From Curvularia clavata (taxonomy: Eukaryota): a stretch of 64,000 bases of DNA. The translations under genes and the position numbers were made by a program. Below, one piece after another: positions 1 to 64,000 of the stretch (positions within the stretch are counted from its first letter, which is position 1; every line of letters begins with the position of its first letter). The stretch covers positions 868,001-932,000 of the forward strand of contig CP089278.1 of assembly GCA_023920165.1 (NCBI GenBank). Reading direction: 5' to 3'. Below the pieces are notes generated by a model. That model had not been told where the DNA came from. It was given only the letters and a program-made list of their open reading frames with translations, and searched no databases.

Positions 1-289
1 CACTGTACGTGGTAAGGGCAGGCTGTTCAGGTTATTGTATCAGAAATTTGAGAAGCAATACGCCTGATTTTGCACGTGTGACTAAGTCTGGGTCTGTGGT
101 TGAGTCTGAGTCTGAGACTCTGTCTGAGACTGCTGCTTCATCTTGCAAGTACCCTGTAGCTGCTAGCTGTACAAACAATGTTAAAAGCGCACACTGCCCA
201 ACTGAGATTGAATGCACACACTTCCAGCATCTCTCTCATCTTGTTATTCTGGTTTCGCAATCCCCATCGTATTTCCCCAACGCACCAAC

Positions 290-1084
290 ATGACCGAAGC
301 AGCTGGTCTGGCAGTCAGTGCCGTTGCCCTCGCTAGTCTTTTCAACAATACCATCGAATGTTTCGAATTTGTCCAGCTCGGCTGTACATTTGGAAAGAGC
401 TTCCAGACCAGTCAACTTAAGCTCGATAACGCAAGGCTCCGCTTATCCCGATGGGGCAAGTCCCTGGGTCTGGATGATCAGGATGTTCGAGAATCGACAT
501 CGCTCAAGAGAAATCTTGCCTCAAAAGAAAATGTCGGCCAGGCTGAGGCGCTGCTGGGTCAGATTGTAGAGCTGTTCGTGGAAGCGGAAGGAGTGTCGGA
601 GAAATATAAGAGTCGGAAAGCGCCTCAAGGCAGCTTGGCGGTGTACAACCCTCAGACTGACTTAGACCCGTCTGGAGCCAAACTTCATGAGAAGATGCGT
701 CAGCTATCTATCGAGCGTCAGAATTGTTCAGGTATAAGGAAAAAGGCAAAGTGGGCATTGTACCAGGAAAAGCAGTTTCGCCGGCTGATTGAGGATATCA
801 CGGACTTGGTCGACGGATTGGAAAATCTCTTTCCCGCTGCTCAGCCTTCTCGGCGTCAGCTCTGTGACGCTGAAGTATCTATCCTTGAGGAAGGCCTGGA
901 AGGCGAAGCCATGTCGGTGTTGAAAGACATCACCGCTGCCCAGGACAAATTATTGGAGCAGGCTATCACGGAGAGTGGTGCAAAATCATACCATATTGCT
1001 TTTTCTGGTAATGGTAACTGTGGTTTTCAGCTAGGCCACAACTCTGGTACGATTTCCGGCATCACCTTTGGAAGAGATAGTTGA
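290..1084 (+). CDS. HeLo-domain (HET-S-like) cell-death effector with C-terminal PP-type amyloid signalling motif (HELLP-like architecture), 264 aa, single exon
   Basis: ATG at 290. N-terminus MTEAAGLAVSAVALASLFNNTIECFEFVQLGCTFGKSFQTSQLKLDNARLRLSRWG aligns without gaps to the HET-s/HET-S N-terminus as I recall it (LFNNCVDCFEYVQLGR.FG...LRLDIAKARLSRWG). The HeLo motif KAKWALY..KQFRRLIEDITDLVDGLE is present. C-terminus is FSGNGNCGFQLGHNSGTISGITFG. Confidence 0.92.
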   Translation: MTEAAGLAVSAVALASLFNNTIECFEFVQLGCTFGKSFQTSQLKLDNARLRLSRWGKSLGLDDQDVRESTSLKRNLASKENVGQAEALLGQIVELFVEAEGVSEKYKSRKAPQGSLAVYNPQTDLDPSGAKLHEKMRQLSIERQNCSGIRKKAKWALYQEKQFRRLIEDITDLVDGLENLFPAAQPSRRQLCDAEVSILEEGLEGEAMSVLKDITAAQDKLLEQAITESGAKSYHIAFSGNGNCGFQLGHNSGTISGITFGRDS

Positions 1085-1289
1085 AGCTGGTCAAGCATTG
1101 TCATAGATACAATTCGTTTTCAGTCATGATTTGGCTGTTCGTCGATACAGTTCGATACCTGTGAAACTAAAGCAATCTAACGGTACATATCCTAAACCCA
1201 GACCAACGCCTTTGATCGCTAAAACGCATGCCAAACCCCTTGATCAATTTTGCCTCAACGCCATCCCATAGTCATCACTGGCGTCTATG

Positions 1290-4200
1290 CTAACTGAACG
1301 TTCCTTGTCTGTTCAGCTCCAAGCCCGCAGGCGCAGTACCGATCCGGTCGGCCAATTCCTTTTCCTGAGCACGAGCTTTCAACTCGTCATCCAGTCCCGT
1401 GCTTCTCTTCCGCAGCGGACTAGTAGCATCAGCTGCGCTGTCGTCGACATCGAGCTCCTTTTCCTTGCGTCTAGCTGTTGCCATGCTAGCGACGCTTGAA
1501 TCATCACCGTCATTCTTCTTTGTACGCTCGCCTTCGCCATTGTGTACCTCAATAGTGACGTCGGTGTTGTCCTTGCTAAAGACACGCAGGCCAACAACAC
1601 AAACCGCATTCCAGGGATCACGCTCAAACTCATCCTCCTCTTCAAAATAAGGGTACCTCATGCCATTGTACCAGACATAGCGTGGTTTGTGCTCGGAGAA
1701 ATCGTTTAGGAAGTCGTCTTTGTCTCCGCAGATGCTAGAGTCAAGCGAGCAGGGGCCATCGATCTCTGAATCCCAGGATGAGTCGTCAGAGGTATCGTTG
1801 AGATATTCAAAGCCGTCTTGAGCCCGGTGAGAGAACTCGCTTGTGCTGAGTCCAGGACTAATCTGGATACCAGGTCGCACACCAGGAATTGGTGTAAGAG
1901 TGGCACGCCGCGATGAAGCCGGAGAGCGGCGCGGGCTATGTGTTCGTTGAGGCTGGAGATCGTCGATCATCGTAGGGGTGGGGGTAGAAAGAGGTGTAGG
2001 AACAGGTGATTCCGTCATTTGGGTCTCATTGTACCCGTCGCGGCCATTGTAACCATCGCGACCTTGATACGCACCGGGAAGCTCTGCGTTGTAACCACCT
2101 CTTCCTTGTAGTTCACCTGGCATATTTTGGTTGTAGCCTCCTCTGCCTTGAAACTCCCCAGGCATGTTCTGGTTGTAACCACCTCTTCCCTGGAATTCTC
2201 CAGGCATGTTCTGATTGTAGCCTCCCCGCCCTTGGAAACCCTGGCTGTGGTGACCAGGCGAGCCTTGTGGACTAGAGTTGTAGCCGCCCCGCCCTTGAAA
2301 GGCGAGTGTTTCAGCCACGCTTGTGCCACTGCTCTCACGGTTGTAGCCACCGCGGCCTTGACGTGCGCAAGGCACAGCAGCATTGTAACCATCTCGGCCC
2401 TTGTTGTAACCACCTCGACCGCCGAAACCACCACTAGCACTGTCTGATCGCTCACGAACAGCACCAGTGCTGGCCGCACGATGATGCCGAGTAACGGCCT
2501 GATGCATGGGCTTCGGTTCCTCTTCGCCAGATATTCTCGCTTCTTCATCAACATTGATACCAAGTCCAGGGAGGTTCTGCAATTTCCTTGCGACTTCTTG
2601 TATCTCACCAGAGCGGTGCAGTCGGCGGTTCTCCTTCTCGGCCTTCTTCTTGTCGCGGAGCTCGTCTCGCTTGCGCATCCTCTTTCGGCGCTCATGTGAG
2701 AGCTTCAACTCAGCCTTCTTGAGTTCAATACGCTCCTGCTTCTCGCGCGCCTGCTTCTCCTTCTCTTGCTCTCTGAACTGACCCTTGGCATGAGAAAGGT
2801 CGTAGGACAGCCCGATAGACAGAAGCTTTTCGCGGCGCTTGGTGCAGGTTGCCCTGATGACCTCATCAGGGGTTGGGTTCTCTGGGACTCTTGTAGCCTT
2901 AATCTTCAGCAAGACGGTATAATTGCCAGCTTCGAGCTCAAGCTCTGTCGAGACGGAGCGCTTCATGTAGTATGTTCCATTGCTGCGGACAATGTACTCC
3001 TCTTCGTCATCTTTATGTAGGCGAAACTGCAGGGAGAACTCATATTGTCCCTCGAGGCCCTGGTAATAGCGATCGTCCAGCTGGCTCAGTACGATGACAA
3101 CAGGTCCACCCTTTGCAAGATGGATCTTGAACTTGGTGTCCAGGTAGTCGACGCTCCAGGGAACGTTCACGCTCGTCCATTGCTGCGAGACCGTCCATTC
3201 TGGACCGAACAGCCTGGTGCGGTCAAGGTGTTGATAGGTGCGCAACAAGTCTTTGTAAGAAATCCAGAAGACACCATCATCGCCAAACTTGTGGTTGAGC
3301 TTCTGCATCCACTCGGGGGTCCACTCTTCGGATCCATCGCTCCAGGCTCCGGTCCATTCAGTTCGGCCCCAGGGGTTGCGCAGCTTCAACAAGCGCTGGC
3401 CGTCTATCTCGCGAGCCTCCATGATAGAGTATGCATGTTTTTCCTGGATGCCTTTTCGTGAGCCATAAATGCCACCCATTTGTCCACATCCAAAAAGGAA
3501 GGTCTTGTTGACATTCATGAGCTCTTCTCGCCAAAACTGGTCCTTGTCGAGGATGTCGGTGGTGAAGACCTCCGATGTAACACCTCCAGTAAGATCTTCG
3601 ATGCCCTCGCCGACGAACCCACCATCAATGGCACTGTAGTCGCCATGGGCTTTGGCAAAGGCCTTCTCCAGGAGAGGAAGCCAGGTCTCATTGGGATCGC
3701 TGCACTGAGCAAAGTACAGCGCTCTTGAGCCGGTCTGCATCACAGCACGGTATTCATCCTCTGGGCTTTTGCGGTTCTGCAACTCCAACCATTGGAGGCG
3801 CTCACGCTTTGCTTCATCAAAGTCCTCTTTGATGAGATACAGTTTGTCGTCGATGACTTCCGAAATCCACTCTCCATCTGTGCCACATTAGCTTACTTCC
3901 AAAGACCTTCCTGCAATGGAGACTTACCTCGGTGGAAAACGAAGCCATATACGCCGACCTTTTCATCGCGAGCGACACAGACTCGTTGGATCAGTCCTTC
4001 TTTGTTCGATATCGTCGCCAACGCTGACATGAACCAACAGTCGCCGTCATTGCCTTGACGTACATCGTTTGCTGTTGCGCCCTCGATGAAGAACTGTGGA
4101 TTGTCGAAAATGTCCTACAACAATCAGTGGGTGGCCTTATGAGGATGCCGAGATACACACCTCTACTCTCTTAACTGACTGAGGGTAAAAATTCGTCTTT

Positions 4201-4652
4201 TCTTCGTTCAATCCGGTCAGGCAGTCGGCCGGCGTATCAGGATAGACCTGAGACCGCTTAAAGTCTGCCTCAATGTCGAAATGAGGGTCACGGTATTTTT
4301 GGTTCAGCCTGCGGCACTCTTTGACGATCTTTGCGACTTTTCTAATGCACGCCTCCTTAGCCTCCTCGTAGGATGCGAGTGCGTTAACGCCGGGGATGGA
4401 TCCTTTGGGCGTATGGGCGGCGGCCCGTTTGGCGTAAAGATTGTCGGGTAATATTGTGAAGATCTTGCCAGGGTGTTTCGTGGTAAACTTATTCCAGAAG
4501 TCGTCTATATTCCTCTGTGGCGCTTGTTTTCTAACGGGTAGCCGCAGGCGCGGCGAAAGTGCCGGTGCTTCCTGTACCATGCTGGGCGCGTGTGAATGTG
4601 AATGTGGTATGGTGATGTTGACGAAGTCGTTGTGTGTGCCGTTCGATGCCAT
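1290..4652 (-). CDS. Calpain-family cysteine protease (peptidase C2) with coiled-coil and low-complexity C-terminal region; 3 exons (4652-4161, 4114-3928, 3877-1290)
   Basis: The spliced translation gives an intact catalytic triad: DVRQGNDGDCWFMSA (Cys), KHAYSI (His), LRNPWG (Asn). WLPLLEKAFAKAHGDY is also present. GT..AG introns at 4160-4115 and 3927-3878 restore the frame. The start Met (MASNG) is inferred. Confidence 0.93.
2028..2420 (-). repeat. Ten GR[G/D]GYN peptide repeats inside the calpain, with a core of 42-bp tandem units (QGRGGYNQNMPGE[F/L])
   Basis: Counted directly in the translation of ORF 1290..3788(-). Confidence 0.9.
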
Positions 4653-7175
4653 GATCAACTTGGCACTAGATCCTGAATGCTCAGGGGCGCTGGCGACACG
4701 GGCTGGGGCGTTGTACCTCCATTGGGGGCTGGGTGATGGCTTATAAAGGTTTGGAGTGGTACATTGCCTTTCAGCCCCCAAACCAAACATCACAAGCTGC
4801 CATGCACGGTGAGGTATTCTAAGAGCTCGTCAGAAAACAAGCGGGGCCATCAGACACAAGGGCGCAGGCGCTGCCACCCTGGCTTACATGCCGCTGCGAA
4901 TCAGCTGCATGCGGCGCTGCCGAACCCATGCACCAACAGGCTCCGCTAGTGACAATGGGCGGAGAAGCAAGTGAGACGGTGATCGGATTAAGCTACATTG
5001 GCCCGATATTCTCAGCCGTACATCCAGACGAGCTGACCGTGAATCTGAAAGCCATGTGGTGATGGAGTTCGACCTTCGTCAGACAGCGCTCATTTCCGAC
5101 CAATGCACGCGGCGAGAATAGCAGCGGGGCGAAACGCTAACCCTTCTGGTGTTCGACTGCCGCACGCCTGACCGACTCATATCCTCCCATGGACGACTAA
5201 AGGAGGCCAGGCAGCTTAGAGAGCGTGCCTCATAGGTAGTTCCCGCTACCACTAGACCGTTAGTGTTATCGGTAGGTACGCGTAGGAACATGCAACGCTA
5301 TCGAGGTCGTCTGAGGCCATGTGTGACCATCCGCGGAAGTTTTTAGGCATGTTCCTCCAACAAGAATCCATCGAGGACCCCCTTGCCAGGCGCACCATTC
5401 CAAGGAGGTTTGCCTGTAGTGAGGCACTGCAGTCCCATACACCTGGCAGTGCATCGTGGTAGCCGCTGACGTCCCGAACCCTGAAGAGGTTGTCGCTCAG
5501 CGGCCCCTCGACTCCGAGCTTTCGGCAATGTCTCATACTTTCCATACTACCGGAGACTATTTTTTTGGATCCTCCCGCCCCTGCATATGTGATGAAACCA
5601 TGCCGTGCTGTCATTCTGAGGGCATCCATGCTGGGCTGAGTAGCGGTAACGACTCCACTGTACTGTTCGGCGAGAGTCGAAAACGGCGAGAACCGACACC
5701 CACCGCAAGGTTTGCGGACCACAGTTCAGACGCATGTCAGCCCTGGTATCCAGCCCTATGAGCGGCGTACTGCACGCTTGCTGCAACCTTACGGCAGGGG
5801 CACACTCTCACCGTATCTTGGACCTATTCAGCCAATCACCGTCCGATAATGGAGAAACTTTCGTGGACGCTGCCCGTTCATCTGGAAGCGAGAGGATGCG
5901 CAGGGGTTGATTGGAAGATGGGCCATCCTCATGCGACCGCCCTGGCGTTCAATGTTAGTCGGTCGGCAACGCTCTTGCATGTGCTTGGAGCGGAGCTGAC
6001 CTCCAAGTAGGCAAGCTAGCAGCGGATGACGCTTCGAATTTCTTGTTACATCTCCTGATGCTGCAGATGCAGACCGACGTCGCCGAATCCTACTCGGTCT
6101 GCACCCGTGGAGAGCAGTGTTTTAGAAGTCAAGAAGTAGCGGTAAACGCTTTGCATGATACAAGATGCAGGATAAATGGGTTGATGTACTCGGTGACCCC
6201 GAAGTCTTTGTAAAGATGTCTGCGTGGCCATACAGTTGAAAGACCAGGGGACAACAAGCATGTGGGGTAGGAGCGACCCAATCAAGCCCACACCAAGCAG
6301 CTTTGTGCCCACACGTGATCATGTACTTACAACTCTAAGATCAGTCAGGCATAGCTTTCTTTGCTAACCAGAAGAGTTCATTGCTATTACACAATCCTCC
6401 GTGATGCCTCAAATATACCCAAACGGCTGTCAATTATGGGAGTATCCACCCGATCTCTTAACACACTTGGACGTTACAAGGAATAATAAACATCAACCAT
6501 AAGCTAGAAAAAACTCGCTATCCGAAAGAGAAGTTAACAATTGGCCAGTGAAGAAAAGCGACTAGGATATAGAACACTCTAGAAAACCCAACACCGTATG
6601 CTGATTTATCTTCAGGTGCTACTACCTTGACTGTCTCTTCAGCAATGAAACTGTGGTTCATTTAACTAGAGTCACGTGTTGAGAAATTCGACAGCAGTTC
6701 ATGCATTATTGTCGGCTTCTAGGGCCTGGACAGGGGGTTTACCCCAATCCAACCTTACCTTTTGTGCATATGGAGCCAGCTTCTGCCCCTAGCATGAATT
6801 GGAACCTGCTGCGAAAAAGAAAAATAATTCGCCCCTAAGCACTCTACACTCCGAATGTTCTTAATATCACAAGAAAATGACCTCTCTTGAATGGCATCAG
6901 CTTCGCATAACGGGAGCAACCAGGTCGCTGTTATGCTGGCATCTGCGCGCAAAAGTACTCAGTTTCACTCGAAGCTTATGGATTTCTTGAGGTTCGGATT
7001 CTACACCTAGTCAAAAATCCAACTGCGATAATAGGGAAGTTCAATCGCTCAGCCATCAGTTTTCTGAAAAGCCGATCAATAAAGGCGCCAAATACTGTGT
7101 CTTCGTCTTCAAAAGTATTTCATTTTCATATTCATTATCTCATCATGTCCTTGACCACTTTTCATCATCCACCCC

Positions 7176-7977
7176 TTACAAAAGTCCCCAAGCCATCACC
7201 GCCGCAAACAGTGCTGTTCCAACTGCCGGGCTAATATGACCCGCCGCACCTGTGGGCTTAGGAGCCTCGCTACCCGTAGAATTACTTCCTGAAGTCTGCG
7301 ACTCGGATTCGATATTTCCAATCTCGGAACCAGAAACGCCAGTGCTATTCTTGCACTGATCGTCCGAGAGAAGTTGGGCAGTCGAGTTGAACATGATATC
7401 CGCGCACTATTCTCATCGTTAGCCTTTCCCTCAATCAAACGAGAGAGAATCATAGTAGCAACTTACATTGTACAGCGCGCTTCCGGAATGACCAAGCTGA
7501 ATAACCTGGACAGTGGCCATAAGACCATTGATCCGCTGATCATCGAAGCCAGAGTAACCAGCAGCCTTGAAACCGGCTTCGAGGTTAGCGCGACCGGTTT
7601 CCTTGAGGCAGAAGATACCGGCGCCGGTCTGGTTGAACATCTCAACGAGGGAGATGTTGAAGTTTGTGGCATTGCTGCCGAGAGCCAGGTTGATGGCTGT
7701 GAGGGCGTGCTCGTGGGAGCCGTTGATCATGGTTGAGCCGCCGGTGACGGGCCATAGGGTACCTGCATATCACTTGAGCTGGTAGTCATTGAGACCACGG
7801 AAAAGTTGACTTACGGTTTGAAGCGTCGGTAGTCTCGTTGACATTGGCGCAGGGATAGATCCATTGACTTGCTGGCGCCTCAAAACTGCTGCCTCGCCAG
7901 AAGGGCTGCAGAAGACGGAAATGCGCATTGGCGCCTGCGACCATTGCCGCGACAGCGAGGAGAGTTTTTGGCATCAT
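7176..7977 (-). CDS. GPI-anchored copper-binding protein of the X325 / BIM1-like (LPMO-like) family; exons 7977-7815, 7762-7467, 7406-7176
   Basis: The signal peptide ...AGANA is followed by mature His1 (HFRLLQPFWRG...YPCA). Also present: a second His in SHEHA, the G.FCL and LYNCADI motifs, an S/T-rich linker and a hydrophobic GPI-signal tail (GAAG...ALFAAVMAWGLL). Both introns have GTAAGT donors and join in frame. Confidence 0.85.
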
Positions 7978-9238
7978 CTTGAAGAAACAGAACGGATTGA
8001 AGAGAAGGTAGTAGGTTTCAATCAGAGGGTGGTGTGAGAGTGGAACAAAGTATGGGAAGCAAAGCTTTATGTACCCACGCGGCGGCCAGGACCTAGACTG
8101 CAGCCACCACCACGACCTTTATACATGAAGCCATCTATACCGCCTTCCCATCCTGATTCACCATTCTTCCCCCAATAACTAGCGGAGAATGCTCACTTCT
8201 TTCCCGCTGCCAAGCAGTCCGGGTGTTTGTTTCCACTCGACCTTTTACAACCACAATGAGGGAACCCGCATCCTGCAAGCCAATCATAGCCAGCTCTAGT
8301 CAGCGAAAGTCTGGACTGCCAAGTAGCGAGCCACTTGTTCTGGGTAGAAGAGGGTTGTGGCGCGAGCTTTAGCTGGCGCCCTGCATACTGATCCCAGAAT
8401 AATGTGCTCAATGAGCAAGTTTTGGTCTTGGCAGAACATGGCCCAGCCGCGCCATATTTCTGAACGTGAAATGCACAATAGGATTCCGAGAAGTAGGCTA
8501 TGAAAACTCGAATGATGCCGCGGGTATTATGAACAGTTAAGGTCGATGTATCAACCGGAGCTGCATTGGTGTTTTGTGCGGTATAGTGACATACTCGCTG
8601 CTCCCGGCTAGCTGGGCGAGCTGGAGTTGGACATCTCGGGTATAGATGCGAGACTGTGTATTATAACAGACCATTCGAGCTGGTAACATGTCTAGTGGCT
8701 ACAAAGAATGGGTACAGAAGTGCTCACAAAAGAAAATTGTGGTAGAAACGTTAATTGCCAGTGAGACCTGAAGCCAGGAGTCGGGACTGTTCACGCTAGG
8801 CCTATTGTGGTAGCCAACGATTATCACGTGCTGCTTGACTTCCGCATTAGCATGTCACGTGAGTTCTAGCACTTACTTTGTGTTGTGAAGTTCGAGTATT
8901 CACCTAGCAGCAACATGCTGCGAACCTGAGCGTCGCGGTGGAATCTTCTTAATCAGCAGCAACGTGGTGGGATATTATAGGGGCTCTCATACTAATACTA
9001 GTCAAAATAGAAAACATTGTCGATTCGATTTTCCATATGCAAGTTCGTATAACAATGACATATATTCGAGCAACCGCAACAGCTAACAGATGGAAGAATA
9101 CCCTTCGACTGTTCAAAGGATATTGAATGAAAAGAGAAACGTCAAGTGGGTATATATACATAATGCATACGCTCAATGCTAGAACGTGCGTTAGAGGCAA
9201 ACGGACAACTTATGCAATATTCATCATCAGCTTTTGGA

Positions 9239-11036
9239 TCAAAACATGCTGCTTTTCTTTTTCTTCAATTTTTCAGCATTGCTCTCGCTCTGGGTTCTGA
9301 GGCCCCAGAAGCTCTTCTTCGCTTTTGCGACCGGCTTCGGCAGACCATTGCTGAAGAAACTGCTCTGGCTCGCTGCCGGTCGGTGCTGAGCTGGTGGCTG
9401 TAAATAGGGGCCCTGCACTTGCACGCGCGGGGGTTGCGGACGTGGAGGTTGTACCGGGCCGGGAACCGGGCGAGATGCTGCTGGATGAGGCCGTTGGTTG
9501 TGCGCTGCGCTTGGTACAGATGGTGCCGAATGATGTTGGGGTCTTGGGGATGGGCGGAATAAGTTTGATTGGTCCCCAAACTGCTTCTTGAGGCGCTCAG
9601 TCTCTTTGTCAACTTCAGCCCTACGCCTCTGCCGTTCCTTCTCTTCTCGCTCTTTTTGCTTCCTTTCCTGTTCGAGAAATTGCAAAGTCTTGCGCTCTTG
9701 CTCTTCTTCCTGCTTCCGACGGGCCTTGCGCTGAGCTTCGGCTTGTCGTTTCTGTTCACGCTCCTCCGCTTCGACCTGTGCTTTGAGACGAGCAGTCTCC
9801 GCTTCAATCTCCCACTGTGACCGCGGGTCCAATCTCGGGCCTGGTTGACGTTGCTGTGAGTGTCGTAGGGGCTGTGCGGGCTGGGTGGGCCGTAGAGACT
9901 GTACCGGGCGCTGTGGCTGTGGGCGCTGACTCGGACCACTTGCACCCGTAGTGAGGGGAGGCAGAGAGGCGCGCTTTGCAGCATTGTTGTTATTCGTGTA
10001 TGAGGGTGGTGGTGGTTGGGAGCTGATGTGTGGGCCTCTAGCATCCGGAAGTGGTGCCTTTTCAGGTAGGTATTGTGAAGACGACGGTGTGTAGGCTGGT
10101 GGCGGCGGGGGTTCTGGTGTCATGACTGGCTTTGTGACGTTTGGTGCTTCGAGAGGAGACGAGCCTTTCCTGGCTCGAAGTCCCCCGCTGTTCTTTCGCG
10201 CACCAGCGCTGCTGATGTGGAACTGTTCGTTCAGGTCGCTAAAGAACAAATCGCGGATGACGGCTGCTCCAAGGAGTAACGTGACTTCGAGGCCTTTGTA
10301 GTCTTCCAGTTCGACGCGGTACAGGTTAGGCTCCATGATGGTCAACTCCTTCAGGCCAGAGAACATGGCGACAGCAATATCGCCTTCTTTACTCTTCTTG
10401 GCCTTCTTGCCTGTGGGGTCGGTTGACTTTCCTACCATGTAGCACGTCATGTCTTTACCCAGCCTGCCCTCCTTTCGCCAAGCAAAGTTGATCCTGGGTG
10501 TATTGATATCAGCGCCGGGGTCGGTCAGGGTACGGTCCAGATCGGAATTGCTCGGGGTCCTGAAGGCGACCTGAGGCAAGCTAAACTCCCAGCTGACAGT
10601 ACTACTCCATTTGGCCGTCGTTTGCGAAACCACCACCCGCATGTCAGGATTGTATAGCTGGATAGCAAACTCGGTAGGGTAAATGGGCTGAGGCGGGGGT
10701 GGGACACCTCCATTTTTGCGAATTTCTTCCTGCGAAAGGGTTGGATGTGTCCATCCTGGCTTGGACATTACTTCGCCATAGAGAATGTCGGGGTTGCGAG
10801 AGTCAAATAGGGCTACTGCGTATGTGTTCTTCGCATTCGGGGCGGTTGGATCGAGATGATGAAGGGCATACTGGGCCTCGGCATCGGAGCCATGCTGGGT
10901 AAAGTAGAAGGATTCCTGATGTTTGATTTTCTCGGTCGAGGGCTTGAGAAAGAAGGCTAGACAGTGTTAGCAGTGCGATGACGATTAGCGGGAGGATCAG
11001 GCTGAGAGTCATACTGGGAAGATTCTCGTCTAACAT
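9239..11036 (-). CDS. Fungal protein of unknown function: globular N-domain, Pro/Gln-rich and coiled-coil C-region, basic KKKKSSMF tail; intron 11014-10957
   Basis: Exon 1 (MLDENLP) splices in frame to TFFLKPS...ALFDSRNPDILYGEV, which runs into the 509-aa ORF 9239..10768. Confidence 0.8.
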
Positions 11037-12356
11037 GGCGGCATAGCGTGCTGGTGGAAGTGCTTGCAGCGATTGACTGTGCCCAAAAAGGTTTTCAGGT
11101 GTGAGGAATCAACAGTGAAGGCTCGACAGCGGTATGGGGGAGGTTATGATTCTGTCGCTCCCATACGCGTCTTCGATGAGGCTGTACGGGCACATCCCTG
11201 CACTTGCGGCGGGAGAACCCCCCAATGACAAACATGAACACGTGCCCCGCCACACAGGCCATCTATTCATAGCACCCATGCCCACACTAGCCGAACACTC
11301 CCCAATCACTGTTCTCAATGCCTCTTTTCTGCCTTTCTCTATCCATACATCCTTGCGAACCCCATCGCATTTGCTGTAGAGCCGCGATGCACTGGCCTGG
11401 CTCTTCCACAGAGGCAAAACTGACGTTTGTGCCGCACATACACGACACACGCAATGCACCGTCGCACAATGTTTCACCACGGCCCATGGCACAGCCGAGC
11501 AGATAGGCCGAAAATCCGTCCAAGCCCCCTCAGCACAGGTCCATCCACATCTGCCTACGCGAGGCAGACTCCATCCATCTCACTCCACATTACTCTTTCG
11601 CTTACGCGGCTTCGCACTGACGACATCCCCCTGCCCCGCCCCGCCAGCCAGGCTAGTCGTCTTTGCAAAGTATTCCTTGTAGATTCTGGAAGGAAATCTA
11701 CCAATGCTATCCAAGAACATGTCCTGGGAGTACGAACTCTATTACACCCAGGTTAGCTGCCGTCACACGTCCCCACAGAAAATCGATTGCTGAATAGTTT
11801 GCACGTCATGAACGATTTGTGCATCTGCGTTCTTACCCACCGTTTTTCCGCGTATTCGCCGAAATGTACCCAGTAAACATCAGCACTACGCCTGGACAAT
11901 TACGAAGCTCTTTGTGTAATTGCATTTTCAGTGCTTGGCAATTCTTGGAAGCCTCACTAAGTCCGTGAAGCATCTATTGTTAAATCAAGGGAAGCCACTG
12001 TCCAAACTCGAAGCTTGTATACATGATATCTAACTTCATTATGATATCATTTCTTCTGTTCGTATTGTATACAAAAGGCATACGTTTCTAAGCTAATAGT
12101 AACTGTCGAGTATAAGCATCTAAAGATTTTCAGTAATTAGTTGGTGTTCAGGCTTACAAAGCAAAATCCTTCAAGCAACTTCATAGTTTTGGAAGTAATT
12201 TTGGTTGGTGCTGAGTCACATTGTTTTTTCAACAGGATGCGGGGTAAGCAAGTAGTATTACCCAAGGATATAAAACGAACTTGACGCCATGATCCATTTC
12301 CAAACAATACAATAAGTTCTCGATCTAAGAACAAGGTAAAAGCAGTATACCTTGGC

Positions 12357-14047
12357 ATGGCAGAGGAGATACAACTTAACACGCGCACCGTTGCGCCGCC
12401 GCAAAACGTCCCGAGAGATATCTCACGCCCGCCATCTATTGCGGAGATGCCACAGGAATACCCTAAAGGTATCAGGATGGTCTTCCTCACCCTAAGCCTC
12501 ATACTCAGCCTATTGCTTGCTGCTCTTGACAATACCATCCTTGCGACCGCAATTCCCGCTATCACCACCGAATTTGGGTCTATCGCTAATATCGCGTGGT
12601 ATGGAACGGCCTACAGCATAACAAATGGCGCATTCAAGCTAGTTTGGGGTAAAGCCTACCAATCGTTTCGGATTAAGAATGTGTTCTTTCTAGCTGTCTT
12701 TCTCTTTGAGACAGGCAATGTCATTTGCGGTGCAGCAAAGAGCGGCGAGATCCTGATTCTAGGCAGGGTTGTTGCTGGCCTGGGAGGTGGCGGTATCACA
12801 ACGGGCACGTTCATCATGATTTCATTAAGTGTGCATGATCAGTATAGAGCAGCTTATATGGGCATTGTGAGCGTCACTTTTGGTATTGCTAGTGTCGCAG
12901 GGCCGTTGCTAGGAGGTGGCCTCACCGATACTGTGGGCTGGCGTTGGTGTTTCTGGTAAGGAAGAGCCGTCGAATTCTTTTCTCAATGATGAGTAACAAA
13001 TCTAACGAATGCAGGATCAATCTTCCACTTGGCTTCGTCGCCATAACTATTATGGCTTTGACTCTCAAGTCTCCAATTACTATCCGTGAAACAACATTGC
13101 GACAGCGTATCATAGGTCTTGACCTCGGAGGCGGAGTCTTAGTTACTTCCTTCTTGAGTTGTTTTGTCCTAGGTATGCATTACTCAGGTACCCATCCTTG
13201 GAGTGCACTATCCGTAGTGGGCAGTCTCGTGGGCTCCGTATTAAGCTTTTTCGCATTCATATTCAATGAATGGAAAATGGGGCAGAAGGCAATGGTGCAC
13301 GCAGGACTTCTTCGCAAACCGGATATCTTAGCAAATCTTGTATTTGTCTTCTTTCTTGCTGGAGTGTTCTACCCACTGCAGTACACACTTCCCGTCCAGT
13401 TTCAATCAGTTGATGCGGTCTCTGCGTCTCAGAGTGGTGTCCGCCAGATTCCAATGATTTTGGGCATATCAGTCTTCACCTCTGTTGCCAACGGCGCGCT
13501 GACCTGGTGGCGACATTACAGACCATTCATGCTTCTAGGCGCGATCTTGGCCACCGCAGGCACAATCAGCATCTACTCTATTGACGCTCCAACCCCAACC
13601 CGTAAATGGATTCCTCTGGAGCTCCTTACGGGAATGGGCATCGGTATTACTCTTCAGATACCAATTATGTTCAACCAGTCTCTCGTTACGCGCGACGATA
13701 TCCCCTCGGTCACCGCTCTCACGTTGTTTACAGAGAATCTTGGTACATCACTATTGGTCGCCAGCGCTGAAGCAGCTTTCACTCAAGGAGTTGTCAATCA
13801 TCTGAAGAAAGTTCTTCCTAGCCTTGATCCTCATGTGGTTGTCAATACAGGTGCCGTTCAATTGCGGGACATATTTCGGGGTGAAGAGCTAGAGAAAGTT
13901 TTGGGAAGCTATCTATACGGCTGCAGAACCAGCCATCTGATCGGAGTAAGCTGTGGGGTTGTGACCTTCCTGGTCAGCGCCGGCGGCGCGGGACCTGGGA
14001 TGATTAGGGTGGTCAAGGATAAATTTTGGAAGAGCCATGCTAGCTAA
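12357..14047 (+). CDS. MFS drug/toxin efflux pump (14-TMS DHA2/TCR type); intron 12956-13014
   Basis: Motifs LAALDNTILATAIPAITTEF, ILGRVVAGLGGGG and GPLLGGGLTD..GWRWCFW|INLP, with many TM segments. The intron has GTAAG, CTAAC and CAG signals. Confidence 0.92.
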
Positions 14048-14768
14048 GAAAGCATGGGATTAATATATAGGTAAACTTTATATGATTTTAGAAGAACGCG
14101 GTACACAACGTCTTGTGCGATCGCGATCTGCTAGCAACAAGCTGCAATAGACAGCTTAGATCTTACAGAACCTTTTTAGTACCGGGCCTGTGCTGACATC
14201 TTGGATATCATGGTTTCGTAGTATAGTTTCTAAGCTTTAAGAGCACTTCTATATTGAGCAGGCTTTTGATTGATTTCTACCGCATGTGAATCCAAACCAG
14301 ACACTTATGGTGTTTAAGCCTGACGTGGTTCCATAGTCAAGCGTCGCATCTCACCAAGCTTGCACGCCTCTCACATCTCATCGAACGATGGCTCAACGCA
14401 ACACTATGGTATTATCTTCAAACAAACCAAATGTTTAGCTTGCTGTTTCTTCAAGTAATTTCAACCAATTCCCGAGTAATCAGTGTGCTGATACTATCTA
14501 TAATGTAATGGTGTGTTTGCGGCTTCACTAAACACAGATAGTTGCTTCACCAATTGGATTGCAATCTAGGTGCTGCCTCCAGTTACTAGGAGCACGATAA
14601 TGAATTCTTCCTATTCTTTTATCACTATCGTATTTCGTCTTTACATTGCTATCCAACAGTGCTACTGATGGTGATCTGACCACTCCGCGCCTATCTTTGC
14701 TGCAAATCTTCGACTCGGATGCATGCTGACCCTTTGGTCTTTGAACCTTTACACTCTTCTGTCTCTTT

Positions 14769-17521
14769 TTAGAGGCACTTTCCTTTGTTGGTAACAAGAT
14801 CTTCATCGAATGATTTGATCATACGGACTACCGAGAAGATATCCTCTGAATTCATCTGGCGCTGTTTGTCTTGTGCCAGAGCATGCGCCACTCTGACAGC
14901 GTTCTTGATCTGACGGCCGTTCATCTCATTGTCGACAACTCTGTCCAGAAAGGCATCATCTACCCAAGATGGAAGTTGCTGGGCCATTCCCTGCCTGATG
15001 AATACGCGCCAAAGCTGACGCTTTGACTCCGGCGACAAAGGAGGAAACGCAATCTTCAAATGAATGCGAGAATTAAAGGCAGGGTCCATTTTATGTGCTC
15101 GGTTGGTGGTTAGAAAGAGTATACCCTCGAAGTATTCAAGAACCCGTAAGAGGACTATTCAATGTGAGCGCTGAGACTATGCTGAAGTGTACGATGACTG
15201 ACCTGAAACCAGCTCATTTCTCTCTAGATCGTTCAAGTTTCGTTCCGCCATGAAGACGTCGGCCTCGTCGATTAGTGCTACCGCATTCCATTTTGTAGCC
15301 AGGCTCAGTACTTGTGCGAGGCGCGATTCTGCATTGCGAATCGTCAAGTCACTGCAATTTAGCGAGTACAATGGTCGTTGCGTAAGGTCTGCGATACTTT
15401 CTACAGATATAGGTCAGTCTAGAGCAAGGCCTTGTATCGATACAATGCAGCAGAATTTACCAGCTGTGAAAGTCTTTCCCACACCAGCAGGTCCATGAAG
15501 TAGGAGGATGAGACCCTTCCCCTTGCCTCTGATCAGATCGTCATAGGTCTCGGAGCTTGCTCTTGCATTCTTAACCAACGCTGCGATCATGTCCTTCTTC
15601 TCTGGAGCGAGCGCCAACATATCAAAAGCAGAAGTGTTGAAATCGATGTCTTGTATGTGATCGATGTCAAGCAAGCCCCAGCTCTTAGTTGCGAGTGAAA
15701 AGCCGGGGATCACAAGATCACAGATGAGTAGCTGCTCCTCGCTCAGTGCAGGCTCCTTTTCTGGTTCGACCTCAATGATTGATTCACGGGAGAATATGGT
15801 AGGCTCGAGGCATTGGGCATTCTCAAATTCTTGTCCATCAATCATGACTCTTTGTCGCACAGACCCTACCGCAGGACTATCGAAGCCACGCCATCGTCCG
15901 TCGTACATGCGGTAATGCACTCCATGCAATGAAGCATATTTTTTCCCTCTTACCAGCAGTCTTTTCCTGACAGCCTCGATGTCCTTGACATACTCTAGTG
16001 GATATATCTCGAGGTCCGCCAGGGGTTTGAAGCCGTCGTAGCGGTGAACTTTGAAATAACGTGTGGTCCTGCCGAAGATCCTTCCATTACTCTCCAGCTG
16101 TTCGGTCTTCAAATCCCAACACATGTACCCTCTGTCTTCTTCAGAGACCTCCTCCATGCTGACAAACTTGAATATGTGTTCCTGATCCTCATTCTTTCTG
16201 TATACAAGCGAGCCAGGCCGGAAAACCATCCAGAGTTCCTTGTAAGTGATACCTGGGGACGAAGTTTCATTTTTCATCATGTTTTCGTAAGTAAGAATCT
16301 CTTTTTGCAAAGCCTTTCTCATGTACTTGAGAATGAAATCCACATGCTTTTTCATCACAGGCTCACTTGAACCTTCAGCGTACTGCTCCAATTCGTGCCG
16401 GTAATGAAACAAGCACCACGGTTTGGAGAACATGTATATGCTCCCCCCCGTGAAATTCAAATCTACGTCCGGATACGTTCCTATCACATCTTTGAGAGCT
16501 TTCCGGATGTGTGGGGAGTTTATCCTTAGATCGGCGTATGTCATTCTGCCGTCCTTGGAGAAGAATCGAGTGAAGACAAGAGCCGCCTCTGGGCTTTTCT
16601 CGTCGTCTTCCTCAATCGAGTACTTCGAGCCAGTGCGGAGTTCGATTCTTTCTCCTTTTGAGTTCAGTCGGCTATCGTAGTTGTGTAATTCGCATAGTTG
16701 GCCGCGCTGGTCGTCGATAGTCTCGTCCGAGGGAACCCCAACATATTCGAAAGGGTCGGGTACTTGGTTCCTTTCTTTTGCTCTGCTATTCATGGTAGGT
16801 TTGGATGTATAACTCATGGATTCATCCACACCTACTTCATTGACATCATCTCCGTTGCTTGTCTTATCATCTTCCAGCTCATCGAAGTCGTTCGAACTCG
16901 ACACTTCTCGGGCGGCCTGGGCCCCAAATTTCAATTTCGATTTCGTTACTGAAGGGCTTTGCTTCCATCGAATTTTGGTTTGGGGACGAAAGGCTACCCT
17001 TAGTTTGTGCTGTGCTCGTGCTTTCGTGGGTTTGCTGGCCGTCAGTTCCACCATTATTGGTTGTATCTTGGTAGTCGAACAATCAAACACGGTCTTGGCG
17101 GATGAAGATTCAATACTTGAAATTTGATTTGATCCTTGAGTCTGGGATGAGACTGTTGAATGCTAGGCAACGACAGATATAAGTCATTCAGCTAAGCCTA
17201 CTAGCGCTACAGCTTTGCACCTTTGTCATTGCATCGCTGTTCCTCAGCCCTGCTTAGTGAAACTTTCGAATCTGCCTTGTCCGCACATGTCGACCCACTC
17301 ACACAGCTTGCCGGTACACCATCATCATTTCCGACTGAGCCAGCCACAGCACCGATAGCATGATACGGCTGTGCTTCCATCGCCTCCTGCAGCCACCGCC
17401 GCAGCATGGGAGCTTTTGCACCACCTTGGGAAGATCCCTGTCTAGGTTGTCCCTCGACTTCGTGATGCATCATCCAGTCACGCTCGACACTATGAAACTG
17501 ACTTCGAGCATCAAATTCCAT
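14769..17521 (-). CDS. Fungal AAA+ ATPase with long N-terminal domain; introns near 15.41-15.46 kb and 15.16-15.20 kb; the first exon (17521 to ~17221) is tentative
   Basis: DLIRGKGKGLILLLHGPAGVGKTFTA (Walker A), VALIDEADVF (Walker B) and LRVLEYFEGILFLTTNR..MDPAFNSRIH (sensor-1/Arg finger), then NGRQIKN. The frame is open upstream to ~17162. Confidence 0.88.
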
Positions 17522-18716
17522 CTCTACCTTTTATACCTATTCATGTGTGAGCTCTTCACGAAACCTTCAAAGATTTGAAGTGATTGACTTTGACGTTGAC
17601 ATTGACGTTGTTTGCTTTCGCGATTGGGCGCGACGCCTTCCGCTGAGAAACCATGAATGCGAAAAAATTGTAGATATGAGCAGATTGTACGGTATAAAAT
17701 AGCTTGAAGCTTAGCCGAGCATGCAAATGCTTGCTCTGTGTTTGCGATGAAGCAGCCCTGGAGCTTCACTGGCAGTTTATATAATGCCAGATGAGCACAG
17801 CCCAATGTCCTTTTCTGTCGCTCTTTCCATTGTGGCACTATTCGAAAGTACGTTCCTTTCCGAGCTAGTCGCATCTGCCGTACTTTCAAGCGCTTTCTAC
17901 TTACTGTAGAGAGACATGGGGCCTAGAAGGTGGGTGTGTGAAAGTACGGTACTTTCGAAGTCCACCGTCGCAACAGCGCCTCAGTCTCAAGTCGTGTGTT
18001 AGCTAAGACCCCGGTATTCTTATGAGCTTTGTCGTATGCATGAGACTACCAATGGAATCTGTCGATGTGCAAAGATCCAGCAACGATGGACCGGTCTGGC
18101 CGACGCACTGCAGCCGCACTGGTGCCTCACTATTTGGCGGTACTCTATGACCCAACGTGCGTTCCGAGGAACAAGTTTCGTAGGCGTGTTTGCGGGGTTG
18201 ACGTGGAGTTAGCGAGATAGGAGGACCAATCAGCCTCGCAACGTACTTTCGTGGGACTTTTGTTACCCACACTTGCGTGTAGCTTCACGTACAGCTATGG
18301 CGCAATCTCCGGGGTCATCATAAGCGAACTCTGGAGTCTGACCGGTCAAACGACTTCCATCTCCACAACGGGTCGTGCCACTTATCTGTCCCCACCTATC
18401 GGCCTTCACTTAGTCTGCATCTCGCTGCGATCATGGTCATCCGAAGTTTCCGAGGCTTCTTACGTCTGACTGATCATGCGAGATCTCTTAGTCTTGGCAA
18501 GTGAGGCAATGCAGTACTTTTGGGCTCTTTCGAGTACTTTTGACTCAGCGAATCACCGCTATGTCTGTGACCTGCACTCGTGGCGCTACTACTGGACGGT
18601 TCGACTCTTGCGGCGATCCAGCCTTATCAAGCCAAAATGTTAAATGCCGCTGGATCGCGCTGTCTCCGTTCTTCAGACTCTTCTCGCTGTTGCTGCGCGG
18701 GTTCCCTCCTTTATAG

Positions 18717-20734
18717 ATGGACCGCTTGAACATCTTCTATGCTCCTGGTGAGCAATCGCCTTGGAGTGATACTGCTCCATTTCAGCCTACCTATCAACAT
18801 GGCAACGATTCGTTCACAACCACAGGTCCCGCACAGCTGGCATCAGTGGATGCTTTTGCTACACCTGCCTCGATTCCCCGTTCGCATCGTGTCCCTGAAG
18901 CGGAGTCACGCCATATACCGAAGCCCAGTGCGTCTCGAACGTGTCAGAAGACCATTGTTTGGGACCAACATCGAGAAGAGCTTAGAAAGCTATACCTCGA
19001 GGACAACATGAAGCTTGACGATATCCAAGCGTGGATGAAACGAGAGAGGTCCCTCGACGCGACGTAAGTAACATCTCCAACAAGGCTTTAGCAAACACTG
19101 AACACGTTCTAGTAAGAAACAATATAAGGATCGCTTCAAGCTTTGGGGTTGGAAGAAGAACCTGCCTCCCGAGACAGCGCAATTCATGGTCGACAAGGCC
19201 AAGGAACGGAAGCAGGGCCCTGACAAAAAGGACACCAGTTTCAAGTTTGGCGGCATGACTTGGACGAGCGCGCATGCTGAGGTCACCGTCAAGAGAGCTG
19301 GAGAAGGCATCACAGAGACCATAGGTTTGCATTCTCATCGTCTCTTGTCCGAACCCATACTAATGCGATGAAGAAATGAGCACACCTATGGGCGTCGTTT
19401 ACGAGACACCTGGTCACATCAATCCGACATCGCCAGAGAACGCGGGTACGCGACTTGATACAGATCATCAGATGGACGAGGCTACGACGATATCATCGGG
19501 CTCTGATCCAGAAGCGTGGGAGTCTGACTCTGACGGCACTGACCACCTTCTATCATTGACATGGAGAAATAAAACTCGATCAGATGTTCATGACATGCTT
19601 CAGATGGCGAAGCAGCAAATGCATGCCGGTCACAATCAACAGGCTGAAAAGCTACTCCGAGAAGTACTGAAAGGGTACAAAAATCTCCTGGGATCGACTC
19701 ATGAGGATACTAGCCACGTCTTTACAACACTTGCAACGCTGTGTTTCGAGATGGGCAGACTACCCGAGGCCTACAAGATCATCGAGGAGAGCTGTCGTCT
19801 TCACATTGAGAAGAACGGACTACATGATCGTCGCACACAGCAGCACATCAATAACGTCGCCGAGCTTCTGCACGGTTGGAACAGAGGAGATGACGCTCTC
19901 GCTTTCTTGAATCGAGTGAGAGAGATTGGGAACGCAGATCGCCGGCGAACGATATCGAAAAGCGCTCCAAGACATAAGAAACCGCGTGCCTTCAAAAACG
20001 TTCCAGAGAACTCTCACGGGTCATTGCTGCAAGAAGCTGCGAGCAGCATACAAGGAAACAGTGATCCCGTTCAGCTTGATTATGGGATTAGTCTTGTCCG
20101 CGCACGTGGTCCTACTGAAGATGCAACCGCAAAGCAACTACTCTATCTTACTATCGAAAGTTGTGGTTCAGACACCAATAAGCTTGCTGTGCAGCGTTTG
20201 AAAGCGTGGGCTGAGCTTCTCAAGCTTCACAACGATGCAGGCCAAATCTCTCAAGGATTGACCGACTTCAATAAGGCATACTCCGCTTTCTACGCAGTCC
20301 TGCAGAATTTTCCGTGGGATCAGGTGACAAAGGAGAAGTTCCGATCATTCCAACTCATGGAATCTGCTCTCGAATTTGTGGCTCAATATGTCCGCGCGAG
20401 ATTGTTGACCGAAGCAAAACAAATGTTTCAAATGTGTCAGGAGAAGGCTTCCAAATACTTTGCAGAGTACAGCGAGCGTACCATTTGGGTGTTGATCTCC
20501 ATCGGTCTTGTTTACCAAAGGTACAGGAGCTGGAACGAGGCTTGTCCATGGTTCGAACATGCGCTATCCACGGCAATGGAACTGTATGATGAGAATGATG
20601 GTATTCGAATGTCGTTGGAGGAGGCGATGGAAAACAAGCATTTCTCGTACATCAACGATGAGGGTCGACCGTATAGGACTATATTCGGCGTCAATGGGCT
20701 CAAGATCATGCCGACAAGACTGCACATGGAGTAA
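18717..20734 (+). CDS. Clr5-domain protein with C-terminal TPR-like helical repeats; introns 19064-19112 and 19325-19373
   Basis: The spliced sequence WDQHREELRKLYLEDNMKLDDIQAWMKRERSLDATKKQYKDRFKLWGWKKN fits the Clr5 signature (W..h+..I..LY......L..v...M....F.A....YK.+F..WG..KN). Kinesin-light-chain-type TPRs follow (AEKLLREVLKGYKNLLGSTHEDT; GLVYQRYRSWNEACPWFEHAL). Confidence 0.82.
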
Positions 20735-21753
20735 GGTGTTTGAGCGTATCGTATAACAATCAATTTGAAAGGGGTTGGTTTGGATATTTGTATGTATTGC
20801 TTGACTCCTTATTATATCATCTTAATTCATGTAATCCAAATGAGTTATTATCAGGTAGTTGGTGCCAATAGACAGGGACTCTGTAACACAAGCTTGACGT
20901 TCCAGCCGCACTTTATAGCTTCACCATGTTTCTCATCCTCCAGTTAACTGTTTCTAGCACAAAGCATTACAACGCGGCAGCTGGTAGTCATCTTTGTATA
21001 ATAGCGTCTTTGATCAAACGAGTATTGAAAAATATGCTTTAGCCTCTTCCCAATCAACAGCTGTGCCATGCCTGTTCGAAGTCGTGCGAGCACGCTGCTC
21101 TCTTTCTACGATAGGTTGCCATAAAGTCCGTATATGTGCTTTCCCGGCAGCCCTGTATGGTTCTACTTAGTTTATTCTCTTACCAGTTATTGATTCCTAG
21201 AATATGGGATAATATGTTGCAAAGGTTGAACACGCCCGCTAACCCCAACCCTGTAGTACGCAGTGCAAGTCTTTATGCCCTAGCACTACGGACCGGTTGC
21301 AGTCGCCGCAAAGCTATAAATAAATATTTGGTTCATTATTCTCCCACTCATTCACCAGCATGATTGATGTTTAGTGGCGATCGTAGCCCCACATTCAGAA
21401 GAGAGACAGCTCCGCGTGGTAGGTACCTCGTATTCGCTTACTACCTAGCTATAGTATCTTATCAGCTTTCACGTTACACAAAATGTGCTGTCCTATCAGC
21501 TGATGAGTCCTTCGGGAAATCAAGTTGCGTCTGACTCAATCACGACGCGATTCCCCTCATCTGCATTCTACGAGCGAGGTGCGAGTTCCCAGATCAATAA
21601 CAACGCTATGCACACATCGTGCCCCAGTACCATAGTACGCTATTCTACTCCATAAGATTTACTAAGCTATACCGAACTTTACTACGCTTCACGCTACTGC
21701 CATATCGCGTCCTCCCCACGCTACGTAACAGCGACGACATTCCTCACATCACC

Positions 21754-22194
21754 ATGGCCCCACACATCTACTACCGAGTCGAAGACGCGCACTCTCGTGC
21801 CCAATACATCGATGGAGAGGGATTCTTTGCAGAAGATCCCGATATCGCCGTGAAATTCACAAAATTCGGAAATGCTTCGCTTCGCCACCATCTCGAGCAG
21901 CATCTGGATTGGGGCAACAGAAACCCAACACCCTTCATTTCGATGTATAGCGACAAGGATGTGGCATGGAGAGAGGCATATCGCAGAGTCAATACAGGCA
22001 AGCAGGATGTGAGAATTTACATGGTTGATACGGACACAAGTGATGAGCGCGTGGAATACCGTAACATACGCCATCTCGCTAAGACACTACGCTTGTACAT
22101 CCACGAAGATGCATGGAATAACTCGATGTATGAGTATGTGTTCCTTCATCATGTTCCGGAAAGTGCAATAGTAAAATGGTGGGAACTAGAGTAG
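21754..22194 (+). CDS. Small (146 aa) intracellular ADP-ribosyltransferase-fold protein (R-S-E type; DUF7587-like)
   Basis: ATG in accATGg context. Motifs in order: YYRVED, HLDWGNRNPTPFISMYSD, VRIYMVD, EYVFLHHVPESAIV. These follow the cholera-toxin-like R / S-x-S / E...IP...I pattern. No signal peptide. Confidence 0.7.
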   Translation: MAPHIYYRVEDAHSRAQYIDGEGFFAEDPDIAVKFTKFGNASLRHHLEQHLDWGNRNPTPFISMYSDKDVAWREAYRRVNTGKQDVRIYMVDTDTSDERVEYRNIRHLAKTLRLYIHEDAWNNSMYEYVFLHHVPESAIVKWWELE

Positions 22195-22969
22195 AATAGA
22201 AGCTTCGACATCACGAATGGAATCTGCCAGGCTTGCCAACAAGTGAGCTAGATTGATCTAGAGGTCACGCGGGACCGAACTGAGAATTGTGTCCTTTTGT
22301 CGGGCCTGCTTAGCTGACACTGACTTCGTCCGATGGCTTGTTGGGCTCCACAAATTCAAGCAGAGCGTGAACTCATCCCGCCTAACAATGAAGCTCAACA
22401 AGAAAGCAAACAAAATGCCGACTACTCTCCTGTCGGTCGATCCGGCCATTCCTATTAGACAACGCCCGATTAAGCCTAACACCCAATCAAACCAGATGGA
22501 CAAACTGATTTGAAACCCACGATCATGCTAGCCAGGCTGTGTGCCGAAACGTGGTGAGTTTTCTTTGTTCGTAGCTGCAGGGAACATCTGACCTGATGTT
22601 TGCTGCGTATACTAGTTTCAAGCACGGGCAGAATGCTATTTTGCCTCTGGCAAGTTCTACTTGCCACTCTGAATGTCTCGAACATGAGATTAGCCTTCTC
22701 ACAGACATATAATACATGATCTTCCAGCTGGATGATGATTATGCAACTCACCTTATTATACATTCAGAATATACACCGTACACGATATTCAACGCAGTAG
22801 TGATTTGATCACAAACCCGCTGCAGACTGTAGCCTGCGATGCGGGGATACATATGAGAAGGTAAGCTTCAGGTGGCGATGAGTACAGCAAGTTCTTGCTA
22901 AGAAGAAAGGCAAATTAGAGAACGTATAATCAAAGCAAGAGTCAACATGATATACACTTCGCGAAAGCG

Positions 22970-23709
22970 GCGCCAGGCCCAGGTGCCTTTATCAAACGTT
23001 GCTATATCAACCTCAGCGTCAGATCGATCTAGGAGATCGAGTACAAGAACCTCGAGGTGTTTACATTGCAACCTTTCTTGAGCTTCGATAAACTGTCGAC
23101 CACAGATATCAAGAAAGGCAATAGAGCTCTTAGGGAAGGTATAGAAGATCTGTGTCGATCTAGAAGACGACTATCGACCGGTCGGCGTTTCTTATCGTAC
23201 CACTGAGTAAAACAATGATTGTTACAACGGCTTTGGCTCTGGCTAATGGTATCATCAATTTCTCGAAAGCCTAGAAGGACACTCAGGCCATCTTCAAAGG
23301 CCCCGTAAAACCATATATCAGCAAGAGAAAGCAATATATAGAGCGCACCACAGCCCAGAAGCCAGACATCCAAGATATCAGTCAGACCTTTGCTCATATC
23401 ATACGGCACCTTTTCATCGCGCGAAACTACGATACGGAAAGCCCACGGGGAGAAAGGCTGATGTTGAGCTATACAACAAACGACGTACGATACCGAGAGA
23501 TTGAGTTCGAGGACTCTCTGGGACGGAGTCCACCTTGGTAGCACAATGACGCCAAGGCAGCTGTACCCTTTGATAGCATGTCTGCAACGGGTAGGAATAT
23601 GGGCTTTAGTGGACATTGGGTTCAGTGGGAAGGAGTTCACCTTGGCAGCACAATGACACCAAGGCAATTCCACCCTTTGATTGCATGCCTGCAAAGGATC
23701 GGAAAGTGA
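22970..23709 (+). pseudogene. Probable degenerate gene relic of unknown family
   Basis: Protein-like + strand frames are interrupted by isolated TAG stops (23030, 23272, 23539) and frame changes. The region contains a duplication whose differences are mostly synonymous in one frame. Confidence 0.4.
23519..23704 (+). repeat. Diverged direct repeat of ~79 bp (23519-23597 and 23626-23704), period 107 bp
   Basis: TGGGACGGAGTCCACCTTGGTAGCACAATGACGCCAAGG... versus TGGGAAGGAGTTCACCTTGGCAGCACAATGACACCAAGG...; about 13 mismatches by hand alignment. Confidence 0.85.
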
Positions 23710-24227
23710 GCCCTAGAGGTCTACGAACCATGGTTCAACTTACATATTGTGGATGTTTCATTACAGGAGCGAATATATCATGATGGGTTAGTCCCTGTTG
23801 AGGAGGAACCTGCGAGATTATGGCCGGAATGCCACACTTTACCGAAGACCTCTTACGCTTAGAAGAGACTGTCATCAAAAAAACCCAGTAGGGATCGCAG
23901 ACAATCTTCCAAGAATCTGCGCCGATCAAGGGCCCATACCGTGCCTTGTTATAATATACTACACTACACATCATGTTAGCTAAACAAAAGAAAGGAACTT
24001 TGAGCACAAACCACGGCTGCGGTCAAAAGGCAAGGAAAAATCGATACCAAAATCGCATTCCCATTTTTTTCTCCATAATCATCTACCTATATCAATTCCG
24101 TGAAAAAAGCCATCGTGCCAGCAATGCCTCTTCTCCATACTCACATGACTCCACAACAAAATGGCCTGTTCAACTATCCCATGACACATCACTGCCTCCC
24201 TAGATCCCCTCCAGGGCCGTCGAACCC

Positions 24228-25382
24228 TTACGGCCACGGACACTCCTCGGTCCGATGCCCATACGGCTCAGCCCCATCATTCCGCACTGTATCCATGCTC
24301 TCAATACACCACTGACACGGAACCGCATAGCGTTTTTCCATGAGCGCCTCTCGCTCCTTCTGCTTCTGTTCCAGCGCAACACGCTTCGCTTCGTCGCGGC
24401 ACTTATCCGACTTATGCTGGGTGGCGAGGTGCTCGCGCTCAGGGTCCTTGGCGCAATGTTCGCAGTGCAACTCTCGCTTACATTCTGCCTTGGTGTGCTT
24501 ATCAGAGTCGCAGCGGGTACAGAAGCGCGACTTGCCGAAGAGCGTGTGGGCGGGACTATCGACCGAGTTGGTGGCGGAAAGGATGGTCTTGAGCTCTGCG
24601 TAGGCGGCCGCAGAGGATCGGGTGGTGGAGCCAGGGAAACTCATGAGGAGAGCGGCAACGACAGTAGCGACGACATCGTTGCCGGCGTTGTGGAGGTATG
24701 GCTCGTCGATGTCGTAGTGCTCGAGCAGGTGCTGAAGACGCATCATGCGGCTGGGCTCAGCGAGACCTTGTTCACACGCGAGGACTTGTGTGTCGAGAGT
24801 GGCTACAATGGTGCCGAGAGCTTCGAGATCGAGACCGAAGCGCGATTTGATCATGTTGTAGTCGTTGTCAACGGCATGACCTAGGAAGAGGATGGGGCGC
24901 GCGTACCCATGGGGGTCGTGGCGAAGGAAGACGGATTGCAGCATCTCCTTCGCCGACTGGATGCTAGCATAGGTGGTGATGCCGAACTTAAACTGGTCAG
25001 GGTACCCCGGGCAGAGGTCTCCGTTGACAAGATGCGTGTTGCGCTTAATACAGATGTGGTGCGTCTGCAGCTTGGAGAGAATGGACCAAGGGGATTGGGT
25101 GCCTGAGGAAGGAAGGTCTCGAGGGTCGAGGATGGAGACACCGAGTTCAGTAATCAAGCTGGAATCATGTTCAAACCATTCTACATCGAGGGCAACAATG
25201 ATGGCATCTTGGAGGGCGTTTAGCGCGGCAGTGTTCTGGCTCGAATGCGATGGGCGAGCCTTGGAGCTGATTCCCAACCAGTGCTGAAGAATGGCAGACT
25301 GATTGAGATTATCTTTGTCGACCTCCGCATGAACGAACTGCTTCAGGTAACCCACCATCATATCAGGGACAGGTGGTGCCAT
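24228..25382 (-). CDS. Gfd2/YDR514C/QIP-like DEDDh 3'-5' exonuclease with three C-terminal CCHC zinc knuckles (copy 1)
   Basis: ExoI VALDVEW..ITELG, ExoII FLGHAVDND, LDTQ and ExoIII LHNAGND. Knuckles are CX2CX4HX4C, CX2CX12HX4C and CX2CX16HX4C. Likely start is MAPPVP at 25382; the ORF is open to 25622. Confidence 0.85.
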   Translation of the reverse strand: MAPPVPDMMVGYLKQFVHAEVDKDNLNQSAILQHWLGISSKARPSHSSQNTAALNALQDAIIVALDVEWFEHDSSLITELGVSILDPRDLPSSGTQSPWSILSKLQTHHICIKRNTHLVNGDLCPGYPDQFKFGITTYASIQSAKEMLQSVFLRHDPHGYARPILFLGHAVDNDYNMIKSRFGLDLEALGTIVATLDTQVLACEQGLAEPSRMMRLQHLLEHYDIDEPYLHNAGNDVVATVVAALLMSFPGSTTRSSAAAYAELKTILSATNSVDSPAHTLFGKSRFCTRCDSDKHTKAECKRELHCEHCAKDPEREHLATQHKSDKCRDEAKRVALEQKQKEREALMEKRYAVPCQWCIESMDTVRNDGAEPYGHRTEECPWP

Positions 25383-26349
25383 GGCTGAAAGGTAGTACTT
25401 GGATCGTCTTCTTTTAGACTTCTTTAGTTCGTGTTCTAGAGATTGTGCAATGAAAGCGGATAATGGTAGACTGTAGTGTAGTGGATGGGGATAGTAGCAG
25501 TGGGAATTAGTAAGGAATTGCATATAAGGTGTGGTTGGCGACATTGTAAAGAGTAAGTGGTGGGTTGGTGACATTGTGAAGAGTGGGTTGTGTGGACAAT
25601 AGTATGCGTTGCTGTAAGACATGGCAGCGATAGTGCGTTGTTAGTGCTGGTGTTAGAGAGGAATTGTTAGTGGACTGTATCTGGCTTGCAATCAAATGTC
25701 TATCAAACTTGGAAAAAGACAGATGTTACTGAGGGCGTATATATGCATTTTGTGTTCAGATTATGAGTGGAAAAAATAGCATGCTATAATTGGTGCTTGG
25801 AGTCGACATACTCGTCAACCATGGTTCAGAACATTGAAGACCAACACTCCACAAGACATAACCAATCAAACGTCTGTCAAGAGTGTAGACTACTACTGGC
25901 AGCTACAATGGTTTGAGAATATTCGATTTGATTAATTCTAACACTGCAAAATGCAAACAGGTAAGTCGCAACACAACAGAACACTTTTGAACAATATCAG
26001 GTACAGCAAGCAACTACTACCGCTTGGAAATCTCCAAATGACTATCATAGCCCAAGACGAATACAGACAACTTCACAAACATCAAAATAGTCACTATGTT
26101 GTCAAAGTCATCACCAACAAGTGCACAATAGAGTAACACAATCAGACTGGAACAATTATTCATATTAATTGAGGCTAGGTATAACGCGCTGGGCCAGCCA
26201 CTACAGCCAAACGCACAGACAATCTCATTGAACCGTCTCGAACACATGAGAGTTTGGGGTATATATCTTCATATTTTTTTCACATTCAACGGTAGGAGTG
26301 TCTAGCCAAAACTAGCTTTGCATCATACACACATTCAAAGCAAAGACGC

Positions 26350-28375
26350 TTAGTGCTTCTCGGCAGTAACGCTCTGGCGCCTCTCAATGTCGGCAGCCTG
26401 CTCCTCAGTGCCAAGGTGACCAGTGGGCAGCAGGTTGAGAGCGTCTTCCTGCTTGTCCATGGTGCGATAGGCAAAGAAGAAAGCGATACCGGTGACGAAA
26501 GAGATGATAGCGACACTGCCGTAGTTCCAAGTGATGTGGGGGTCGGCAGTGAGAGGAGTGAAAGCCTGGGCGATGGCAGCGGAGAAGGCGGTGGTGAAGA
26601 GCTGGACGGACTGCACCAGAGACCTCATGTTCTTGGGCGCCTTGGTGAAGGCGTACTCGAGAGTGGTGACGGAGGCAAAGATCTCAGAGATGGCAATGAG
26701 AACGTAGACACCGGTGACAGCCCAGACGGAGATGTCGGTGCGGTAGTTGGGGTCGTGGGTCTCGTAGTAGCCAGAGGTCTTGTAAATGTAGTGCTGGAGA
26801 ACGGCAGCCCAGACCATGGCAAAGGCTCCAAGAATGAAACCAGCAGTGATCTTCTTGATGGGAGTGAAGCGGATACCGCGCTTGCGAAGGGCAGGGTACA
26901 CGAGGGTATCCATGATAGGCACCTGTGATGGAGTTAGTGATGTTTCCATAATCAGTGAGATTCAGGACAGCTTACAATGATGATAATGGCAATGGGGTCG
27001 AGGTTGGAAAGAATGTCGTTGGGGACGCCACCGAGCTTCATGGTAGCACACATCTGGGTCAAGTTGGAGTCCATCTGACGGTAGGCGAGCCAGAAGATGG
27101 GAACCCAGAAGAAGACGGAGCAAGCGGCGAATCCACGGGCGACCTCATCAACCCAAGCGTCGTCAAAGTTGTACCAGCTAGGCTTGTTAGCGCCAAGAGT
27201 AGAGGGCTTGACAGCGTGCCACATCTGGCCGTTGTTCCAGTTCTTGTAAGTCTGCACAGGATTGACGCTCATGCCGTTACCGAGAGCCTTGAAGAAAAGC
27301 TTGAAAGCCGGGCCCATGACGCTGCCGCTCGGGGGACGGAGGATGTAGAACTTCTTGCAGACAATCAGAACGGGGATAGCAACGATAAACATGACCGTGG
27401 GGATAAGATAAGCCAGCCAGAAACCAACGTATCTCTCAGCGTAGACCATGCTGATCTGGCCGACAAGAGCACCAATGTTGATGAAGAAGTAGAACCAGTT
27501 GTAGATGCGAGTGGTGGTGACAGCAGGGTCGACAATGACACGCTCAGTTCCACGGGTCTCGACACGCATCTTCTCCTGGGGAACCTGCTCGGCAATGAGG
27601 GGCGAGATGTTGGGCTTGAATGTTCCGGTTCCGAGACCCATGATGATGAGACCGAGAATGAAGACGCCAAGAGAAGTGTTGCGGTTTTCGAGGACCTTAG
27701 GGGCAGCGGAAGCGACAAGGATCAGATGACCAATTTCAGCAACCAGGACGGAGTAGACAATGGTCTTGAAACGACCAAGGTAGGTGTCGGCAATCCAGGC
27801 ACCGAACAGAGGGCAGACGTAGACCCAGAAGGCGTTGAAAGTGGTCAGACTGAAAGCGACCTGCTTGCCCATGCCCAGGGCACCGGGCTGGGCGTTCTCA
27901 TCGTCAGGGTGCAGAGCAGCGCCCGTAGGGGTCTTGAGGGGCTTCGCGATGAAGTTGGAGTAGACGGCAATGGTACCGTAGTAACTCATACGCTCGACCA
28001 ACTCAACAAAGGCGATCTAGAGGAACGGGTCAGCGTGGCTCTCACGTGCAATATAACATGGCAAGAGACGTACTGTGTAGATCTTCCAGGGAATCCTAGC
28101 AGGGACACGGCGGAGGGTAGCGAGCTCCTCCTCAGTGGGGAAGTCATCGCCCTCGGCGAGATAGCTGTCCTGGAGCGTGGCCTTGCCCTCGGAGTGAAGG
28201 TAGGCGGGCGCACCAGCAGTGTGAAGCTCAGGGTGCTGGCGCGTGGGATCACCTGAAGCATCAACCAGGGCAGGGTCCAAGCCTACAGCTTGCTGTGAAC
28301 GTGTTAGCAGGCATTGTACCAATTGTCCTCTGGGTGAAGGGTACTCACGACTTCAGCAGCGTCACCGACAGCCAT
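26350..28375 (-). CDS. PTR2: POT/PTR family di/tripeptide transporter, 4 exons
   Basis: FVELVERMSYYG (ExxER motif), GAWIADTYLGRFKTI, GTGTFKPNISPL, FYFFINIGA, SEIFASVTTLEYAFTKAPKNMRS. The first exon MAVGDAAEV has a GTGAGT donor. Codon usage is strongly biased. Confidence 0.95.
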
Positions 28376-30563
28376 GTTGATTTTGGTGTAAGAGTCGCCA
28401 AGGGGCAGCTTGTGTCAATTGTCCTGGTGAGGAGTCGAGAGGCAGAGAGAGAGGGGCCCTGGAGAAGAAGAAGAGAGCAAACGACCGACTGGAGGTGTAT
28501 TTAATTAAAGCACGCAAATCACGGGTCCAACATCGTGCTCTCCAGCTTCAGGCTGAATGAGGAAGGCGGGCACGCCGAGCAGGGATCAGCGGTGTATTGA
28601 CACTTTCACCGTGTGTGCCATCAGCAAACTCCATTGCCACCACGGCTAGGACTCCCAAGTGGGCAATCAGCGCGTGTGAAATGGATGCGGCACGAAGCTG
28701 TTTTTGCACAGCATCGCCGAGGCGGTACGGCCTACTCAAGCCTCGCCAAGTTGCTAACCACCACTGGCAAGCAGGAGGACAAGAGAGCTTGCCCCGTGCA
28801 AGATAACAATTCGCTGTGGCGCCCAGCGGGCAGGCCTTGGACGTTATCTCCTGCCTAAAGCAGCCAACGGCTACCCCGCTACCAACCCCCCAAGAAACGC
28901 CCAGATGCGCGACCCGGCGGATGGGTGTGGACGGGCCATGTATTGTATCAGTGAGGATGCCGCTTGCGACAGCAAGAGAATGCTTCGAATACGGGTATCA
29001 GTGGGGCCTGAGCATGACACCATCGAGACGACAGCCAATCAGCGGTCGCGGTCATGGTCGATATCTGAAGAAACTGCCCTGGGGCAGAGCGAGGCCAGAG
29101 GGATCGGATAAGAAAAGGGACAGGGCCCAGGCCGGAGTACAAGATAATGGGCTAGAAGCTTGGGGTCTTAGCCAGTACCGCCGAGGTGGCCAAGCACGCC
29201 ATGCGCGCTGCCATTCGCCCCACGGAGAGTGGCTCGTCTGAGATCCACAGCAGTGTCGCATGTTGGAATGTTCTTTGGGCCCCTAAGGGCTGGGCGTTCG
29301 GACGTTATCAAACTGAGGGCCAGGAACATCGGCGCCCACCGTCGGGTGTGGCAGGCCATGGCACAACAGCCAGAGGAGAACAAGCTTCGGTCAGCGGCCG
29401 AGATGCGTCCGCACGACAAGACGATCAGGCTCTTTTCCTTGTGCGCCCAGAGATGCTTGCTTGCAGGCAAAGTCAACATCTGAGTCGGCCAATCCTATTG
29501 GCGCGGTGTTGGTCGTGTGCCAGCGCTAAGGGGGCGGCGCTGCGGTACAATAAACAAGCATGGTGCTTATCCTTTGCCAGGGCGGGCATATGTGCGGCGT
29601 TTCCTATGTACGGTACGCAGGCTGGACGTCATGATCAGTGTTGGATTGATAGAGCAGAGGGCGGGGATTGGATTGAGACCTCGTCTGAGGGTCGCTTAGA
29701 TTAAACTTCGCTCGCATGCGAGGGAGTCCAAATGCAGGCCTCGGCAAATCCTTCCTCACACGTGGCCTGTCGTGAGACCTTCCCACCTTATCGCCTGCTG
29801 GCATCCTTCAATCTCAACGCTGATGTTCTGAGCTAGAAAAAGATTGCATTGATAGCAGCCCAACTATACACGCATCATGTTCTTCTCCAGAAGAATCGAA
29901 CATCCCGAGATGCCAGGCACCCAGGGCCCGCCCGCCAGCCAGGCCCCTCCCGCACATCGCATGCGGGCAACCATAGGAGCGCGTCTACTAGACTCCTTCC
30001 AATGAGCAGCTCGGGCATGGTAACACAGTAGTGCCATGGAGCCTTTCCCGACGCTGAGGTTGCTGTGGGTAAAAACCAGGCCCCCCGCCGCTTGTCTTCG
30101 CTTCCCCATCCCCTCCCTCGCTCGCGGGGAGACGCCTGAGGAGTCTTGGCACCTCAAGACAATAGCGAGGTTGCATCAACGGCTGCGGCCAACCACGCCA
30201 CCCGCTCGTAGCCCTTGAATAAGCCGTGATATCCATTTTGCGGTGCGAATACCAAGACCGAGATATCCGTCGCCATGCATGTGGTTCGTGGATCATGCCG
30301 AGGAGGACAAGGTCACGTGGACGGCACATGACTACCGACCAACACGGTCTAATCATAGATACCTCTTTGAACGGGTTCAAAATAATACGCTATTTTTCTG
30401 CATTACGAGATAGTGTGCAATTCTCGTGTCACAAGATAGCTCACAATTCCCAAGTCACTAAATAGCACAGTACGCAATTTCTATGTCACAGAACAGCACA
30501 CAATTCCCACGTCACAGACATCGCCCAAGGAAATACCCTAGCTCCTCCGTTCCTAGAGGCCTC

Positions 30564-31545
30564 TTAGAAAACCACACTCTTCTCCCTCAACGCCATCAAC
30601 CTCTCAGGACTCACCACACTCAACGCCATTGCGCCCCCAATCACCATCCCCAACAGCAACACCAGCACCAAATACCCCACCTCAACCTTCTGCTCCATTC
30701 CCATCCCTCCCCTATTCTCCGGCGCCCACCTCCCCACCATCTTCTTCAACGGCGCTATCCCCTCCTTCTTCGCAACCTCGACTCCCCTCTTCATCCCCGG
30801 TAACCCATCAATACTCTTCTGGCTCTTCCACGCCCAATACCTATCCATTGACTCCTTCTCATCCCCCTCTCTATACTTCTTCTCCTTTGCGGCAAAGTGT
30901 TTATCCAGGATATCGCGGTGGCCCACAAAGTCATAGTAAGGCACCGAGAAGCCGCAGGATGTGCCGCATTGGTGGACCGAGACGAGAATGATGCTGCGGG
31001 TGCTGAAGGAAGGTTCGATCTTGTGGGCGCTAATGAAGGAAGTGTATTCTGGGGTTCCGTTTTCAAGCGGAGTACCGGTGCCCCATATGCGCACGATTTT
31101 GGGGGGACCGGAGAAGGCGGTGAACTGGGGAGGTTTTTTGGGTTAGTAGACTCGTTCTTGACTCTTTTCGCTTCTGAGAAAAGAGAGAGAGAGAGAGAGG
31201 AGTAAATAAGGTGAGTGAGAGAATTAACATACCATAACGCAAATCCTACCATTCCCCTTCTCATGCAAGTGCGCGTGCGTCTCTACGCCACTTCCTGTCA
31301 TGTCCATGTACCAGAATGTGCGTTCATCTATCACCCCGAACTGCTGGCCTCCTTTTGGTGAGATGTTGATATGGCCTTGGCCGGAGAGGGGCGCAGTGCC
31401 AACCTAGACATGGTGGTTAATGAATTGGATTGAGGATTTCTGGGAAGGTGGGAAAGAGAGGAGCTGAGTTACGCACCCAGAACATATGTTGCGAGTGGAT
31501 CCATGACACGAGGCTATCGGGTATGGTTTCGTAGTAGACGCCCAT
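30564..31545 (-). CDS. Pyridoxamine 5'-phosphate oxidase-like FMN-binding split-barrel protein with C-terminal TM helix; 2 introns
   Basis: Spliced MGVYYETIP..WIHSQHMFW|VGTAPLSGQGHINISPKG...YMDMTGSGVETHAHL.E.GNGRICVM|FTAFSGPPKIVRIWGTG...TSCGFSVP...SIDGLPG. Confidence 0.88.
31182..31199 (+). repeat. (AG)9 microsatellite in an intron of the PNPOx-like gene
   Basis: aagagagagagagagagagg. Confidence 0.85.
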
Positions 31546-32401
31546 TTTTCCTTGTTTCTGTCGCTGTTACCGCCGTTGAGAGTCGGTGGGTGATGGTGGC
31601 TGAAGGTACACGCGGTGAGATGATAGTTGTGATGGTAGTGGTAGGTAAGCAGTAGACTTGCTCAAGACCAGATCCGCGTGCGAACAGATAAAAGTTAGAA
31701 CTTTGAGTCAAACCCTTCCAATCCTCCTCTTCGCTGATACTCAGGAACCGTCTGATCAATTGCAATTTCAAGCACCGGAGAATCGAAAATCCCCGGTTGA
31801 AACTTTTGATGACTCAATCACTGCCTCACTCGAGTCACCTCCTGCTCTTCTCACAAGTACCTTCTCCGTTCGCACTTTGCGTGTACTCTCCCCGCCCGTG
31901 TGTACCTCGGCCGCGGATCAGCAATCCTTCCGTACGTAGAAATAGATATGTGGGGGCCTGGCGATCCTCCTCTGTTTTTTCTATGCGCGCACAATCAATC
32001 CTCTGCTACAAGACTTAGTCAAAGAATGTCAAATGTCAAAGGGCGTAGAGACATAACAGAAAAATAGACATGTGATTTGTAACCCTTTTTTCCGAGTGTT
32101 ACACACATTGCAGCCTAGTGGGGTTGGAAATGCGGGGCAGAATGCACGGATGCGGGGATAAATGCGGGAAAGCAGTGGACCAGCTCGGATAAGTAGGTGC
32201 TCTATCGTTGTGCAAGTATGGACTGAGAAAATGTGAAATTAAGATTGTGGATGTCGTTGTTTGCTCTAGAGAATGAAAAAAAAATTACAACGATGACTAG
32301 TGATGGGATACTTTTCTTCCCTAGTCTAACGAACGTTATATACACAATGACTATACACAGAAAGTAAACCATCTACCCTCCAACGCATATCCTACGAACC
32401 C

Positions 32402-35400
32402 TCATTTCCTCGGCAACTCTCTAAACACCTCTTTGAAAATCTTCTTACTGTTGTACAAATTCACCAGCCTCAAACGCTCATTGTCCAAATGGGCGCTGTC
32501 ACTCGCTTGGCCGCAAGGAAGATGTGCTGCAGGAGCGTTAAACTCCTTCTCGAGAAAGCGGATACTTGGGATTGAACCGCCCTCACGGATGTAGAGAGGC
32601 TTGCGCGGTGCAATGCTCTCTTTCTCCGTCTCATCTGGGGTGGAAGCACCAGAGCTAGGGTCAGCAGTACTGGACAGAGCCGGGTCGGACGAATTGGCCA
32701 GAATATTAGACGTCGCAGGCACGGAAGGCTTTCTAGCAACCGGCCCCACAGAAGAATCCTCTCCGTTCTTCGATTGTGCAGAAAAGTAGTCCGAGGCTTT
32801 CGCTGCCGACATGCTCTCTCTTCTCTGTCCGAGCCTTGGGCCCCATACGGACATGATAGCGCGTTCGAGCGTCTGGAAAATCTCATTGCTAAAGTCGCCC
32901 AGCCATGGCTCGGCCTGATGATCAATCGTAATCTTGAGTTCATTCTTCGAGTCAAGCTCTTCAAACTCATCCTTCAGAAACGAAATGAGCGCTTCCGCTA
33001 CATCTCCAGCTTCTTGGTTAGGCACTAGACGAATGGACAAGGCAGCCTTTGCAAGGCGCGGAATGATAGTCGAGTTCTCTGGGCCCGATGTCTGAAAGCG
33101 ATGGATAGTTAGAGACGCCTCGCGCCACCTACGCATGAGTGATTGAGCCAATTCATCTGCGTCACCGAGGTCTGGATTGCTGCGCAACAGCGTCTTGGTG
33201 ATCTCAGTGTACAGCTCCTTCTCATCGTCGGTTAGAGGCAAGATGGGGTCATAAAACCCAGGAATCTGGACCTTTCCATGTCGACCTGTCAGCCTAGAAA
33301 GCAGCATGACGAGGTCCTTGAGCGGTTCGTCTAGTAGCGCGCTGCCGTCAACACCACTGTGCAAATCCGGATGCTTACTCTCGATCTGAACGGTGGCATG
33401 AATCACGCCTCGCAGACCATATGTCAAGCACGGGACATGGTCATCGAGCCAATAACTATTCGCAAGGAGAATCCAGTCAACGTCACCGATGAGGTCTTTT
33501 CTGGCCTGCACTGCCTTTTCAAAGCCACGAGAGCCACTTTCTTCCTCGCCTTCGATGAGGAAGATGATGTCAGAATCTAGACTCTGCTCGTTGGCCAATT
33601 CGTGGGCAGCATAGATGGCGGCCATGATGGGTCCCTTGTTATCGGATACGCCACGTCCATAGAGATAGCCCCCTTCTCCGGTGAGGGTGAAAGGATCATG
33701 CTTCCACTTGCGCTGCTCATTCTCTGCAGCAATGACATCGTAGTGGCCGTAAAACAAAATCTTCTTCCGCGATGCCGCTGTGGCGGGGTTCCCACGGAAC
33801 TTGGCAAAGACGATTGGGTTGTAGTCGCTGGTGTTGATCATCTCGGTTACGGCACCGAAATTCTGAAAAACCGACCTAAGGTAGGATGCACCTCGGCGGC
33901 AGTCCGCACGATACTTGGGCAGCGATGACACGGTCCGAAAAGAGACGAATTGGCTCAACGACTCCACCATGAGATCTGCACAATACATTAGGCGCGCGAA
34001 TTAACGGATGCCAGCGTGTACTCACCATTGTTGCTTCTTCTTGTAGCGGCATCCGGCTCCGCACAGTCCTTTACTTCCCAAATGACAACGGTATTATCGT
34101 TACCGCCTGTGACGAGCATCGACTTGTCTGCGTACCGAACAAAGGCTGATGCGAGAATCAAGCCATCGTGCGCTTGGAAAGTCGTAATGGTTTCGTAGTG
34201 CTCGTTAAATTTCTGGCCATGTCAGAGTGGTCCACTCGAACGCAGTCGCACCAAGACTCACCTGCATAGCACCAGTCTTACCACCGGCATACAGAACGCC
34301 AGAGCCTAACGACAAGGTATGCACGTCGCCCGTGGTCGCCTTTAGGCTTCGCACTAGCTGTCTGGTTTCCAAGTCCCACACGTTGACCTCACCGTCGAAG
34401 CGTCCGCTGTACAGAAAAGAACCTTCTCTAGCTAGCGACAGAATTGATTCGCCCTCTTCCCTGCCGTCCTCGAGGGTGCAGATGGCCGATATGCTGCCGC
34501 GCTGTGCGGCATCTATTCTCCACAATAGGATGCGGCCGTCTCCTCCTCCGGAAACTAGCACTTCTTCCGATGGGGCTTCAGGCACGATCCCGCTCCCAAC
34601 GAGCATGCAATGGACGTATCCATAGTGGGCAAACTGACAGATGTCATGACTGTCAATCTGCAGCTCTTGTCCGCCTGTGGCGTCTCGTGGCCTTGTGTCT
34701 GCACCGGCGGGTCTTGGTGTTTGGGCACCACCAGGTCCTAGTGAGTCGAAGAACCTATTCTTGCGCTCGGCAGGATGCGAGGACAGGCTAGGGGCGGGCC
34801 GGGTATCCTTTTCTTTCAAGTCATACCACTAGCATTGTTAGCATACTGTCGTAGATTTTCCCATTGATGCCCTACTTGTATGCTTGTGTTTTGCGCCCCA
34901 AGATATACAGTATGGTGTTGAGAAGAGTAAGCGACACAAAAAATGTCACCAATGTCGTGGGGAGACCAGAGGGCATAGAGATGTTGAAATGTCGACGTAC
35001 ACCAGACCTGGTGAGTTAGTACACCTGCTCAGTCTGTAGCAATGGTCACTGACTGACATTGACAATTGGATCGGCTGCACTCGAGAAGAGCCATTTATGG
35101 TCTTGTGACAGACATAGGCCAAGCACGCTGCCCTTGTGCGCATGGATGACTCGACGAAGCTCGTAAGTATCGAGGCTGTAGACCTGTGCGTCATGAGCTG
35201 CTAGAACTTGCAGAGTCTTGTCCCGAGCGTACCAAGATCTCACCGCCCTGTGTGCCGGCAAAGATGTACTGCGAGGAAACGGCTAGGGCGAGAATTGATT
35301 TGTCGTGCTTCATGCGGTGGGCGAGGGCGGGCGTTCGCTGCGCGGGCGGGACTGGCTGCTCAGAGCCGTTTGTGCCCATGGGGGCCATGGCAGAGTCATT

Positions 35401-35424
35401 TTGCGGAGGGGCTGCTGAGGGCAT
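32402..35424 (-). CDS. DUG2: WD40 + M20 metallopeptidase, glutathione degradosome subunit Dug2; multi-exon, start uncertain
   Basis: N-terminal WD40 repeats (SILALAVS..YIFAGTQ; AHKGSVLGL..LFSSAAD; LVSGGGDGRILLW; LYSGRFDGEVNVWD) are fused to M20 motifs (YGHYDV, YGRGVSDNKGP, EGEEESGS, IREGGSIP, AHLDNER). This is the diagnostic Dug2 architecture. Confidence 0.92.
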
Positions 35425-37510
35425 GGTCAGCCTGGCTCCAGAGTGCGCCTTTGGTGTTGTGCCTGCATGGCTGGGTCCTGTGCAATGGTTTGAGCGAGCG
35501 AGCGAGCGAGCGGAGCGATGACGGAGCTCCTAGGGGTCCAGTGCGCCGCTTTGCGGGGCTGTCCACTGGCAACCCCAGCCCACCACACCACGGCTACTTT
35601 GACGTACCTTTCAACTCCAAGACCACTCTCCCACTTTGCTGTGACGTGAGTGTGTGCGAAAAGGTACACATTGCGGGCCTACCAGCGGAGCTGCAGCTGG
35701 AAAGGAGATGTATAGGGAAAATGGAATATGAAGGGGTATCTGTACAGTGCGAAGAAGGGCTCTCAATCAGTATCTCTGGACAAGAAAGATATAGCTCGTC
35801 GTCGTCGTCGTCGAGTACATCGTCCAGAGTCGTGTCGGAGTATGTCTCATCTTCTCTTGACGTTGACGAAGTTGCAGGAGAACTCAGGCACTGTTGCTCA
35901 GACATGGTATCAGCGTCACCGCTCGTACATGGCGAGCAAAGACCCTGAGATGGCGCCATTTTTGGGCATAATTTGTGGCAGAGTCAACGGAGGCGGGCAA
36001 TGACCGGTACCCCTTTATTGAGACTTTGTTTTGCTCGATGGCCTCACATGACTATGGTGATCAGATGGAAAAAAAATGCCATTGATATTGGAGGCGGCGT
36101 GCAGTCAAGATGCATATGTATGTGTGTACTACCATGTGGAACAATTCGTGGACGCTACAACCGGTACTTGGCTCTCACTCTGGACTAGCAGTGCATTGCA
36201 TGAGGTGGCCTACTTGACCGTTTTCGAAGCCGGATACGTGTTCGTGCTCAAGAGTCAGTGATGGGCGGTGCATCTTGGGGCTCGGCTGGACTACTGCGAA
36301 AGGAATACGTGGGAAGAGGCTCGCGGGAACACGCATAAGGGCGCGGGTATGTTCCGGGGCGGCTTGCAAAGAGCATGGATGGAGTGAAGATCGCCGGCTA
36401 AGGGCGTGAAGTCGTGTCCCGCCCCAGCTGGCAGACGAGACGAGACAGGACGAGTGACTGTGCCCGATGCATATCGATAATGATAACAGAGGCGGTCTGT
36501 GCAGCCTGACAGGTAGGATGGCACCGGCACCTGAAAAAGCAGCCTGAATGTCTGCGTGATGACGGAAAGGAGAATAGGGCCCAAGCCACATGAATTAATT
36601 GTATTCTCCGACGAAAAGAGCTCGGCAGGTGAGAAGAAGCAAGCATGTGTGGTGACTGACCACCACTGACGCAGCGCTGCATGCTCACAGCAGCCCAGCA
36701 GCGACAGCCACAGTTCTGGACCCTTCTGCGCCGCGCACCGCCACAGCGCCCGCCACACACAGACACAGAAGCGCCACGGCTGGCGCGGCAGGTTACCAGC
36801 ATCCCCAGGTCGGGGGATGCTGCCAGCTGGACAAGTACTTCGCAGAGTTTCTAGACGGAGTCGATGTTGGGCATCAACCAACAGGCTGCACCATGGCATC
36901 AGCACGCGTGCAGGCTGAGGCAGCAGAGGCTAGTCGGCCACTCGCAGCAGCGACACGTTCACCACGTCTGCAGCAATAAAAGCAACTGGCAGGGCTGCGC
37001 ACCAATGGCAGCTGAAGCCGCACGCGATCTGATGCAGCGTTTCGCTGCCCGCATATCCGGCCGCCATGGTAGCGCCCTTAGCACCACCCATTGACACGGC
37101 GACACGCTCGCCCGCCATGCCGCTCCTGTACTGGCCGAGACGACCTGGCACCCGTCGTCCACCCCCGGTTCCACTGTCATCATGGGCCTGCGTGTCGCAG
37201 TTGGCGCAAAATCGCCTCACTCCGAGCCTGCCCCGGCCTCCAAATGCCGCCAGCAGGTACTGACTCCAAAAATCCCTTATAGAGCCACGCCGCGCCGCAT
37301 CAACTACCACACGGCCCAGGTGGAACCTTGTTGTGGAGTTGTGCCAGCTGCCCGTTTCCGCGAGCATTGATCTCCCTTGACCGCCTCATACACCGAATCA
37401 CTCAAGTACCAACCACTCTCACCGCAACGCCTCGCTCGTCGCACAAAACCCCCTCCTCCCCGTCTGTTGTGCATGCTGCAGGAACAACCTGCCCTAGTAC
37501 ATACGTCAGG

Positions 37511-38873
37511 ATGGCTGTAGGACTCGGTGAAACTATTACAGTCATCAACAAGAGTGGCAAAGTCGTGAGCAGTGTAAGTACCGGCTGCTAGCCCCGCTTG
37601 CCCTGACCCCTCGCCCCTACTAACCGACAAACAGAGCAAACACCTCGTCAACGTCTTCAAGGAGGCCAAGGCCGCATACCGCGAGCGCAAGGCTGAGATC
37701 AAGGCCGAGCGCGATGCTGCCGTCAAGGAGAGGGAGCTCACAAAGAGCGTAAAAGCTCTGCGCATCGAAGACGACACCCGCTCCCAGACATCGCATCGCT
37801 CCAGGGCCTCCAAGTCACATGGTTCCAAGCGACCTCCCCTAGAGCGTGGCCACACCGACAGCCCACGCAGCAGTCGCCATCGCCTCGAGGCCGACCTCAA
37901 TGGCCAGGATTCTCATGGCAAAGAACTTGCAAAGAGGCATCCCGATAAGCCCCGCTCCAAATCGGCAGCCTACGTCGACATGGACCTCGCATACGGCGAC
38001 GTCCCCCCACCCCTACCAGACCCAAGGATCGAGGAGTTGGAGCTGAAAGAAAAGGCCTCCAAGATCGAAATGCTTCTCGACGAAGCCAACGCCCTCCAAC
38101 ATACGGCTACGGCCATCATCGAGAACTTGCAGAAAAATCCAGAAGCCCTGGCTGCCGTGTCCCTTACGCTAGCCGAGATTAGTGCCATCGTCAGCAAGAT
38201 GGGTCCCGGTGTTCTCCTGTCGCTCAAGGGCAGCTTCCCTGCTGTTGCCGCACTACTGGTTAGTCCCCAGTTTATGATCGCCGGCGGTGTCGCTGTCGGT
38301 GTCACCATTGTCGCCCTTGGTGGGTACAAGATCATCAAGAAGATCCAGGCCCAGAACCAGTTCGACCCACTCGAGGCTCCCGCACAGCCCATGATTGCGC
38401 GTGCTGCTACAGCCCCCGCCGCCATAGAAGAACCCAACAACGAGCTAGACGAGCTCCAGCCTCAGGAACTCAGCCGCGTCGAGAAGTGGCGCCGTGGCAT
38501 CGCCGACATCGAGGCCGAAAGCTGCGGCACCAGCGTCGACGGCGAGTTCATCACTCCTGGTGTATCCCGAGAACTTTGCGATGCTGGTATCCTTGACGAG
38601 GATGACCTCAAGTCTCGCCGTAGCACCCGGTCCAGGAGAACCACGACCAGCGAATCACGACACAAGTCGCACCGCAGCAAGTCTAAGCCCTCTGAGTCCA
38701 AGCGCCCTTCAAGCAAGGTCGGCAAGGACAGCTCGAGCAAGGTTGGAAGAGACAGCTCAAGCAAGAGTGGCAAGGACAGCTCCAGCAGGAGCGGCAAGGA
38801 GAGCAGCAAGAAGAAGGAAAAGGAGCCATCTGGTCTCAAGATGTTGTTCCGCTCCCACACGGTTGCCGCCTAG
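37511..38873 (+). CDS. Fungal protein of unknown function with central hydrophobic segment and S/K-rich tail; intron 37574-37634
   Basis: MAVGLGETITVINKSGKVVSS|SKHLVNVFKEAKAAY continues in frame into ORF 37980..38873. The intron has GTAAGT, CTAAC and CAG signals. Confidence 0.85.
38709..38804 (+). repeat. Four 24-bp coding repeats (SS[K/R][V/S]G[K/R][D/E]S)
   Basis: SSKVGKDS SSKVGRDS SSKSGKDS SSRSGKES in the translation. Confidence 0.8.
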
Positions 38874-39362
38874 ACGATTACGACCGTACTTACAGTACAC
38901 CTTTCCTTTTTCATCATAGCGCACGGCGTTTTCTCTACTACATCTCTCGTCGCAACAACTCCTTCAGGCCTGCATTTAGCGCTTTCTCCATTCCAAACCT
39001 GCTTTTTTCTTTTCTTGTTGTACATCTCACAGAACGACGCTTCCGCTTCTCAAAAGGGTTTCATGGACCCCGTCGTTTCTTGTCAAACTCTTTTACAAAT
39101 GTCTTGGCGCAATCAGGTCCGGGGCGGATAATGGCTTATTTATGATATACATGTCGCGAACGTAACTACGAAACTTTTTTTTCTTTCAAGCTTATTCCCT
39201 TTCTGTGGATGTAAGACATAGCGTTTATATTGAAAGTAAACATGTAGAAATTGATACTCTCTTACGCGTGTAGTTGGTCCAGAAATTAGGGGAAGTGATT
39301 GCTTGTTGTCACACTTGGACTCATCATGCACGCGCTCACTGCGAACGCCAGATCTACTGCCG

Positions 39363-39384
39363 CCCCCCCCCCCCCCCCCCCCCC
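39363..39384 (+). repeat. C22 homopolymer (G22 on the minus strand)
   Basis: Directly visible. Confidence 0.95.
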
Positions 39385-40958
39385 TTGCCGCCGGGAGATA
39401 GGCGCTGAGGTACTGCTAGCCCCGCTAAGAAGCGAGACGATTGACCTCTAAATTTAGCAGTAAGAAGTCTTTACCCCAGGAATTTTGCTATCTGATTAGC
39501 CTGACACAGAGCCAGAACGACGTATATACCCAGCACGTGACTACGCTTTCCGCTATCTTTAACACGCCCCGGCTCTAGGAACATAATTCCAACCCTACGA
39601 CTCCGAACCCTCCGTCAAATGCTTCCAAACCCTACCTACAGTACTTGTTGTACACCTCCATCCCTTCACTTCCCTCTAGACTCTGTTATCTCCCAATTTC
39701 ACGCCCACTCTCTTACCCACAACCTGCACCTCCCACTCTACCAGTACGTAAACACATCTCCTCCGCATCGCGCAGGAGCGAAAGCTGCTCAGATTCAGCC
39801 ACTGTATTTTCTTGCGCGTCTTAAAGATTGAGAATACTGTGTTCTGTAGGCTGGATGTGCAGCTAGGTAGGATTTCATGGCTCAGAATACTGCTTGGTGA
39901 ATGAGTACAAATGTCAGCTTTCTTAGTCGTGTCGCAAGACGCTTCATAGATCACCCCAATACCTCAATTTTGTGCAGCTTCTTTACTAGAGATAGATTAT
40001 TGATAACCGAATACCAGTTGGCTACCTTCTTTGCCTGAATGTGACGAGGCGCTCTTCAATTCCCACATCAGAATGAAGAAGGGGCTATGAATGCACGTCC
40101 GCCGCAGTGACCACTCACAAGGTGGTACGAATGATAAGAATTGTCAGGTTGAAGTGATCCAGATCTCGCCTTGAGCAAAGCGATGCACCAAAGCATGACG
40201 CTGTCGCCAATTCGTGTATAATAATCAAACGAATAAGGGATAAGTAATCAAAAAGTAGTATCTTAACTGATGGCAGCCCAGATGAACAAGATCTATAAAC
40301 ACTCAAAGCAATCGCACTTAACTCGCCTGATTGATTTCTTCTATCTCTACCTAATCCCTTTTTTCAAGGACGGATATAGATCTCTTGAAGGTACTTGTAT
40401 TGGGGCACTACCCGGCCTACGCCCATTCGGGCCTAGCGCCTTGGTAAGCATAGTTGAATCAGACTGATGTTTTCATAGCAACCATCCTCGGACTACTCTT
40501 ATGTCTTTCGATTCCTTACTCTGTTTGGTCACATTTGGACTATCTCGGCCTGCTCAAGCTCTCTTCTCACGGCGGACTAAATTTTAGCGGGAGGTAGATG
40601 AGTGTTTGCCAGCAGCTGAGCTGTAGTTATACGGCTGTCAGGCTGAAACTTGCATCTCTTTTGAGGAAATCCACCAATGTGGGTGCACCAGCAAGGTATC
40701 ACATGCAGCTAATGTACCCGAAATATACCAGATCCTCGTGTGGCTATGCACGTCTAGCCCGCATCACTCATCGACGTGCATGCGCCTGGAGGGTGCCGTG
40801 GCGGCCACAAGGCTGAGCACTAGTATATACATCCTTCCTTCAGATAGCAAGAGGCCCCTTTCACACCACTTGATTTCCTTCGAGGCGTGCTCTTGATTGC
40901 CCGTCTACATTTTTAGTCCCTTCCTTCTTTCACAGAAGACCCTTCCTAAGAGTAGAAA

Positions 40959-43900
40959 ATGGCGCCTCGACTGCACCGGGATCATTATATGGTGTTGTGG
41001 GTGTGCGCGCTACCCATCGAGCTGGCGGCTGCGCGGGCGATGCTCGATGAAGAGCACGATATCCCCCTCCCCGACGCGCGTCTGTCCGAGGGCTCCAACA
41101 TCAAACACATCTACGGACGAGTTGGTCGTCACAACGTGGTCATCACACGCCTGCTCAAAGAGAAAGAAGGCGCTTACTCGGCTGCTGATACACTAGTAAA
41201 AGACATGATGCGCGTGTTCACATCTTTACGCTTCGGGCTGATGGTAGGCATTGCAGGAGGCGTGCCCAGCAAGAAAGCAGACATCAGGCTCGGAGATGTG
41301 GTCGTCAGCAGCCCATACGGGTTACGTGGTGGGGTAGTACAGTACACCTATGACAATTCCAACAACCGGATCCGTACTGAATCGTCCCTCAACTGGCCAT
41401 TGGAACTATACGACGCTATCGCAAACCTGCGAGCTGAGCATAGAAGAGTAAGGCGTAAACTATACCAGCATCTGTCTAAATTCGAGAGTCTACTAGACTT
41501 TACTCAAGAAACTGCTGGCCCAGACACACTTTACGCCGCTACATATCACCACCAGGGAGGAGCAATATGTCTGCAGTGTGATAAAAGCTACCTGGTAGAT
41601 AGGGAACCGCGCAGTCAAGAGTTGGGTGTAATGGTGCACTATGGCACGATTGCATCGGGCGACCGGATAATGAAGAGCGCGATAGAAAGAGATAAATTCA
41701 GCGCCCAGCTTGGTGATGTGCTCTGCTTCGAGACAGAGATAGCAGGAATGAGCAATAGCGTTCCGAGTCTAGTCATACGTGGTATCAGTGACTACGCAGA
41801 CTCTCACAAGAATGATCGGTGGCAAGCCTACGCAGCCGCAACAGCGGCAGCATATGCGAAAGTAGTGCTGTCGACAATAGCGAAAAGAGATGTAGCTAAG
41901 ATGCCCATGAACTACAAAGTAATTCGAGGACCCTGGGAGAACCCCGTGTCGAGACAGGAGTACAAAAGCATCAAAGAGCTTGTCAACGAAATTGCTGCAG
42001 ACCATCACATCAGCTTTAATTCCATTACCTGGGAGTGGGTATTACCGGCTATCCCTCAGCCAGACATGAAGAACGATGTCGTTCTTATGTGCACAAGTTC
42101 CAGGGCTCATACTGCGGCCGACTTTGCACATGTCCATGCCTTAACTTATTGGGATTATTTGAAGCAGTCTAGATGGGCCGACTTCATCATGGAGATATTG
42201 GAAACACTGGCTCTAGTTGAGCTGGACACGGCACACGGCGGTACGTTTCAGAGCTGTTGAAACGACATTAGAGCTCACTGACCTAGAAACAGGATTTAGT
42301 ATGTACGCCATAAGAAATCCTCGGGTTTGGATTACATGCTCCTTTGTCAATCTTTCAATCAATTTCGGCGACAAGTAGACTGGCCTTGAAATTCTCGATC
42401 TCATTGAAGCGCTGGATTGGCTTTGCAAAAGCATGCGCAGACCCACAAACGAGACTGGCCATGAAGTCTCGTCCGCTTCCTATTCTTTGAAGACCAACGG
42501 CATTACGAAAAAGAAAAATACCATATTTGACCGTATACTGGGTTTCAAGAGTTTAGCACACACAGAGCTGCTTTATGTGAAGATGAAGAGGTCTCCTTTG
42601 CCAAAAATCAAACATGGCTGCTGGTTATCTCTTTTCGACTCTTGTATAATAACCGACTCCCCCTTAACTCCATATAAAGGATCCGGAAAAGGACTAGAAA
42701 CATCATTCGATCTGATGATCATGCTTGCAGCTTCTGAGTTTTGTCTCAAGATTAAGGACAGTCTGGTTTTCCTAGGATATCGAACTCTCTTATACCCGGT
42801 AAAAATCGAAGGGAACTGCGCGCAGTTTCATCTGATTACCACCGATCATGGCCAAATCAACCCTTATACTCTGGATCTGAAGAACATTCTACCCGTTGAC
42901 AATTCCTCCCAGTTTAAGACAATGAGATGTTTCGTCGGCTGGTGTAAAGATGCTCACATCAACCTTGGTACTGAACGCCTTGCTACGCAAATTAGATATA
43001 CAGGCGGCGAAGATCATCCCACGTCACTGGAATTGGATGGGTATTCTCTTCTCGGCCAATTTGGAGCATCTGCTCCTCTTTCAGCTATTGTGGGTGTACA
43101 GCAAAATTTCAAGTACGTCGCCATCGCGTCCGATTCACGCCTACCGAGAACTACCTGGGGCTTCTCCAAGACACCTCACAACAATCAGTAGTCCTGTATG
43201 ATTCAAAGCAACATAGATGTTGGCTTGTGCCAAAACTGAGTCTGCTCTTGCACATGGCCCAGAGATATACCTCGCCTTCCGCGATACCATACGCCAAACC
43301 ACACATGGATGCCCAGGAGCTCATATCTTTTCTAGAACCTGTTGGTCAGACAAAGGTCCTAGCAGGAAATTCCGACCCAATTCAACTCCAGAATCTCTTG
43401 TTCGCACTCAGCATCAGAATGTTGAGCACGACAGAGGCACTGCGGGAGAGCGGTCATGGAAAACTCTATGGATTTGAGTTTATGGATGTTGTTCGAAATC
43501 CTGATCAAGGGTCGTGCATGAAAGAGCTGAAAATAATCTCAAAAAGGAAAGCTTGGCTCGAGCTAGTAAATGGGGTAGGTACAGTGATTGTTTGCTCCGA
43601 CCTGGGTGAAGTTATCTCAGCCGAAGGAAGCAACGCGAGGAAGTGCAGGAAATGCAACAGAGTTCCTGAAAACGAGGATTACTTTACAGCTACAATTCCG
43701 TGCTTATCAAGACTGGCGGAACAGAAAGGTGTGGAGCTTATCGTTGGCAGCGATGGTGTCAAATTGTCAGACAAGGTTATTTGGAAGCTCGAGACGAATC
43801 CTTTTATACAATGCACTCATGAAGAGAGCAGCAACGAAACATGTTGGGAGAGACCTGGGTTAATTCAAAAAGTGGTCCGGCGGGGAGCTTTCAATTGGAC

Positions 43901-43988
43901 AATCCCATTCCGCCTACGGAAACCGCAACCTGCACGACCGGGTCCTGTACAACCACCTCTTGTCAAGGGCGTTGTAGTATTTCGCTAA
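40959..43988 (+). pseudogene. PNP_UDP (Pfs nucleoside phosphorylase) effector domain fused to a non-NOD C-terminal domain; the C-terminal part is disrupted by an in-frame TAG (42376-42378) and a frameshift near 43120
   Basis: PNP_UDP motifs: WVCALPIELAAARAMLDEEH, FGLMVGIAGGVP..DIRLGDVVVS, VHYGTIASGD, CFETEIAG, LVIRGISDYADSHKNDRWQAYAA. A GTACGT..CTGAC..TAG intron at 42241-42286 leads into the frame of ORF 42433 but meets a stop. ORF 43227 is open upstream to ~43121 in a different frame. Confidence 0.75.
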
Positions 43989-44450
43989 GTTTTTGGCAAT
44001 CATTTGGAGCACTGGAGTCTATTACTCATTGTCTGTACTTCGCAATTCTTAAGCGTGCTCTGTATGTCCAATCAACAAGGATATGATAGCTAGTGCGAAT
44101 GCACTAAGGGCAGGGTGTATACCCAGTGCCTTGAGGGCCTGCATCGAGCCATACCCGGCAAAGATTCCATAACAGTTCTATCACAGCCCCTCTACTCTTT
44201 ACTCCACGCTGTTTGTATCTCTATGTTTTGTAGAGATCGATTGTGCAGCAAGCATATAGCTAAAGGAAGCTCTGACGCTAGAAAAGTAATCGCAAAATCA
44301 TGAAGTCTTGCTCACCAGCCCATTTTCAATACCATAGCAACATATACTGAGCTTTTCAAGCTGACTTGGCTCTATTCTTAACAACACGATTTTGAAGCCG
44401 AATATTGGCATTCACACCAAAAGCTCAATTCCTAAACCTAGGTCTTTTCC

Positions 44451-45665
44451 TTACTTCCTCCCCATAACCTCCTCCATCCATGGATACACTGTCGCATTCG
44501 CCTCGGGATATCCCATATGCAATCTCTCTCGCATGAACCGCATCTCTTTGGGACTTCCATACTCCGCCAGAAGCATACTATCTTCAATCGGCATACACCC
44601 ATCCAACACACCATTAACAAGCAACAACCTACAACTCTTCATCCCCTGCGCCACAATCGCCACGCCCTCTCCTTTACCCGAAATAAGACTAAACTCATCC
44701 TGGCACTTCTCCAACATCTCTTCAAAAGACTCATACCCGTATTTCTGTCTATACGCCTCTTCAAGCCCAAACGGGTACTCATGCTTTTTCACCTGTTCGA
44801 GCCACTCCTTGCCGATATAATAATGCGTTCCAGCACCGTGCCCGACACTACCCAGCAACTGGCTCCGATGCGTATGCGCCAGCCGAATCGCATAGTAACC
44901 ACCCGCACTCAATCCCCACGCGATGACTCTCCGCTCATCCAGCTCTGGCGCCTCCGCAATCCACTCTAGGATACTGCTGAACAAGCGATCAGGAGACAGC
45001 GGATCCCGTCTATCCGCCGGACAATCTACCGTGGTGCCGGGGATGTCGCAAATCACTGTTGCCCAGCCGCGATTGAGATGTTCCTGCGTGCGCTCTGTGT
45101 TATCAGGGCGGTGGCCGTCCAAGCCAGTGATGAGGAGCACAGTTGGAAATGACCCTTGGCCGCTGGGTTTGCGCACATAGACCGGGATTTTGTTGCCCTC
45201 GTCTGTCTGGGAGGCGTGCTTGTGCGGTATTATGACTTCTTCGATTGGGCGCTCCCAGAGCTGGGCGCCTTGAAAGTAGACTTTTTTCTGCTCTTCGAAA
45301 ACGCGCCTCTTGAGATCGGTTCCGATGTAGGGGAAGCGGGCGAGGCGGTAGACTGCGTTTGCGTTTAGATAGAGCTTTTTCGCGGCTTCACGGTCTTTGC
45401 TTTCCATCTCTTGTGCCTCTTTGGCTAATTTTTGGGCGGTGGGTAGAAAGGCGTTAGTATATGCATCGTCGTAGGGATCGTTGATGTTGTTGTCGATGAG
45501 GTGCTTGAATATGGGCTCAAAGTCTTCAAACTTTCCATCGTGGAATGGGTAGACGCCTTTGGTGCAGGGGAACTTCCAGCGTTGCTCCCATAGCTTCTGG
45601 ATGCTGCCGCGGTGGCCGTATTCTTTGGTGAAGAGCTCACCGAGAATCCAATTTCCGTTAGGCAT
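44451..45665 (-). CDS. ayg1: Ayg1/Yg1-type polyketide-shortening alpha/beta hydrolase (DHN-melanin pathway family)
   Basis: H.GSIQKLWEQRWKFPCTKGVYPFHDGKFEDFEPIF, YRLARFPY, ITGLDGHRPD, WGLSAGGYYA nucleophile elbow, LLLVNG..DGCMPIEDS, HMGYP. Confidence 0.9.
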   Translation of the reverse strand: MPNGNWILGELFTKEYGHRGSIQKLWEQRWKFPCTKGVYPFHDGKFEDFEPIFKHLIDNNINDPYDDAYTNAFLPTAQKLAKEAQEMESKDREAAKKLYLNANAVYRLARFPYIGTDLKRRVFEEQKKVYFQGAQLWERPIEEVIIPHKHASQTDEGNKIPVYVRKPSGQGSFPTVLLITGLDGHRPDNTERTQEHLNRGWATVICDIPGTTVDCPADRRDPLSPDRLFSSILEWIAEAPELDERRVIAWGLSAGGYYAIRLAHTHRSQLLGSVGHGAGTHYYIGKEWLEQVKKHEYPFGLEEAYRQKYGYESFEEMLEKCQDEFSLISGKGEGVAIVAQGMKSCRLLLVNGVLDGCMPIEDSMLLAEYGSPKEMRFMRERLHMGYPEANATVYPWMEEVMGRK

Positions 45666-45926
45666 TTTGTGTATAACTCGTGTTATTCTGATAAAAACAA
45701 ACAATAAATGGGACTAGTCATGTAATTTTGCAGTATAGAGTAGTGTTGCTTATATCGCTGTTCACTGCAATGTTCGGGATTGGCGGGGCCGAATTGGTAT
45801 ACTCGGCCCGGACGGGCCCCCAAACGGGTGTGAAGACCTGCCATGCAAAAGAATCCGGGGCGTTACAAGTCACTAAGTCAATAGTTAGAGGTGGTCGAAT
45901 TCTAAGTATTTCTAAACCGCGCTAGC

Positions 45927-47529
45927 TCATAAAGATTCTACTATATCATCCTCCTCGTCAGCCTTATGCTTCGTATACTCCCTCAAAACTTCTCCAAGCT
46001 TCGCCCTACCATCTTTCCTCTCGAAAACTTGAGCATGATCTACCGTAGGCCACCAGATAGTCTCTATACCGCGTCCTTTCCATTCAGAATCCTGCCAGTC
46101 ATGATCCTCGCCCTTGAGATCAGCATTGTTAAGGTATTTGCCCACGGTTTGGGTATTGACAATTAGATCTCGGCCACCAAGGCTTACGGTAACATCCCGA
46201 CCTCGCAGGTCCTCCTTCCAAAGGATGTTCTGTGCCCAGAAGAAGTGACGCGCTAATGTGTATGCAACCATCATGTCAGTTGAGGCAAAATAGTAGAGCT
46301 GATGTTCATTCGCCCCTCGAGGACGACGTGCCGTGAAATTGTACGCGACGTCGGGAAGGTGCAGCAGAAATGTCACCGGATCTACCAAGACCATGGGGCC
46401 GATTTTCGCGGCCGTAGTAGGATTCTTAATGAGATGGGTGGAGATCACAGAGCCATAAGAATGGCTAGCAAGGACGACTTTGTCGAAGCCATGGCGCTCG
46501 AGAATCATGTTAATCTGGCGGCACATCTCATCTCTAGCAGGCATGGGCTCCGTGATGCGAAAGCTGATGGGCATGAGTTCGAGTGCGATGATTCCCACTT
46601 GACCATCCTGTGCTGCAAGAGGATCAGGCTTGTTAATCTCGTTCAGGAACTCGACATATGGGTGGAGGCCGATACCGATCCCGTGTATGAAGAGAATCGG
46701 TAGCCGTGTCCGTGAAGTATGAGGTCTATACCAGTAGCTCAGATTCGAAGCGGGTGAGATGTTGCGGGAAGCAAGACTCGCGAGGCGGGGTGGAAAGATA
46801 GCCAGCGAGGAACGGACATGGGTGCGGAATAGCATGAAGCCAGAAAAGCGCAGGCGGATGGCTGTGAGGGTATCCACAAGCATCACAATCTAATATGATT
46901 AGCATTGCGCCACTACGAAAGCGTAGTATACATACCATGTACCACAGAAACGGTCGATGCGACATATTCACCTGGTCAATGGTCAAGCGCAGACTCTTTG
47001 CGCTGCCCTTCCCCGGCGCCAGCTTTCTTCCAAGCATCGTCTCTATGCCATCAGCATACTCATTCAGCTCATCATCCTCTGCCTGACTCTGTTCCGGGTC
47101 TGCTTGTCTCCTCCTCATGCGCTCTTCATCGCTCTCCGTGCCGCGATTCAACAACGCCCACGAGAAGAACTCCCAGACATTCTCTCGCCGCACCTCAGCA
47201 GGCCTTGCTCCCAGAAACCATCGGCTGATATAATATTCTGGGTTCGGAATTTTATCCCAGCATCGCCAGAAAAGCTCTTTTCTCTCTTCCTGTGGAAGGG
47301 GTGGGGGATGCTGAGCTGATGCCTGCAGCGCACGCTTTCGAGGTACGTATACAAGCAGCCAGAATGCGGTTTCGATAGTGCTCCAGGCGAGCAGAAAGCG
47401 GCGGAATGCTGTGTGTGGTGGTTCTGCGATACTGAAGGAGACCCAGAATATGCTGAAAGGTGTAATAGCGCGCAGCCCTAGAATGCATGTCCGGATGAAC
47501 AGGTACCTTGGCACCGTATGGTCTATCAT
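45927..47529 (-). CDS. Membrane-anchored alpha/beta-fold hydrolase; intron 46935-46890
   Basis: N-terminal TM segments, then PILFIHGIGIGLHPY, VLASHSYG (nucleophile), LGGRDLIV and DHA. Confidence 0.85.
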
Positions 47530-47848
47530 GATCGCAGGGAGTAGCGCACGAGGTAGTTCTCAGATCCCCAGCAGTCCCACGCGGAAACGGGGAGTGGTTG
47601 TCGCAATAACACGAACATGTTGACTGTTGATGGACGGCAGCTCCGCCTCCCGCAGGCACCGATGACGCAGCTGCATGCGACTTTTCTGAGTCAGCCACAC
47701 CTCGCAAGCAACACCACGTCTAGAGATGTTGCAGATTGTCGTATATTGTCACCAGATATAGCCACCCTGTGACTGCAGCTCCTGGCTATCAACAGTCCGG
47801 AGAACGACGAACTGACGCAAGCATATTCACCACGCATCCAGCACTGAA

Positions 47849-49315
47849 TTACGGCTCAGGTCCATCACGTGACCAACGGTCAGCCGACCCACGACGAGAC
47901 CCATTCCGAGACCCATTGGATCCATTACGAGGTTTCTTACGGGATACGTTACGAGATCCATCATGAGGACAGCTATTGAAACCGTCGCTTGAACTGCTGT
48001 TAGACCGAAACCTCCAGTTTTCGTCGGGGAACTTTCCCCTACGGCTGTTGAAAGCACCATCACGTCCGTGTATTTGCCTTGGATGTGACATTCGACTGTC
48101 TGAAAATGACGGACAAGAGGTTCTATCACGTGAGAGCGGCCGACCATGATAAGTAGAAGATCTTCCTCGTGGGAGAGGCTTGTTCTTTTGCTTCTTAAGA
48201 GCGCGTGCCTGTGCATCCCTCTTCCGCCGTAAAAGTGCCTTCGCGTTCGCAATACACATACAGTGTGCTGTGATGTGATCCTCGCCAGGTTCGAGCTTGC
48301 AGTTTTGTTCTTTGCACTCATCGCAGTGAAGGTCAGTTGCTGTGCAAGCAGACTTCATGTGTCCCTTCTGGCCACATCTCCAGCAGTATTCTTTCACGCC
48401 GCCAATAGACTTGAAATTGGCGACGCTGTACTCCTCAATACCAGCAGCCACTTCCTTCATGGTCTTCCCCGGTTGCATCCTGCACGCGTGTCTGCCAAGC
48501 CCAAGCTGAAATGCAGAGATCAGTGTGCGACCTGCATCGTTAGCAGCAGTATGGGGATCACTGTGTTCAAAAAGCAGATTTTCCACAAGATGACATAGAC
48601 CAATCTGATGTTTTCCCGGCATATACCACTCATTCCTGTCCCGCGCAAGGACTTGTGTGTCGATGTATCGAACAACCGTGCCAAGGGGATCCATGTCGAA
48701 TTCGATCGCTTTCTTCTTGAGATTGTTTCTATCGTGACCAACATCATGGCCCAAGACGACTACTGGATGGTTTCCCTTCAGCCCTGGGACGTTTCGAATT
48801 GGCTGAACGAATAGATCGTGCAGGATCTGGCGGGCTTCCGCAAAGGTAACGAAGCGCCCTTGTCCGAATCTGTTGCCGAGTACACCACGAGACCTGGGGT
48901 TCTGGTTTGGAAGATGCGATGTCTCTATCAAGCGCAGCAAGTTGAACTGAACATTTTGCATCAACTTTTCACCGTAGGGACCAATATCCCCCGTTTTCAT
49001 GACCGATACAATATTTTGGCGAGAGAAGGTGGCAATGCCGACTTCCGTTGTCTCGTCGGTATTGTTAGACCAGTGTTCGCAATCCAGGCATACTACAATG
49101 ATATGGTCGGCAGCTTCCTTCGCGAAATCGGGAATGTCGGGAATGTACCTCATCCCTATACAGTACTCCCATACCTCAAGGTCTGTGTGGCGCTCAAAAC
49201 AATCTTCAAGTGCGCTGATAACGGAACGTTGCTGGTTTTGCGTAGGCATGGTAAAAGGAAGTGTCATGGGCGGTGACAATCGTTCGAACTTCTTATTCTT
49301 GTTGTTGGGCGACAT
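47849..49315 (-). CDS. Gfd2/YDR514C/QIP-like DEDDh exonuclease with two CCHC zinc knuckles and an R/S/G-rich basic tail (copy 2)
   Basis: VCLDCEHW..TTEVG, VLGHDVGHD, IDTQ and PHTAAND. Knuckles are CWRCGQKGHMKSAC and CDECX12HX4C. Confidence 0.85.
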   Translation of the reverse strand: MSPNNKNKKFERLSPPMTLPFTMPTQNQQRSVISALEDCFERHTDLEVWEYCIGMRYIPDIPDFAKEAADHIIVVCLDCEHWSNNTDETTEVGIATFSRQNIVSVMKTGDIGPYGEKLMQNVQFNLLRLIETSHLPNQNPRSRGVLGNRFGQGRFVTFAEARQILHDLFVQPIRNVPGLKGNHPVVVLGHDVGHDRNNLKKKAIEFDMDPLGTVVRYIDTQVLARDRNEWYMPGKHQIGLCHLVENLLFEHSDPHTAANDAGRTLISAFQLGLGRHACRMQPGKTMKEVAAGIEEYSVANFKSIGGVKEYCWRCGQKGHMKSACTATDLHCDECKEQNCKLEPGEDHITAHCMCIANAKALLRRKRDAQARALKKQKNKPLPRGRSSTYHGRPLSRDRTSCPSFSDSRMSHPRQIHGRDGAFNSRRGKFPDENWRFRSNSSSSDGFNSCPHDGSRNVSRKKPRNGSNGSRNGSRRGSADRWSRDGPEP

Positions 49316-52035
49316 GCTGAACTTATTTTGATGACGAATGAGGCTGTGATAGCGATTTGTGATCGTGATAGTCGTCTATAGAACCAAGGAAAATGAACAC
49401 TGAATTGCAACGATATATCGACTCGGGTTGAGCTCGTGGATGGAAGGACAGATGTCGCACGTTGGCAGGCAAGAGCCAGCAGTGGCGCCGCCGCCCAGGA
49501 GAAAGACGGTAAGTTGAGCTGGAAGGAACTGGCAGAGATCAGTTTGCGTGGCTCGATGAGCAAAATCGAACAAACGTCGGAGAAAAGTACAAATATCGTC
49601 TGTATATTTTCGTTTTTGGACATGTATCGGCCAAGCAAACGACTGCATTTCTGAATGTGAAATTGAAAGTGAGCATGAGTGTTGTATGCATGTGGGCATC
49701 CCCTAAGATGAGAGTGGCTCTCATTATGTTACATATTGAGATAGATGACTTACATGTGTGGGGTTTTAGAAGAGTGAAAGGGAACTTGGAGCAGCCGGTT
49801 GTGTACCGTATGTTGCTTCGAGAACGTGGCGGTCACTACGTGCACTTGGTGTATGCTTCTTGTCTTCGTCCATGACCAAGTCACTTGCTGGCTTTATAAG
49901 AGCCGGTGTAGACTAGGGTTTGCGCATTATATCAAGTGGGCAGAAATTGAAACCACGGTTGGAATGGTCACCTTTGACTGTGGTAGCATGACAATGAGTT
50001 AGCAATCGAAGAGGTCACGGTGGTTTCTCCTCCACCTTGACTCTGGGGCAGATGAATTGCGTTGTCGATCATGCCTCGAATTCAGGACGTTCTCATCGCA
50101 GAAATTTGGAGACGATACAGCTCACAAGTACATGCCACGGCTGTATCTCTGGTTAAGCACGTGCAGTCTCCACTGTTTGCCTGTCTTGGCCTACCTTCTG
50201 TCTTGTGGCAACGAATAACAGCCAAGCTCAATCTAATACCGTTGATAGCAAGGAACATAGCGGTGGGTCTCAGCACTAGGGCGATACAAAATATATCAAT
50301 ACACCCTTGCGGCCTGCCCATTTGCACTTGGTTAAAACAAAGACCTGTGCGCGTTTTGCATACTATTGGGCCCAACAGTGTACGGAGAGTTGTTCGCTGC
50401 ATTTAAAGGGAGAAATGAAAACAAAATATATAAGAGGCCAAAATGTGTGATGACATGAGGGTGATAAGCGATAGGTTGCGTGAGGTGACAAGAACGAAGT
50501 ATACCAAGGAACCAAAGGAACGTGCAAATTATAGTCATGTTCACTTGCAGTAAGAATGAGTTCAAAGCAAACGCGCATGGCCAAGTGATACTCATATCCC
50601 CGCGCACCAGATCCACTGTGTGTAAGGCAGCCATAAACCTTTCACTGCGCCAAGGTCTTTCCTGTGACTCCAAACTTTCACATGTCTTTCGCCGTCCACC
50701 ATCTACAGGCTATTTCTAAACGTTTTCAAAATTGGAATACGTCTTCAGGCAAATCCAGAAAAGTTAATCCGGATCTTGTGACGATTTTCGAGGCGACCGC
50801 TTTGCATGTGAGAGCCCAAAATGCACCATGAGCCAGTTCTACCCATCTAAATATTCTGTAAAGAGCTTGAAGTTAAATACGTCTGAAAGGACATTTGACA
50901 TTGACAGCGGCTATAATACAGGCTCCGACCACTCAACAAACCCATGGGCTCAGTGACAGTACGCCCCAACCTTTCTTGAATCCACACTCGTCAAATACAA
51001 ATTTAGCATTCACTCACCATGTCATGTTCTTCACGCGAGAGACTGGCAAACTGAATGAAGAGCCGTACGAACTGCTAGATTTTGGCGATGTACTATGTAA
51101 AAACGCGCAAGATTCATGTCTTTGTCATAGACCGGATAGCACAAAGACATTTTGCACCGCAGTACACCACCATATGTGTTTGCGGGAGGACATGAATCGC
51201 CTAGAGCCAGCTCCCGATTCCCTGAGAACTGGACACAGGCGTACGTATTTCCTGGTAAGAAAAGACGCCCAAGGTTTCTGGAAAAATATTTCACCCGCGT
51301 ATTAGCCGAACAGAACTCGAGTGATGCCCTGTTTCAAACGAGTATTTGGTTCTCAATGCCAGTGTCGGTACCGAGCACTCTTGTACATCCCGCGGTAGAT
51401 ACAACCACACTCGCAAAGGCTGCCGTACCATGCATGTCGTGGTAAGACGTTGGAAATACACCCAGACCGATAGGCACCCAGCTGCATGGTTTCATGTGCC
51501 GGCAATGCGACCCTAGTAAAACGGCTCGAAACCGGTCTGCTGGGAAGAAGCAATGTTCGTCATTCAGAAGCTGGCGATCCCGCCACTGGACAAATGAGAT
51601 TGGGCTGCATGATAAAAATCAAAATTCCCGCTGCATGTTGGGTGATGGCTGCATGTTTTTTGTGTCAATCATTGGTAGCGCGGGGCTGAGACGTTACGTT
51701 CGTTGGATGAGATCATTAGTACCGAGCCATGTGTGGCGGCGGTTGCAGCCGCGCACCCTTTTCCCACGCCTCCCAGGTCACACAGCCTGCCACTTATCCC
51801 CTGCAGCATTCCATCTACCACAGTACGTCTACCTGCCCCGTGGTATATCCATCGATATACGGCAACAGTACCATTTCCTTTGTATGTTTCTATCGCATCC
51901 GATCAAAGACTAGTGGCTCCACAGCTGCTCTTCCCCGCATTCCTCCTCAGGCCATCCCCACGTGTTCGCGACTCAAGTTCTCAAGTACCTCTCTGGACCA
52001 TACTTTCTTGACCAGAAAATACTGCTACCGCACCA

Positions 52036-53301
52036 ATGTCAAGTTCGTTAGCCAACGGGGACAGTGAAAGCGTCGAAAGCGCTAGCGCTCCTCGTGATTA
52101 TTTGAGCAACTTGCCCGAAGAACTTCTACTCCATATCTTCGAGGCCGTGGGTCGCAATGCGAGGCGCGACCTTTGCAACGTGTCGCGAGTTAACAAGAAG
52201 TGCCATCGTCTCAGTGATGCTGTCCTGTACAAAAGCATTCTTTTCGAGACACCGGAACTGCATCTTACTTTCAGCGAGTCATTGAGCCGCCGGCCTCGTC
52301 GTGGCTCCGCTATTCATGAAATAAAGCTGTCTTACCCTTCTTCGGAGCTGTCACAGTTGGCCCTCGATGCACCGGTACATGGCTCATATCTCGATCCTAA
52401 GCGCTCAGACAGCCTTTCGCGGACATTGTCTATCATGTCGAATCTGGAAAAGTTGGATATCGCCGTGCCAGACGTGCTGCTGCACGGCATTGGTAGCTTG
52501 TTCAACGGACCGTTCGACCTCGCCTGTTTGAAGGTGTGCTCGCTATTCTACCAATGCGCCAATGATGCATACTGGGACCTCCGCGAAAACATTCACATTT
52601 TTGCTCACCCCACACTCGAGACTTTGACTATCCGACGAGCCAAGCTAGACGAAAAGGGATTTGACCATATTGAGCGGCCCCACCAGACAGCTCTAAAACA
52701 GCTCCATTTGATCGAATGCGATATTAACGACGACTCGCTTGGTGATCTCCTTGAACTGCCGGAGGCGCTGGAAGAATTCGTCATGACGCAGACAGAAGAG
52801 CCAGAACCAGAGCTAGAGGAGAGCTCCGACAACGTTGGGGACTACATCTTGGCCGCACAGTCGCAAGCCGAGTTTCTGAAGAGCATCACAATCGACCATC
52901 CAACGCTCACTGGACGCAAGGTTCTGCGGATGAGAGAGTTTGGGGCTCTGGAGACATTGCGACTCAACTGGGACTATCAACTATTCGGGAAATCATCCAA
53001 GAAGCCACGCCTGCATTCAGTCGGTTTACCGCCGATGATGGAGACGCTAGAGTTTTTCAATGAGCTAGGGAGCGATGCGGAAGTGACAGACCTCTTACTG
53101 GCTACAATCGAGCAGAAAAACATTGTCGCAAAGAATTGGAAGAAATTGGTGGTAGTCGAGGGAGAAGACGGGGTCTCTCGCGAGATAAAGGATGCATGCA
53201 AGGAAGCTGGACTTCAATTAGACATTATTGGGGCTATGGACGACACAGATGAGGAAGAAGAAGAGGACACGGAAGAGGATACAGATGCAGACAGCGATTA
53301 G
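52036..53301 (+). CDS. F-box protein with LRR-like C-terminal region and acidic tail
   Basis: LSNLPEELLLHIF...DLCNVSRVNKKCHRLSDAVLY (F-box), followed by LxxLxL repeats (LEKLDI, LETLTI, LKQLHLIEC, LETLRL). Confidence 0.88.
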   Translation: MSSSLANGDSESVESASAPRDYLSNLPEELLLHIFEAVGRNARRDLCNVSRVNKKCHRLSDAVLYKSILFETPELHLTFSESLSRRPRRGSAIHEIKLSYPSSELSQLALDAPVHGSYLDPKRSDSLSRTLSIMSNLEKLDIAVPDVLLHGIGSLFNGPFDLACLKVCSLFYQCANDAYWDLRENIHIFAHPTLETLTIRRAKLDEKGFDHIERPHQTALKQLHLIECDINDDSLGDLLELPEALEEFVMTQTEEPEPELEESSDNVGDYILAAQSQAEFLKSITIDHPTLTGRKVLRMREFGALETLRLNWDYQLFGKSSKKPRLHSVGLPPMMETLEFFNELGSDAEVTDLLLATIEQKNIVAKNWKKLVVVEGEDGVSREIKDACKEAGLQLDIIGAMDDTDEEEEEDTEEDTDADSD

Positions 53302-53555
53302 CTTTGGGGTATCTCTATTCTTTTTTCCGATTCTCATTAAATCTCGTAGAACACATTCACATAACCGTTGATAGAATATGTCCTCGCATTGGCATTCCAA
53401 GCCCCCCTTAGTTGGGCTGCCTCCAGTAGAAATACCACAAATACTAAAAACAAATCAGGTAGCGCAATCTATACCACAAATTTCAACAGCCCAGCGCCTC
53501 CATCACCATCAGACTTCATACAAAACCAATACAAGCCTACGCTGCTCTTCTCCAC

Positions 53556-53897
53556 CTATCGCAAAACAAGCGTAAACCTGCCCCTCACTACCCCTATCTC
53601 TCTTCTCTTTCCTCCCCCTATCCTGCTCAATCTCACCCTTCTTTTTAATTCTCTTTTCCTCCTCTTCCCTTGTTCCTCAACTTCCTTCCTCCGCAATCTA
53701 CTATCCCTCCACCCCTGCACATACAGCCACACGTGGCGCACAAGACACAGCACCACTGTGGCGACACTTTCTGCCTTGAGCTTGATGTGTGTGGCGGTTA
53801 CATACGAGAAGTGCGGCCGTGGTAGGGCGGGGAGGAGGGAGACAGGAAGAGAGACTAGGCGTTTTAGCGCTGTGGTTGTTGTGGTTGTGGCATTCAT
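53556..53897 (-). CDS. Possible small basic hypothetical protein (113 aa)
   Basis: ATG in aaaATG context; a hydrophobic patch is followed by an R/K-rich helix. No family recognised. Confidence 0.35.
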   Translation of the reverse strand: MNATTTTTTALKRLVSLPVSLLPALPRPHFSYVTATHIKLKAESVATVVLCLVRHVWLYVQGWRDSRLRRKEVEEQGKRRKRELKRRVRLSRIGGGKRREIGVVRGRFTLVLR

Positions 53898-54192
53898 TTT
53901 CTTTTTTTATGTTGGTGGCCGTGTGGTACGAAGACTATGATTATGAGAAGTTGGCAGGAAGAGACTTTTCCTTGGTGTAGTGATAGCTGTGAGTGTGAAT
54001 GGGTTTGAGTGTTGTCGTGGTTATAACGTAGCATCGTTCTCCATGTCGATGGTCAAGTTTCTGGATTTTGCGACTAACTTGACAACGCATCCTTTTCGAG
54101 CTCGAAATAGCTCGTCGTTGATGTTACGGGTTATGTTTATTGGCTGGACGTTGGAGCACTGGTAGAACAGGCGTTTTCGGACCGTTCAGGTT

Positions 54193-54678
54193 TCATTTGT
54201 ATCTCCACGATTTGGTGTTCTTATCAGAATGCACAGCATTGGTAGGCAGTTCAAATGGCCTGGCATCGTCGAAAGTCGGCTGCGGTACGTCAGTTCCCCA
54301 AACCCTAGACTTCTGCTGGGCAAAACTGACCGCTGCAACGTATCCATCCAGCTGCTGCGGAGGCAGAGGCTCATGCCTCCCACTTCCCTGCAACTCCAAC
54401 GGACCATTGTATTGAGGTTGGCCAAAAGTTTCGTGTGAATATCGCAGCGTTTCCGCCGGGTCGATCTGTGCGCCAGCTGGCGCCACGTTCTGGTGGTCAA
54501 CAAAGGGCATCATCTGCTCCTCATGCATCTTTTTCATAGCTTTCTTGGTTTTCCGTTGTTTGCGGCACACAAGAAAGAAGATGACGGCGCTGAATGCTCC
54601 TATCAGTGCTGTGCCGCTGAGAACGACGATAATTGTGATATCCGTCACGGTAAGTTCGCCCTCACGAAGGAGCCCCAT
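54193..54678 (-). CDS. Small single-pass membrane protein (161 aa)
   Basis: TM segment IIVVLSGTALIGAFSAVIFFLVC is followed by a basic stop-transfer RKQRKTKK and a cytosolic tail with PLELQG/PFELP motifs typical of fungal single-pass proteins. Confidence 0.65.
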   Translation of the reverse strand: MGLLREGELTVTDITIIVVLSGTALIGAFSAVIFFLVCRKQRKTKKAMKKMHEEQMMPFVDHQNVAPAGAQIDPAETLRYSHETFGQPQYNGPLELQGSGRHEPLPPQQLDGYVAAVSFAQQKSRVWGTDVPQPTFDDARPFELPTNAVHSDKNTKSWRYK

Positions 54679-55708
54679 GCTGTGTGGTACGGCACGTCTT
54701 CAAGCTGGTGTGGGGATGCTAACCAAAGCAAATGTGTATGGACTCCGCACGACAAGAGCCTGGGAACTAGCTGTTTTTAAACTCGTCGTTCGGTTATGCT
54801 ATGGCCCTGAAACGTATGAAAGCCACAATACTGGCTTGCTGCAGCCTTGGGCATCTTGGAGCGGCTGGGCATGGGTGGGCGCCTAAATGTGTATCTGCCG
54901 ATCATGGCTGGAAAAAGTCACTGAACATGATATCGCGGCTTCAAGGTCTGACTGGAGCATGGAAAAGAAACAAGGATGGCATAAAAAAGAGAAACCACGG
55001 GTGCGCAACAAGGAAACACGGTTGAGAGAACTGACTTCGAGCATAACAAGAGGACTCAGATGTCAGCCGTGTTCAGTCAGAAGTGGCGAGGGTAGACAGT
55101 ATCGTGATCTGTTCATACGGAAGTTTGCTTGCAAGAAAACCACTTGGCGGAAACTCATGGCTGTGATAATAGCCCCCTGTGAAAGTCACCCTGCCTGAGA
55201 TTGTTGGTGGCGGATGGCTTCAAAGCCGCCTGCTTAGCGCCGATTAATGACGCGCGATTCGGCCAAATGCAGATGACGTGGGGTGTTTGGCTGGTCGCGT
55301 AGATCCAGGAGACGTTGCCAACTCCATATCTCAAGTCGAGCACCTCTTCTCCTCTTGCACACTGCGACTGGCGATGAATCAGCCGTGAGAGAGCCTCCTT
55401 GTGCGCGCTAAACTCGGCTGCAAGTCCCCAGACACAGCGCAACCACGATCACGCGCCCAAACCACCCCACTGTTCCGCATCACCACGTTTTGTGCCGCAC
55501 AGTCACATCAGGAATTATCCAGTCGTATCGAGCACAAGAAACTTACATACATATTGAAATATTTTTATAAATATTTATCGGCTTCGGTGAGAGATTACCG
55601 TGCAACGTTACACCAGTTGCGTCCCCACTCACCAGCCTCGTCACCCAGTCCAGAGTATGCGCTCGCCATATCTACACTACAGAAGACATCAGCACTGCGA
55701 GAAGCAAA

Positions 55709-57361
55709 ATGGATGAGGATTTGCGCATGCTCGAGGTACGTGGAACACATGTTCAACTGGATGCGCGCCTCTGCTAACGACGCATGCCTCAGGAGGAATA
55801 CTGCCCTCCAATAGACCCCACACTACTCTATACAATCTATTCCGATTATGCAGGGCAACCAGATGCTGTCGCTCGTACCAGAGAACTACTAGAGCCCCTC
55901 AAGGCGACAGCCGAAGTAGAGGCCCTTACCTTTGATCCCTCTGGTAGCAGCGGAGGCGCTGTGCAAGACAGTCCAGACAAGAACAGCACCGATGCCGATT
56001 CCTGGGGCACTCAGACGGTAACGACAGAGCAGTCGTCTCTTTCAAACGACTTTGCTTCGCTCAGCGTCGGTGGACGTTCAGAAAACTCTCCAGAATCCTT
56101 TGAGAGAGGCTATTACAAAGACACAGAACAGTTTGATGTACCCACCAAAGAATTGCTGCTCGCTGAAACATTCCCTGGCTTGCGTCTCGCCCAGGTCACG
56201 CACACTCTGAAAAAGTGCAATTATGATTACGACAAGGCGACCGATGAGCTCCTGAACCATGTCTTTTTTGATGATAGCAGGAAGAGTCCGACCGAGGATG
56301 GCCCTATCGCTAAGGGTATCGATGCCTTCGCTGAAGACCATCACATACCGCAGAAAGGGAAGAAGGGGAAGGCGAAGAAGAAGCAGAGGCTATCTTTGAA
56401 CAACGTAGGCACCGAATATTTTGTCGAATCAGATGCGCCGACAAATCGCTGGCAGAATACAAGCCGAGATGTAGAGTTTGTCACGTCGAGAACGGGTGTG
56501 TCTGCCAAGACTGTCTCTTCGCTTTATCATGCGAATGGAGCGTCTTTGTCGGCCACGGTGCTCGCCATTGTGCGAAGAGACATTGAAGCGCATAAGAAAG
56601 ACGGGGAACCAGATGCTGCACTGGTACAGGACGCAATCACTCTCAACGAAAGCTTTCCTTCCATGGACTTGGAGCATGCTCTTGCCGTCGTACGACTAAC
56701 TGCTCCATCGACGATCAAAGCCCAGGAACTCGCAAAGGCCCTCACTCAGCAACCGGCGAGTGAGACGGGAGGTAAAGGCGGTCTCAAACTTGATTTGCGA
56801 TATGCTCCGGTCGACCTGTCCGATCCTACAGAAGTAACCAAACTGCCTATCCTGTCCCCCTCTGCGAGACCGCGCGATGCCATTTCTACTGCAGCTGCTC
56901 GAAACGATGCGTTTGGAAAAGCAGCCAGTGCTTATCGCAAAGGAAAATCAACACCTCTCATGAGGCAAGCAGCAGCTTACTATGCGCAAGAGGGCCGCGA
57001 CCTCAACGCCAATTTGAAAGTCATGAATGCAGCAGAAGCTGATTCGTTGGTCTCATCACAGTCAGGATCCACATACCTTGATCTCCATGGTGTCACGGTC
57101 GCAGACGCAACTAGGATAGCTAAGCAACGCACTCAGGCTTGGTGGAATGGTCTTGGCGAGCGGAGGATTCCCGAGTGGAGCGGTCCTGGCCGGAGAGGCG
57201 GAGGCGATGTTTTTAGAATAATCACAGGCCTCGGGAGGCACAGCGAAGGGGGTAGAGGCAAGCTAGGTCCTGCAGTGCTGAAGGCGTTGGTGAACGAGGG
57301 CTGGAAGGTCGAGGCAGAGCCTGGTGAACTGTATGTCACAGGGCTCGCAAGAAGAAGATGA
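55709..57361 (+). CDS. CUE + Smr domain endonuclease (Cue2-like, no-go decay); intron 55736-55792
   Basis: MDEDLRMLE|EEYCPPID; CUE-like LAETFP...TLKKCNYDYDKATDELLN; AAAYYAQEGR; Smr motifs LDLHGVTV and IITGLGRHS..G. Confidence 0.88.
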
Positions 57362-58563
57362 AGTCAAGCTTGGTCTGAGATATACGCGCGGCACGCAACA
57401 GTCTTCTGTATCAATCTTGTTTCGATATACCCTTCTGCGTACCTAGTATATTGCAATTGCATAGCCATCTATAGTAGTCTCTGCGCAGGTCGAAAGACAC
57501 TTACCTTGACAGGCCCCTTTTCCTATTCCAGCCCTAGACTGGGGCACTAGCGCCACGCTAAGTCCACGGCGTCTTGCCTTTAGGACCCACTCGCCTTGTC
57601 TTCCCCATCTTTTCGTGGTCGTCCCACAGGCGAGAACAAATCTCGAAACAGTCGACAGTATGTCAAAAGACCTTTCCTACATGAACAGTCACAGCGGTAA
57701 GGCGGAATCGCTCTTATGCCTGAGTTTTAAAACCAAAACGCGCGTTTTTCCCCCGGACATGTGACGCGCCGCGCTGTCCGTTTCATGGAGCCTGCGACAG
57801 AAACAGCAACACCAGTCGCGCAGAAAAGTAACTTTTATGGTAACGATTAGCTGCCCCGCTGAAAAACGTCGTCTATACACGCACATTGCCTACGATGGCT
57901 ATGATGGTGCCTGCTTGTTCGAGGGAGATTGCACAATCGCTCTCATAGACTGCGAATATACGATTAAAGAAAATCGCCTGTCATGACATTACGGATTGAT
58001 TCATCCATCATGCAGACATTCATTGTCAGCAGAATACCGTAGTTATTTTTCTGTACGTGATGTGGGCCGGACCACATCACAAACGTTTCGCCATCCGTGC
58101 TCGCAGCCGCGGACCACCACTCACAGTAGATGCCATGCACGAATCGTACTCGCCTGAGGGTCTGTCCATTTTCGCACACGCATTGCTACAGGCTGGCAAT
58201 TGATGTCATCAGCATCTCCAGAATCAACGATCAACCTTCCGGAACGCGTCAACCTTTTGATACGGGACGTGCTCAGTCCGAACCAGCCCTGCAAAGAATG
58301 AATGATATATAGAAGGCTACTAGAAGTCAGCATTGTTTTTTACCATCAAGCTCCATACTCGAGACTTCTTGAGCAAATCCACTAGCAGTAGCATCTGCAT
58401 ATACCCATATATATATCTTCGCCCGTTTTTACACATCTTGCTGCCAGCCAGCTTGCCCCTCGCGGTTCATACACGCCTTACATTCTACACCACTGCCGGA
58501 CAGTCTTTTTTCTACAACTATCATTTTAAAGGTCATTATCACAATTTACAACTCAATATCAAC

Positions 58564-59968
58564 ATGAAGTTCAACACCAGCATCTTCGTTGCCTCTTTGG
58601 CTGCCTCCGCTGCCGCGGCTCCTCTCAAGTCCAACAATCACGCTGTTGACAGGCGTCATGTAAGTCCTTATGATTTGCTTCCTTACTATCCTTACATTTT
58701 GCGTTTGCTTCGACTCGGTGTTCAGTATGACTGACTATTTATAGGATGGCACTGGAGCTCAGATGCTCCCCGCACACTTCATCTCTACTGTCCGCAGGCT
58801 CACAGAGGAGAAGATCAAGAACAAGCGTCAGCTTGAGGGTCTTCTGGGTGAGCTCACGGGCGGCATTACTGGCGACGCGCAGACAGGTGCTGGTGGCGTT
58901 GGTAACCTTCTTGGAGGCCTCCTTGGTGGCGCCGGCGGCGGCAATCAGAACAATGCTCAAGCTGGTGCTGGTGCTGGTGCTGGCAACTCTGCAGCAGGTG
59001 GCAACGCTCAGACTGGTGCTGACGGTGCTACTGGCAATGGCGCTGGCAAGGGCAAGAAGGGTGGAGCGAACGCAGGCGGCGCCGGTGGCAAGAATGCCAC
59101 TCAGGCTGCTGGTGGTAATGCCGCCGCCAGTGGTCAGGCCCAGCTAGCTGGAACAGCTGGAGCAGCCGGTGGCAAGAAGGGCCAAGGTCAGGCTGGTAAT
59201 GCTGCCAATGCCGGAGCTGCTGGAACCGCTGGCACTGCTGGAACCGCTGGAACTGCTGGCACCGCCGGAGCTGCTGCCGGTAACACTGCCAACACTGGAG
59301 CTGCTACCGGCAACGCTGGCAAGGCCAACAAGGGTGGAAACGCAGGAAACGCAGGTGCCGCTGGAAACAATGCCGGTGCTGCTGGAAACGCAGCCACCGC
59401 TGGCAATACTGGCGCTGCCGGAACCGCAGGAAATGCTGCCGGTAACAATGCCAACACTGGAGCTGCCACTGGCAACACCGGTAAGGCTAACAAGGGTGGC
59501 AATGCTGGAACTGCTGGAACTGCTGGAACTGCTGGAACTGCTGGAACTGCTGGAACTGCTGGAACTGCTGGAACTGCTGGTAACACCGGTAACACTGGCA
59601 CTGCTACCGGCAACACTGGGGCTGCTGCTGGTAACGCTGCCAACACTGGAGCTGCCACTGGCAACACTGGAGCTGCTACTGGAAACGCCGGTAAGGCTAA
59701 CAAGGGTGGAAATGCTGGCAATGCCGGGGCCGCTGGAAACGCCGGTGCTGCTGGAAACGCAGGCACTGCTGGAGCCGCGGGCAACACTGGCGCCGCTGGC
59801 ACCGCTGGAACTGCTGGCACCGCCGGAGCTGCTACTGGCAACACTGGTAACACCGGCGCTGCTACTGGCAACACCGGCAAGGCTAACAAGGGTGGCAATG
59901 CTGGCAATGCTGGAGCTGCTGGCGCCGCTGATACCACAGGAAACGCTGGTACAGACGCTGCTCAGTAA
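58564..59968 (+). CDS. Secreted Gly/Ala/Asn/Thr-rich Gly-X-X repeat protein with pro-peptide; intron 58660-58744
   Basis: Signal peptide MKFNTSIFVASLAASAAAAP and dibasic Kex2-type sites (DRR, NKR|QL). The GTAAGT..CTGAC..TAG intron joins in frame to ORF 58763. About 300 aa of AGT/AGN/GAA repeats follow. Confidence 0.85.
59504..59580 (+). repeat. (GCTGGAACT)8.5 perfect 9-bp coding tandem repeat (AGT)n
   Basis: Directly visible. Confidence 0.95.
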
Positions 59969-60695
59969 AGTCAAAAACAGCCTGAAACCGTTGGCACTTC
60001 CAGCAACAACAACCCCGACTCTACGCCTGAAGACCATCAGAAGGAGAACTAGATACCTCACTGTCTTTTCGGTCGCCGGTCATTAAGTACGGGAAGCTGG
60101 AGACAAGGGCACCAAATACGAGGATAAAGGTGCGACGTTATTAGTGTATAAGTTGTATTGGTTTTTGGAGGTAGTAAATGAAGGTATACAATACATAGTA
60201 CTATGGAGCAAAAGACAATTAGAAAGTCGAGTGGTTTCAACACAATCTGGGCAATATAGACGGGTGATAATAAATACTGAATTCGACGATGAAAAGAATT
60301 TAAATTTTCTCTGAGCCGACTTCCACACTTTTATGTTATCTTTGTACTTGACAAACCAGTCATTGATATGTCTAGATGGATGTGATAGAATTTCCAACTC
60401 ATATAGTTACCTCAGAGCATGTTGCAGAATAGGTTGTGGTAGCGATTAACTACATGTCGAGGAAGGAAAACAACAACAAAAAAAGACAGGCAGCACATAC
60501 ACCGTTGAAACATCTTACAACAACATCAATAGAATGAATACCCGCAACGCCCACCACTAACCGCCTCTCTCATCGTAAAAAACGCATTCATATACATGTC
60601 ATTCGCATTACCTTCGTTTGGACAAGAAACCCTCAACTCCCCCAACTCCAAATCCCCCCTTCCCCAAGACTCCTCTTATTTTTTATATATATTCC

Positions 60696-63260
60696 TCACC
60701 AACTCCCAAGACTAGCATTCCCCAAATCCCTCCTATAATTCTCACTCAACCCATCAAAAGAATCTAGATTATCCACTCCGCCACCCGGACACTTCCAATC
60801 CCTATCGTAGGCCTTATCAGGGAGGATACCAGCCTCACGTCCACGCCTATAACTCCACTGCGTAGAACTCTCCGTCTCCCACGTCCAGTAGAACCAGCCC
60901 CAGCCAGCCTCAAAGGCATCCATCTGGCCGATAGCAAACTGGTAGAGCCATTTTTTGTATTCGGGAGAGTAGGAGCCAGGGTCTGCGTTTGCTTGTGTGC
61001 AGGAGCACTGTGAGGACTGCAGGGGACACTGGGGCGCGAGCACGGCACCGGTCTTGTCGGTCGGTTGGAGAGTGCCTTCCCAGCGGGAACCTGTGCCGAC
61101 GTTGTTGATGTACTGTGTACAGTCTGTGTCTGCCTGGGACCATTCGCCGCACATGGTGGGGCCGAAGCCTGTTTGCGTGTTCATGCTGCGTTTGGACTGC
61201 TGGGTCCATGCTTCGCAGGCAAAGTTTAGCTTGTCGCGGTGCTTGAGTTTGATCTGGTCTGTGTTGAAGATGACGTATTGGTGCACGTCGAGGAGTAGGT
61301 TCTTGTTGTTTTGCAGCTTGCCTTGCCATTTGTCCAGGCCCATGAAGCCGTCGCCGAAGATGATGATGGCGGTGATGCCATCGGATCGGATTTGGTCAAT
61401 AGCTTTTTGTGTCCAGGAGAGGACCTTGTCCGTGTCGAGTTCGACCATGCGCGGTTCGTTGACCAGGCCGTACATGGTGACGAGGTTTTTGTAGCGGTCT
61501 TGCGCGAAGAAGACTGAAAGCTTGTGGTGGATTTCTAGACTGCGTTCAGCATTGCGGTCGCCGTCGGTACCATTCAGCCAGCCGATCACGCCTTGACGGC
61601 CGGAATGGTTCCAGCCGTTTTGGCTGCCGGGTGCGCCGTGAAGATCGAGGTTCACGCGTAGCCCGTTTTGGCGGCAGTACTCGATGCCGCGGAGGAGGTA
61701 CCGCCATGACACCTGCGGAACGTATACATCGTCATCGTAGGTCTGTACTATCCAATAGCCAAAGGGAAAGCGGACATGGTCCATGCCAGCCTCTCGGATC
61801 TTAGCAAATGTCTCCCTGGTAATAAAGGTTGCGTAGTGCTTCTCCATTGTCGTTTTGGCTTTGGCGGGCCCCAGCTTACTGAGGAACGTCCATTCGTCCA
61901 CCACGTTGTCCTTTGATCCATATTGCGAGAAGAAGGATGGCGTGATGAACGGCTCGAGGTTGAGCCAGCCGCCAACGTTAACACCACGGATTGGTGTCTT
62001 GCCATACTCGAATTTGTCTGACAGCTTTGGTACAGAAGGATTAGCTTGAACGTCGTCGTTCCATGTAGAGTTCAGTCCGATAATGGGGAGACCTCCGACA
62101 AGCTCGTTTGTGTAGGTGACGTTGAAGTCCGTGGTATCGTACCATGACCAGGGGTCCAATATGCCACCTCGATCCTGTTCTGGCACGCTGTTTCTGTCCT
62201 TGCCCGCCAGATTGCTGTTCGATGGCTCAGATGACGCGCTCCCTGTGGATCCGCCCCCTGTGTTGGCAGAGCTACTGTTCTTGCCTGATAACACAACCGC
62301 CACGGGTATGATAATGGCCAACAAAAGAATAACAGAAAGTACACCTATCAGTATACGCTTCCGTTTCTTCTTCCGTGCAAGCTCCTCCTCTGAGTATACT
62401 GTTGGTGCACCGCCTCCTCCACGCTTCTCCATCATATAGCGGTATTCAGAATCGTCGTCGATGCCTCCTTCTTCAGCCAATGGACCGCTGATGACACGCC
62501 GTTTTTTCTGCTCAGTCCTGTGCTGCTTGTCCTGCCGTCTCCGTTCCCTCCTCTCTTCGGCCTCTGACTCTGTGTATCTGGATTCACGCCGCCGTCTCCG
62601 CTCCTCTCTTTCATCTTCAGTGTAGGAACCCCGCTTCCTATCGAGTTCATCTTCAGTTTGACTTGCTTTCAACGCAGCTGCTTTCCGCCGTTCTTCACGT
62701 CGCCGTCTCGCCTTTTCTTCATGCATGGCTGCATCGCTCTCTGCAGCACGCCGCCTGGCTTCCTCCTCCTTTTCCTGCCTCCTCTTCTCCGCACGTTCTT
62801 CCTTTATCCTCTCCTTTTCAAGGTTCTTCTCTTTCCTCCTCACCTCCTTGAGATAGTCCTCGTCGTAGTCGTAGGTTCCCCAGCCTCCTGACTTCTTTGC
62901 GTTGGTCTTGTCAAGCTTTGCGAGGGCTTCCAAGCTCAAGGGCGCAGAGCTCCGGCTGCCGCTTCCATCTGTCCTGGAGTTGCGACGGGAGCCCCGCGCT
63001 TTGCGGGGAGCTGGAGACTCATGTTCCGTATCGCTCTGTTGTCTCGAGCGGCGTTGGGGCCGCGGTAGCACATCTCCCTGTGAGTCGGTTGCTCGGTGGC
63101 CCTTTCTTCGCCTCCCTTCAGCATCAGGTGCCGCTCGTTCGCCATGGGATTCTCTCCGCCGGCGTCGTTCCGGGTCGGTATCACCGTGCGATTCTCTGCG
63201 TCGTCTTCGTTCATCGCCATGGGGCCGTCTACGTGACGGATCACGATCGCGGTCGCTCAT
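60696..63260 (-). CDS. exgD: Type II membrane GH5 glucan 1,3-beta-glucosidase D (ExgD-like)
   Basis: Charged cytosolic N-terminus, TM segment ILIGVLSVILLLAIIIPVAVVL, then RGVNVGGWLNLEPFITPS, DLHGAPGSQNGWNHSG, LVNEP (acid/base), CGEWS (nucleophile) and GWFYWTW. Confidence 0.94.
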   Translation of the reverse strand: MSDRDRDPSRRRPHGDERRRRRESHGDTDPERRRRRESHGERAAPDAEGRRRKGHRATDSQGDVLPRPQRRSRQQSDTEHESPAPRKARGSRRNSRTDGSGSRSSAPLSLEALAKLDKTNAKKSGGWGTYDYDEDYLKEVRRKEKNLEKERIKEERAEKRRQEKEEEARRRAAESDAAMHEEKARRRREERRKAAALKASQTEDELDRKRGSYTEDEREERRRRRESRYTESEAEERRERRRQDKQHRTEQKKRRVISGPLAEEGGIDDDSEYRYMMEKRGGGGAPTVYSEEELARKKKRKRILIGVLSVILLLAIIIPVAVVLSGKNSSSANTGGGSTGSASSEPSNSNLAGKDRNSVPEQDRGGILDPWSWYDTTDFNVTYTNELVGGLPIIGLNSTWNDDVQANPSVPKLSDKFEYGKTPIRGVNVGGWLNLEPFITPSFFSQYGSKDNVVDEWTFLSKLGPAKAKTTMEKHYATFITRETFAKIREAGMDHVRFPFGYWIVQTYDDDVYVPQVSWRYLLRGIEYCRQNGLRVNLDLHGAPGSQNGWNHSGRQGVIGWLNGTDGDRNAERSLEIHHKLSVFFAQDRYKNLVTMYGLVNEPRMVELDTDKVLSWTQKAIDQIRSDGITAIIIFGDGFMGLDKWQGKLQNNKNLLLDVHQYVIFNTDQIKLKHRDKLNFACEAWTQQSKRSMNTQTGFGPTMCGEWSQADTDCTQYINNVGTGSRWEGTLQPTDKTGAVLAPQCPLQSSQCSCTQANADPGSYSPEYKKWLYQFAIGQMDAFEAGWGWFYWTWETESSTQWSYRRGREAGILPDKAYDRDWKCPGGGVDNLDSFDGLSENYRRDLGNASLGSW

Positions 63261-64000
63261 TGCTAGAGGATGACTGGGTGCGAAGAGCTCTGGTATGTCG
63301 GGAATGCCAAAGCGCGGTGAAGGGTCGTGGGGCTAGAAGCACTTCATATGGCACTGGCCATCGCCAAAAGAAAACACACTGTTGACACGGAATAACGATA
63401 GGTTGGGCAGCAGACTCGGACTTGTATTCAGGCGATCAAGGGTTTGCGCATTGGTGACGAATAGGTACAATGGCGGCTGGCTGCAGCATGGGTTAAGCTT
63501 GCTGCGATGTTAAGGTGGTTGCTGGGGTGATTTGTGTTGATAGCGTACCTGACGTGGCGGAGCGGGCTGGGCACACCCTAAGCCGCTTGGGTTGCGGTCT
63601 TGGAAATGCGGCAAACAAGAACTTGGAATAAATTTGCAACCTGATTTGCTAAACAGGATTGGTATTTCTTGGGATGTACGTGCCATGCAGTGGTGGACTT
63701 GTCAGCACATACTCGAGACGTAGGCACGTGTTTGTACCCGTTGGGACCAATCTGTGCCCTCTAGTTCTTCGTGTTGGTGCATGTGTGCCAATTGCAGCCT
63801 AGAACGCAGGCGGTCAAGTCCGAAGCCATGCACACAATCCTCTGGTACGTCATGCGATAATTGCCGCAACCAACTGGAGCCGTGCATCTGGTCGGGAAGA
63901 ACGGAATGGCCAGCCAGCCCTGCATCGACGAGACGGATCTGCTCAGCCACCTGCACGGCTCGAGTGTATGACATCACAACACATGTCTATGTGTGTGCAA

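Follow-up and report, generated by a model that had tools for sequence, protein, structure and literature searches.

The window analysed here is a 64,000-nt stretch of the Curvularia clavata genome (G000:C5:868001-932000), the first base of which is position 868001 of contig C5. Near its left edge, a single-exon open reading frame on the forward strand (290-1084, +) encodes a protein of 264 amino acids, P0001, in one open frame. This protein combines an N-terminal hydrophobic helix region (residues 1-33; 290-388, +), a HeLo domain (residues 6-199; 305-886, +) and a PP amyloid-signalling motif (residues 238-255; 1001-1054, +). A partner NLR gene, modelled as two exons encoding 719 amino acids with a PP seed, a P-loop NOD and TPRs, lies on the opposite strand just outside the window (C5:865770-867982, -). 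The two genes are arranged head-to-head with their start codons 308 nt apart, and positions 1-289 are the in-window part of this spacer, which presumably contains a shared bidirectional promoter and the leaders of both genes.

Downstream of the HeLo gene, a convergent calpain-family gene occupies window positions 1290-3887 (-; Peptidase_C2, E 2e-42); its C-terminal region carries about ten Gln/Gly/Arg/Tyr/Asn-rich repeats near 2040-2420. A patch of about 130 nt past the HeLo stop (1168-1299) has 15 listed differences from the contigs of sequencing runs X1 and X2, and in part from those of X5 and X6. Outside this patch, the neighbouring gene is nearly identical to the X1 and X2 contigs up to nucleotide 2000, and the divergent patch is possibly a haplotype boundary.

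The HeLo effector and its neighbouring NLR

The Pfam HeLo model (PF14479) spans residues 6-199 of P0001 with an E value of 2.8e-51 (174.7 bits against a cut-off of 23.2), and the only other Pfam match at E≤1 is Ses_B. Sequence matches in the PDB are limited to three HET-s/HET-S HeLo chains. An ungapped alignment with the HET-s HeLo chain covers residues 1-65 and places T33 opposite P33 of HET-s and H33 of HET-S. An AlphaFold model built from a 106-sequence alignment (pLDDT 68, pTM 0.66) has four PDB fold matches at E≤0.001, all of them HET-S or HET-s HeLo chains, with TM scores against 2wvo/2wvn of 0.68 by query and 0.80-0.84 by target. The first-pass annotation had described a HET-S-type HeLo protein with a gapless N-terminal alignment and a threonine at position 33, and the domain search, the alignment and the fold bear this out. 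Residues 1-33, which include E23, C32 and T33, are the counterpart of the membrane-inserting segment of HET-S, and their likely role at the membrane is read from that protein (PMC3531502).

Residues 232-264, including the PP motif, are modelled with low confidence, the motif being unstructured in the monomer; this speaks neither for nor against amyloid. Ses_B (PF17046), which we take to be the Pfam model of the PP motif, matches residues 233-257 with 32.7 bits against a cut-off of 23.2. Some 35 residues follow the HeLo fold and hold a single motif; the coordinates proposed for this tail were correct, as F238 begins at nucleotide 1001 and G261 ends at 1072. The tail agrees with the published PP consensus FxGx(x)NxGLQLxGxNxGxL (PMC3321046, section 8) and is nearly invariant across 106 aligned homologues. 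Across all six frames, the window has a single occurrence of N-x-G-[FLIVM]-Q-[LIVM]-G-x-N, and 200 base shuffles yielded none. The two 21-residue HET-s/HRAM repeats are absent from this tail, as are the submotifs A and B whose three-fold repetition defines sigma (by eye against the definition), and the Pfam scan of P0001 returned no match to NACHT_sigma or SesA. The tail is thus of the PP type, as first proposed, rather than a two-repeat HET-s domain. A sigma assignment, prompted by the Pfam name Ses_B, was dropped on the motif definitions. Like other PP tails, that of P0001 would be expected to form amyloid.

In a search of the genome with the Ses_B model, all six scored candidates fell at E≤10, and one of them (C5:867914-867958, -) lies to the left of the window. 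This match belongs to the NLR, whose in-frame ATG (C5:867982, -) is 19 bases from base 1. The N-terminus of the NLR holds a motif homologous to the effector tail, without an effector domain. Its 719-residue model contains no internal stop, and the Walker A and B motifs are intact once a 53-nt GT..AG intron (C5:867694-867746, -), which falls inside the Walker A codons, is removed. In run X2, one contig lacks precisely these 53 nt; X2 is only guessed to be RNA, and this contig, which has nearby differences, could represent an allele or a paralogue. The second exon matches TPR_12 (E 2e-33) and TPR_10 (E 1e-32). Scanned separately, the exons gave no NB-ARC match and a NACHT match at E 0.02, and close homologues carry precomputed PF00931. 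In three runs that are guessed, but not recorded, to be RNA, low-depth contigs with zero or one difference cover parts of the second exon; cover of the HeLo gene in these runs is zero, which says nothing about its expression.

The earlier statement that the window holds no partner NLR is therefore literally true, but the NLR begins 19 bases beyond the edge and is missing because the edge cuts the locus. Of the NLR or lipase partners suspected to the left of base 1, the NLR was found there and a PP-bearing lipase was not: a PP-pattern scan of 94 kb (C5:838001-932000) revealed neither a lipase nor any third PP-bearing open reading frame. Since only the motifs of these two genes were found, the locus is a two-gene pair. 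The alternative that P0001 is an orphan effector is refuted by the adjoining, head-to-head NLR with its PP seed.

Recurrence of the pair and other candidate amyloid-type loci

Of 1938 candidates, 277 are homologues of P0001 of similar length at E≤0.001. Excluding P0001 itself, the best 119 are 58-73% identical to it; most have both domains, and those with species names are largely from Pleosporales. Eighty metagenome loci were fetched and 18 close ones examined, 15 of which have at least 300 nt upstream of the HeLo gene. A PP-like NLR seed lies head-to-head on the opposite strand in all 15 (nine found by pattern, six by reading frames), although several of these loci are near-duplicates and the independent count is therefore below 15. 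Relatives include broken copies, with early stops in the HeLo gene of L040 and L042. Two database entries, P0051 and P0188, have NLR TPRs running straight into HeLo-PP sequence, and these fusions may be artefacts of gene calling or assembly or may reflect a tandem arrangement.

This recurrence bears on an account of the locus in which the G/N/Q-rich end of P0001 arose by chance and the two genes are unrelated neighbours. Short motifs can arise randomly, and the NLR seed scores below the Pfam cut-off; however, the effector tail scores above it, is absent from the shuffles and hardly varies among homologues, and the reciprocal motif recurs with the same layout at all 15 loci with enough upstream sequence. 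Conservation of both motif and gene order refutes this account, which is considered extremely improbable.

The same genome encodes a second intact pair on contig C7 (C7:953122-956565; L012:119-3565), consisting of a HeLo-PP gene and a PP-NLR-TPR gene, with a HeLo protein 71% identical to P0001. The C7 pair is more canonical than the C5 pair, and the TPR_12 score of the C5 NLR (115 bits) is about half that of the C7 NLR (216 bits). A weak HeLo-like match (L006) lies 10 kb from the C7 pair.

Several other loci in this genome have arrangements suggestive of amyloid signalling. At about 708-711 kb of C3 (L003, L016:7106-10000), a HeLo gene is head-to-head with a NACHT NLR and shares with it a single motif that is, by eye, neither PP, HRAM nor sigma; the HeLo tail has no Pfam match. 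In related loci (L044-L069), the motif reads roughly F-N-N-x-x-S-K-I-G-x-Q-V-G-x-x-x-V-x-G-x-Q-x-F, and it was seen in the HeLo tails of 11 of 17 loci scanned (often past an intron) and in three NLR N-termini. It may be a candidate amyloid-signalling family, or could match a motif already published. P-loop NLRs at C1 ~485 kb (L110), C3:1987 kb (L112) and C4:4371 kb (L111) carry a PP-variant seed with the core G-x-Q-[AG]-G-I-I-N-G, and the head-to-head neighbour of the C1 gene is a PigL_N (HeLo-like) gene with a matching variant at its end. Two pairs resembling het-S/nwd2 (L004, C7:2794 kb; L005, C3:474 kb) have a HeLo gene head-to-head with a NACHT NLR and longer HeLo tails that appear by eye to contain two repeats.

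Condition of the C5 copy

The first-pass annotation had taken Thr33 as a sign of an active protein. HET-s becomes HET-S-like only when both D23A and P33H are introduced (PMC3531502), and position 23 of P0001 is Glu, as in most of the family (104 of 118); neither position 23 nor position 33 is therefore diagnostic, and the claim was overstated. An odd residue is Cys32; Arg occupies this position in 116 of 119 homologues and Cys in none. A run-X6 contig across codon 32 does not confirm it, as it carries one difference, the site of which is not listed. In all, P0001 departs from its relatives at nine columns with a conservation of 90% or more, including R32C and R146C (the median is four departures, and 19 of 120 sequences have at least nine). 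The best 19-residue stretch of its N-terminal helix has a hydropathy of 1.48 compared with a median of 1.75, making it the fifth least hydrophobic of 117.

The NLR of the C5 pair has an altered start. In related loci the distance from the start ATG to the codon of the first core Gly is 48 nt (12 of 15 loci and the C7 copy) or 39 nt (3 of 15). The C5 ATG that aligns with the C7 start is 49 nt from this codon and thus out of frame, and the in-frame ATGs are at 33 and 24 nt. A one-base shift of the usual start has thereby shortened the seed, and an out-of-frame upstream open reading frame of 15 codons (C5:867951-867998, -) overlaps both in-frame ATGs. The upstream context of the first in-frame ATG is nearly that of the C7 NLR start. 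Misassembly was set aside as an explanation of the shift on slight grounds: an X6 contig of depth 2.1, from a run of unproven independence, reads through both ATGs without a mismatch or gap. At C5 ~867900 the NLR lacks the intron that comes first in relatives, together with one codon; the junction retains a short word resembling both intron ends, which would fit a microhomology-mediated loss. Among open-licence papers, none was found that joins fungal NLRs, upstream open reading frames and amyloid signalling.

In the remaining seed (residues 5-22; C5:867917-867970, -), Ala replaces the second core Gly, and the Ses_B score of 18-20 bits is below the cut-off. Among 120 NLR protein hits, the second core Gly is kept in all 18 pattern-matching motifs; 90 of the 120 are without a complete Walker A, mostly because the first exon is missing. 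At the 15 genomic loci this position is Gly in 12, Ala in two and Arg in one, so the Ala of the C5 seed is unusual but not unique, and four of the 15 have Pro or Ser beside the Gln. Over 18 residues, the effector tail is identical to the seed of its neighbour at seven and to that of the C7 NLR at 11, and tail-seed identity in five related pairs is 8-12 of 18.

Substitution rates were estimated with purpose-written codon-model code. The HeLo fit (14 sequences, 260 codons) excluded the early-stop copies L040 and L042, cut copies and the near-duplicate L036; it gave a terminal-branch omega of 0.146 against a background of 0.174 (p 0.42 for the difference; omega=1 rejected, p ~1e-19). The fit for the NOD part of the NLR (seven sequences, 297 codons) excluded loci that were shorter than 250 codons or not recovered (L032, L034, L040, L041, L104) and gave 0.153 against 0.135 (p 0.55; omega=1 rejected, p ~2e-17). 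Both genes are under long-term purifying selection at the background level, with omega ~0.15, although such values average a long branch and are blind to recent loss. A long-term pseudogene is ruled out by the omega of both genes.

These features invite a reading of the C5 locus as a once-functional pair in decay, in which the NLR is poorly translated or has a bad seed, the HeLo protein has ceased to kill, like HET-s, or both, and the C7 pair is the active one. The substitutions R32C and R146C, the weak N-terminal helix, the one-base shift past the usual start, the halved TPR scores and the loss of a first intron retained in the C7 paralogue and the compared relatives would all fit decay, as would the existence of broken relatives. 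Against this, the two genes are open throughout their 264 and 719 codons, omega is at the background level in each, the new in-frame ATG has nearly the context of the C7 NLR start, seed variants are common in relatives, and 3 of 15 loci also have a shorter leader. Decay is therefore regarded as fairly unlikely.

A functional HeLo protein might instead be triggered mainly in trans by the C7 NLR, its own neighbour being damped or silent. The closer match of the effector tail to the C7 seed points this way, and PP regions that are 36% identical cross-seed between species, albeit less efficiently (PMC7885112, section 11). Yet the neighbouring NLR is intact and under purifying selection, and within-cluster PP identities of 32-48% are reported as normal (PMC7885112), a figure for a longer region that is only roughly comparable with 7 of 18; activation mainly in trans is thus very unlikely. 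It is quite unlikely that the pair is a damped, cross-wired signalosome in which the upstream open reading frame throttles translation of the NLR, the seed has drifted and the HeLo protein heeds mainly the PP receptor on the other contig; if true, the two pairs would constitute an amyloid network of two receptors and two effectors with a translational brake.

Relation to known signalosomes and proposed mechanism

The C5 pair falls within a described class that is distinct from HELLP, HRAM and sigma. In 2012, genes for PP-extended HeLo proteins were reported next to NB-ARC-TPR STAND genes in Arthroderma (PMC3321046, section 8). The pairs of Arthroderma otae and A. gypseum likewise combine a canonical HeLo domain bearing a short, non-HET-s C-terminal extension with an NB-ARC-TPR STAND protein bearing a homologous N-terminal extension, and do not differ in architecture from the C5 pair. 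Arthroderma is of another fungal group, the nearest named homologues of the C5 effector being from Pleosporales, and the C5 copy differs in its shifted NLR start and shortened seed. With this combination in print since 2012 and 277 homologues found, it is not unusual. PP motifs are described at 296 NLR N-termini, together with pore-forming and enzymatic effectors, in the preprint 10.1101/2022.03.16.484565.

PNT1/HELLP of Podospora anserina and Chaetomium globosum also places a PP-NB-ARC-TPR receptor beside a PP-tailed, membrane-targeting effector (PMC7885112, PMC12881547; available parts), in P. anserina as a two-gene cluster like the C5 pair. HELLP has a HeLo-like domain, whereas the C5 effector is a canonical HeLo protein (with HeLo and Ses_B alone at E≤1). 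A further difference is that a lipase partner (SBP/sesB) was not found near the C5 pair. HET-S/NWD2 of P. anserina resembles the C5 pair in its HeLo domain, both in sequence (phmmer E 8e-34) and in fold (Foldseek E 4e-11), and in its adjoining NLR, and templated activation would be a further likeness (PMC3531502, PMC5485727). HET-S, however, has two HET-s repeats rather than one PP motif, and NWD2 is a NACHT-WD40 receptor rather than a P-loop/TPR protein. The sesA/sesB/het-eN sigma system of Nectria haematococca likewise has an N/Q/G-rich motif on the effector tail and the NLR head, but the sigma motif repeats GxGxQFN and GGTQNINT submotifs three times (PMC3321046), and these are absent from the C5 pair.

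The C5 pair is probably a PP-type two-gene fungal amyloid signalosome, with a killing activity suggested by analogy with these systems. By extension from HET-S/NWD2 and HELLP/PNT1, binding of a non-self ligand to the TPRs would cause the NLR to oligomerise; its clustered PP seeds would nucleate an amyloid that templates the PP tail of the effector; and the HeLo domain would then refold, releasing its N-terminal helix into the plasma membrane of the fungus itself and killing the cell compartment. P0001 might additionally answer to the second PP NLR on C7. The PP-triggered mechanism has been tested for HELLP/PNT1 (PMC7885112, available parts). Killing is proposed with caution. The nine departures from conserved columns, the weak N-terminal helix, the shortened and divergent NLR seed and the out-of-frame ATG before the NLR start all weigh against the proposed mechanism, and the PP effectors tested in the literature available are HeLo-like (HELLP) rather than canonical HeLo proteins; a search of the open-licence literature, in the parts available, found no experiment on a canonical HeLo-PP protein, and absence of such work is not claimed.

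As one more member of a common set of fungal immune modules, the C5 pair changes little. Because PP-triggered killing has, in the sources available, been tested only with HeLo-like effectors, a canonical HeLo-PP pair nevertheless provides a simple test of whether amyloid motifs and pore domains are freely interchangeable. With its two related PP pairs, this genome also permits a direct test of whether signalling amyloids are insulated from one another or engage in cross-talk.
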